DNA of 64,000 nucleotides from Bugula neritina (Eukaryota; Animalia; Bryozoa), in the NCBI GenBank assembly GCA_964035545.1, contig OZ037765.1:3100001-3164000 (forward strand), given 5' to 3'. Within the stretch, counting starts at the first letter, position 1; each line of letters starts with the position of its first letter. This document shows, in pieces, positions 1 through 64,000 of the stretch. The notes under the pieces are model-generated. The model saw nothing but the letters and a program-made list of their open reading frames with translations, was not told where the DNA came from and ran no database searches. The position numbers were made by a program, and so were the translations under genes.

Positions 1-595
1 GTTTGGACAACAAGCTAACACTACCAAGTTATATGCTATGCAGATCGATGCTTGACTTAACTCTACTCATAAATTGATCTACATATAAGCGGTTCTTGGA
101 TTGATATTTCACTTTGGATGCATTGTAAGTCACTATGTAGTCAGCTTGAAGTAAGTGAATAAAATTTTTAATATTTATTAAATATTATAATTAGCCCATA
201 AAATAAAAAATTGTTGAAAAATGTAAAAAATGCTTTCAAACAATGTTTTGCTAACTAGCTATTCATCATAACACAACTACTGGCAAGTATTTTAACAATA
301 ATAATTATATTAATAGTTTCATTGCTCCAATATATTATTCTAATTTATTTATCCATTTATTTATTGCTTTTATAATAAATGATAAAAAAAGCAGCTCAGC
401 TTTTTCTATTTGGAAGCAAATGCTCATTTCAAAAGCTATACTATTATAAGCCTTATATATGTAGGAGACATTGGCTATAAAAGCAAAATACAAAGCGGTC
501 CTAATTTGATTCAAACTGTTTTATTAGACTGAGGACAAAATTATGTACTCTAACAAGATAAAATAAAATGGAAAAATACACAAACATCCAACAAC

Positions 596-2220
596 ATGGC
601 TTCTTCTAAGTTAATATCTGAACGTTGGAACAACCTGATAATGCACAGCTTTTCTTCATGCATGACATTAGTATTGTTGTGCTGGGTTGAGTGGGGTGAG
701 TAATATTAATTTTTATACAATTAATTGCATCCTTTTATTACTACTTATTATTATTTTATTGTTTCAAAATATTAAAAAATTTGGGACTCTTGTGGCTTCT
801 AAAATATTAGTGCGCTTTACAGTTATAGTTAAATCTATAATGTAATATGACATCTACTTATGGAAACTATACACCAGCTATAATGCGAGTTTGGAAAGCT
901 TGTTGAATAATTAGAGCTATACTTATATTATCATAGCTATGTTAGCTACACTATGTTTTATACATGCAATATATTATGGTTTTAGCTACTACAAAATAGC
1001 TAACTGTTTAGACTGTTATATAAACCCAGCATTTACTTCGATGTATTCACTTTTTCTCTAAAAGTTTGCTCTTTTTTTCAGACTGCGATAATAAACATGC
1101 ATATAATAAAACGCAACAGTTATCTTGCATTATTTTTCCTAATAAAAATTACATTACGCTTTGGTTATATTATTAATAATATTAAAATTTGATTTTACAG
1201 TTTGTTAGCAGTTGTCTACCCATATATCGAAAATGAACATAAGCAGACAACTCCCAACAATGAAGTGAAATTAAATTGTCTTTTAGGAAGTGCTGAAGTT
1301 CTTTCCTCATCAATAACGGTGTATGACAGCAGCTCCAATAGTCCCCTTTCTTCACCTGCACTTGTAGCGCAAAACACGAATATCGATATACAATGTAGAG
1401 CTACCTTTTCTCAGGATACTATTGGTCGATCATGGTCCAATCAAATGCACTATAAGATAGGATTGACAGTTGACTTTCCAGTGGTAAGTTGTATTCTTTT
1501 GGTAAATGCAATTCATACAACAGACGAATTTCAGTCTCTTGCAGTGTTAACTTCATGTGAAAAAATTATAAGAAATTTTTACTCAAAACTAAAAGTTGCA
1601 TATTTCTGCAGTCTCTAACTCATCACAAAATTGTATTATTATATAAAAACAAGAAAAATCATAAATTATGATTTATGCATGAGACATTTACCAGTTGGTA
1701 GTTGAAATATCATGTAAAATTGACATAATTGGCTAAGAACAAGTATTTGTTCTAGTTATATTATAGCATATCATGAACTGATTTGAAAAAAGTCATTAGA
1801 ATTATATTATTATACAATTTTAGACAAATTGTTCTGGTAGCCATGATGACGACATGAAGGTGAAACATGAATCAGACTATAACTACATTCTACCCTATGG
1901 ACTGACGTGTGGCTATAACAGAATGACAGCAAAGCTCAAGGTCACGGCATCACCTTCATCAGAAGTTAGATGTTTGTGGAGTCTCGACAACACTAACTAC
2001 ACATTTGAGGACTTTGTAACTATTCTGACGTATAATAGTAAGTGTTTCAGTTACATATATAATATTACACTGTGTAACTGTAACTTATAGAATAATATTA
2101 AGTATATTACAATCGATTATAAACATCTGGTATTAAACATACATTTCATTTTGTCTTGAATAACTTTTAAAATATTATATTAATTAAATTATTATTTATA
2201 TCGCCACTGGGGTGTATACT

Positions 2221-2296
<76 letters not shown>

Positions 2297-2833
2297 CTGC
2301 CACAAATATTTTCATTTTATTGCAGAAATCCAAACCTATTCCACGTCAACCAGCAACTTTGTTGAACGTAAGCAGAAATAATTCATTTAAATTTTTAATT
2401 ACTCTTAAAATAGTATAGTTAAAACATATATGGTATAATATATTTATGATATAATGTTATAGATGATATACTTCTGGAAAAACAATTTTTAGGAAAATTT
2501 TTCTATTTTGTAGTATTAATTGCGGACTCACATTTCAGGCTTATTTTCTGCAGGCTTAATGTGAATTTTATATATGAAGTGAAAATCGGTGAAATGACCA
2601 ATAGCTACGCTCAAATATAAAATACATGCTACGTTGAAAAATAAATTTTAGCATAGTTTCTGTTTTTGGAGGAAGAGCGGAGAGTGACAGGCCCCGTAAT
2701 AAGCACGTGGGCTTTCATCATGGTGGTGGTAGCAGTGGTATCTGTGGCCAGCTTGGTTGGGCTCATCATTTGGATTACAAGTTATGAATCAACAGCCAAA
2801 TCGATGCCTCTAAATAGTCAGCTGATTGAGTAA
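596..2833 (+). CDS. Single-Ig-domain membrane (or secreted) protein, paralog of the 3-Ig receptor on the opposite strand; 5 exons
   Basis: Exons: 596-695 (MASSK...MTLVLLCWVEW, signal-like, G|gtgagt), 1287-1483 (GSAEVLSSSITVYD...IDIQCRATF...SWSN), 1824-2037 (TNCSG...LTCGYNRMTAKL...VRCLWS...ILTY), 2326-2367 (S/T-rich KIQTYSTSTSNFVE), and a last exon at ~2652-2833 with the hydrophobic segment WAFIMVVVAVVSVASLVGLIIWI. Phases are consistent through exon 4. The last acceptor is ambiguous (see findings). Confidence 0.7.
2221..2290. repeat. (TG)n(TA)n microsatellite
   Basis: A short TG run followed by about 30 TA units, in intron 3 of the one-Ig gene. Confidence 0.97.
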
Positions 2834-2859
2834 TGAGTCACCCTTTGTACTCAACTATA

Positions 2860-3060
2860 CTAACACTTATACTATAACAACTGTATACATTCAACTGTAG
2901 CAGCTGTATAGCCTACTATATACTATTATAGTAACTGTATACTATAGTAACTGTATACTATACACTATATAGTGACAGCATTGTACTATAATATTTTACT
3001 ACTAATCACACCAGCAACTCTACTACTCAATATACTAGCAACTATACAAACAATAGCTTT
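2860..3060. repeat. Degenerate short tandem repeat (ctatagtaactgtata-like) in the putative 3' UTR
   Basis: Repeated 'tatagtaactgtatac' and variants downstream of the stop at 2833. Confidence 0.65.
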
Positions 3061-3877
3061 TACTCTACAAAAGTTAAAGTTGTTGACAGCATATTTCGTT
3101 AAAAAATTATAATCAGCCAAGTGTAAAATAAAATTTTCCTCACCCACACTAAGAGTTATGTTTTCATATCCAATATTGAGTTATTATCACCACAAATGAG
3201 TGGTTTTAAGCTTCTTAATTGAAAAGAAAAGTTTATTGAAACTTTAGACACAATTTTATTTTTTAAGTATAAATAATGAATCAAGAGTGAGCAAGAAATT
3301 TATTGATTAACTTTTTACAAGTGTACAAAATAGGAACTAAAGGTGAAAATTACTCTAATATTTACGATTCAAAACCAGAAAAGGTGAATCAGTCTATCAA
3401 AAAGTTTAATCAATGCAACTATGATTATTGGGGAAAAAGAATACTAGTTCTGAAAATTGTGAAAAAATTAAAATATTACTAAGCAAAATACCAAACTGAT
3501 TTAGAGCTACTAAAAGGTACAATGTAAGACCAGTTACTTGTTCATCACAATGTGAGTAAACAATGCCATTGATTACAAACACTATTTTCTAGAAAATCAT
3601 TACTTCAAGCTTAGCACCAAATTACTAGAAATCAAAGAGTTTAATGATTGACCAAGAGAGCACAACACCTAATTAATGACACGCTGCTTAAATAATAGCA
3701 TAGCATAATAATAATATACAATAATAAAATATTTCTACTTAAGTACAAGATATATGCATAGTATATAACTACAAGAACTGAAAGGTGAACTCTGACAGAA
3801 GAAATGGGAGATCAATTTACAACGATGGACACGAGTTTTGAGGCGATGAGTTCATGAGCAATACTGTAGTAGGGGCG

Positions 3878-6800
3878 TTAACAAGGCGCCCCGTATCGCC
3901 TATCATAAGACTCAGTGCCATAGTCTCTGTAGTCCTGAGTGTTATAATAGCCTGGGGGTCCATTCTCCATGGGCAGGGTGGAGTCAAACGCCTCATTCAT
4001 CTCATCCATACTGTACTGTATGGGCTTTCTACTCCTGGGCTTATCATCAATAGCATCAGCATAGTCCTCTACGTGCTGGGACTGCAAAATAATAACAACT
4101 TAAACAATATAATAAATTATTATAGTATAAAATATTGCAATATGCATTCTAGTTGTGTACATAGTTTATGGCTAACAGTAACACCTTAAACCATCTTAAA
4201 TAAGAGACACTAATTACTTTATATCAGAAAATGTCTTGGTCAACTGTTGGTAGCATTTCTTAAAAATAACAGAATTTATAACAAATTCACTTTTCATAGG
4301 AAATAAGCAAAGCAATCCTCTTCATAATATATATAATACATTACGGGGTTGGATGCGAAACAAAATGCATGCATACTTTGGAGTTGTCTATTTTTTGTTA
4401 ACCAGAAATATTAGGGAAACAAATCCCAATAAACTATTCATTGTGTATATTTTTAGCACTGGGAGTTGGGTTGCCCACTAGAATTATATTCGATGGGAGC
4501 TAGTCCTTTGAAACATTCACTAAACAATCAGTTGAGATTAGAATATATAATAAACTTTGGAAAATTGAACTACGCATTAGTTGGAATAAAGGAAGACCAC
4601 ATTTCTGTCATAGTGGTAGCAGCGCATAATTTTGTGGTTGGTTAGATGAGAAATGGGAAGTGCTATAGAAAGCAACTAACAGGGAGTGTAATGTTTGCAT
4701 AATCTACTTATTTTAATGTGTTCCCCAAATGCATTAGCATTCATTCTAAAAATAGATTTAATTGTGGGGTAGCCTAGCTCATCTGTGGATTGTATTATTC
4801 AACAGGAAGCTATGGATTGAGAATGTCAATAATACAGTCAAATTACCAATTCATGTTCACAAAATACCTCTCTATACTTCAAGAAATAAACTTGTCCAAA
4901 CTAACATGAAATGTTGGTTGTTTTGCTGCAAATAAAAGCAGTGGTAGGAATTGTAAAGATTTGTGTCACATTCTTTCTAACAGGTAAAAGAATGCCACCT
5001 TATAGCGCAGGGTTCAGTTTAACAGAAATTAAGAACTGCTTTCCCTTTATATTTCGCAGTTGTGGGTTAGCTAACTGGTTTCACTTGGTAATGTATGGCT
5101 ACGCTCGGGTTCTTAGAGCTGTATACAAGAAACATTCCCTCTCAGTGTGTTAAGACTTCATAACTTTTGCTTTTTTCTATTCAACTAGTATGATGGCTTT
5201 CTTAAAAGGGAAAGCGATTTTTCATAATTTGCCAAAATTGTCGGCTAGAATAAAATTAGGGTTTTTCGAGAAACTTATTTATAAATTCAAACATCTTCAA
5301 GTGATAAAAATTCCTGTTTGAACTAAAATTCCATCTTCAAAAATCCGGTTGGAGGTTAAAGAAGCAAATTTCACAACTTATAATAACTGTTGCCGCAAAA
5401 ACACGTGTTTTACTTTATAACACATGATTCACAAAGATGATGAAAACAATTAAAAGTATATAAAATAATGATTTGCTGTAAAATCATTCCATTGGCATCC
5501 TGAGAAGCTGACATTTGACCTCTACAAAGTCCGGCATCACTAATCAATAAAATGATCTAACACATCATTAACTGCTGGCTAAATGCAGTATGTTATTAGG
5601 ATAAATTACGTATATTTTAAATTCAAGTATGCCTAAGTGCTACACCATCTTGGTAGAAGGAAACATCAAAGTACAACTAAAAAGTTAGCCAATAAAATCA
5701 TGCTGGCTAAAATATCAAACAGTGGTTCTAAAGCATGTAACTACAGCTGTTGCAAGAATTCTCTAGAAGATCTGCCCGTATTTTTTCTCAAATATGTACA
5801 AATATAGCAGAAATTTCCTTGTAGATGAGAATTTCCTTTAGCTTTACTTGAGGCATCACTATACTATATACTATACTACAGACTATCAGCAAGCTGGGGG
5901 AGAGAATAATGAATATTTGTGGCTGGATCTGACATCACCAATGACCTTTAATGACCTTTTCATATTCTGCAAACATATCCCTTACAAGGCAAAACTAAAA
6001 TGTTCCTACGAAATATTATGTCCAAATTGTAATGATTTTAGTGACTTAATTTGGAGTTGTCTGTACAGTAAACAGGAAGTAACAACCAGGAAAACCATCC
6101 TAATATTATGACTCAGACCCCATGACCAACAGGATGTTGAAAACGACGGCTAAAAATTTCTGCAGCTGCGTTACATTTAGCAATTTTATGAAATGTTTAG
6201 TAATGAGAGATTCTTGTTACTGAATTAGATAAAATGTCAACTTTGGACTCATTTTAAAATAATTGAAAAAGTTGACTGAAGCAAATGATTAAAAACAGTT
6301 GGCTGATACAGAAATTAAACGCAGCCATAGACCAACAGTGCATAGGTTTGAGTATAGGAAAGTATATAAGAATATGTGAAAAGTAGCAGTCAAGTTTTTA
6401 TACTAACATAGAGTATGTAGGTATGCTTGGGTTTATACTCCAGTCATCAGTTCAAAGGTTAATCTCGTATTTTGACAATTACTGCCAAGAATGTGATAGT
6501 AGAATGTGAGAGCCACTCTATTGGGATAATAACTAAATAAGGGGCTAAAGTTGGCTCTACGCCAGTGGGACACAGGGTTGAGAATAAAACTTGATGTCTT
6601 CAAGCCAAGTGAGGCATCTGGTAGGAGATCTTATCTCAAATGAGTGAGATATCATTGCATAAGTTTCAAAATAATTGTGTAAAATTAGAAAGTTTTTAAA
6701 GTCAAAAATTTGAGTTGCACAACATTAAAAAAGAATATTACAAATCAGTATTTCAAGAGATACAGAATCAGTAAGTAGTAAGTTGAGTGTTTCAACAGTC

Positions 6801-9800
6801 GGCAGCCTCTGTCACTGCCGGATATGACTGACTCAGAATAACACAAGCACACTTCACAGTCAAAAGTCATCAAGATTGAGAAAGCTCTCAGTACCCCAGT
6901 GTTCCACATAGTTATCAGAAAACTAAAAAATGATACTGCAGCCACCCCCCCCCCCCCTAACCTGGTCAATCTCCAAACCCGTACAGGCATAATGAGTGAC
7001 CACATTGTGAGTGTTTCAATGGCAGCATAACCACTTATTAGAGGCTGTGTTTTGGTCAAATGGCTCAAATTACTCATATAAATTAACCAGCAAGTAACTG
7101 CTACAAAGCAAGCTTGGTCAATAATGCAGACTAGCTGAAACAGTCCAACTTGTTAACTAACTATAGATAATCTTAACATTGTTTTCTGATATCCATTGAA
7201 ATATGTATTTTACCACAGAGGCTATGAAATAAAACATTATTTATTGCAAACACCATGTTATTGCGGTCCTTTACTTATGGGTAGAATTTAGCAGCATGCA
7301 GTATAACCTTTATGAGTAAGTGAATGGTAGTCATAAAGAGAAAGTAGTAGGAGCTGCACGATGCTATGTGGCTACAAATGTTGCCGAGTGATTCAAATTA
7401 ACTCTATTTATTAACATTGGCAATAGGTAAGCTAATGTAATCAGTTTGCTTATGACTTTTATTAACCGATAAATGCTAGCAAATCAACTCTAAGATTACA
7501 GAATTAGCTGAATGATACGGCAGGCAGCCTTAACTCAACCCCCACTCCAAAGGCAAACTAATTTCAAAGTCACAATATCAACGTATATATGGCATTGAAG
7601 CAAGATATGCTCACTAAAGCTGAAACAACGTTGAATATTCAAAGTCAAAGATATATTTCGCCATTAGATAGTTTGAATTGTCCACACAGTATGTAGGTTA
7701 GGCTAAGGTTTTAGAATGTAGGAGGGCCAAAGGCTACATATCTGAGATTCTTTTGAACCGGAGATTGTAGTTATATTTAGAAGGGAAAGCTGCTATCAAT
7801 ATGTTGCTATAGCTGCATAGCAAGGCATGTTTGTACAGCAGATAGCTTAGTCGCTGTACCAAAACCTAACCTATATCAACTTTTTAAACCACTGCCAGAT
7901 ATACAGATGACTCATAGTCCAACGTAGGACAACACAATACAGGGGAGATAACAAACAAATGACTATTTAGCATTACAAATCATAAATGGCCATTTCTTCA
8001 AAAACCTGCGCTGGGTTTACACTCATTCAAGTTCATATTTTCAAATAAAGTTTTAAACAATAAGCAGACTTATTAGAAAGTCCCAACTAGAAATAATTTT
8101 GAAAATGTTGCGTAATGATCTAAAAGCACTGGATAGTGTTTTACTTCAACTAACTAAAACAGATGGGAAATGTTTAAAAATATTATATAATTATAAATAT
8201 AAAATATTATAAAAAAATAGTGGTACATTGAATATGCTTAGTAAACGTTGATTGAGTTTATAAATTCTCGCCCAAATCTTCTCCTAGCAAATTATACAGA
8301 GTAACTCACTCACTATGAATACAGTATTCAAATACACACAATAGAGCATCGGGGAAGGACTTAATAGCAGTGGCTAAGCTATCTAAACTTCATAACTGTA
8401 CAAAGGATTCTATTCTAGTTGAATTAAATGTTGTATAACTGCTCACTTAACAAAAAACTATTTCCAACTTAAACCCAGACATGATGAAAATTAAGTTAAA
8501 GGAATCAGTAAGCTGGGGCAAAGATTCAAGTGATTGTATGATCAATTCTTGGCATACAAGAATATTGATGACTTAACCAGGTATAATCTGTATTATCTGA
8601 AGTGTGCTTCAACTGTCAACAGGTAAAATTATGGCTATAAAACTCTCATGATGTTGTATAATACAGACAGTATTATTAGTCTGACAGATTGAGATAGCTT
8701 AGGTTGTAAACACTTCATATTCATTTTGAATCAGAAATTCACCTTTATCAGTTTCTAATATGTTAAATACAAGGCGTGCTTTAAAAATTCTCACACATTT
8801 ATTTATTTACAGTCTTCAAAATTAGCTTCCAAACAACAGAACATAAATTCAAGATAAGAAGTAAAGTAAAGCCATAATTTCACATAATACCATTAGTGAG
8901 GTTTATAAAAGTGTGTTTTGGTTTCTGAGAGTGTAACTGGTATTTGTTATGACTTCTGAGAGTGAGTAATGTTTGATTGTTCTGGTTTGGCAAGGGTGCA
9001 GTGTTGTTCAACTACCATGATTTAGAAGATTCAGGAGAAATAGTAAAAGGTAAGAAGAAACACCCTGGTGGATATTGCACTCACAAAATATTTGGATATT
9101 AAAAACTCCCAACAAAAACTTCAACAAATGAAAAATATACTTCTGAAATATTCAAAAAAAGTGTTATTTTATTCATATTTCGGTTAGCGTTGGAAGTTGA
9201 ACTCCTATAAAATATCTTCGAGAGCTTTATACACTGAAATCTACTGACTCAACTATGTATAGGCATCAGTGGGCTGATTTCATAGTTTAACCTTTTAACT
9301 CGATTTCAAACAGATATGTTGAAACTTTGCAATAGATATTAAATTAATACTCAGCCTAGTTCAAAGTGTAAATTAACCATCATAATGGAAAACTTTCTTT
9401 TAATCTACTAGTAAAATGAGAATCAGCTGTGGTCTAGTGGATAGAGTGCTGACAGTGAGTGATGCCTACAGTCTACAGTCTACACCTTATACAGGTATAT
9501 AGCATCATTCTAGAAGCAGCTCCAAGTTGGGGGTAAAGGACAATTTTAGCTTGGGGGTCTCAAGTTTAGAAATAGGTTCTTAACTGCAAAACCTGAGACC
9601 CTCAAACTAGAACCATCATTCACCTCCAACTCAGAGCTGCTTCTAGAACAATTCTTAGTGCCGCAGTCAACATTGCCAAAGCTCCCATGATATGTTACAA
9701 CAGCTCTACCCCCCCCCCCCACCACAATCTGTTTAAATATTGCTCACCATCAAACAGTGGCGAGTATCAAATATTAATGGAGGAAACCAGCAACACTGCT

Positions 9801-12800
9801 AGCGTATTACTCAGCCTAACAACTATTGCCTCACCCAGAGCAAACAGGCAAACATACAGAGTAAATATAAAACTGAAGTCAAGTACTTGAGTTGATATGC
9901 TATCACTTCCCCTCTTTCAGTTAGTCATGTGATAAGCAGTTGACAAGCTGGACTGCTTCCCATGCAATAATATAAGTACAATTATTGTACCAGAAATATT
10001 ATAAAATTAATTCTAATTGTTGAGGAAAAGGGAAAACTGAGACTGAAAATAAAAGATATTTGTCAAAAAATGAGTTACTAAATGTTGTGTTGAAATTCTG
10101 GACTGAATTAGAGCAAAGTAGTTTCAGTATGTCATCTGACGTGTAAACTTGATAATTGAATGTCAACTGTATGTGCAGTGCCAATTTCATCTTCCATTTG
10201 GGCTAACTTTTACTTTAACAATAAATTCGGAGTTGGGCAACTCTTTTGCAGGAAATTAAACTACTGTTTTCAGGCGAAAGGAAAGCACAAATAAAACGAG
10301 ACACATTAGGAGATAAATATTAGAATACACTTACATATCTGTAGTCAGGGTTGCTAAGTGTAGATATATTTGGTTGGTCAGCTTTGTAGTTGTTCCTAAT
10401 AATATCTGGCTGGGCGCCTGGCGAATAGTCCCTGAAAATATAAATTATAAACTAGAAATGTGGCTAACATTGCAGACCTGACTAGTAGTAGTATGAACTA
10501 GTAACACTACTACTTCTCTCTCTCACAGTGCATGTTTGTTTATTCTTGATGTGACAGCGCCATATCACACAGACTCTGGCAGCAATTCGACCTAATTAAC
10601 TTCTCATACTCTCACTGACAGCTGCTATCAACATCTTAAAGGTAAGAGTGAACAAAGAGGGGCCACAGGCAGAAATAAAGTCCAATTTCAAGCAGTCATC
10701 ATCAAATAGAAGCTGGTTAGTAGGGTTTGGGCCTTTGTGTAGCATTTAATTAGGGCCCTTGACAGCATTGGGCTAATTACAGTGTATCGCGTGAGGAATG
10801 CATGAAACTAACTCTTTCCCAGTCATTAGAGCTACAAGCTCTAATACTGTAGGCTATCTACACACACAATCAATCTGCTCTCTGTATTGACCCGAAGGTA
10901 AGCCAGTGAATGACACAGATGGTATCAAAGCTTGCTTATGTGTGGATCTTACAAAATTTGAAGAAATGCCCAATACACAGAAATAGAGTTAGAGATAGCA
11001 GGCTGTTGACTAATGTTTGTTTTTGTGTTTCACACTGATGGTTGTTTTTAACTAAAGAAAAGTTATCAGAAGAGCAATGACTCATTCTACCATGAATGTG
11101 GACTGTTGGAAATGGCTGGCGGAAATGAAGCCAACACAACATTACCAAGTGTAGCAGAAATTCAATATTGAAAACTTTAAAAGGGTTGCGTATTAGTAAG
11201 AGAAGGGCTTGTACAATTCTTGAAATGAGAAGCATGTAAAAAATAAAACAACTTCTTTGTCTGTTTAAAAATACCAAAATGTTGGTAATTGCATTTTAGG
11301 AAGAACTACGATCACCTTATATTGATTATTGATTACAGATATAATACATGGTGGAGTAATGGAGAAGCACTTAAATGCGTTTGAGTCATGCAAACAGAAT
11401 AATGTTGTGATAATGATACGAACACCACCTCTAATTGATCCATTTATTCATAGAAGGCAGCTGGTGACTATACCTGTATTATTCTTATTGTTTATCTTAC
11501 AGCTAAGCAATCAACTATCAATGGATACGAATTGATTTTCCTATAAATTATCAAGCAAAACATTCAGTCATACCTAATGACACGAAGTAAGACTACCGCC
11601 TTAGTGCTAGGCTTTAGTCTACCTAACATAATCTCTCTTCTATAATCTTTCAAGTTTAAAATATTTAAATTTTAACAACTAAAGTAGAAAATAATCTAGA
11701 CTACTTCACAATACATACTGAGCTAGATTACCAGCTAGTCTACCTGCTAAAGCAATACTTAGTATTATATAATAACAAAGAACTTAATATAAAATCTATA
11801 CACGCAAGCTGTTATAAATTACTGAGCCAGGGGTTCACTGTTTGAGTTATAATTAAGGTATTGCAGTAGTAAACTAGTCTAGTAGTTTTAACAATTGATA
11901 GTTGAAGGTGGGGACACAGCCGTCTGTTGTATATGGAAAGCCTTCACTGATTGGTTGATTCAGAGTTGGTGTTATTTTTATTCCGTTTCATAGAATGAAA
12001 TGTGCTACTCTGATGTTATACTGTTACTAATTGACATTTTATGAGACTAATCTAATGGTGAGGTAATTAAAAATAGATAAACATTACGATCTACTGAGTA
12101 TGAAGCACAGATAGATGATAAAATAAACATTACTTACGGTGATTTGTACCCACTGCTTCCATTATTCTTTTCTAAAAATGATAAAAGAATAAAAATAAGA
12201 GTATACCTAGAACTGACTAGTTTGAAAGACTACAAAAAGAGCACAGGCTAAACAGCTTTACTAAGGGACGTGAAACTGGCTGGCACGAAATATAGTTTCA
12301 AAACTAAAATCTCAACTTGATTATGTAAATAAATGGAATAGCTACTAACTTAGTCTTGGGACTGGTGCCATTGAACCATTGAGAAATAGATATTAGCCTA
12401 AGTTTCCTACATTATTTATTGGGGTTTAAATTTTAACATTAATATTGTCTTTAAAGAGTGAGAAATCAAACCACTACAGCTGATAGAAAGATATACAGAG
12501 GAAGTGGAGTGATAGTTCTTTTACCTGGGAGTACAGAAAGCACCAACAACAGAGAAGAGTATTTATAGCAACATATATAATATGTGACCAGGGCACAACA
12601 AACACAGCGACTATAGTTAGTGATGTCAATCAATGTGAATACAGAAGTGCTGGTGAACTAGTTAGAATTGACAGATAGCTGTTAGTTGCACACGTCTCCT
12701 AGTCAATTTAGCATTTTTTAATATTTTACTAGACAAGTTTTAGTTTCAATCTGTGATATCTAATGGCTATTACAATATTCATGTTTTTGTTCCAATGTAT

Positions 12801-15800
12801 AAATCATGTAGAACTCAGTTTGATCAAACTCATAATTGTTATGAATAAAATAGAAAAGTTTGTATTTTCTTCCAAAACTATAAATAATTTTTTACCTGGA
12901 GGTGCTGATGGAGCTAAAATAAAACAGGAAATGTGGTTCTATTGCAATGATTTCACTAGTGGCTGGTCACAGTGTTACACAGGTTATTGATTTTTCTAAA
13001 GCTATTAGCAAATTCAAACAGTATAAAAGTCAATTTAAAATCCGGTAAATTTTATTCTCAGTGTGAAAATCTTTCAAGTGCAGTTTGAAGTGACATAATG
13101 CTGAGTCCATTACTCTACTTACTGCTAGACGCTGCCTTCTTCTTCTGAGCTGCCGGAGACTTCCTGCGTCGCATGCTGACCCAGAGACCGATGAATACGA
13201 GGGCGAGTACCATCAAACAGCCAATCACTATCAGCACAATGGCGTAAGTGGGCAGACCTTGCTTCTGATTCTGAGTACCACTACCTAACAGCCAAGCAAC
13301 ATTTGAAACTCAAATATAAAGAAATATTAGAAATGAGAAAAATGAGAGAAAGATTTCAAACAATCAAACTAAGCTAAACTATATAAAATAACAAATTATT
13401 AGCCAAGAAATGACACATATAGTTAGTTGATTACACAAAGATTTTAGTTACATAGAAAAGTGTTAAGGAAATAAATTTAATAACTAAAAGTAAAAAGATA
13501 AAACTATGACACACTTTAGAGTCTAGACACATTACCTGTAACTTTCACTTCATCTATTAGTAATTAAAATAATCAACATAAATAATAACAATAATAAGAA
13601 CCCTAGTAAAATAAACATGTTGAGAATCAAATCAACTTATTGAGACTAGCGGAATTTAAAATTTAACAAAAATCTTGTAAACACACAAAATATTAGGAGA
13701 AGTATTTAGCTATTAGCTTTAGATCCATACCCTTAACTGGAGCTCTTGTAGTGGCTGTGGCTACAAGAATACAGAAAGAGTTAGTTGAGTGTCATGAACG
13801 TATGTTAGCAAATCTATAAAGCCATGCAAAGGCAATCATCTCAACTCCTCACACAAATATTGCTAATAGCCCTAAAATATAGAAACTCTAATATCTAAGC
13901 CGATTTCTATAATGGGAGCACTGAGTCCCCCACTCCATCTTACAGAGTAGGTAAACCTCAAATATTCCCAACTGTTTCATACTAAAAGCAATACTAAGTG
14001 AAATGCCATGCACTTTTACACCTACATTATTAGTAGTTCTCAATTTTCAGGCAGCCTAGAAAACACTACATGGAGGTAAAAATGTAGTTCCAAGTTTTCC
14101 CATGTTATGACATGAAACTTATGATAAAGATCTATAAAAACAGGATTTTAAAATGAATGCACAGATTAGGATAGAAAGTTAGAACCGTTAGATTTATCAT
14201 CTGGTGGGGCATTCAAAACTAGAACATGCAACAACCTATAAATGCAGCCATGAGCCATGCCAATGGAGTTTGAATTGAAAAGAGCCGCAACTCAAAATAT
14301 ATTTTCCACTCTCGGAATCATTATTCTCCCTTCCTTTTACACATTCAAATGGCAAAGTTGTTCCATCATCAGTAAAAAGGATCCGGAAATTTAAAACCAA
14401 ATGAGATTTGTGGAGGTGCTAGAAATAGTATTTTGAGTTGCAGCTCATAAGAGCGGTGGAGCAAGATCATACACGTCAAGGAAGTGTATGCATAACAGAG
14501 ATTTCATTACCGGAAGTGATTGGCGTAGATGGAGTAACTTTGGCGATTGGAGAAACTAAAATATAGATCAGTTAGCCGAGCTACATGGTCCGACTTAAAT
14601 GATGGCAAACAGAAATTGAAAACTAATAAAAAAACTTATCAAACACTGTTCAAAAACTGAGGTAACCTGCAGATATTCTTGGTAAATAAAACACCTAAAT
14701 AGATAGAAGAGATCAAAGTAGTATGAGCATTTGTATACAAGAGAGCGGCCATAGAAATGTTGGCAACTTAGAACTTTCAGGAGCTTCACAACAGTGATGT
14801 AGTTATCAGCTGCTTTACATTGCTGGAACCCAGGAGCTGGTCTAGTGGAACACCGGGCCAAATAACAAAGTAGAGCAGCTGTTCCAGAAAGCACAGTCAA
14901 GGTACGACAGAGAGCATACAACAAGCAACCGAAAGTAAGCAACAAGAAAGTTGTACAGTTTGTTGAGAAAAACAAGCCCTTGGCAAGAAGATTCCACCAA
15001 TGCAGCCATTGAGCTCTACTTACTATATACTTTCACATTGGTTTCTAGAGTGGTTGTTAGGTTAGTGTGAGTGTTGAAAGATCGGCAGATATATGTTATT
15101 ATCTCTTCGTCAAAACCAGAAATCTATAAATAAACAAATTTGTAACTAGAACGGAGAAAATAGTAGAAATATAAATACAAAATGGCGCATCTAATAAAAA
15201 GGTTAAAAACTTACGTGATTAAAGACGGTATTTTCAACAGGTAAGGTTTTGCCAGTCTGAGAGAGTTTATTCTCAGGTAAAACAGAGCCTGTGTACCATT
15301 CATAGGAGACACAGCCATGACACTCCAGCGAGCAATTGATGTTCAGAGTGCTTACTGAGGCTAAGTTCCATTGCAGATTAACGTCAGTGTGAGGGAGTGG
15401 ACCAACTACAGGCAAATATACATCACATTACTGAGCTACTTGTCACACCGAACTTATTGAATAATTCCCTGCGTTTCCATTACGTCTGCATCATATTATG
15501 CAATGGATGCCCATACTCATGAATTTATTTGCAGTGACTTATAGTTGTGATTTTATTCCAAACAGCAATGAAAAATCCATTCACAGAAGCTTAGAAATTG
15601 AGTGAAGGTAATAGTTTACTCTTCAGGTAAATGTTTCGACACTTCAGCTTCACAAACATCAACAACGAGGCATCATTTGTTTGCTGCAAGACAAGCAGTA
15701 CTCACAATACACCTTCATCCTCAGCTCATTAGATTCCGCCAGTGCGGACATGTGATCGTACACTTGGCAGAAGAGATACTCTCCGTGCATGTCGCTAGTC

Positions 15801-17612
15801 GCCTTAGTGGTCCAGGTGAGAGTGGACGTTGCCTCAGCACTATCGTCCGTAATGTTCGTAATGGCGGGTGTGTGTGTCAACTCTGACGTACTGATAACTC
15901 CTTTGGGAAAGCTGAACCTGAGCTTAGGCGGGGGTCGCGCTGTCGATGTGCAGGTGTACGTGACGTCATCTCCTACTTTGGGTGTGTTGACACTCGAGGG
16001 CAGTGTCTGGGTTACGGTGGGTTTCGATGGTTTTGCTGGAGTAAACAAGAGGAATAGCTTTGATGGAAGTACGGAACTTTTAACATTTGTACACTAAGAT
16101 TATGGCCACATTGAGCAGAAATTTGCGTACAAAACTGTCTGAGTGGAACTGTGAAACTTGAGTGGCTATTGGTATTGGTCGATGATTTGGTTATAAATAA
16201 GTTCATTTTGAAATGTCACTCAAAAATCTTAATAATACGCTGTTTTCAATAATGCACAATCGATTGGAATAAAAACATAAAACTGAAATTCTAAAACTCA
16301 ATAAACAGTCATCAACATTGTTCACTCAGCAATTTGACTACATGAAATATACACAAACACAAATTTTCGTTAGCAGGCTGTGCAAAATTCTACAGCATGT
16401 GGCCTCAGGCCAAATGACGCAAGTTATGAATCATATACTTACCATAAGTTCGAATATCAAATTCATCTTCCTTACTGTACGAGCCTGTGAAACTACTCCA
16501 GCTACACTGAAGTGTTAGGGAGGGTAGGGGCCCTATTTGGAAACGCGCGCTCAGTTGGTTGTACAAACATGATTGGCTGTTGGGAATCAAAAACCCGGCA
16601 TCGCTGACGTATTTTTGTTCTGCGGTAGTATCACTTTTGCTATAGCACCTCAACTAAAACAAATTTGTTTCATTGTCATTTTTAACTTTGACAAGACACA
16701 CTTAAATTTTGATAATTTTTAAATAAACACCAAATAGTTTTAAAACAACATAATAAAAGAGGCACAACTAAAATCTAGTAAATTTAACTTTGGGCGTATC
16801 AAATTCAAAAACTTGCGTGAGTATCAAATTCGAAAATGATTATATTTTATACGTTGTGACTGGCACGTAAAATTTCAATGATTACAGGGATAATTTACCT
16901 GCAAATTTGTCACAGAGCTGTTGATAAAATTTAAAATATTTGCCCATTCTGTGCCAGTCTGAGAATAGGTAGCAGTACATCTGAAGTCTATTTGATTATT
17001 CTCTTCTATGGCTGCAGGGGAAGTTAACTGTATCCCATAACTATCCAGTACGGTTATACTAGATGTAACTATGTCAGCCCCACCTACACAAACACAATAT
17101 CCATAGTCAAGATGAAGTAGCAGTTTAAATGAATAAAACTGCTTTTGATCTGAACATTGATTCATTCGGAAGCTACAGGTAAACTTGCACTTGGTTATTA
17201 GAAAACTTGATACTTCATCTTTCCACTGCATAGTAATCAGTACATTGTAAGAATACTTCTAGAAAATATTAGGGCAAATGTTGAAAAAAAATATTAAAAG
17301 TCATCCCCCAACCTTACATAATAGATTCTTATTGTCTCTTAAACTCTTGTCATAAAAATATCTCTCTAATACACATATTCCTATGCTATAGGTATATTCA
17401 ACAAATTTTTAGCTTTTTAACCATAAAAACAGTAGGTGGAAGACCTAAAAACAAAGAGTTGTTGAAATATTTTTCTAAATTCAAAATTTGGAAATTTAAA
17501 GTCAATAGGTGAGTAGGTCATTACATTTAGATTGCCTAAAAAATTTGCATACATAAACTGAACACTTACCAAAGCCAAACAAGCAAAGAGAAATAAGACA
17601 TGAATAGATCAT
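3878..17612 (-). CDS. Type I transmembrane immunoglobulin-superfamily receptor (signal peptide, 3 Ig-like domains, TM, Tyr-rich cytoplasmic tail), ~534 aa, 12 coding exons
   Basis: Exons (minus): 17612-17570 (MIYSCLISLCLFGF); 17083-16899 + 16653-16443 (Ig1: IDFRC..EW..LQCSW); 16035-15706 (Ig2: VTYTCTSTARPPP..GEYLFCQV); 15405-15215 + 15123-15024 (Ig3: INCSLECHGCVSYEWY..TYICRS); 13760-13731 (TTATTRAPVK stalk); 13284-13123 (TM YAIVLIVIGCLMVLALVFIGLWVSM then RRRK); 12913-12896; 12171-12138; 10431-10335; 4081-3878 (stop). All introns GT-AG, phases match, total 1605 nt, phase-1 introns at domain borders. Confidence 0.88.
9508..9648. mobile_element. MITE-like palindromic element (family A, copy 1)
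   Basis: Terminal inverted repeat ttctagaagcagctc / gagctgcttctagaa, with nested arms (agttggggg/ctccaact; gggtctcaagttt/aaacctgagaccc). Non-coding, intronic. Confidence 0.75.
14282..14446. mobile_element. MITE-like element with 18-bp terminal inverted repeats (family B)
   Basis: gagccgcaactcaaaata ... tattttgagttgcagctc (one mismatch) around a non-coding interior, in the intron after Ig3. Confidence 0.65.
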
Positions 17613-18039
17613 TCTTGAAGCCTGAGGTCTCCTTAGTATGTCACAGAAGAGGTTAAATATGCAGTAAGTATTTTCTATAACTGTCTCCTGCCAGTTATAC
17701 TTCTGCTATTTGGCCTATAATTATAGTTTACTGATAGAATGAGCATTGGACAAACGGAAGAACTAGAAATAAAAGTCTATTTCCAAACTCTAAACCCTAA
17801 ACTAAAAATGAGTATAGACTACAGGAAACCTAACATGTATTTACTACAAATAATAACCAAAATCATTGTGATTTCGGAGTTAGTTTGCTATGTAAAAGTT
17901 AGCAAGAAAATAAAATTTAATTATACTTATTGATGGATATTCACTTTCAGCAGTACTAGTATAACCCTTTACATTAAAACAAAAAAGTACATTGACAATT
18001 TTGACTTTTGTGATCATCGTTGTGGTGGTCGTACACTAA

Positions 18040-18500
18040 TAAAAAATATAATCAATTAACTAAAACTGTAAATCTTAATGATAATAATATATCAATATGA
18101 ACATCACCATATCAAAAACAGAATACAGATACGCATGATCATGATGATGATGAACATCAACATTACTAGTAGTAGTATTACTCATTGATTATCATCATCA
18201 TGATTAGATTGAGATTCAGATTGAGAATTAAATTTGACTACTACAACTCAGGTACATAGTCATTTAATTACCATTACTATTAGACTTAGTATAACTAATA
18301 GAGTAATACTATAAGTATTACTATCACTATCACTATGAGTATTACTACTACTACTAGTACTAGTAGTAGTGACACTTGTACTACGTCTTAGTCTACGACT
18401 ACTGTACACTCACACTGTACAGTGTTCTACTACTAGTAGTAGTACTAGTATTAACTTCAAGACACGTGTAGTGATACCCCATTCAACCCAAATAGAAGCG
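18040..18500. repeat. Degenerate triplet low-complexity tract (tac/tag/tga/cat)
   Basis: Mosaic of (tac)n, (tag)n, (tga)n and (atc)n, upstream of the 3-Ig start codon and next to a possible minus-strand donor at ~18511. Confidence 0.7.
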
Positions 18501-20581
18501 TGCCTACTTACTTAGTCTTAAGTATTGCATATAACAATAAGTGACTTTTATACTGTAAGGTTGGTCTAACTTTATATACTTGAATTCACTGCTAAGCCTG
18601 TTGCTGCAGCTTCGGTTGTTGACAAACTGATTCAACGTGAAGGGGGTGTGGGGCAAACAGAAAGTTTGTTTAGTTGTGGCTCCGGGTCGAAAAACACATG
18701 CACTGCAATCGGGAGATCAAATGCTTTCAACAATCTTCTTTAACAGTTAGTTGAATTCTAGTCTATAGAGGTGCGGTTTGCTTCTGTTGCAGTACCGCCT
18801 ACTTTTGCTACACTTTCGGAAGGATAACCCCACAGTGAATGATGTTCGCTTGACATAAAATAGTATTTACAGACACAATATTATACATACGCATGCATGC
18901 AAGTACGAAATAGAAGATTATGGTGAATAACACGCATGCACACACCACGCACATATTTAAATAATATATTCCCACAAACTAGTGACTTCATTAGAAATAA
19001 ATAAGTAGCATTTTATATGCTTGTCTATAGATTTATAACTTCTAATTAATATATGTATAAATATTTTAAACTTCAGACTTTTTGAAGCAATTTTATGTAA
19101 TTCATGTTATTTCTACAGATTTATAGCATAGCATCATAAAATTAGCTAAGATATTTTATTCATAGCTGAAAATCTAGCATCCGGCTTCTCCATGTACAAC
19201 AGGGCATAGGCAGCTTTGATAATACAACAACATAAATAATATAATATTAGGACAGCATTTGCCAATGCTTGCTAAAAGACAACTCCGAAATATTCTGGTG
19301 TGTGTTCATTTATTGTGAAGTCCATTCAGCTCTGCATGAATAAAATAATATTCTGAAGCCTCTTGTATGCAAGCTTTAGGAATTGTCTTCTCCTGAGAAT
19401 GCATTCTTATTCGAGATGCTTTTAACAACGTGCAATAAAATATGCATCAAAATCAACATGAATGAGTCAACTTGAGATAACATTAATAGGAGCTTGCTTT
19501 CAATATGATGGTTATTTGATTTTGCAAGTTGTGTCATTATCTGTATTTCAAATGTAATTTTTATTTATGCTAATATGAAATTTATACATATAAATAAATT
19601 ATAGCAAATTTATTGTGATATCACTGAAAAATCATGGAATATGTTTTTGAATTCTATGTTGACAAATTTATTCTAGGAAATAATACTGATAGCAATAATC
19701 TAGAATAATATAATGCTGTGTGCTCAACCAGTATGTCATAACATGTAAGTACACCTATGTGATAGAATAATTCTGTTTTGTGGATGTTGTGAGTTTAGAC
19801 TTCAATGGGTGTTTATGTAGTGCTCATGTTTTTATTATGAAAGCTAGTTATGTAATACTAAAGCTTATTTGTTGTTATGTAACCTTATACCATAATATGT
19901 ATTTTGCATTGTAGTAATTCAATGGTAGTTGAACAACTGAATACTAGGCTGTTTGTTTTATAACCTCCTCAGTTTAAGTCAGTCAGTAAAATTAGTGCTT
20001 GCTGCATAAAATATACAATATGTTATAGACTACAACAAAGTTCTTTTCAGTAGTATATTAATATAATTTAACAAATCAGCAATTTGCACACATATTAATA
20101 TTATATTATATGACCAGCTGTATCAAAACAAAAATATTACTAATGGCAATAAATTATTTCAAAACATACAATAAACTACCAGAAAACATTATATATATTA
20201 TATAACATAGACAATAGGGGTAAACAGCTTAGGAACTTCCAGAAAATTTTGTTTCATAAACCTTGAACAGCTCAAGTCTTAAAAATACAGCAATTTATAT
20301 TGATGAACAATAGTGGAAGTTTTAATGGACAATACAATATACACAAAATTGTTCTTCAACATTCTTCATATCGTTTAATGAGCATCACAATCACAATTTC
20401 GAAAATATTTAAATCGTGCAGTGATAATACTGTGATTGATATAAATAATAATGTAGGATAAATATTATGATATTTATAATACTGAAGTGAATGAAAAAGT
20501 TCCACTAATATTTGCTCTTGAAGCAAGTATAAGTGTTAAATATCAGAGTACTTAGGCAGCTAGGAGTTATGCTACCCAGAA

Positions 20582-23098
20582 CTAAGCTGCCGGGATAGTA
20601 ATATCAGTGCTCTGAGAAACGGATCTGGGTGTACGACGGCGACTTTTCCTCAGAAAGGTGATGGTGATGGCGAGAAGTCCAGACAGAACTAGAGAGACAC
20701 CACTGAACATGAATGTGTAGACATACTTTCCAGATATATCCCACAGCCATCCTACCAAAGGGAAATCTTATCATAGTGTATTATAGTATAAAAAATTGAT
20801 ACATTGGTGACACAGACTGCTTTTTTTACAGCTACAGAGAAAGATCAGCTGTAGAAAAAAACGTATCATGCTGTTATATTACTCGAAATGCTTCTCTCCT
20901 TGATTTCTTGCAATTAGTAAATTTAAAGTATTTCTCAAAAGAAATTAAATATGAATTATTGAAAATATACTTTAGTGTGGGAAACTTAAATATTTAATAA
21001 AAACAAATCATTTTCGGGCAATCTGAAAAGCACCACAGGTTACATAATGTAATTATTGGAGATATGCATTAAATAGTTCATACACAATAAATAAGAAAAT
21101 GGTGAAAGATTTTTTCTTGACTGATAATTGATTCTTCATCTAGTTTTAGATTTAAAATTTTAAAATTTATGAACACCAATGCACAATTTAAGTTAGCTTA
21201 TATGTGAACATTAAATTTTGATTTCAACATATATATCATTACTTAGCTGGGGTCTACCAAAACATGTTATTTACAGTCAATACTCGCAATTACTGCATAA
21301 AGTAATTATAAGATATATACGTACCGCCAATAGGTGGGCCACATAGACCTGCTATACCTTGGCCAAACATCAGTAAGCCATATGCACTGGTGAGTTGATG
21401 CAAAGAGAGAATCTGTACTAAAACAACAGTCTCTAAGACGTAATTAGCGCTTGTGAGCAGACCAAACACGGAACTAAACGTAGCGAGAGCTGCGTATGTC
21501 TTCATGAGCCATAAAGTAGAAACTAACAGCCCGCACAGCAGAATGCTGAAGCCATATAGCACAGGTGTATTAACAAATGGCAAATCTCCAAGGTACCCAA
21601 ATAAAACAAATCCTACTATACCCACAATTCCAATGATGGATATGAGGAAAGATGGCCTCTCAATGCCCAACGACGCAGCGTAGTCAGGGAGGAACAGGTA
21701 TGGTACATCATATGCACATGAAAGCATAAAATTCGAAATGAAAAATATCAGATATACTGGAATGGTGAGTAATCGAATATCAAACATTTCCTTGGCAATA
21801 GAGCGGAGAAACTGAAGCAGACGTCGAGATTTGGATGCTGTCAGTGGACTATTATCTTTTGGCACAGAGCTCTTTTCATTGAGCTCTTCAATTTCAGCAG
21901 ACAGTTGAGGACAACTTGCTGATCCATTATTAAATGATGACCTAGCTGAGACTGGAGCCAGGTTTTGGTGACTGAGTAACAACAGGTTACGCCCTGAACG
22001 CATAAGTACAAATTTGGATGGCAATTTATTTACTTGCACCACATTTTCAGAAAAAACGCCTTCTGCATCATTGTAAAGTGTGTTTGTGGATTTATGATGT
22101 TGATTTTTAGTGTCTTCATCTACTAAGGATTGCCTTTCCTCTATCAGTCCATTTAGTTTTTCTTCAATAGTGTTTTTGTCATCCTGCACTGAGTGATGAG
22201 AACATTTTTGAGGTAGAGATGTAAAGAATTCCGTAGTATTGTTATTGGGTATACTTTCTGGCGCATCCAACTGAGGCTTAGCTCTAAAGAGAGCTCCAAA
22301 TACAACCAGGTTCAGTGTTATAGCAGAAATGATGACCAGCGTTCCGCGCCATCCATATTCATCAAGTAGAAACTCAATAAGTGGTGCCATGACAAAAGTC
22401 CCTAAACCCGAGCCTGCATTTGATATTCCTGTAGCCAAGCCTCTTCTTTGCTCAAACCAAAATGAAGAGATTATTGAAGATGGCACGTATACAAAGGCCA
22501 CACCAAAGCCTGCAACAACTCCATAAGTTAACGTCAGCATCTGAATAGAGTTTACAAAAGAACTGAGAAAAAGGCCAAGTGAAGTAATTATGGCGCCAAG
22601 GATTGTAGTGACTCTGCACCCAAATTTTGTCACACAAAAACCTGCTAAGGGGCCACATATAAGAGGCACGCCAACAAATAAAGCACTGACCCAAGAGGTT
22701 GCAGATTTTGAGCTACCAAAGGCATCTACAAAGTGGGGATACATGACACCAAAGGTAAATACAATGCCATCAACAATAAATTGGCACATGAAAGAAGCAA
22801 AAGTAATGACCCAACCATAGCCACCATCTCGCTGTGTAGGCTCAAAAACACCATCTGGTGGTACAGCTTTGCAAACTTTATTTGGCGATATTCTGTCGCT
22901 ATCTGGTAAAATTTCCTGAGGAGCAGTAGCTTCTAGTGGTATTGGTTTATAGCTACCATCTGCTGGTTTTAGCCCATAGCCACCGTCTGGTGATAGGATT
23001 TTATGAGCGAAATCTGGAGGTGTTTTTGAGGCATTTAATTTTTCATTCCATGTTGATGCTTTGTTGCTGTCACTAATGTCATCTTTTTCAGTTTCCAT
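20582..23098 (-). CDS. SLC16/monocarboxylate-transporter-family MFS permease, 2 coding exons
   Basis: Exon 23098-21325: TM1 signature DGGYGWV, KFGCR loop, YGVVAGFGVAFVYVPS, WFEQRRGLATGISNAGSGLG, YGWRGTL, long central loop, LTSAYGLLMFGQGIAGLCGPPIG. Phase-1 intron. Exon 20751-20582: GWLWDISGKYVYTFMFSG...stop. Confidence 0.93.
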
Positions 23099-26000
23099 TT
23101 TTCTTAAAAGTTTGATATGCTCAATTAGATAGCTTAGTATTTATTCTAGTATTATTAACCTAATTACTGAAGTGTTTAGTTCTTTTATTAAATAGCAATG
23201 GATTGTGATTACTGTTGGAGTAAGATCTGCAGTGTCTGAGATTAGTTACACTCCTCATCTGATTTCTTCTTACTATTAGAATACAACAATTATAATTTAA
23301 TATAAATAATATTATTAACTTCTTTATAAACAGTACAATGAACATCAGCCTATTGCATAATCTATGCAGTTCTATGCAAACTAACCAATATATTAAATCG
23401 TTTAAATATTGCTGCATTAGGAAAAAGTAATTTGCGGCAGCAATGATCACACTGCGAACTCCATGGCGTACACAGTGTGATCATAGGATCATACCAGAAT
23501 TGTTGCTATAAGAATAAAGCATATTAATGAAACTCCTTGCCAATGTAAAGAAAATTATAAATTTGCCGTTAACTCAAATAGTTTAGAGCCACTTTCATAA
23601 TTGTGCTTTTAAAAGAGTTTCTTTTTTGAATTACAATTCTCTTATGCAGAATAGTTTCAATTCACAATACTATGAGCAGTTGGAGCACAAAATAAATTGT
23701 TATACAAATAGATTATATAAAACTATGTTCTAATATTTACAATACTAACTTAATATTTAGTAGCCAACAATAAAAAACATTTATACAGCTAGTCATAGGT
23801 TCTTTAAAATTTCTAAGTAAACATAAATTTAATTTCAATAAAACATGATCTTAGGATGCTTAGAGGTGAGAAATAATGTTTGATCTATTATCAAGTTTTT
23901 TTTAGATGCAATCCATCAAACTTCATAGGGCAGTATAAAATGGTCAGATGCATATCAAAAAGTATGAAATTATGTGGATATTAGCATTATGCACTATTCT
24001 GTCCCATGCATCTCGATTAGCACATCAACCATGCAGTAATTAAAATGTAAATTGAAATTAATATCAACTTGTTTGACTAATGTGAGTTTTAATTATTTTT
24101 AATTTGCTTGCAAAATTCTTTTCATCTATAAATGATTTGAAAACCGTTTGCATTCAAACAGCTTCACTGTCTTGCATAGCTTGGGCTAGCATATTATTAT
24201 ATGCCTGCAGGGAGAACAAACATTGTTGGGGATTTTAAATAGCACCTTATCTTATTATCCTAAAATATTATTTTTCCTTTCAATAATATCTAGGTATCCG
24301 TGAAAGCTGTTGACTTAGCTCCATGTGAGACATTCAAAACACATACAATATGGCTGGAACTGTAGGAAATATAACTTAGATCAAGCATTGTGAAAAATGT
24401 TATGCTTTCTTTAGAAAAACATTAGACATAAAGAATTTTTATGCCTGAACAAATATTGCCAGCTATGGTGAGGGGAAAACTTGGAATTTATCAAGGCACT
24501 TGCTGAATTATATCATTGCACAACTTTAGTAATTAGCAGCGTTAAGAATTTACTTCAACATTATGCAAGACTAGGAATTCGGATTTACACTTACAGTAAC
24601 ATTATTTGCAGAGAAAATGTTAACACATGCACTGCTTAAGGTTTTGGATGCAGCAATAATTGCCTCAGCAAACAGGTTTATGTCCGGTTAATCTCCTCCC
24701 ACACCCAGTGGAGCAAACAATATCAAGGGCAGTGAAATGCAATTGAAGGCTGACAGTAACTCAGCAGTAATGTTAGTATAGCAGCATATAGTGCTATAGA
24801 TTTTCAATTATTATATCAGTTATTAACCTAGCAGCATTATTACAGGATTTATTGAATGCAATAGACTGTTAATGTTGAACTCATTAGGCCTTAACTTGAG
24901 GACACGGCCTTAGATAAAATCTGGGAATTATGAGGACACTCATTATGTATCTCCGAGTAGAGGTTGAGATGAATGACTCAGCATAATTGTAGAAGAAAGG
25001 TTGTTAATTAGTATACTGAATACATTCAACTATAGGGCTTATGTATATAATATATACATGTATATATATATTTTTTTTAATGCTTATATATAATTATTTT
25101 AATTAGTAATAAATTGGGCCATGTTGAATTTTATGTAGCTTATAAAGAAAAAAACACCAAGATTATTGTTTTTCAACTTGAAACTTTTAAAATTTTGAGG
25201 TTACCACGAAATGTAATCAAACAATTTATAGTGTATGCAAATTTTAGTTTTTGGAACACTGTAAAGATAGTATTTTATATGTAAATGAACTGCTAACAAG
25301 CACAGCATTACAAGAAATACTTGATAGTGTTATATGTGGAGAAAATACATACTCCTAGCTGTGAATGTTTCAATATAACAGTTGAATGGTGCATTGTTCA
25401 TCAGTATTCTAAACCATAACATGAAGAGAATAAATTTTATTGACCTAATACACTGAATGGAGTTAGTAGTCGCAGGCAGCTGATTGATGCCTGCACTTAA
25501 TAGCTGCTGATGCCGCAATTATTGATCAGTAGAAACTACACATAAAAAGCTGCTAGTTCACCAGTTGCATGGTGCCTTGCAAGTTGCACAATGTTATGCA
25601 AGTAGCCATCAGTGGATATAAATAGTCACGATATGCATTCATGAGATTCACACACTTCATGAACTGTCAGATTAGCACCCCAGTGGCAGCTAAGCTATGT
25701 AGATTGACATTTACAGACTGAAAAGTTATTTAAGCTGATATCATTTCATCACATCTACATGACTAATAAGTTTAACATAAAATCAAGATATGATTATGGG
25801 TATGTTTAAAATGAGAAAATGCATAAGTCATATCCCATAACTGTTAATATGCTCTGCAAAATGGCTGCTGTCATGGTGGATTCTGCTTAAACATCAGTTT
25901 AAAAATTGATTTACAAACAGGTGACATCAGTTGTGACTAATTGGAGCACCCCAACTGGCATATATACTTATAGTTCAGTGTCTATATTACAATGACATAG

Positions 26001-26960
26001 GCTATAACTTTAGGCATTTTTGAATAACTTTTAAATTTCGATGAAATGCTCTTTCAAATTAGCAGTCTCAAAAGAAGAGCTTGTTTTTTAATAGATTTAT
26101 CAAACATGACTTTTGTCACTAGGTTAATGAAAAATATATTTACTGAGACATTGCAGGAAAATGTTATTCTATAAATATGATATCTTAAACTAAAGATCTG
26201 TAGAGAGCTCAGTCCACAAATTGTGTTCCCAAAAATTTTAATTAAGACAGTTGCACACTCTTTGTAAAGACTAAAGTACTAACAATAAGAAAATTTACTT
26301 ACCAATGCGTTCCAACAGCATAAGCAAAGATTGCCGCTTGTATGTCTCTTGTCTCTTCATCAGTGTACTTTATCAGCTAGGTAGCATTCCGATACAAAAG
26401 TTAAACCTATAATCACTAAAATTTGGTTTGACCAGTCTCTATGATTTCGTAATTATCAAGTCCCTGACAGAATGGAAGCTTCAACTTGATGTCAAGGGTA
26501 TAATTATTTAGTAAAATTAAACGTAATAACTTACTTGTTGCAAACAAATTTTGTTATTAACACAATTAAGACAATATTCAATCTGATTGACAGAGTTTAG
26601 TGCCTTCAATTGTTGAATTAAAGAAAACTGTCATCAACCAACAGCGATTTAGGTATGGATGCATACGTACAGTGAATTCTGCATAATATTATTATATATA
26701 GCTGCAGACCAACGATATTAGAATCTCGTTTTCGATCGAACAACAACAATCTAATAGTACGGCTATAAATATATCGTGGTGATAACTAAAAATACCGGAT
26801 AGTACGGCATATAAGAACGGGATGTTTTAAACAAGGTTTTTATTTTATTTAGAGTTATTTCTCCTAAAATATGTCTTATAGCCAAAGCGCTAGAAACTTA
26901 AAGTTGTGCGGGGCGAAGTCACAAGACAACTAACAATTCCTCTACAATAGGTTGCTCAAG

Positions 26961-27126
26961 ATTGTGCTACAAGCAGCTTTAAGTTGGAGGTGACGAAAAG
27001 CAGTAGTTTAGGTCTTGAGTTTGGAGTTGAAAGTATACAATGGAGCGTAGAGCCCAACTCCCAACTTTAAGAGTTTAAACTGCTCTGCACTTAGTCACCC
27101 CCAACTTGAACTGTTTATAGAACAAT
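26961..27126. mobile_element. MITE-like palindromic element (family A, copy 2, diverged)
   Basis: attgtgctacaagcagctttaagttggaggtgac ... gtcacccccaacttgaactgtttatagaacaat; the ends match those of the 9508-9648 element. Confidence 0.7.
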
Positions 27127-27339
27127 TTTCAGTGATTTTATCGTGCGGATATGTTTTCCTGAGTATCGAGAATTAAAATTTACAAACCGTTCACTGGAGT
27201 GAGGATAAGCTTCCACATCAACAGTGCTGAGTCAGTGTTGCATAAGCATACTGATTTACTTTGACTTTTAGTAAAGCTCAAGGCAAATATAAACCTTTAA
27301 ATTGTTCAAGTATAAAGACAGCCTCAAAAGTGAAAGTCG

Positions 27340-28140
27340 TACTCGTATAATATTAATAATAATTAAATTTAATAATAATATTAAAATTGAAGTTATACTT
27401 AATCTTATTTTAATTTTATATCATTGCCTAGTGATACTGAGAGTGATAGTCTTAACTCTTGTACTTATACAGTTAATGTTATACTTATAGTTGAACTTAA
27501 AGTTGGTGTTATGCAGATTGAGATAGTGATAATCATAATTCATTGAATTTGATTCAATGGTTGATTAATTTATTACATATCACAGACGTGAAAACACGTT
27601 CTGAACTTTAGTGTACATACTCATACTCTGATACTGGCTATAATACTTATAATAATAAAGTATAATAGCTATAAGTTATTAAAATTAAGTTCAACTACTA
27701 CTAGTTGAGTAGTCATGAGCAAAATTGAAAAAGTTGAAACTCTTTTGGATTATTTAAATTTTAAAATAAAACTAAAAGATCATTTATAATTTAAAGTATT
27801 TGCAAGGTGAAGGTGTCGTAAAACTAAAAAAGATATCTAACTTATTAATATTTAAAATTAATTCACTATTTATGTTAATATCAATATGAGTATGATTAGC
27901 TTATTATGAGTATGACTATAAATTAATATTTGTATTAATATTAATAATAATAATAATATACTATTACTCATTAGTATTATTATTACTTATTATTTATAGT
28001 TATTACTATTAGTATTAGTAGTACTGATAATGGTATTACTATCAATAATTCACTTTTAGTTTTTCTTTTAGTATTAGCCTGTTACTTGTTACTTGTTAGT
28101 TCCTGATTTAGTAAGTATAACATTAAGTTTAACTATAAGA
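27340..28140. repeat. Degenerate triplet AT-rich low-complexity tract
   Basis: Mosaic of (aat)n, (tat)n, (tac)n and (agt)n upstream of the GTSF1 start codon. Confidence 0.7.
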
Positions 28141-28373
28141 CATGTAACTGCAATTTGCAACTGTAATTTATGAGTATTAGTATATCATCTCACATGCTTG
28201 GACTTATAGTGCCGTTTTCATGAGCAAGTTCTTGACAAAAAATTTGAACTGGCATGTTGATGTTGCTTATACTTGTGTTTAGAATGGTCAAAACTATTCC
28301 AATAAAAGAGTTTATTTAACATTTTATTTTTTTTCAATTGCTTTTTATAATTGTTTTCTTGTTTCTTAGAAAT

Positions 28374-30194
28374 ATGGCAAGTTTTCACACAGTTATCCCT
28401 GATCCTGATGATCTTTGTGAGTGTCCATATGATAAAGCTCATCTCATTAGGGCCAAAAAGATGCCCTACCACTTGATCAAATGTCGAAAGGTAACTTCGA
28501 TACAGTTGCTATGACTATGTCTAATGCCAACAGCTGAATTAACCAATTGCCCTGCTTTGATGGTTTGGTAGGTAGAATTTGTTTTTCGTTTCGCAGAACC
28601 ATCCAACTAGAGCGATGAGAATCTGCGATTTTAATGCCAGGCATGAGGTGCTGGAGGCGGAGTACAGATTTCATTTGGCTGAATGTCCAGATAGGCATAG
28701 GGTTGAGCGAGCAAAACCCAGCAATGATGATGGTGAAGAGTGGATAAAGGGAAACACTGATGTGCCCACCTACTACCCTGATGTCCACATCATTGGGGGT
28801 GATGACTGGGACGAGGAGCTGTTGACACCCAGAATCGGGGTGCATGGCCGGGAGTTGGCAGGAATCGGCTACTACAAATCTCTCAATGGGTAGGTTTATA
28901 TCTCCTGGTTTCCCTAATGGCCTGTCATCTTACTCTTTTCTGCCAGTAACTTATATATGTGATTTCTGCAGTTTTTCCCACAATTTTCTGACTGCTGAAT
29001 TAAATTACAGAATGAAGAAGTCGCAAAAGAAAGCATTCCGTGAGAATCTGGAAAGGGGGGACACTGAGGCCAACGTGGAGCTGATGACCAGTTTTAGGGT
29101 CGGAGCAGCACCCAATGATAATGATCTGACAACTGGTCCATCACCAACTGCTACAGTTCCAGTTCATTCTCCATCTTCAGTAAGTTTCTCTTTTCTTTCC
29201 TCTGTTCCTCTCTCTTCAGTAAATTTCTTGCTTTGTCCCCTACCCTCTATTCCCCTCTCTCTCCCCTCCTGCCCTCCCCTTTCCACCCCCTATTACATAC
29301 ACATTTCATATTGACTATTCTCAAGAGGGCCGCTACCCATATCTCAGACCGTAGACTAGAGCGCTGCTGTGTTTAAAGAAAATAAACATATCGCTATATC
29401 TCTATTTTTAAAACATCTTTGTGTAAAGTTTGCAATATTGCATAACTGCATGATGGCTATTTGTAAGCTGAGGTTAGAAATTTAGTTTGTATCTGTTTCA
29501 TTTTTATGTTACTGCACAGATTCAATGCATGTAGCTATTTTTTCAATTTAAACTTTCTTGTTAACTAATGATGTATTGTAAATTTTTTTGTGGCAGGTAT
29601 CAGGTCTAGGTAGGGGACGGGGCAAGCCCATACTCAACCAGAAGGAGTTCACCGTTCCAGGTGTTTCCACTACAGCTACCACACCAAGCAAAGGGTATCC
29701 GGATGAGTTTGCTGGGCTTAGAATCTCTGCCAGTCCTAGCCATGCGCATCAGAAAGAAGTAGTTACACAGGAGACTGTACCTAACTCCACTGGGCCTGTG
29801 GATGAAACTGATGTACTGAAAAATATAAGAAAAGTGAAGAAGAAGCTTGTTCAGGTTTGTACAAATTTTCCTATATTATGTACTAGTAATATTTTAGTCT
29901 GCCATTAAGAATGTTTTTGTAATGTAATGTTGTACATAGTGTTGGACTATAAATTAGCACTGTATGTTTTCAAGTGTTCAAATTGTTTCTGCTGAAATTG
30001 TAGTAATTTGTTACTTTATGTTTTCCAATCTTCTGGAGGTACTGTATATTCTGTAGATTGAGAGTCTGGTAGCCAGACAAGCTGATGGCGAAGTGTTAAA
30101 CGAAGAAGAGATACTGAAAGTTGGCAAGAAAAGCCTTTTCCTGTCAAAGTTGGCTGCGTTGGAGCGAAAAGCAGCGGCAGTTAGCTCTCCGTAA
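28374..30194 (+). CDS. GTSF1: Gametocyte-specific factor 1 / Asterix homolog (tandem CHHC U11-48K zinc fingers), ~324 aa, 5 coding exons
   Basis: Exons 28374-28490, 28597-28889, 29011-29179, 29597-29854, 30057-30194 (975 nt, phases consistent). The N-terminus [33 protein letters not shown]...CDFNARHEV...FHLAECPDR matches the GTSF1 double CHHC finger and is followed by acidic Trp motifs (EEW, DDWDEE). Confidence 0.92.
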
Positions 30195-30930
30195 TTTATG
30201 AACTCATGCTTATAGGCACAGGACTGTTCAAATTGATACTCTTCTCCGGCATGATATCATTTTGAATGGTCCGTGTGTCAATTAAGAAATGACTACCTGA
30301 ATGACTGATTATTTGCAGCTTATTGATGCACAGATTGGTGCTACACATAACTTGCTATTGGCAACCAATGCTCTTTTCTTATTATTTCTTTCCGTATTTG
30401 TGGTGGAAAGGTTTTCGAGAGCTTTCGATAGAGAAATAGAAAACTCTTATTGCAATAAGTGAAATGTGTGCTTTTTGAGCATAGTGTCAAAAAACATCTG
30501 ATTTCCAAAAATATGTTTGAAAATTTTGTGTAGTTTCTATACAATTATCTTTTATATTGATTATCTATCTGATAATCTTTTTCGTAAATAGCTCTTGCCT
30601 TATTATATTCAAGTTATATTTTGATTGAAACCTATCTTCGTAAAGGTTTTATGCTGAGGAATCTTGATAGAATTCATTTATTTGGTTTTGGGCATTCAAG
30701 TTACTAACTCATAGCAATAATGATTCAAACTCAGATATATTATAGTATCAATAAAATTTCGATCTGGACTAATCTTTAAAACAATTGTATAATTTTATAT
30801 ACACAATTTTATACAGGGAGCTGGACATGTAAAAATATATTTGAGAAAGTAATATAATTCATGATACAAACACATGTATGCAAAGCATATTGTTGAGGTA
30901 TTAGCTAAGCATATGACCATACTGTTTAGG

Positions 30931-33900
30931 TTACATAACTAAGCATGTTCTAGATTTCTCATAGGAACTTGTCAATCTATGTACCCCACTGTTATTTCTT
31001 GCAGTTTTGACAGCAGACACTGTCCGGTATACTGGTCGAATCTTCGTGAGGATCTCTCTGTCAGAAGAGCTGCCAAACTTATGGTTGTTTGCCGTCAAAG
31101 GACGAATTGTTACTGCACTCGAGTTGGTGCGATCCCAGGTTGCAGTGTGAGGCCTCCTTGTTTTTACAACCTCCTTCGTCTCTGGCGGTTCATCTTCTAC
31201 CACCTGCCTGCTTGCTATTGCCAAGATCAGCCGGTTTATCTCGTCTTTTTCTGGGTCAATGATCACGTAGCCGAGCACTGTCCCATCTACGCAGCCTATC
31301 ATAATAGTTTTGTCATCATTGCTCGCTTTTATGTGACAAATGTCAACATGTACATCACATTCTCCCAGTATTTTGTTGTCCTCTATTCTTTCTACTATCA
31401 AGTGAGATCCTCGATAGTATGCCGCTACTTCTCCATTTTTCAAGAGTGCCAACTTGCTCATTCTGTTGCCTATAGTTCCAACTCGCTTCCCAGAATTCAT
31501 AGCAAATATCATTCCTAGGTTTGCATTTACACACAATGACCCGTCATTAGTTAGATAGAGAGCATTTAGGTCTGTTGTGGATGGCATGAAGTTATCACTG
31601 TAGCGCAAAATAGTTCCCATTGCCAAATCAACACTCACAAAACCGTAGCCAGAGCTTTGTTTGTTCCTGCTAATTTTTACCTGGTAAATAGCAATGATCT
31701 CAGTGCTATTCATTGGTATTGGCACAAGAGCAATGATATGCCGGTCATCTAAAAATGGGGACAGCTCATTTTTGCCAATTATGCTGTGCATATAACGGCC
31801 CTTGAGATAAAAAGCACAAACTGCAGGGTTGTTGTAGCAAGCTTCTTTCTCTAAATATTGGTCGGCAGTTAGAAGGGCCATGTAGGTATCATCATAGGTG
31901 ACAAACGGTTTACTTATCGCGTGGTTGATGATGAAATCATAAGTAAACTCTTCGCATGTTCCAGAACTAAAGTTAAAAATTGTTATTGTGAATGGAGCTT
32001 GGTACATTGTGGAGGCTTGAGCAATGTGAATTATGGTCTTTGATTTTCGGACTGCTACTGAATGTCCTAGCACTTGACCAAACTCTTTCACAATCTTACG
32101 ATCGTTCACAGACCATATCTTGTTACAGAATTCTGTTTTGGAAGGGTTTACAGCAACAAAAACAAAACTTCCATCACAAGTTGGTGTTATATCCACAACT
32201 TCACTTTCATGGGTCAGCAAGTTTACCAGCAGACCAGTTCGCATATCAATGACACCAATCTCATCGCTTTCGCAGCCGGTGGCAAAGCAAAAGAAGTTGT
32301 CTTCGGTCAATATCAGTCGATCAATTGGTGATGTTAGTCGGTCTAGTGTTGTAACGTCCATTACATAGTCTTTGAGGTTCCACACCTGAACACATTGAGC
32401 ATCTTGTTGCACTGTGAGGATCTGAGACTGAAATCGAGATTGGATGACTTTTGTGATGATGCCGACTGGGGCTAATATTGTTGTTTCCATTGGTTTGCCA
32501 GTTTTTAGATTCCAGAACTGGATGTTTCTAAACAAACTTGTCATGAGTGCATCATTATCGTGACTGATAATGGCATCAGTGTAGATAATTGAAGTTGGTT
32601 TTGAATGTTTTGGCAACCTGAACTCTCTCATCACCGAAACTGGCCGTTTTACATGCAGTGTCAATTTGTCAGTGAATGTGTTGTAGCTAAGAACATTGTG
32701 TTCAGCCCGAATGAGTAAGCTATTGTCATCATCGGCCAGTGAAATTTGAAGCACTCGATCACCTTTTAAAAAAGGCTGCAAAGAAATTTTTGAAACCATT
32801 TGAGTATGACCTTGGGTGCTCATATGAATGACAGTAACGATATGTGAGAATTCATCAGTTAAAAGTACTTTGCTTGAAGACTTGTTGATGGCATGGCAAG
32901 TTGGTCTGTATTCTAGGGGTGTCAGGCATACTTGCTCATATGTTTGCAAGCTATATGTGAGAACATTAGAGCCTACATTGCACAACACATAATCTTGGTT
33001 TGGCGAAATACTCACTATGGAGCCTTTACCCCCTAAGTTAACAAGTTTAACAATGTCCTGGTCTTCGAAACAGCCTATGCATAAGTGAGTTGCTTCTGTT
33101 GTGATAAGAGTAGCAATGAATTTAGAAGACACTGATACTGGGCCTAAATGGTATTTTCGTTGCTCATTCATTCCAATCAGGTTTATTGGGATGAGTTGAA
33201 ATATGTAGTTCCCTGTCATGGCATTGTGAACTTTGACTGCTTTTTCAATTTCATTATCCACTATTACCAAATAGCAATCATCAGGAGACAGGTAAGCTTT
33301 GCCGTAAGATGTCGCAATATCTGCCTGAATTTCTCCTGAAAGCAAATCAAATTTTCGAAGAACTTGAGAGTTGTCTGATTTTGTGAATACATATCTACCA
33401 TCTTGGGTGACCAGTAAGCTGTCTATCTGATCAGTGTATTCAAATGTGTATTGCAAGGGGCTTCCTGGAACTTGATGGTAATTGAACAGTGGAACAATTG
33501 CGCAGTGGGATAAACCGGCTGTGCCACACTGATCAATGAGACTTCTCAGATTGGGATATGTGTGGTAGTATGGGAGAAGGCGGCCGCTCAATTCAACTGG
33601 CAAACTATCGATATTTTTCTCTATTAGACCTTGCGCTGACCTTAGTGCACTCTCAAGCAAAGTAGCTTCAGTGCCAGGGTTTAGGCTTAGGTCAGCAAGA
33701 ATTTTCTGCAGCGATAAGGCTTTGATTTTATTGTAAAGCCAGTCATAATTGAACATCACTTTAGCGTTCAGCTCATCAAGTCTGTTGGCCAAGTACAAAT
33801 GGCGAGGTACCTGGTCATATTTTCTTTGATTGTAATCTGTTTTACCACCAGCACTTGTGTATGTCAATGGTTGGGACAAAACATATCTTTCAACAAACTT

Positions 33901-36900
33901 TTCTTCACCATTCAAGTTTTTGTACTTCATTGGTTTCTGGGACCAGTTTCCAAGATAGTAATCAGCAATGGTACAGTGAATTTTCTTTTTGAAACTATCA
34001 TTTGCAAGATACCGGTTCTCGGTGTACTCTCGTATAATGGCATGGTTCCAGTAGTAAACGTCATAGTCGTCTGCTACTTTCAGGTTCAACATAAAGTCCA
34101 GCTCATCTCTTAGCTGCGCCCAAACCTTAGGAGGACATCTTCTTACTACTGGCTCACTCTTGCAATGAACATGTTCCATGACATTTTCATCCAAAGACAA
34201 AAGATCTTCCATTTCCATGTCTGAAAGGCCTGTTTTTGAAGCAGTGAGATAAGAAACAGAATGCTTCACTAGAACTTGGCCATATTTGATTTCAAATTCT
34301 TCAAATAGCGCATCAAGAAATGTACTGCAGCTCGTGCCAAGTACTTTTGAATCGATGAGATCAAATGATCTCCATTTTCTTATTCTGTTAAACAGAAACT
34401 TGATGTACAGAGGCAATGAGCATTTGTTAAAGGCAGCTTTGATTTGTTCAGCTTGTTCATTAGTAATGCACATGCTCTCTTGTTGCAGCCATCGCAATGT
34501 AAGCATCATTGCAACATCTTGGCCAAGCGGTTTAACTTCAGTAAAGTTATCATGGTGCTTAGTTATTAGCTCTGTTTTTAGTCTAGTAAACATTCCGTGG
34601 GCGTGAGGTTGGCATGAGACAATGATTCTGACATTTTTTGGAAGACTAGATGGAAGCCATTGGAGAAGGTGAGAATTAAAATCAGGAAGTAGACTGTTGA
34701 GAGAGTCTAGGAGAAGGACCAATTGTATTGAGCTTGGTATTTCATGCAGCAGAGCAGAAAAAAATTTGAGCACCTCCGGAAAGTCCATGGGGACAGAAAT
34801 ATCTCGGTTAAGGCATGCCAGAATTTGCTGACAAATGCTCTGCAGCAGATCTCTCAGATTTGCACTTTCATGGGTGAGTCCTATGAATCGGATGACTGCT
34901 ATAGTGGACTGTGGCAGCAAATTCTTCATCTAAAAATAAACACCCTTCCATAATTCAATAACAATAGCATTTCGGATATTTCAGGCTCATAAGCCATGTA
35001 CATGAATTGAATATTTTTAAATAACGATTCAACGTTCAATATTTGCTGGTAGTAGTTAAATGACTTCTGGTGAATGTTATTTTAATATGAAATAAAAGAC
35101 AAATTAAATCACCTCTAAGAACAAGCTTGACAAGATGCAAGTTTTTCCACTGCCACTTTCTCCATAAATTGTGTAAAACTCTGTATTTCTTTCATCTTTA
35201 AGATAGTTCAACAAATTTTCTTGTTCATTGTCACGACCTAACAAGTAAGTTTAGTGTGTAGGTTTGATTACAAGTATTCGATAATTTCTAAAAACATGTC
35301 TTTTCATACATCTGCAACTGTCTACAAGTTTTTCTATTGCCTCAAATATTCTTCGAGCTAACGCTCCAAATTTGTTCAAGTCAATTGCTTCTAGCTAAGT
35401 GTCCCATTCAACCTGGTTACATTGCAGAGGCATATAAATTTAATGCAGCATTTATAAAAATATATATTAAATAAATACACTCCATGATCGATACACATAT
35501 TAAATATTTGTGGAGCAAGTAGCACTGAAACAAGGCAAGACAAACCTCAACTGTTCGTGAAAGTTAAGTTTCACTGTCATACTAAATTCTTCATTAACAT
35601 TATTACTCAGCTTGAAGGTGTAACACTGTATTATTTTCATTTGCAACAACTTCCACTATTGACCAAATAAATAGTGTTTGATACCTCTGTCTGACTATCA
35701 GTTTTAAAAATAAATACATAGAAAATTCTAGAGAAAGTTATCCTAGGTGATCATACCTTCACACGCCCTCCCTCTGTCTATCGCTTTCCTCCAATGAGCA
35801 ATCACCTCCTCGTGCAGCCTTGACCTGTAGACTTTTCTAGCCTCAGCTGCAGCAGCTGCCTCGCTGATTTGATCTCTCAGTTTGGTGGTGAGGTCATTGC
35901 ACAGCTCATCTATGTACTCCTTGTGAAACTGGCTGTCTATGCCGCTGTCGTATCGCCACAGGATTGAGTATCTGCTGATGCACACGTCAGAAAGGTTGGC
36001 TTGAATGACATCAGTCTGCAAAAGTTCAAATTTGGGCATAAAGTTTTGTATTTTGCGAAATGTTGCAGACATTTGATTATTTCATAATTATTATAATTAC
36101 CATAATTATGTTATTATTCACTGTTGTTTGTTGCATGACTTACTTGACTATGCTTGAAAAGTAAATAGTGGGTAATAGGAATGTGGTAAAGCCAGTATCT
36201 GTTTTATACTAAAAGCCTTTGTTAGACATGAAAGTAAAAACTACTTAGTGTCATAGATTTTCATAATATATTCTATTTTATTTCCATGCATTAGATTTTA
36301 GAACCTATAGCATAGTGTTGCTGTGATGAAAGATATTAGTAGAACAATAATATATTGCTACTTATGCTTGTTGGTCAACCACTGAGGTTACAAATTATGA
36401 AGATTTAAGCACCATAATTTACAGGGTTAGCGTATATAATGACTAGCCTATCATAAAATTTGCATATATAGAGCTAAAGCTGGACTTTTAACAAACGGTG
36501 ATAGCTTTAGTTCATTTTTGTAGCATGAGATGTTCTATGTTTATTTGTGAAACAAAGTAATCACTCCCCTAACTCAGAAATGAAGTAATAAGCTAGAACC
36601 CCAAGCTAAGCAAAATTTTCTACACCGAATCCTTAGGATAGAAAGTTTGTCCTAATATTATCTGAGCCATCTATTTCAACTTCAGCAGCTTCTTTCCAAA
36701 ATAATGTAATAGGTAGATAGTTAGTGCTATGCATTATTAAAGCTAATAATCTAAGCCCAAATAAATTCATTAAATTAAAATTTTAAAATAAATGAACATA
36801 TTACGAAACTCTGATTTGTGACCTAGTAAAATACCATATTATTTAATGCACAAATAAATTAAATTTCGCCATTTTGTTTATGTAGAGTATGCATAAGCCA

Positions 36901-39900
36901 CAAAGCCAAACCCTGCTTGTGAACTAAGCAATTTCGAGAGAAATGGAACTGTGAGATATGAAGGGAGCACTAGCTGTCTTCAGATAGAAATAGCATTGCT
37001 AGGAAACACCAACTGCTGCATATGCTAACTTAGATGCTGACCTTGAGAGATTGCAGTAACTGCATGCTGCCAGTGCACAGCTGTGCTCTCTCCTCAACCT
37101 CATTCCATTCTGTCTCAGTGAACACTTGGGCCTGCTTCTCTCCAGCATAGTTGGCCAAGTCAGTGATTTTCCTCTCAACTACAAATCCTCCTTTCTCAGA
37201 GCCGTGCATCAAACCATGCTTTACTTCATTCTCCAACTCTATAATGACGTAACATAATGGAGCCAAATATTTAGTCAGTTATAGTGCAGAATCTATAAAT
37301 AGCTTCACAGCCTATCTCCTTATATTACAAAGGTATAAGTTGTATTGGCTGATGCTAACATATAACTTGCACCTTATTGGCTGATGTAAAAGTTAAATTC
37401 TATTTTGGTTAGCTTCAAGAATACAATACAACAAAATAGCTAATGATTGATAGATCGAGTCTCTTATGGAGAAGTGAGCAGAAGATGCGACAACCACATG
37501 AATATACAGCTATAGAGCAAAACATACACGCATATACATGCATAAATAAAGTGTTGATGGCTCTAACTTCATGCACTGAAATTGATACTGGAAATACTTG
37601 GCATCTGACAAATGTTTCCTCAGTGGGGAGACAACTTATTTTATTGTAATAATACTCCCTTAAGAGCAATTACTATGTTCTTGCTTTTTGACAATACAGG
37701 CCACCAAATCATAACATACCTGAAGCGAAGTAAGTTCGAATAGCCTCAGGGGGAAGGCTCCCCTCCCTGCAGCAGAGCTCCACCCCATACATGAGCACGT
37801 TCCACAGGCTATCTCTATCTTCACTCCAATCATCTCCATCACTCTCCTGAGAGTAGCAGTTGTTTCAAATGTTATTATCTGATTAAAGCAGGGCTTATGT
37901 TTACTGCTATAGACAAACTTGTTCAAGCAGAAAAGCAGTATTCAATATTTACAAATATAGGTGGGACTGAGTTCATCTGTTATAAATAACTATTGCGACT
38001 TTGTAATTCATGAGATCAAATTTCATAATAGTTGCATAATGTAAGACAAAATGTTTATTATGTTGGTAGAGGTAGTAACATAATATTATTACAGTGTGTG
38101 TGTTGTGTTTTTTTCCCTATATAGAAATATTTATTGTCGCAGACTGAAAGAAAGTAGCAATGTGAAAAGTTATATCATAAGTTACAAGTGTGAGATGCAA
38201 CTGTGTGTAGGTAAGTGAGAATGCTGGGTTTTCTTACCAGTCTGAAAGGTTAGCTATTGTGTAGTGGCCACAATGAATGTTGAAAAAGCATAATATAACT
38301 GGCATAGCCGATATTATATGTGAAAAGCTGTCATGAATTAGGGAAAAGGTTTCCCAGCTTATGTAAAGTCCTAGCAGTGTGTGTGTAGCTGCAATATTAC
38401 ACTAACTAGTAAATGCAGTTCAATAAACTAGAAGTCGTGGTATCTCAACATATCATCATGCTAAACTTATGCATTATCACACCACACATAGTTTATAAGC
38501 AGGAAAGACAACTCTAGAGTTCAACAAATTAACTAATAAGTACTGTACTGTAGTGGAAGTATGAAAGGAATTGCATGAAACTTGCCACAACTGGTCTAAG
38601 CACGTGCACAGCAGGTATACTGTTCTCATCTTTGATGTACCACTTATCAAGCAGGTTGAATGCCCTGGCCCTTCTTCCATTAGAATTCAGTAGAGCTGTT
38701 TGTATCAGTTCAAATATTTCAGACAAGACGAGTTGTGGGACAGGCCGTTTCCCATATTTTTGACCAATTAGAACCTGTGTTATAAGTATATGTATATAAT
38801 TTATAGGTTAGCAAAATCACAAAAATATTGATACAGACTGTAAAGCTACCATTCTGCCAATCTTTAGTACATACTCTATATATGTTATACTTGATAGGGG
38901 TTGACTATTTGAAAGATATACTTTTGAAATTTAAAGCTAAACAAACAATTTAATGATTATTGATAAGACTGTAAATGTTAGTAACTAAAGGAGTTGAATT
39001 GTGTACATGAATTAAAATGTCAAAATATCCTTTAACTGAGCCATGAAAATGATTATCAACAGAAATTTTTAACAGTAGATTGAAAGTCATATCGCCTGCC
39101 CTTACAGCCTACCAATTGTAGAATACTTGGGCTAAACTTTATGAAATTTAATATTGCCAATATTGCAATCAACCACCATACAAATAATTGATATGCCTCA
39201 AAAGTTGAAGCAACAGAAACTCTCGACTTACCATGAAACAGGGCCCAGCTGAAAGTTTCTGAGCTCTGAGTAATTCCTTTAGCCTAAATTCCCTGGCTTC
39301 ATAAGAATCCGCTATACCACCAGCACCATCATCTGCACCAAACATAAGGTCCACATGCTAAAACAATATAGTATGATACAATCTAACACTGCCATATATT
39401 TTGTGGCAAGTCTCTATACTATATAGTGGGTAGTCTAATTTTGCTTTTCCAGACTTTGTGCTGCTTAATAAGCTTATAGTAGGAATTGGGATGGAAGTTT
39501 ATTAAAATTCAACAAAAATTCACCAAATTATTTCAAGCTCTATAACATGCAACTATCAACTAGCAGGTAACTACTAGCTTCTTGCTACTAGCAAATAGCA
39601 ACATTAGATACCGTAAACTGGAAACTGGTGTACACATGGGACACTCATCTTAGATGAATAAGTTGAAATAAGTAATTAAACATTTTTCACAATATTAATG
39701 CTATGTAATGGTTGGCAAAAGATAATAGGAAAAAAAGCATTATTATATATTACAATCAATTTGAACAAACTAATTTGAAGCATAATATAATATATAATAA
39801 TATATATATAATATGTACCTGCTGCTAACTGAGCCAATTACAGTATAGGACATATAATCTACGAAAACCAGAATTAAACTTGTGAACAAATCCCTATATT

Positions 39901-42272
39901 AGTACAATTAGTACAACACCCCAAAAATAACGTAGATTATTAATGGAAGAGCTCAGGCAATTTACTTCTTAGATTATATATGGCATCACGTGCATTATTT
40001 TTTACCCTAGATCTATGGCTCAGTTCAAATTAAACAGTTTTATAATACATGTCATCATGAAACTCCCCCAAACTCTTTTATGTTAGTTTATAGAATAGAA
40101 TTATAATGCTCACATGAAGTTCTAGTCCATATTTAGCCTTTGTTTCTTCTCTGAGTGGTGGTATTACACGGGACAGTATAGCATTGCGCTCCTCTCTAAA
40201 CTCTGTAATGGAAACATACATAATCAGCCAGGAATTTAGTTATTTTGGTTTCAGTGTATGAGAGCTACAAGTTGGCTATATGCCAGTTAATTGAGTTTGT
40301 TTGGCTGGGATATGCTTCCCTCCAATAGCTATCCTAACATGCTTAAAAATCGTTACTCAGTTATATAATATAAAATGTTTATTAATGAACTAGTCTAATA
40401 TAATCAGGGAATTGATAAAACAGTTGGCTGACATGTTTTAATATTATGACATGTCCATTATGTTACTTCTTTCTTAACTTGAATGATTTTGGTCTTATAT
40501 TTACTACCTGATATACTACAGATAGGTAATAAAGTATAGCTTTTTCATTGTTCATTACAGAAAAAAACTTATTGAAATATAAAACTTGATATTCGAATGA
40601 GTTTAGTTAGTATGAGAGTAGAGTATTGAGTTTAGATTTTATAAAATGCAAGCAGGTATGAAAACATGCAGTCAGACGTTTGATTGGAAGCATTAAAACA
40701 GGATATTGAAAGTGAAATGTATGTCGTGGATGAAAGCAGCAGACGCTCACTTGACCGCAAATGGCAGCCATTCTTAATATAATAATTGTATACTGATACA
40801 ATGTGGAATCAAAGACTCGATTCGATTATAGTGAAAAGCCTCTCTTCTCTGTGTATCTATGAAGCCGACAATTAAATACCTGCATCAAAGAAATATTGAT
40901 TTTCTAATTTAGTTAAATTAGATCGCTAATAATTATATATTTGCTTAGTTTACTGGAGTAACAGTTGAAGCAGCAGTCTACATAAAAGAAATACATTTCA
41001 TTATCTAACTGTATGTTAGCCTAGTGCATTGCAGTATATCAGCACGCATGCCTATGCTTTGATCACAGATTCTGTACGATAACTCAAATTATTTATAAGT
41101 TTATATATTGTCAACAGTCTACACTTTCATTATATATAAAACTCTAACCAAAAAGTGTAAATAATCCAGTCCAGCATTCACTCCTTAATTGTAATTACTG
41201 TTTAAAGAACTTTCACATCAACAGAAACAAAAAATTATCCAATACTTACAATTATTTTGTCAGTAAAACGAAAGTTATGTACGTCTTATATATACAATAT
41301 AAAAACTACCGGGTAAGTGAGTACAGCTAACCTTTCTACTTCTTTAGCTGCACTGCATGACTCATATTATGACATTGATAGCTAAATAGCTGTCAACAAG
41401 CTACTAGGTACCAAAAAGCTTTCACCAATGATTTATATGAATGTACTTTTAAGGATTTTTTTCTGTAGAATTAGACTTTTGTAAGCCACTATGAAGTAAA
41501 AATAATTATTCTATTTATAATTGTACCATATTATTTTTTTTTAGGAAATCTTTCTTCTATAGTCAGTTAGACAGATTTACTCTATCTGTTCCATTCTTTT
41601 ATAATTACAATTGTATTATGTTATGTACTATGGTAAAACTTTGTTACCCACAATTTCAATTTGGAAAACAGAAGCAAAACTATGACTTCTACTTTAGATA
41701 GTTGAAACAGATTTTTAGATGAATAATATTATTCATGTTTGCTATTTTTTGTTAATTGAAACCGCACATGCCACATGGCATATTGCTAGAATCACATGTC
41801 ACATCTATAAAGTAGAACCTGACTTGTAAATGTATGCCTTTCCAAATGTTGTTCAAATAAAAGTACCAGAAAACAAAGACTAACAGAGCAGTGACTAAGC
41901 AATGCTATTAGCTGGTAAAGTGACAGACTACAGTTAAAAGCTAAGCAGTTTGACAGTGTATATAAAAGCTATATAGAAACTCTTCAAGTTAATTACTATT
42001 ACTGCATACTGGTATATAGATGCATCGTGCTTGGATTTAAAAACTTATATTTCAAGGTTTTCTAAAGTCTAAAGGACAGGCAACTCAGGAAAAAGTGATT
42101 TTGAGCTTTAGCTGTTGGGACAGTTACTATGGCAACCAATCAACAAATGGTACTCACCTTCTCCTGGAAGATTGCAGCTAAGAAATACTTTGATCTGATT
42201 GGACTGTTCAGTTGGAATATCACTCAGTGAGTTAAGATGGCCGGAATACAGCCTCAGCTGTGCTGCATCCAT
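30931..42272 (-). CDS. NACHT and WD-repeat domain-containing protein (NWD1/NWD2-like STAND NTPase), ~1741 aa, 9 coding exons
   Basis: Exons 42272-42158, 40202-40114, 39357-39232, 38774-38586, 37846-37720, 37238-37042, 36015-35757, 35237-35113, 34929-30931 (5226 nt). N-terminal DUF4062-like region (IKVFLS..EERNAI..VIPPLR; LIGQKYG; WYIKDENSIP), Walker A GESGSGKT, VIRFIGLT, Walker B LVLLLDSL, LPLYI, GLSDMEMEDLLSLDE, WD40-like repeats, C-terminal CLVM. Confidence 0.92.
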
Positions 42273-43112
42273 GGCCCAATGTACTTTAGTCACAGCTCAG
42301 CCATCGTATGTTTGGAAGAAATCACTCACAACTTACGACTGCCTTTTGATTAAATCTATCTCAGCAATGCTAACTCGACTCAATAATTAAATACACAATC
42401 TAATTGTTCAGAATATATAAGGGCTGTAGTGATTTAGTGCTGATAATGTGCGGTTGCTTAGCAACTGCTAATACAATGAAGAGAACTCTATGGCAAATGT
42501 TTAATTGCTTTGAGCAGTTTATGCCTTTTTAAACAGCCTTAAGAAAGTTTGTAAAGAAATAATTAGATGCAAACAACTAACTCTATACGCATTGAACTTG
42601 CTGAATACATGTTACTTTGTGCTAATAAACCAACTTACTAATATAATTCAATACTATGAAATAAATCAGTGATATAAATTAATAACCATGTATTTGTAAG
42701 AACACAGCACAAACAAATACAATGCAATCTGTTGAGCAACAGTGGAGTAAAATCTGTAACATAATCATTGATTCAAGATTTTGGAAACAAAAACTTTGAA
42801 ATATAACATTTGGATGGTTTTGAATTGATCACATAGTGGCATTATACAGTTTCAAGTGTTGATAAATAACAACAAAACATATATAGATGGCTAAGAATAA
42901 AAATATTTCAAATAATTTATAGCCGGGGACCCATAAAGGGAGATTCTACTTGTGTGGACGGAGTTGAATTATTTTGGAGGGACAGAAAAAATAGTATATA
43001 TTATAGTTATATTTTATATATAATAATCACTGAAATTAAATACTGCTTAAGAAAATAAAGCAAAAACCAACAATAATGAATTAAAAAAGGCTCAATCAAC
43101 AGCCTAAAACTG

Positions 43113-46100
43113 TTAGAGTTGAGTCACTATAAGATTGGGCAGCCCATATGTGACCATATTATACCACTGGCGTTTCTTTATCACTTCTGGTTCTTCCTTC
43201 TCCTCTGGAAGCTCAACGTCTGCTGCTACAGATGCTGATTCATCATCAACTGGCTCTGCCACTTCTTCTACAGAATATATAGCAAGTAAGTATTAAATGT
43301 CAATGAATGTTGAGTTCGCTGTATGTTTCACATTCTCAATGAAGGAAAGAAAAGGTGTCCACTTCAGACATCCTTGTGAATAACCCTGGGCCACAATATT
43401 AAAAAGGTTTCTAGCATTGGTTTTACTGATGGGACCATCACCGTAACATTTATAGTACATTAATGTGTTTAGTTTATTAGCTTCATAATCACAAAAATAA
43501 TGTTATACAAAAATTCGCTAAATCTAAAAAAAATCAATCAATATGAAATAAGCTAATTAATTAATTGATAGGTCAAATAATCAGCCAATCAAACCCCTTT
43601 CTCATGATATCATCAGAAACAAGATCAACATAAATGTTTAGAGATGAACAAATCAACAAGAGTATGCCATATTATATAATAATATTACATATATTATATA
43701 TCCAATGCGACTGTAAATGCAGTAGCATAATATCTATACACAACTACGCAGGACACCAACAGAAACTAAGTGTGCGAGATAAGAACAGATAAGGTTGCTA
43801 ACTCAGACTGAAACCTTTACAATTTGGTCTAACAACTCAACAATAAATTATAACTAACGTTATTGAAACATAATGAACAGAAATCATAAGAAATGAGAAG
43901 GATCAAGCTCTTATTATACAATACTCAGAAAGAGTGAGCTTGCAGTCTATTTGAGAACTATGACTGAAACTAACTACAAACTCACATACAATTGCTACAG
44001 AACCTTCAGATTATGCAATATACTGTAAAAATACTTGTTCACTATATTATACTGTTAAAATTTCCTTTTACAAATAACAGAAATATTGAAAATATATGTT
44101 TTAGTTTTTTAACACTGAGAAGAAAACGTAAGTCATATTTAATCTAGAATAAAATTTGAACATCAACAAAGAGGTTGGTTCTATTAGCAATAGTATGAAG
44201 TAAAACTACTCCTAGACTAGTCCGGCAGCATAACACTGGCAGCAGCATTCTTAAACAGAGCTACAAACCTTTCTTTTTTCTTTTTGATGATTTAGATGTT
44301 CTACCAGCTGCGAAGGCAATTAATAGAATTATGTATTACATTAGGCATACAACATATGTTTTTATATTCTATGATTTAAACCTGTTCAAAAGTACATAAC
44401 CCTCATCAGATAAGTTGAGGGCGTTTTTTACAAAATAACCTGCAGATTTCATGATAAAATCTCTTATAACTTGAGAAATTCCCAGAAAATAATTTCACAT
44501 GAATAATGGGATTGTTAAATGCGAAAATTAGAAAGACAATTCTAAAAAGAAGACGATTCCAGAAGTTTATAATGAAGCACACGTACGCGACGACTCACCA
44601 GGTTTATCGGCAGCGTTCTTTAACTCCTTCTCCCTCTGCTCTCTCTCGAGTTCCTCTCTCTCTGCGTCAGCTATGGCTTGTCTCATGGCTGGGTTACACA
44701 GAAGTCTGCCAGACACCCCGGTGGTACGGCCTCTCTCTAACAGGTCTGCGTTACACAACAGAACAATCTAATGTGTGATACACAACAGAACAATGTAATG
44801 TGTGATGAAGTATCCCTGTGGGTGTGTTCAATTTTATGCTCTACACTACAAAGTTTGGTAACTTGGGTTCGATAAAACAGGGATAAATAACTACTAAAAT
44901 ATCTAACAATTTTCTTAAGATAATACAGTTTAGATTCAACACGTTTTATTAAGGTTTGCATAGGTTTCACTGTATTGCTCAAAGTTGCTGTTAGACTTGG
45001 CATTTTAAAAAAACTAAAACTACTTTTTAAACTTTAAAATGCAAGTTTTTTGTTATAGATTAACTAACTTTATAAAGTTGAATTTACAGAAATGCTACAA
45101 ATCTTCACAAGTTTGTGTTTTACCAAACAAGAATCATTTAAGAAGTTATATCAGCCATAAACCTCACTACATTGAAAAATACAAAGTTGGCGGAAAAAGA
45201 GAGAGAGCTCAATGTTGAGAATAGAGCTAATAATTAACAGGTTAACAGAGGAAAGAGTAGAATGGATTTACTCACCATGAAAAGTGTGTTTGACATTAAC
45301 AGAGTTCTCAGGCAAGGTACAATGCCACTGATTGGCTACAACACATTTCACTCCAGCCAATGAAAGCATCAGAGCTGTACAAAGAGGAGTTTCTAAGCTC
45401 AGCTGTGATTGCCTGAAAAGAAATGGTTGACTGTATGAAACTCAACTCCCACCCACAAACTCCAGATGTATATATTATAGAGGGTATATATTATTGAGAA
45501 TATATTATATTAGAGAGTAGATAGAATATAGAGAGAGCACATTATATAGTATATATTATAGATAATATAGCAGGACCACAGCGGTGAAAATTGACCAAAG
45601 GCGACCATAGAGAGTATACATTACAGAGATTATATTATATTAGAGAGTATAGAAAGTATATTATATTATGTAGCAGCCATGATGTCGGGGTTAGAATGTC
45701 CGGCTTAGTAAACACGAAGTTATGGGTTCAAGCCCTGACAAAGGCCATTGGTGATGTTAGGAAAAGCATCCAGTCATAATTGCTCCTGTGTCAAATATGA
45801 ATAAGTCCTTAGCTTTAAAAAACCCTTTCCACCAGGGGTTCTCGCATGGGGACTATGAACTCTCATGGGCTTTTAGAGAAAGTACATTATACAATTTATA
45901 TCTATTATATTATAGAGCATAGAGAGTATATTATATTGAAGAGTTATATAGAGTATATTATAGTATGTATTATAAAGAGTTTACTATACTATAGAGAGTA
46001 AAGAGCATAGTATTATATTAAAGGATATAATATAAACTCACTGCTTCAGAACATTGTTGATGGATCTCCTAGTGAAGCTCTTCCCAGTCTGACACAAATC

Positions 46101-49100
46101 ATACAGAAGACACACCATGCACTCCGGGATGTCCAGAGACACCAGCTTGTCAGGTGTCAGGTAGGAGAGGAGGTGCTCAAACCCGTAGAAGAAGAATGAA
46201 CTGCTGTCAGTGAGGTACGTCTCCCATTCGCAGACGCTGTCGGTGTACAAAGTCAGTATATATATAGTCAGCATACATAAAAGGTAAACTATATAGCACA
46301 ATATAGAAAATATACAAGCAATACTATAATATCAAATTAAATACTATTTATAAATAGAATAAGTAGTATAGAAACACCAGCATACAATATATAATCTCAG
46401 TACTACAATCAATAAATTAATTAAAAAGAATAATCATATAGACTGCACACTTCTAGAATATTCCTCTATGAACATGCAGCAAGTATCTATATCAAACACA
46501 AAGAAAGCAGACAGAAGCGTTACCTGGGTTCATGGTCCAGGTGAGTGATGCCTATCCACCTGGTGGTGAACTGCTGGTTGTACTTGTTGTATAGGGAATC
46601 AAATATCTTCATTGGACTGTCGTCGTCTGCATAAAAACAGAACAAAATATTTTTTATGGTGGTTTGTTTCTGTCAGCTAGCTCTTTCTAAGAAATTGTAA
46701 ACAAACTGACTTTAGTCAATATACCACCAAATTATGTTTCATAAATTATGTAAGAAAGCAACATTAAAATACCATGGAAGCGAATCTAATATGTTTACAG
46801 GAAACTTTGCCATTCTATGAATTATATGCTAGACATCATTGTGTTAGAAGCACTCAGCAAACCTTCACATTCTTACAAATTTTCCTCCAATATGCAAACA
46901 ATGCCGTGAACAAACTAGTATAATTCACAATGTATAAACATTTACTACATTACACTTCCCATACTCGCATGCCCTTTCAAATAAAGTGTATATTAGAGAA
47001 TGGTCAACTCTCTAACTACACACTAACTGATGACATCACGCAATACAGAAGTAGTTACCGTCTTCCACCAAGTCGCCGTGTGGGTCCACCATGAACTTGA
47101 CGTTGTTAGTATCAACAGGCAGATAGCCGGCAGGTATTGGTCTGTCCAGCGGAATATACTTAGCTTGCTTCTTAGCGGCGTCTCTAGCCCCCGGTATCCG
47201 CGAGGGAATGGCATTCTTAGCCTGCTGTGCAGCCTTCAGCTCTTCAGCTAAAAATGAGAAGTGATACGAATACTAATAAGACTTGTGATAAGTTTAGGAA
47301 ATTCCTAATTTTTCTATTCTGTTGAGTCAAAAGACTGGAGTTGGAACCTTGGGACTATTTTGGTAGAGAAAGTTTGATATTTTCTCAATGTAAATCCACT
47401 TAATGTAAAATTATGCACTGTAAAGAAGGTTTGAAGCTGCTCAAAAACTCTTTTGTATTGATTTATAAATAATGTATAATTGATCAACTTTATTTCTGAT
47501 ATCAAAATCTCCACCTTTCAAACATACACACATCTGTATAAAAGGTATGAACCAAAACGCACCAGCAATGCGCCGGTTAATTATATCTTCTTAAATTATT
47601 TTGAATTTTGAGTAATACTAGACTTTATAATGGCAGAACAGTTAACTCGTAACACTAATGAATAATAACAGTGCTGAGGTAAGATAAACTGACGTGTGAG
47701 CTGCTCCTGGTGATGTCGATGGTATATCATCTGCAGAGAGAGATCTCGCGTCATGGAGGCAATATTGTGAGACTCAAACATAGTGAGCGCCTCCAGGGGG
47801 AGCTCCAAGAGTTGACAGTCAGCCAAGAGTACGACTGTGTCAGCGACTTCGACAGCGCCGGCCTTCTCTTTCTTACCTTCTGCGTAACTGGAGGCAGTTG
47901 GAGGTCTACAAAGTGTCTTCAGAGTTACATTCAAAAGAAAAAAACAGTAAAAGAACAATTCACTTCTGCCATAAAGAAGTAAAAGTCAATAATTTATTAA
48001 TTGATTATAATTCGAAAAAATAAATGAAAATTTCAACTGATATATATCAACCAAATTATGAAAAGTTGGAGTGACACAGGAAATGGTTGCATTCTGGGGC
48101 TTCATGTAACACTAGCTGGTAGTTCTGATTACATAAGACTAACAGCTCTGACTCATAGCTGCCGGGTACAATGGCAGCAGCATAGTACACAGGGCATTGT
48201 ATGCACAACATATGCTGAGAAATAATAGTAGTAGAAATATGGCAGGTGACTGAAATGATGATGAGAGGTATTGGCAGCGACAGGTGAACTGATTATCACG
48301 ACATTCTCACAACTATAACAAGCAGCGGCAGCGGTGCTCACGGCAACTCATGCGATACAAACTTGGGTTTCTTGTATTTCCATTTCCCAGCTCGGTATGT
48401 ACTAATCAAGTTATTCACCCTTCAAATTCACACAAACCAAACGTAACGTCTAAGAAAATAGATGGGTGAAGATTAAAAGGTTTTTCCCAGAACTTCAAGT
48501 GAACTTTTAAATGCAGCAGACAAAGCATTTGACAAGCAAGCTGACTAGGAAAGACAACTTCTTGCTAGACCTATGTTCAGCTTCCAAATAATACAATGCG
48601 ATAGAAAGAGTTGGCGATTGTCAATTTTTTAAATTTTTACAGTTTGCCTTTGAGAAGAACAAAACTATTTTCAATTATTACCATTAGGCAAATTAAAAGG
48701 AACATTTAAAGCTAAGCAACATGAAATAAAGCTGAACTCTGAAGGCTGCAAAGCAAGACAATAGAAAAGGAACAAGTTGGAACTGCTAGAATAAGATATA
48801 ATAGGATTGTTTCTTAACCTTCGACTTGGCTTTTTATAAGTTTGTGCTCTAAAAATAAGGCATTAGAATACAACATTGCAGAAATTCTAAATTCAATATT
48901 TAGTTGATTATAGCTGAAGCCTTTAGTTTAGTGCAAAACTAGAAATTTAATGGTTTTCAAAAACAAACCAAGTGAAAAAAATTAAATTAAAATTACAGAA
49001 TAAAATTAGCAGTTTCAAATATTTAGATCTAACGATTAGTAGTCTATTTATATCACTTTGAATTATGACAGTTGACAATAGTTACTCAATAACATTATAG

Positions 49101-52100
49101 TGAGAACTATTACTCCAGTATATTATGACAGGTTAGCTGTCACATGACTCATAACAGAATAGCTAAATGTCTAAATATAGAAATAAAGCACCTGATGTCG
49201 ATGTCAAGCAGGTCCGTCAGTGGTTTCATGTACTCCTCCAAATCAGTCAGTATTTTGTCAAACTGACCCTGTAGTTCAGATTCGTCTTCCTCTTCATTCA
49301 GATCATCAAGCTATAAACATATTCTTGTGTTTACACAGTGGTACTTCATGGCAATTATACACATGTATGCAAGTGATAATAAGAACTACAAATCAACTTT
49401 TAATATAAGCAAATCTAATAGAAGAAAAATTGACTGTTCAATTACAGAGAAAAAAAGTTGGATAATTAAAATATAGATTGAAATAATTTCCCAGAAAGCT
49501 CAGGCATGTGAGCGTGCATTTGAATTTATAATAGAAGATCGCTTAGCAAAGTATGCCAGCAGAGGTAGCTATATAAATTTCTTTACAAGTCCAGCTGTTT
49601 ACAGCAAAGGAACATGAAAAGATAAGAAAAAATGTATAAGATATCTTGCACAAGCAGTAGAAAAATATTTATATGCCATACCCTAGCAGCAGCACTGTAA
49701 TCAAACTGCAGAAGTAGATTGGGATAATAGGTAATGCAGAAAGGTACTGCTTTAAGTGAAACATTGGCTAAGAGCCAAATTTCTATTCCTGGGCAAATGA
49801 AAGTAAATATCTCAGTTTAGAAACTCTACGACTTATAGAAAGCTGAGAAATGTGAAACAATGTAATCAGATGACTGAATCTCGGTCAGCAGAAGAGAATG
49901 GCTGATGTTTATGAAAGAGACGCAATAGTTTATTATAAGCAGTAGTTTGTGTTGAACTATTCCACATGATTTCCCTGTTACCTGGATAGAGGCTCACCTT
50001 TTTACCAGACCCCTTTGTTACCCATCTCTAATATAATAATAGCAAAATAATATAATAATATATAATATAAAATAGTAAAATATACTGTTATATAGTATAA
50101 TATAATGTAATATATCACATAGGGAATATATTAAAATACAATACAACTAAGATGGTATACAGCAAAGATAGTTATAGTAACTTGTAATAAAACTTTGAAG
50201 TCTATTAGGACTAAATTAATTACTAACAAATATAATTGAGTAAATAATAGCATATAAATAGTTCAGAATAACATTTAAATTTTATTTTACCAACATCAAT
50301 TTTAAAATAGCAGACAACTCCTAAGATAAAAAAGCAGAAACAATACTGCAAGGATGGTTGTACTATAAATAGACTAATAAGTTAAAGTATCGTACCGGTT
50401 GAGCGACCTCTCCGATACTCTCCAACATCCTCTCCTGCTGCTTCACAATAGTCCTCTGATACTCCTGCTTCAGTAGAGTTGTCATCACCTCAAACCTGTG
50501 ATCTCTCATTGCCTCTATGATGTCATCCAGCTGTGACGGGTCCACTTTCACTCTTTGTATCTGTAGCAAAATTTCAAGTCAAATATTAGAATCTATTAAA
50601 GTTTATTTATTTAACTACCTTTAAAATGTTGCTACTAGAAATTTCCTTAAAAATAATAAGTGAAAATTTCTGAAAATAATACAATTCTTCTTAAAACGAC
50701 GAGTTTAAATTTTAAAATGTAGTTTAATTTCAGCAGCTCAAATTATACTCAATAGTACGGAGCAGCAAAGACAGTATTCTACTGAATGATATATTCTGTG
50801 TTGGGTTTGTCTTCCCATGCAAGAGCTAACCTTAGCCTTAGAGAATGGAATGGGCCCAGTTGGTTTGCTCTTATCTGTTTTCTTAGCAACAGATTCAGGT
50901 CTGTCTAGTACTGCACCATAGAGGTAATGTCTGAAATATTACACACATAATACTATACAAATGTATGCACTGTATATAGTATATACAAAACTACACGCAT
51001 GCATAAGTCATACACCTATAAACAAACATAATGATACATAGTAAAGCTCATTGTATTATGTAATATAGAGTGAATGACTAAAAAATTACCTGCAAGCTCT
51101 ATATAACGAAAAAGATATTACCTGCAAGCTCTATACGGATAGAGAAAGATTACCTGCAAGGTGAATGCTGTAGCACCACAATCTGCCAGTTGGCTGGCAG
51201 CTCCTTTACCAGTTCCAGATGGTTCTGAAGGATGTTGAGTTTCTGCCAGGCCTGACCCTCCTGTAGAATGTTGCAGACGTCAGTGAAGAGCTGGCCGGCC
51301 ACCAGGTTGGTGGTAATGGTCTTCTCCATCATCTGGTCGTGGAGTCTGACCAGCGCGGCTTTACGTGACGCCATCGGATCCTTGTACGTGGCGTCGAGAA
51401 GGACTTTGAGATCAGATGAGGCACAGCAGCTCTGTGAAGGAGAGAATACAAGACGCGTGGTAGGAAGGGAGATGATGGAGGTGATTTGAGTTTCAGACTT
51501 TATATTAAAATTCAAGTTTTATTTTAGAAATAGTTATGAATTTGTGGCGAAACCATCTATAAGTTGAATTGAAAATGGCTGAGCATTGACATGTTACCAT
51601 GGTTACAGCTGATACCGAATAGGTTATTATAATATATATATAAACTTACCGATCTAAAAGAACTACATTTTAATATAACGCAGAAATTTAACAAATTCTC
51701 TGAAGTTTAGAATGGCAACTGAAGATCATAACCTCTCAAATTAGCTAAATTTGTCATTCACTCAAGCATATTTTCTGTATTTACAAAATTTGAGAAGATA
51801 GGTGGTGTATGTGTGTCACAGCTAAGTGACAACCTAGCCTCAGGATTTGAGAGTGTACAACCATAAAGAAGCTATTTTAACTATTTGGTACACTGGCTAA
51901 AATTTGGGTTAAAATGTATAGGCGCTAGAAATTGTTTTATGTGCTGGTAAATTACAGTATATATACATGTTCACGGACTAATCACTTTAGTTATTGAACA
52001 TGTAACAATAAATATTATTCAGAATACAAGACACTGCTCAATAAATATCATGCCTTTACCTGGTGAATACTAAACCCTCACTTGGTGAATTTTAACCCTT

Positions 52101-55100
52101 ACCTGGTAAATACTATGCCCTTACCTGGTGAATACTATACCCTCACCTGATAAATATTATACCCTCACCTGGTAAAGAGCGAGATACTGAGAACTGCTTC
52201 CGGTGTCAAACTGAGCAAACGCTTCAACCAGCTCATAACTCAATAGTTTTGCCTTCTCAACCAAAGAGTAGGAGAGACTCAGCTGAAGGCCTTGTCCCAG
52301 TAACTCTAAAGTATATAATAGTTTAAATTAGTTACAAACACTCAAAGGTAAATTAGGATACTGGAATTAAAATACCGCTGAAATAATGAAAGTAATTTAC
52401 TTTCATTTCAGTAACTCTCTTCATAAATATATTCATATAAACTTAAATGGATCTGTTTGATGGTGCTACATTCAGCACACAATATTACATCTTTGCACAA
52501 AGAATAACTTAATATTTAAAGTAACAAAATAAGGGCAAAGGCTGACGTTATGAAAGCACATCCAATGAGACTTGAATATTACATAAGATTCAAGCATGCC
52601 TGCTTCCAGGTTTTGTTTATTGTAGAATATATTTTAGAAAATATGTTAGAAATAACAAAATGTTTGATAGGATAAAAGTTATGAAAACATTGAAAACCAT
52701 TTAAAACTGCAGACTACGGAGTTTTGTTGCCACACTGATCATAGTAAAACACAGGTTCAGTATTGCAGCTGCTCACCGGTAGCTTGAGCCAGCTGAGAGA
52801 GAGCCTCGCTTTCATTCTCATTGACTTGTGCCATTTCAGTAGCGATTCTCTGATAGTCCTTCGACTCGGTGTCCAGCTGATCCACTTCCTCCTTAGAATT
52901 TTCCGGAGAGTCTTCTGTTTCTTCTGCACTGGCCATCAACGTCTTCAGCAGCTGCGCCACCATCTGTGAGGGTAAGCAGATTGGAGGTCAATGATATTTA
53001 AACATATTTATATGAATACAGATTTGTATCCCACATAAAAGAGAAATTTATTATTGCATAGATCTCAAATGTAATTAAAACTAGATTTTCATAAACTGAA
53101 TATTTTATGAAATGATGAAATAAGAAACAAGCTAAATAAAAGTGTCATTTAACAAATTTTATACAATAAAACTGTAATGTTAGCCACATGGCATTAACAA
53201 GTGCTTTTACTTAGCAATATGGAATAAGTTGAAGTGGTTCTTTAAAATGGTTGAATATTCACCCTGAGAATGGAACTAACAACATACTTAGTGTTTAGTT
53301 TATTTTCATTGCAAGTCTGTCTCCAATATCAAATTATCAACATTGAACAATCATATTATAAGCCTACAAACCTCAGCGTTGACGGTCCAGCGATTAGGAG
53401 AGTCCATGTTGGTGTGGAGAGAGAGCAGCCTGAGGCACTTGCCTCCACAGTACAGGGCCTCAGTCTTGAGCAGAGGAATGCCAGAGCAGAGGTGGAAGCA
53501 GCCAGTAATCACTGAGAGAATCATTTGGGCTACAGACATAGTCAGGTTTCTCCAACTCATCTCAGACTCATTGAAGACGGGCGTCTGCCTGATAGCCTCC
53601 TCTACTACCTTTGTTAGAAATTAGGCTATATAGTAATACACAGTGCAACAGCAACTAAAATTACTCGTGACTCTACAATACAGTTCTAAACCGAGAAACA
53701 TAAAATATTTGTAAAATGATGTAAACATACAACTATATAGAAACAATTGGTGCAAAATTGTAAATTTAATTTAATTATTTCACACGCTGCTCTTATAAAA
53801 GCATAAAAGAAGTAAAAAATTTAAATCTATGAAAAGTTAGCTTACTTTCTGGACATGACCCTTCGTCTTTTCGTGATCATGGGCCGCCTTCTCCTCGTCC
53901 ACGTGACACTCGAGTATCTGAAGTAGGATCCCAGCTAAGGTTAGCTGAGTGTCCACATACTCCCTCTGTACAGGAAGACTGACTTTGGGCAGATCACAGG
54001 CTAACATGGAAGACATGGCCGCAAAGTTGAGTTCACCTGACACCTCACAAGCCTCTCTGATGATGTTATAAGCCTACAGAGTACAGAAGTAGGTGAGCTA
54101 TTTATGTCACCCCTATTTGTCTGGCCTTGTGAAATTGTAAATCTTAGTTTAAACTTACGGATTAAATATATCATGACATCATAGAGACATCATGACATCA
54201 CGGAGATATCATGACATCATATAGATATCATGCTCCAAGGCTAGCAATAATTCTGTATGATATACGGAAAAGTGTGTCTAATACAACCTAACTTTTACTA
54301 GCAGGAGTTGCATTACCTTGATGAGTAGCTCGTGTTTCATACTTGCATCATCGTGAGCCTGAGTGGCTATCTTACTCCAGGTCAAGGAAACATCTCTGTA
54401 CACTTCTACAGCTTCTCTATAACACTGATACTCCAACAGCTTGTCTCCTGCCTCCTTCCATTTCTATAGACAGATGAGACGAGTGAACCAGAGAGCCGAC
54501 GACTCTAAATGTATTACATATTATACACGCTGCGCACTCACTATTTACTACCAAACTAAATAACTCTGTATACTCACATCCAGTGAGTTGGTGATAGCCT
54601 TCAAATACCGAGGCTTCAAGATGACCTTGAAATGCTCCATGTGCATTAGTACCCGAGTCTTGGCCAGTCTGCAAAGTACAGGTGAGTTTTCAATAAAAAC
54701 ACATCAAATGACTTACTACTTTAAACATAGAATTGATGTACATAACCTTAAATTCTATTCATTTATGAAAAGACAAGGCAACAAATTTTGAAACAAATAT
54801 AATTTGCCTGCATCATTGAGAAAAAACCAAAAAGAAGTGAACCACTCTAACATGTGTCTAAATGAATATAGCAAGTGTATGAAAATTTTCCCTGATACTA
54901 TATGCTAATTACTGACACCATATATACTAGTTACTGATACTATATTATACTACTCACTGACACTATAAACTAGTCACTGACACTATACACTAGTCACTGA
55001 TACTATATACTAGTAGCAGTACGTACTTTGCCTCCAACATGCCCATAATATATCCGTTAGTAGAGATTTCTGCTGGTCTCTTCTGAAACACCTCCTTCAG

Positions 55101-58100
55101 CATGTTGAGAGAATCTACGCAGGTGTTGGATGCCTTCTGCATGTGCATTCTCAGACTAGTGTCCTCCCTCTGGCAGTCCGATATCAGACTACACGTCTTG
55201 TACCAGTACGTCTCGTCAGCGCTGCCGATCAGCGAGTGAGACTCCAGTATCATCTTGATAGCCTGAGCGTACTGACTCTCCTGTAGTGAAGGACGTATAC
55301 TCAGACTATGTGCTTACTCAACACTACTAAATGTTCTAGTCATGTGACTTTAAGTACAGAGAGTGTTGAAATTAAAAAATATATATAATTTTCAGATACA
55401 AATATTGATTTCATCCGCATATCTGTAAGTCGTTATTAAATTAATTCAGTTATAAATAACGTATTTATTGTATTCAAATAATTGATTTCGTGCATTGCTT
55501 GTTTTTTATAAAAATAAATGCATGCTTTTATGCATTGAAAAAATAAATGCATCAAAATATGCATTTATTTATTGCATGTAAATAATTCAATCATTTTATT
55601 TATAAATAATTGCATTTAAAAATAAAATGCATGTTATTGATTTTAAATTCTCCTAAAAATTTAAGTAAAAAATTTTTCAGAAATTAAATTTAATTAGTCT
55701 CACAATTAATTTTAGATTCATATAGCAAAATGAAATTGATTACCTTGTAAGCCAGTTGAGCCAACAAATATAGTATCTCCCCTTGTAGTATAGACTCATC
55801 AAATTCCTTAGCAGACGTGTGGGCTGCATATAGATATTGACGGGCTGCTTGGTTCAGTCCCTGCAAGTAAAGGTTGACTGCTTATGACACCAAGTCATCT
55901 GGCTTTGCAACGTAATAGTTTGAATCTTTAAAATGAAGCTCTGGACAAATTTTTTTTAACAACCGGAAATATACTTTACGGTCAGTAAATGAATAAACTG
56001 AAACTGCTTGTATTATATAGCAAATGACACAATTACATAACATTTAATTTGGCTGATGGCTGTTAAATTTGTATGAAAATAAACAACCAATGCCACTGTC
56101 AGGCTAGTAAATGTAATCATAAAACTAAAGCATCCTATATCAACGCCGAAAAACTTACCAAACGAATCAAAACCTTGGCTGTGTTTGTCCATATTTGCCT
56201 AAGATTAACTGAGCTCAGTTTCTGTCCCAGGTGAGGTGTACTATTAGACTCCTCTTCCTACAGATTATAAACATAAAATGAGAGATAAGGCTACAGACAT
56301 GGATAGGAAATATGTTCATAAATATAGGAAATTTTTGTTTACTCACCAATTTTTAACAAAGAAGTGATAGTTAAGCTTAAAATTCATTGCAATATTTAAA
56401 TACAGATCCCATGGCAATAAAATCTCAACAGTTAGAAGTATATTCATTATACGCTAATCTAACATGCTAGAAATCTAATTTCGATATCCATGAAGCAGGA
56501 TAACACTAGTTATCTTTTCTTTGTTAAACTCCTCTTTAATTCTTACTGGTTCTCTCCCCACTGCCCGCCAGTGTGTGTTTAATCCTACAGACAGCTCTTG
56601 TACAACACCATGCCCTGTTCCCATCTCTTATTAATGATACGTTTTCTAGGTGCATCCTAACTACTTCTACATGTTCTGTCAGTGCATATCAGTTCTAACT
56701 TTCTTTTTCAATACTTTCTTGTATTATGATTTCGTTTACCCTCTTTATATAAGTCTGCTCTTCTTATCCCCAACTTGTACACTCCCTGCATCAACACACC
56801 CCTCAAAACCCCATTCCTACAACCTCTCCCCCTCCTGATACTCTCCACCCTCACCTTCTTAGGAGTGGCCAGCTGTGCAGGCAGAGTCCCGTCATTAGCC
56901 ACCTTCTCAGCATCCAGGAACTCCTTCAACGAGTCCTGTATTCTCTTTTCTTCTTGCTCAACCTGAGAACAAATCAGATGTTAGGCAATTCACCACAAAC
57001 TTTATAACTCCTAATTCATGAGTTTGAGTGAGCTCCATTACTTTTAAAAATATTTAAATTATGAGCTGTTCTTGCATAACACAGAACCAGCACCTGACTG
57101 GAAAAACGCAATAGTATTCATAGCACAACTGGCGGTATATGTCTACCACACAGTTCGTCTAACAGGGTGTGTATAACGGGTAAAATAATATAATTGTGAG
57201 TTTGTATGCTGCTAATTATTGCAACTGCTTCGTAATTACTTCAGCATGAGAGAGAGTATTAAGTAAGTGTAAAGATGAGTCATATTTTGCTGAAAAACCT
57301 TACAATTTAAAAAATTGAAATTAAAACAATAAATGGACATATATAGGTATTTTTTTCACTAAATTTATCATCTGCAATCACATCTCAGGTTTAAAATAAT
57401 TTCATGAGTAAATAAACTAAAAAAACAACAGTAAGTACAGACATAAGTACCGTGGACCAGGTACCCTGGACAAGGTTAATGGACCAGGTACCCTGGACCA
57501 GGTACCCTGGACCTCATTCTATGCTATAGACCAGTATTAGACGTATTTTAGTAACCTGGTACTGTTTCTCCTTGAAGACAGCCATACTGATGTAGGAAGA
57601 GGCCAAGTCTACTTCCACTGGTACAATTTGGTTGACCAGCTTCTCATGGAACTTCACACCGTCTAGTAGGTTCAACTCTAGACACACCTCTATTGACCTA
57701 CAATATCACATTCCAACAATAAATAATATACTATATTAATAATGTCACTGAGCATGTGCATAAGAAACAGGAAACAGTAATATTAACCTAATGAAGGATT
57801 AAACAAGATACGAGTTGCAATGCATTTACACTGTATTTACTTACATAAATTGAATTTCAAAACGTGTTTTCATGTCTATGATATGTAATAAATCAATAAA
57901 TCTATCAATAAATAAATTATAAATATATTAATCAATCAATGTTCTCGAAGCACTAAAGTTCTGCTGCTAGTGCACAGCACACAGAATATGGTAACTTACT
58001 GCAGGTGAATGAGAATGTTGTATGCGTGACTCTTAGCCAATGATCTGGTCAGCAAATCTTCGAAGGCGAGTACCGGAAGACACAAGTGATTGTAGCCACA

Positions 58101-61100
58101 ACTCCTCAACATAGTCACTAACTTGTCTAGCAGGTAGAGAAGGAGACTCTGTAGGCACAGGAAACACTTGATGAGTCATGACAGAGTGGCAAGCTGCACG
58201 CAAAACTATGTATACCTTGTGAAGGGTTTGTTCACCATTATAGAGAGTAAACAGCTGTAAAAACTTTGCTTCAAAATCATAAAATAAGAATTAAAAAATA
58301 ACTTGATAAACAATAATTTTAAAGTCTGAAAATTACATAATATAACACTGTATATACCGTTTTTATTTAACAGAATTGTAAATATGGTGAAAGTTAACTT
58401 TCAGTACATGAAACTTGTTACTGATTATTTGATAATAGGGTCAACTTAAATGTTGTCCAATTAAAGACCATTCACTTACGGGTTTTGTTATTGTGGAGTC
58501 ATTCACGGCAGCCCGTCTCAGTAGAGCATTCCCAGAAGCCCCCACCACTTCCTCCGGAGCGTCGTAGGCACTCCACTCCTCCACTGACTGAGGTAGGTGG
58601 TCAACGGGGCCTTTTCTCTTTGGTCTTTCTTTCGTTGGCTGAAATGAGTAAGAAGCTGGTAGAAGGAAACTTACTGTAGTGAGAGCCCTGCTATCCTGCT
58701 AATCATATTATTCAGAACAAATACATAACAAAGCTTTAGATTCCCAGTTACGCTGAAGAATTGCACCAACTTTACGTAGACCTGTAACAGAATATTTAAG
58801 AAAAGTTTATAGTTCTTGCTACACTAAAAGATTTAACTACCACAAAGCTAATTCTGATAGCATAACACGTAAATAAATAACCAAACAAAACTAGAAAAGC
58901 TGAAACAGTAGGAAAAACTAAACGTTAATTTAGAACAAGAAACAAGATTATATAGAACCAAGTAGACACCTCGCGTTTGGTCAGAGCAGCCTTTTTCTTT
59001 GCACGCTAAAACATTGCCACATGATTTAAGTTGAAAAAAATTCCAAAAAATATGGGACAATTAAACAAATAATAAAAACAAAAGATAAGGTATGAAAACT
59101 CTGAAAATAAAAAATAATTTAACACTAAATGATATTATCTTTTTGCAGAAACCGTAAAATAAGAAAACTAGAAGTAGTAAATACTGCCCACTTAGTAGAC
59201 AATCATAGAATAAGTTTCCCCAAGAGAGAAAAAAAAACCTACTTTTATATAGGACACAATACACATTATCTGCTCAGTTACATCTACAAGAAAGTTGAAT
59301 TCTACTAAACATACTGCTGCTGCCTCTTTCTCCTTCCCCTTTCCTTTCTTGGCTGACTTTCCAGACTCGGCCGCTGCCGCCGCTTGCTTAGCAATCTCTT
59401 TGATAGCTGGACCCACAGTGGACAGCAACAACTGAACATGTGAAAGACAAAGGGTCAGTAGGTTATGATAATATCAGAAACATGAGTCGCTAGTGGATAG
59501 CACCTTCTCTCTTCATGTCTCAGCCATAGAATGAAAAATTAGTATTTATTGCAAAAAATTACTTAAATGATTTTTCAGGTTTATTTTTTGTAATTACAAA
59601 AGCCATCAAATTCAAAACTTTTATATTTATTATTAGTTTGTTGCCAAATAAATGTTGTATGAGGGTGATTAGGTTGTTGTATGGAAAGTTTCCACTCACC
59701 TGCCACATGCGGTTAATGTAGCCATAAGCTGTGAAGCAGTAATTGGTGTAGTCTGAATGACCTTGACCGGCTATGGAAGCAGCCATGACACTGATCCTTG
59801 ACAAGTACTCAAGTTGCTTCATGTCAGTTAAATCGGTTATTTTAAGATCTTCTGCTTCAATCTTCAAACCTGTGTGATGAGTTATGGAAGTTGAAGAGTA
59901 AAGGAGTCACTGAATGCATGACTCATGAGAAATGAGTCACAATCAGCAATTAAAAGTGCAGATGAATTATAAGCACGGCTTCAAGTTTTCATTATTGAAT
60001 AAAGTATTGGATGCTTTGCTTAAAGGAAATAGCTAGAAAAGATTGTGGACACATATTTAGTAAAATATATAGCAAGAAAGAATAGAGACGCAGAAGAATC
60101 AGATAGCATCATCTCATTGGTCAACTCCCAATAAACCCTTCCCTAGAAAAAAGAAACATGGACGTAGATGTCATATCAGGGAGAATGAAAGAGAAATCAG
60201 AAACTAAGAAAAGCGCATGCAGTGTAGACAAACTCAAAGTTCTAGCAGATTGTAAGTTGAAGAAAATGCAGAAGTTCAACATTCAGTTTGTATACCAAAC
60301 AAGACTGGAGTCTCCTCTACTTTGGGATAAAATTGACGGGCAGGTTTAACAAGATCTTCAACTAAAAGAAGGTCATACTATGTTATTACTAGATTAGGCG
60401 GAATTGAAGGAAATCTCATCTTAGTATTTGTAAACCTAAAACTGTTAATTACAACACAAATATAACATGGCACTGCAGGTACATTTTAAAGCAAATTTTA
60501 CCTACGAACTACGTATTACCTCGAACTATATATTAGTTGCTAACTGAATTACAAGGGTTAGTAAGTGTTTAGTTGCAACATTATTAATATATGAACAAAC
60601 GGAAAGCACATAACATCTAACATATTATCTGTGAATTTAAATCAAAGCCAATTTGCAATAATTATCTAAATATGCCCATTCTTCAAGAAGTAATTTTCTC
60701 TAAACTTTCTTGTAAAAGCACTACACAAATATTAAAATTTACATATTTTTTCTAATTTTAGAAGACATGCATGCAGAATCATGTAGAAAAATTAGCTATC
60801 ACAGATGTACAGAGTGTACACAATATAAAACAGTAAACCAGATCATATGTTCATATTATTCATTACAAAGTGGACAACTCCTCATAAAATAAAGGTATGT
60901 TATTATAATCATTGTTAAGCCTATACTTGGTTTCAGTGAAAATTATTTGGTATTTCAAAGTTCAAACAAATAATTTATAAACTTCCTGATGCAACAGTGC
61001 AGCCTTATAGTCACTGCTGGAAGATAGTAGTTTAGTAACCAAGTCATGTAAGTATATCATAGCAAACCAGAATAACCCTCAGACAGACACAAGTAACCAC

Positions 61101-63995
61101 GGTACTAGTTGAATGTAGGTTACAAATAGCCTACTAATCCTAAGTCAGTCAACCATATTTACAGAGAGGCAGGATTACCCCCCCCTCTAGTCTCACCTAT
61201 TACTGCCTTCTTCTCCACGGGTATATAATCTTCTTCATTGATCTCTAGAGCCTCAGAGTCATCTTCTTTCTTTACGGACTTCTGGCGGCTCGAAGCTTTA
61301 CTGGCCGCTCCGTCTCGTTTACTCTCGGGTGTCTTAGTCCCCTTCTTAGCACCTAGTAATATACATTTAGAAGTTGTGTCACCTTGCTCTTTATACTCAG
61401 CACGATTCTAATTCCATTTGATAAAATCAAACAAGTAACTACTGAAAAATATATTTTAAAAATAATTTAGTTTGAGCGATTCAAGTTCAAATATTAGTCA
61501 CCTAGTCCATTGCATCAGATTGACTTAGTGCAAGTAGCAGGGAGTTATGTGCACCATAAATATATATATTATAGCTAAAAAAGCAAACATGATTCTAATG
61601 CATTACAGATAATATCCTAATGATACAGGTCTTTTACTTTCCTGTACAAAAAATAATTTACTGCTGGATAGCGATAAGCATTAGCGAAGACATTCATGGA
61701 CACCAGAATGCGATCGTCTCTGGCAAAATAAATTCTGTGAGATCGAATGGCAAACTCAACTACGTTTTTGTTAAATATTTACATTTCCTTAAAAATGCAT
61801 AGAAAATATTATTATTACGTAATACAGAGTTTTGCAGAGGAGTTAATTAAACCTGCCATAAAGTGATGTAAAGAAAAATCTTCAAGCTCTCCACTAATAG
61901 GTAAATATGCAAAGTATGAAAACCCACAACTATTAAATAACTCTCAGCCAATAATGAATATTAAACTTTATAGGAACATTGACTCTATTCAGCCTATCCT
62001 TTGCCTCTATTCAAATACATCACAAACTGTCAACCAACCAACCTTTCTTATCATCTTTCTCAGCCTTTTTATCTTCCTTTTTATCAGTTGTCTTCTCATC
62101 TTTCTTTTCCTCTTTCCCCTTCTTTGGTTCCTCTTTCTTTTTCTTAGGTGCCGCGGGTGCAATAGCTCCTTTCTGCCCTTTCTTAGCACCCCGTTTGTCG
62201 CCTTTTGTACCTTCAACAGACACGAGTAACATGATGACAATATGATAAATACTGCTCACAAGAGAGAACGCAACTCCTTAACTTAAAAGTCAATATTTCA
62301 GACTCACTAAGTATATATTAACATTACATTATATCTGTTTTAATATTTAAATACAACAATTCCCAGACTTTCTCAACTGTCACTACTGTTAATTTGACAC
62401 AGAAAGTCAACTTTGTAAACAGGAAACACCCAAGCTCTTACCCGGTCTGGAATCAGCAGCAGTTCTCATATTAAGTAAGAGATCACTGGCCCACTCCAAG
62501 ATGTCTAGAGTGTCATCTAATGGGAAGTCATTTACTTTCAGCCACTGAGCGTACTCTATCAGATAGTCAACTCTCTGATACACGCCTTCTGTTTTCTACA
62601 AAAATTAACTAGAAAGTAAACATATCTGGTAAGAAATAACTATAAACAAATATGACTCAAGTAAATTCATCAGAAATTTTTATAACTAAATGAAACTGTG
62701 GAACTACTTTATTAACTTAGTCAATTTCATCATTTTTTATTCATCTCCGCTAAAAGAAAAGCTTCACAAAATAACACAAACATATCTATTTACAACCAGG
62801 ATTACGATTCCATGAACTGAAATCTTATAGTCAAAACTCAAAACTGTGACAAAAAATTGTTTGAATAATTGGGACAGACCATAAGAGCTTCGATAGCATT
62901 CTGGTAGCAGGTGAGCTGGTCACCACTCTCCTTGGAGAAAAGCGCCAGTTTGTGCCACATGGCCGAGAACTGAGCCTCACTTTCATTCCGGAACTTCTGA
63001 ATATCCAATGAGACGTTGTGACCGAGTTTAGCCTTCACCATCACACGGTGTTTAAACAGCAATCTGCAGAAATATAAAGAGTAATCTAGAGAAATTTGCA
63101 ACTAGGAACAATCTACAGGAATGTAAAGACAAATCTGCAGAAATGTGAAGAGATTCAACAAATAGAGACAAACAGGTTGCAGATAAACCTTCAGAATTAG
63201 TAAAAAAATTTCCATTTCCATTGAGACAAAGCATCTGACTTTCTTTAGGAAAAAATCTTCTGTTTGAATAAAAATCACACATGATTAGCATTTGTACACC
63301 ACAAGTGGGTACATCCAATTCTGATCTTGAAGAAGGGCCAAAAAACAAGTTTTGATATGTCAAACAGTACATAGTTGAGGGCGTGCAATCTCTCACTCTA
63401 TGTTGGCTGCATATTATGTTATTACTGCACACACCACATCCTTTAATTACGACTTGAATCAATGCAAAGTCACAATGTTTGTAAAAACAAGTTTTTTGTT
63501 GTTAAACCTTCTTCAATATATCATTAGTAATAGGATATATGTGCAAACACAGTGGTTATTACTTATAATAGATATCACAAAATTACAAACTCTTTCCTTT
63601 TAAGAAATTGTTGGAAACCCTTTTGGGCCGCACAAACACATATAATGTGCTTTGATATAACTTCAGCTAGAAATCCTGCCACACACCAACTCAGAATTAT
63701 TAATAAAACTAATAAGCATTTGCCAAGCCGACACACACACTCACAGTCTGTGTTTAGTCCTCGGCATGGAGGTGATGGCCGTATCCATCAGCTTCAGACC
63801 TTCCTGCCAGTCCTGGTTGTCAGCATACACCTGGAACAGAACTCCATACATGGCGGCCTGGAGGGCAAGGTCATCTTCGCTCTCGTTGTAAGGTTTATTT
63901 GATGAGGTGAGAGCGGGAGTGTCACCGGCCCCGGCCTCACTGCTGGCCGCTGGGACAGGAGACTCGGCTAATGGTTGTTCATCTTCTTCAGCTTT
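43113..63995 (-). CDS. CFAP46: Cilia- and flagella-associated protein 46 (TTC40), 3' portion, about 34 exons; the 5' end lies beyond the window
   Basis: Many short GT-AG exons encoding helical/TPR-like segments and K/E-rich linkers. C-terminal motifs recalled from CFAP46: VLLADCQLLELPLEAL...TRDLSLQM (~47692-47906), FFFYGFEHLLSYL (~46042-46237), LSLAGVKCVVANQW (~45276-45413), YNMVTYGLPNL, with the stop at 43115-43113. Not every exon boundary was verified. Confidence 0.85.
45672..45875 (+). mobile_element. tRNA-derived SINE (degenerate) in a CFAP46 intron
   Basis: tRNA-like head with degenerate A box (tgatgtcggggttaga) and B box gggttcaagccc (45724-45735), then a ggtgatgttaggaaaagcatccagtc core of a type I recall from animal SINEs. 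It interrupts a tatattatagagag low-complexity tract. Confidence 0.65.
51085..51160 (-). repeat. 32-bp-period triplication of a CFAP46 splice-donor junction
   Basis: attacctgcaag occurs at 51085, 51117 and 51149; the last copy is the exon's real donor. Confidence 0.85.
52051..52176 (-). repeat. ~22-bp minisatellite (6 units) containing a CFAP46 splice donor
   Basis: Unit taccct(c/t)acctggt(g/a)aatacta; the last unit holds the true donor CAG|gtgagg at 52169/52168. Confidence 0.92.
54167..54232. repeat. 20-bp minisatellite (agatatcatgacatca-like), about 3 units
   Basis: Direct tandem copies of atcatgacatca in a CFAP46 intron. Confidence 0.85.
54892..55014. repeat. ~21-bp minisatellite (ctgacactatatactagtca-like), about 6 units
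   Basis: Tandem copies immediately on the intron side of the donor at ~55025. Confidence 0.85.
57447..57513. repeat. 14-bp GC-rich minisatellite (tggaccaggtaccc), about 4.5 units
   Basis: Direct tandem copies; each contains the quasi-palindrome ccagg-tac-cctgg. Confidence 0.88.
63061..63150 (-). repeat. Degenerate repeat of a CFAP46 splice-acceptor junction
   Basis: aatctgcagaaat and variants at 63061, 63083, 63110 and 63132; the first copy is the acceptor of the RLLFKHRV exon. Confidence 0.7.
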
Positions 63996-64000
63996 CTGCA

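Follow-up and report, generated by a model that had tools for sequence, protein, structure and literature searches.

The GTSF1 gene of the bryozoan Bugula neritina encodes a long form of the protein, and sequence-profile comparison supports a specific relation between its C-terminal tail module and the C-terminal domain of eIF2A and PYM. What is new here is this eIF2A/PYM-type tail on GTSF1, found in proteins that databases already contain. GTSF1 is an essential activator of PIWI slicing, and in the characterised GTSF1 proteins the zinc fingers and the central motif bind PIWI and the target RNA and speed slicing. To our knowledge, this mechanism has been studied solely on the short forms from mouse, fly, silkworm and worm, and we know of no such tail on the GTSF1 of these four animals. 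The long GTSF1, which was found from sponge to amphioxus and tunicates, would give the piRNA machinery a physical connection to ribosome-associated RNA that can be tested. Such a link would bear on the choice of piRNA precursors and targets, and on the ribosomes found on piRNA precursors.

Gene structure and GTSF1 identity

The window, that is the whole stretch of DNA analysed here, comprises 64,000 nucleotides (GenBank assembly GCA_964035545.1, contig OZ037765.1, positions 3,100,001 to 3,164,000). The gene lies on its forward strand at 28374-30194 and consists of five exons, with GT..AG borders at 4/4 introns (Table 1). The exons sum to 324 codons, the same length (~324 residues) that the first-pass annotation of this DNA had given for the spliced protein. 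Exon-wise translation showed that the intron phases are mutually consistent across the five-exon model. The span 29810-30194 begins with the 15 codons that close exon 4 and continues through intron 4 to the end of exon 5, and the C-terminal residues quoted in the first-pass annotation are exactly those encoded by the end of exon 4 and by exon 5. Were intron 4 retained, the frame would run into a stop 19 codons further on (ORF 29588-29908).

Table 1. Parts of the GTSF1 gene, with positions counted from the first letter of the window, and the corresponding regions of the Watersipora subatra protein P0003
Feature	Positions	Strand	Content	Supporting match	P0003 residues	Comparison with P0003
Exon 1	28374-28490	+	Start codon; first CHHC zinc finger, 28422-28487	Pfam zf-U11-48K, E 4.4e-10	1-39	62% identity, MASF start in both
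Exon 2	28597-28889	+	Second CHHC zinc finger, 28621-28689	Pfam, E 4.2e-5	40-135	54% identity
Exon 2, central acidic/aromatic motif	28735-28818	+	Two tryptophans; GTSF1 PIWI-binding 'central region' by correspondence			
Exon 3	29011-29179	+	Linker, basic and then proline/threonine-rich	Watersipora match, no Pfam family	138-194	E 2e-9
Exon 4	29597-29854	+	GRGRG box, 29603-29623; disordered linker; start of tail module		205-228	Weak, non-significant, E 3.2
Tail module, first 15 residues	29810-29854	+	End of exon 4, reads DVLKNIRKVKKKLVQ			
Intron 4	29855-30056	+	GT..AG, 202 nt, phase 0; cuts module between Q and I			
Exon 5	30057-30194	+	45 codons and TAA (30192-30194)		247-292	E 2e-9
Tail module, remainder	30057-30167	+	Exon 5; nine more residues, then stop			

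The membership in the GTSF1 family, which had been proposed from the letters of the DNA, was borne out by both domain and sequence searches. The Pfam family PF05253 (zf-U11-48K) was matched in exon 1 (39.7 bits) and in exon 2 (23.8 bits) at a cut-off of 21.1, and no Pfam family was matched in exons 3-5. When exon 2 was searched against PDB sequences, it matched best to mouse GTSF1 (6x46) and to a GTSF1 of 149 aa (entries 9nhb-9nhs). Residues 47-74 of exon 2 contain two tryptophans and a tyrosine pair in an acidic context, a motif that is also found in the closest relatives. The central region of GTSF1 binds PIWI, according to literature quoted in a later paper (PMC13650160).

Tandem N-terminal CHHC fingers and the acidic/tryptophan motif are thus common to the window protein and to the GTSF1/Asterix proteins (mouse GTSF1, Drosophila Asterix, Bombyx Gtsf1 and Gtsf1L). 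The characterised GTSF1/Asterix proteins are short, with PDB chains of 121 and 149 aa, whereas the window protein has 324 residues and carries in addition a GRGRG box and an eIF2A/PYM-type module. This comparison agrees with the earlier estimate that the protein is about double the usual length. A search of the 216-Mb assembly for PF05253 matched the two fingers of this gene and nothing else at E <= 0.01, so it is probably the sole GTSF1 of the species. At least two PIWI-clade loci, at C4:9.39 Mb and C2:7.08 Mb, point to a PIWI pathway in this genome. Genes of the AGO clade form a tandem cluster at C2:12.87-12.92 Mb.

The closest relative of the protein is a 297-aa RefSeq protein of another bryozoan, Watersipora subatra (P0003). 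Exon-by-exon comparison showed that this single protein is colinear with the exons (Table 1). Exon 4 scores higher against residues 113-139 of P0003 (E 1.7), but this match breaks the order of the exons. The GRGRG box is found alike in P0003 residues 205-228 and at the start of exon 4. The tail module was examined with a profile (A1) made from 24 tails, each of a GTSF1-like protein from another species; it contains no window, PYM or eIF2A sequence. Columns 3-17 or 3-18 of the tail profile align with the last codons of exon 4. Columns 18-54 run from the first codon of exon 5, which scored 34.9 bits. The profile columns therefore run across the exon 4/5 junction, and the tail module is complete only in the spliced product. 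Judged by its sequence, the five-exon model is coherent and colinear with the bryozoan ortholog. That exons 4-5 belong to a separate transcript and that the true GTSF1 is shorter, as the absence of the tail from some relatives or isoforms might suggest, is very improbable, because a single RefSeq protein of another bryozoan shows the same order of parts, as do proteins of about 20 further species, all phases fit, the module is whole only across the exon 4/5 junction, and no extra start codon or promoter-proximal exon is required next to a neighbouring gene that lies on the opposite strand.

Relation of the tail module to PYM and eIF2A

The first-pass annotation had claimed that the tail resembles the C-termini of PYM and eIF2A, and had proposed a profile search that would tell such a resemblance from a generic coiled coil. 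Profile A1 was searched against the whole 216-Mb genome in six frames. The top match (E 7.1e-7) was the final exon of a gene that was recognised as the genome's own PYM by a Mago-binding domain 0.7 kb upstream of the matched exon. The second match was exon 5 of the window gene (E 6.7e-6), and the subsequent matches had E values of about 1. A weak match at C1:14.1 Mb lies in a PARP regulatory domain and was discarded as a chance match.

In the PDB, with 177,635 distinct sequences, A1 had a sole match, eIF2A (8dys_A, residues 550-600 of 603; E 3.6e-7), which was aligned end to end over 51 columns. This match corresponds to the C-terminal helices of eIF2A (about residues 532-582 in human). The direct comparison of A1 with the genome's PYM tail by hhalign gave a probability of 95.6% (E 1e-8), again over 51 columns. 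A glycine and a lysine are invariant in the A1 consensus, and both are in register with eIF2A and PYM in the alignments. These matches to PYM in the genome and to eIF2A in the PDB uphold the claimed resemblance and support a specific relation of the GTSF1 tail module to the eIF2A/PYM C-terminal domain.

The signal depends on the use of a profile. When exon 5 and the PYM tail of this genome were compared pairwise by BLASTP, no alignment resulted, so the relation to eIF2A and PYM is visible at the profile level only. No Pfam model covers the tail, either in the window exons or in the orthologs, and a protein-atlas feature search with the tail returned no usable match. These blanks, together with a Foldseek search that yielded just generic hairpins at E values of about 1, are what would be expected if the tail were a generic lysine-rich coiled coil unrelated to PYM and eIF2A specifically. 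However, a profile free of PYM and eIF2A sequences ranks PYM first in 216 Mb read in six frames, and selects eIF2A alone from a PDB set that includes thousands of coiled coils, with end-to-end alignments and with the invariant glycine and lysine in register. A generic coiled coil is refuted by these results at the sequence level, and we regard it as hardly credible.

The module was also compared with its surroundings in the two related proteins. In PYM1/WIBG, the same module of about 50 residues stands at the extreme C-terminus (the 'eIF2A-like' domain), and in the window protein it ends nine residues ahead of the stop. PYM is a separate gene on contig C5 with the module in a single exon, whereas the module of the window gene is split by an intron. 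The Mago-Y14 binding domain of the PYM N-terminus (PF09282) was absent from all window exons and had a single genomic match, on contig C5. eIF2A is likewise a separate gene in this genome, and its module is also split by an intron but at a different position than in the window gene. The genome-wide scan missed the module of the genome's own eIF2A gene because the intron splits it; a search for the eIF2A tail of this genome by regular expression and tblastn gave no match either. eIF2A has a nine-bladed beta-propeller and the window protein is without one: the propeller family PF08662 was absent from all window exons, and its genomic loci are on contig C2.

The fold of the tail was modelled by AlphaFold2 on the A1 alignment, with the Watersipora tail as the sequence modelled. 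The model was confident (pLDDT 95.8) and consists of a helix (2-26), a loop round the invariant glycine (27-32), a short helix (33-40) and another helix (42-58). The tail module has about 55 residues and is predicted to fold as a long basic helix, a glycine loop, a short helix and an amphipathic helix. The helical hairpin proposed earlier is reproduced in this model of the ortholog's tail. When the tail model was compared with the PDB by Foldseek, nothing was found at E <= 0.001; hairpins are not distinguishable by this structural search.

Distribution of the tail among GTSF1 proteins

Exon 2 was searched against 1.84 billion representatives, and 122 GTSF1-family matches were obtained, many of them long. 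The tail module is present in 27/122 of these representatives. In 26/27 tail-bearing relatives it lies <=18 residues from the C-terminus, and GRG motifs are found in 24/27.

The tail-bearing proteins come from the bryozoan Watersipora and the brachiopod Lingula; the bivalves Pecten, Pinctada, Mytilus and Potamilus; the gastropods Patella and Babylonia, the chiton Liolophura and the cephalopod Octopus; the annelid Owenia and the nemertean Tubulanus; the shrimp Penaeus and the sea spider Nymphon (a doubtful merged gene model); the hemichordates Ptychodera and Saccoglossus, and the amphioxus Branchiostoma; and the tunicates Ciona savignyi and Clavelina, and the sponge Ephydatia. A word-index search with full-length P0003 retrieved at least 13 relatives, the bound being set by the word index, and the search with this protein added tail-bearing proteins of Haliotis and Saccostrea. 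With the tail of an ortholog alone (P0037, residues 280-341), the word index retrieved only P0037, which is a limit of the index itself.

Nearly all tail-bearing proteins are annotated as 'uncharacterized' or 'CHHC U11-48K-type domain-containing'. The tail is a small domain without a Pfam model, and automatic naming was misled by it. In the NCBI and UniRef collections, fragments of the Octopus GTSF1-like cluster carry the automatic names 'eukaryotic translation initiation factor 2A' and 'Partner of Y14 and mago'.

The fusion is no peculiarity of this gene. The survey of orthologs, which the first-pass annotation had proposed, showed the tail in 27 of 122 representatives from sponge to amphioxus, and the long protein is thus a pan-metazoan form of GTSF1. 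The same annotation knew of no such module on characterised GTSF1s, which holds for the searchable literature as well: a full-text search for GTSF1 joined with PYM or eIF2A found no relevant paper. The tail profile also had no match to the characterised GTSF1 chains in a PDB sequence search. A 2026 paper that surveys GTSF1 architecture (PMC13650160) names only the fingers, the central region and a disordered C-terminal region. Taken together, the wide taxonomic spread and the absence of a literature match suggest that the GTSF1-tail fusion is an old and common metazoan architecture that is apparently undescribed.

The history of the tail was followed on a poorly resolved tree of the finger region with 88 rows, on which tail presence is unclustered, with 21 changes versus 23.4 in shuffles. 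Near-identical protein pairs on the tree differ in the presence of the tail, and in some species isoforms without the tail are predicted. Because close pairs differ in this way, there must be tail-less isoforms or incomplete gene models, and the protein may be able to do without the tail. Three histories fit the tree: the tail was ancestral and was lost repeatedly, it is present in some isoforms and absent from others, or some gene models are incomplete. With the tail unclustered and the tree poorly resolved, neither one ancient paralog clade nor a single origin can be claimed.

Candidate functions of the tail

The explanation that we favour, to which we give about an even chance, is that this protein is a long-form GTSF1 whose eIF2A/PYM-homologous tail serves as a docking adaptor for a shared partner. 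The fingers and the acidic/tryptophan central motif would form the PIWI-activating part, and the tail would bring this part to a partner that is common to eIF2A and PYM. The candidates in front are the 40S subunit or translation-associated mRNPs. If the protein docked there, slicing or piRNA production could be favoured on ribosome-associated RNAs.

What has been published on the binding of this module to 40S is thin and mixed. According to work cited in two papers (PMC4072592, PMC10098021), human PYM associates through its eIF2A-like C-terminus with 40S/48S in HeLa cells, and fly PYM, which has the same domain, showed no 40S association (PMC4072592). Residues 529-556 of human eIF2A are needed for translation inhibition, and together with the propeller they suffice for it; the inhibition was attributed to sequestration of 40S (PMC10570035). 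The numbering offset of the 8dys construct places this segment on helix 1 of the module. For the C-terminal helices of eIF2A alone, 40S binding could not be demonstrated (PMC10570035). The module is unresolved in 8DYS (PMC10570035), and no other PDB chain contains it. By analogy with PYM and eIF2A, tethering to the ribosome by the GTSF1 tail would be a reasonable hypothesis.

The likeness to Caprin and the mixed 40S literature mean that the tail could instead be an RNA-binding or self-association unit. On this account the tail is homologous to eIF2A and PYM, but it would work as a basic hairpin that binds RNA non-specifically and/or associates with itself, in the manner of the 'blade' of the Caprin HR1 N-lobe. 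It would then raise the local concentration of GTSF1 on its target RNA or within germ granules (nuage), with the GRGRG box alongside as a possible handle for Tudor domains. The fourth genome-wide match of A1 was the genome's own Caprin gene, with the Pfam domain Caprin-1_dimer immediately downstream. Comparison of this Caprin with A1 by hhalign gave a probability of 84.8% (E 6.5e-6) over 40 columns in the second half of the module, and the preceding Caprin exon ends in a KKIRNLEKRK-type basic stretch like helix 1 of the module. On the other hand, the genome-wide E value of A1 for Caprin was 1.7, and Caprin is missing from the PDB sequence matches, so the link on this side is weak.

Structure comparison points in the same direction as the Caprin alignment. 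The best structural match of the tail model was Caprin-2 HR1, residues 121-184 (Z 9.4, rmsd 1.5 over 59 residues, Foldseek TM 0.90), although Z scores below about 13 are common among helical hairpins. The HR1 N-lobe of Caprin-1/-2 has the layout of helix, loop, short helix and helix in common with the tail. The Caprin unit is internal and leads on into a dimerisation lobe, whereas in GTSF1 the tail is C-terminal. The Caprin HR1 N-lobe makes dimer contacts, and its basic cluster is implicated in RNA and PI4P binding (PMC11480233). The Caprin HR1 N-lobe may be a distant relative of the tail module, which would favour RNA binding or self-association by the tail.

Two further observations are consistent with an RNA-binding role. 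A hand count showed that the window module is clearly richer in basic than in acidic residues, and fly PYM, which does not associate with the ribosome, binds RNA through charge (PMC4072592, PMC10098021). However, the RNA-binding region of fly PYM was mapped to residues 1-160, outside the C-terminal domain (PMC10098021), and the presence of the same module on two translation-linked proteins is left unexplained. RNA binding or self-association as the function of the tail is a possible reading that we judge somewhat unlikely.

The docking adaptor could also be extended to a broader picture, which we hold to be rather improbable. An ancestral metazoan GTSF1 would have carried a 40S-docking hairpin that coupled PIWI slicing and piRNA production to ribosome-bound RNAs, and this link would have been lost in the model organisms. 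eIF2A, PYM, the long GTSF1 and perhaps Caprin would then share one portable and as yet undefined 'translation-RNP docking' module. According to its authors, HR1 resembles no other motif (PMC11480233); if the Caprin link is true, HR1 would gain its first relatives.

A Caprin stretch possibly related to the tail module

The tail profile, which was built from 24 tails of GTSF1-like proteins of other species, matched a two-exon stretch in the genome's own Caprin gene, with the Caprin-1_dimer domain directly downstream of these exons. The first half of the stretch contains a KKIRNLEKRK-type helix, and its second half was aligned to the profile by hhalign with a probability of 85%. The top structural match for the AlphaFold2 helical hairpin of the Watersipora tail was the N-lobe of Caprin-2 HR1. 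Caprin HR1 is described in the literature as having no relatives (PMC11480233).

Features located in the window and in the 216-Mb assembly that holds it (G000; C1, C2 and C216 are its contigs, L015, L024 and L025 stretches of it)
Feature	Location	Strand	Remark
GRGRG box	window 29603-29623		start of exon 4, GTSF1 gene
NACHT/WD40-repeat (NWD1-like) gene, large	window 30931-34929	-	further exons upstream
C-terminal module, genome's own eIF2A	L025 (G000:C2:32278500-32282300)	-
Caprin-gene stretch matching tail profile	L015:1477-1620 and L024 about 7216-7360 (G000:C1:31.284-31.286 Mb)		profile match, hhalign
AGO-clade Argonaute genes, about four	G000:C2:12.874-12.917 Mb		tandem cluster
Piwi-domain match	G000:C216:33765-34633		small contig

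Intron positions and genomic surroundings

The module of the GTSF1 gene is interrupted between profile columns 17 and 18, unlike that of the genome's own eIF2A, whose intron lies between columns 35 and 36, while the PYM module is contained within one exon. Since the three modules share no common intron position, recent exon shuffling was not indicated. The GTSF1 and NWD1-like genes are convergent, tail to tail, with a stop-to-stop distance of about 740 bp, and the NWD1-like gene has an open exon of 1332 codons. For one exon of the AGO-clade cluster, the best PDB match was human AGO2.

GRG motifs and database relatives

GRG motifs were present in 24 of 27 tail-bearing GTSF1-like representatives and in 47 of the 61 long ones without a tail, often as repeated LGRGRG units. 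Judged from sequence, the box of this PIWI cofactor is a possible candidate for arginine methylation and Tudor docking.

Database entries P0157, P0160 and P0143 comprise Octopus GTSF1-like fragments and a long Haliotis GTSF1. Among the Octopus fragments the automatic name 'eukaryotic translation initiation factor 2A' occurs, as does 'Partner of Y14 and mago', and the Haliotis protein is labelled 'translation initiation factor IF-2-like'. The probable source of this misnaming is either the tail, for which no domain model exists, or the low-complexity linkers. In a Nymphon striatum protein (P0025, 686 aa) the module occupies residues 259-295, in the middle of the chain, and is followed by four CHHC fingers; this entry is probably a merged gene model, because its cluster mates are named sphingomyelinase.
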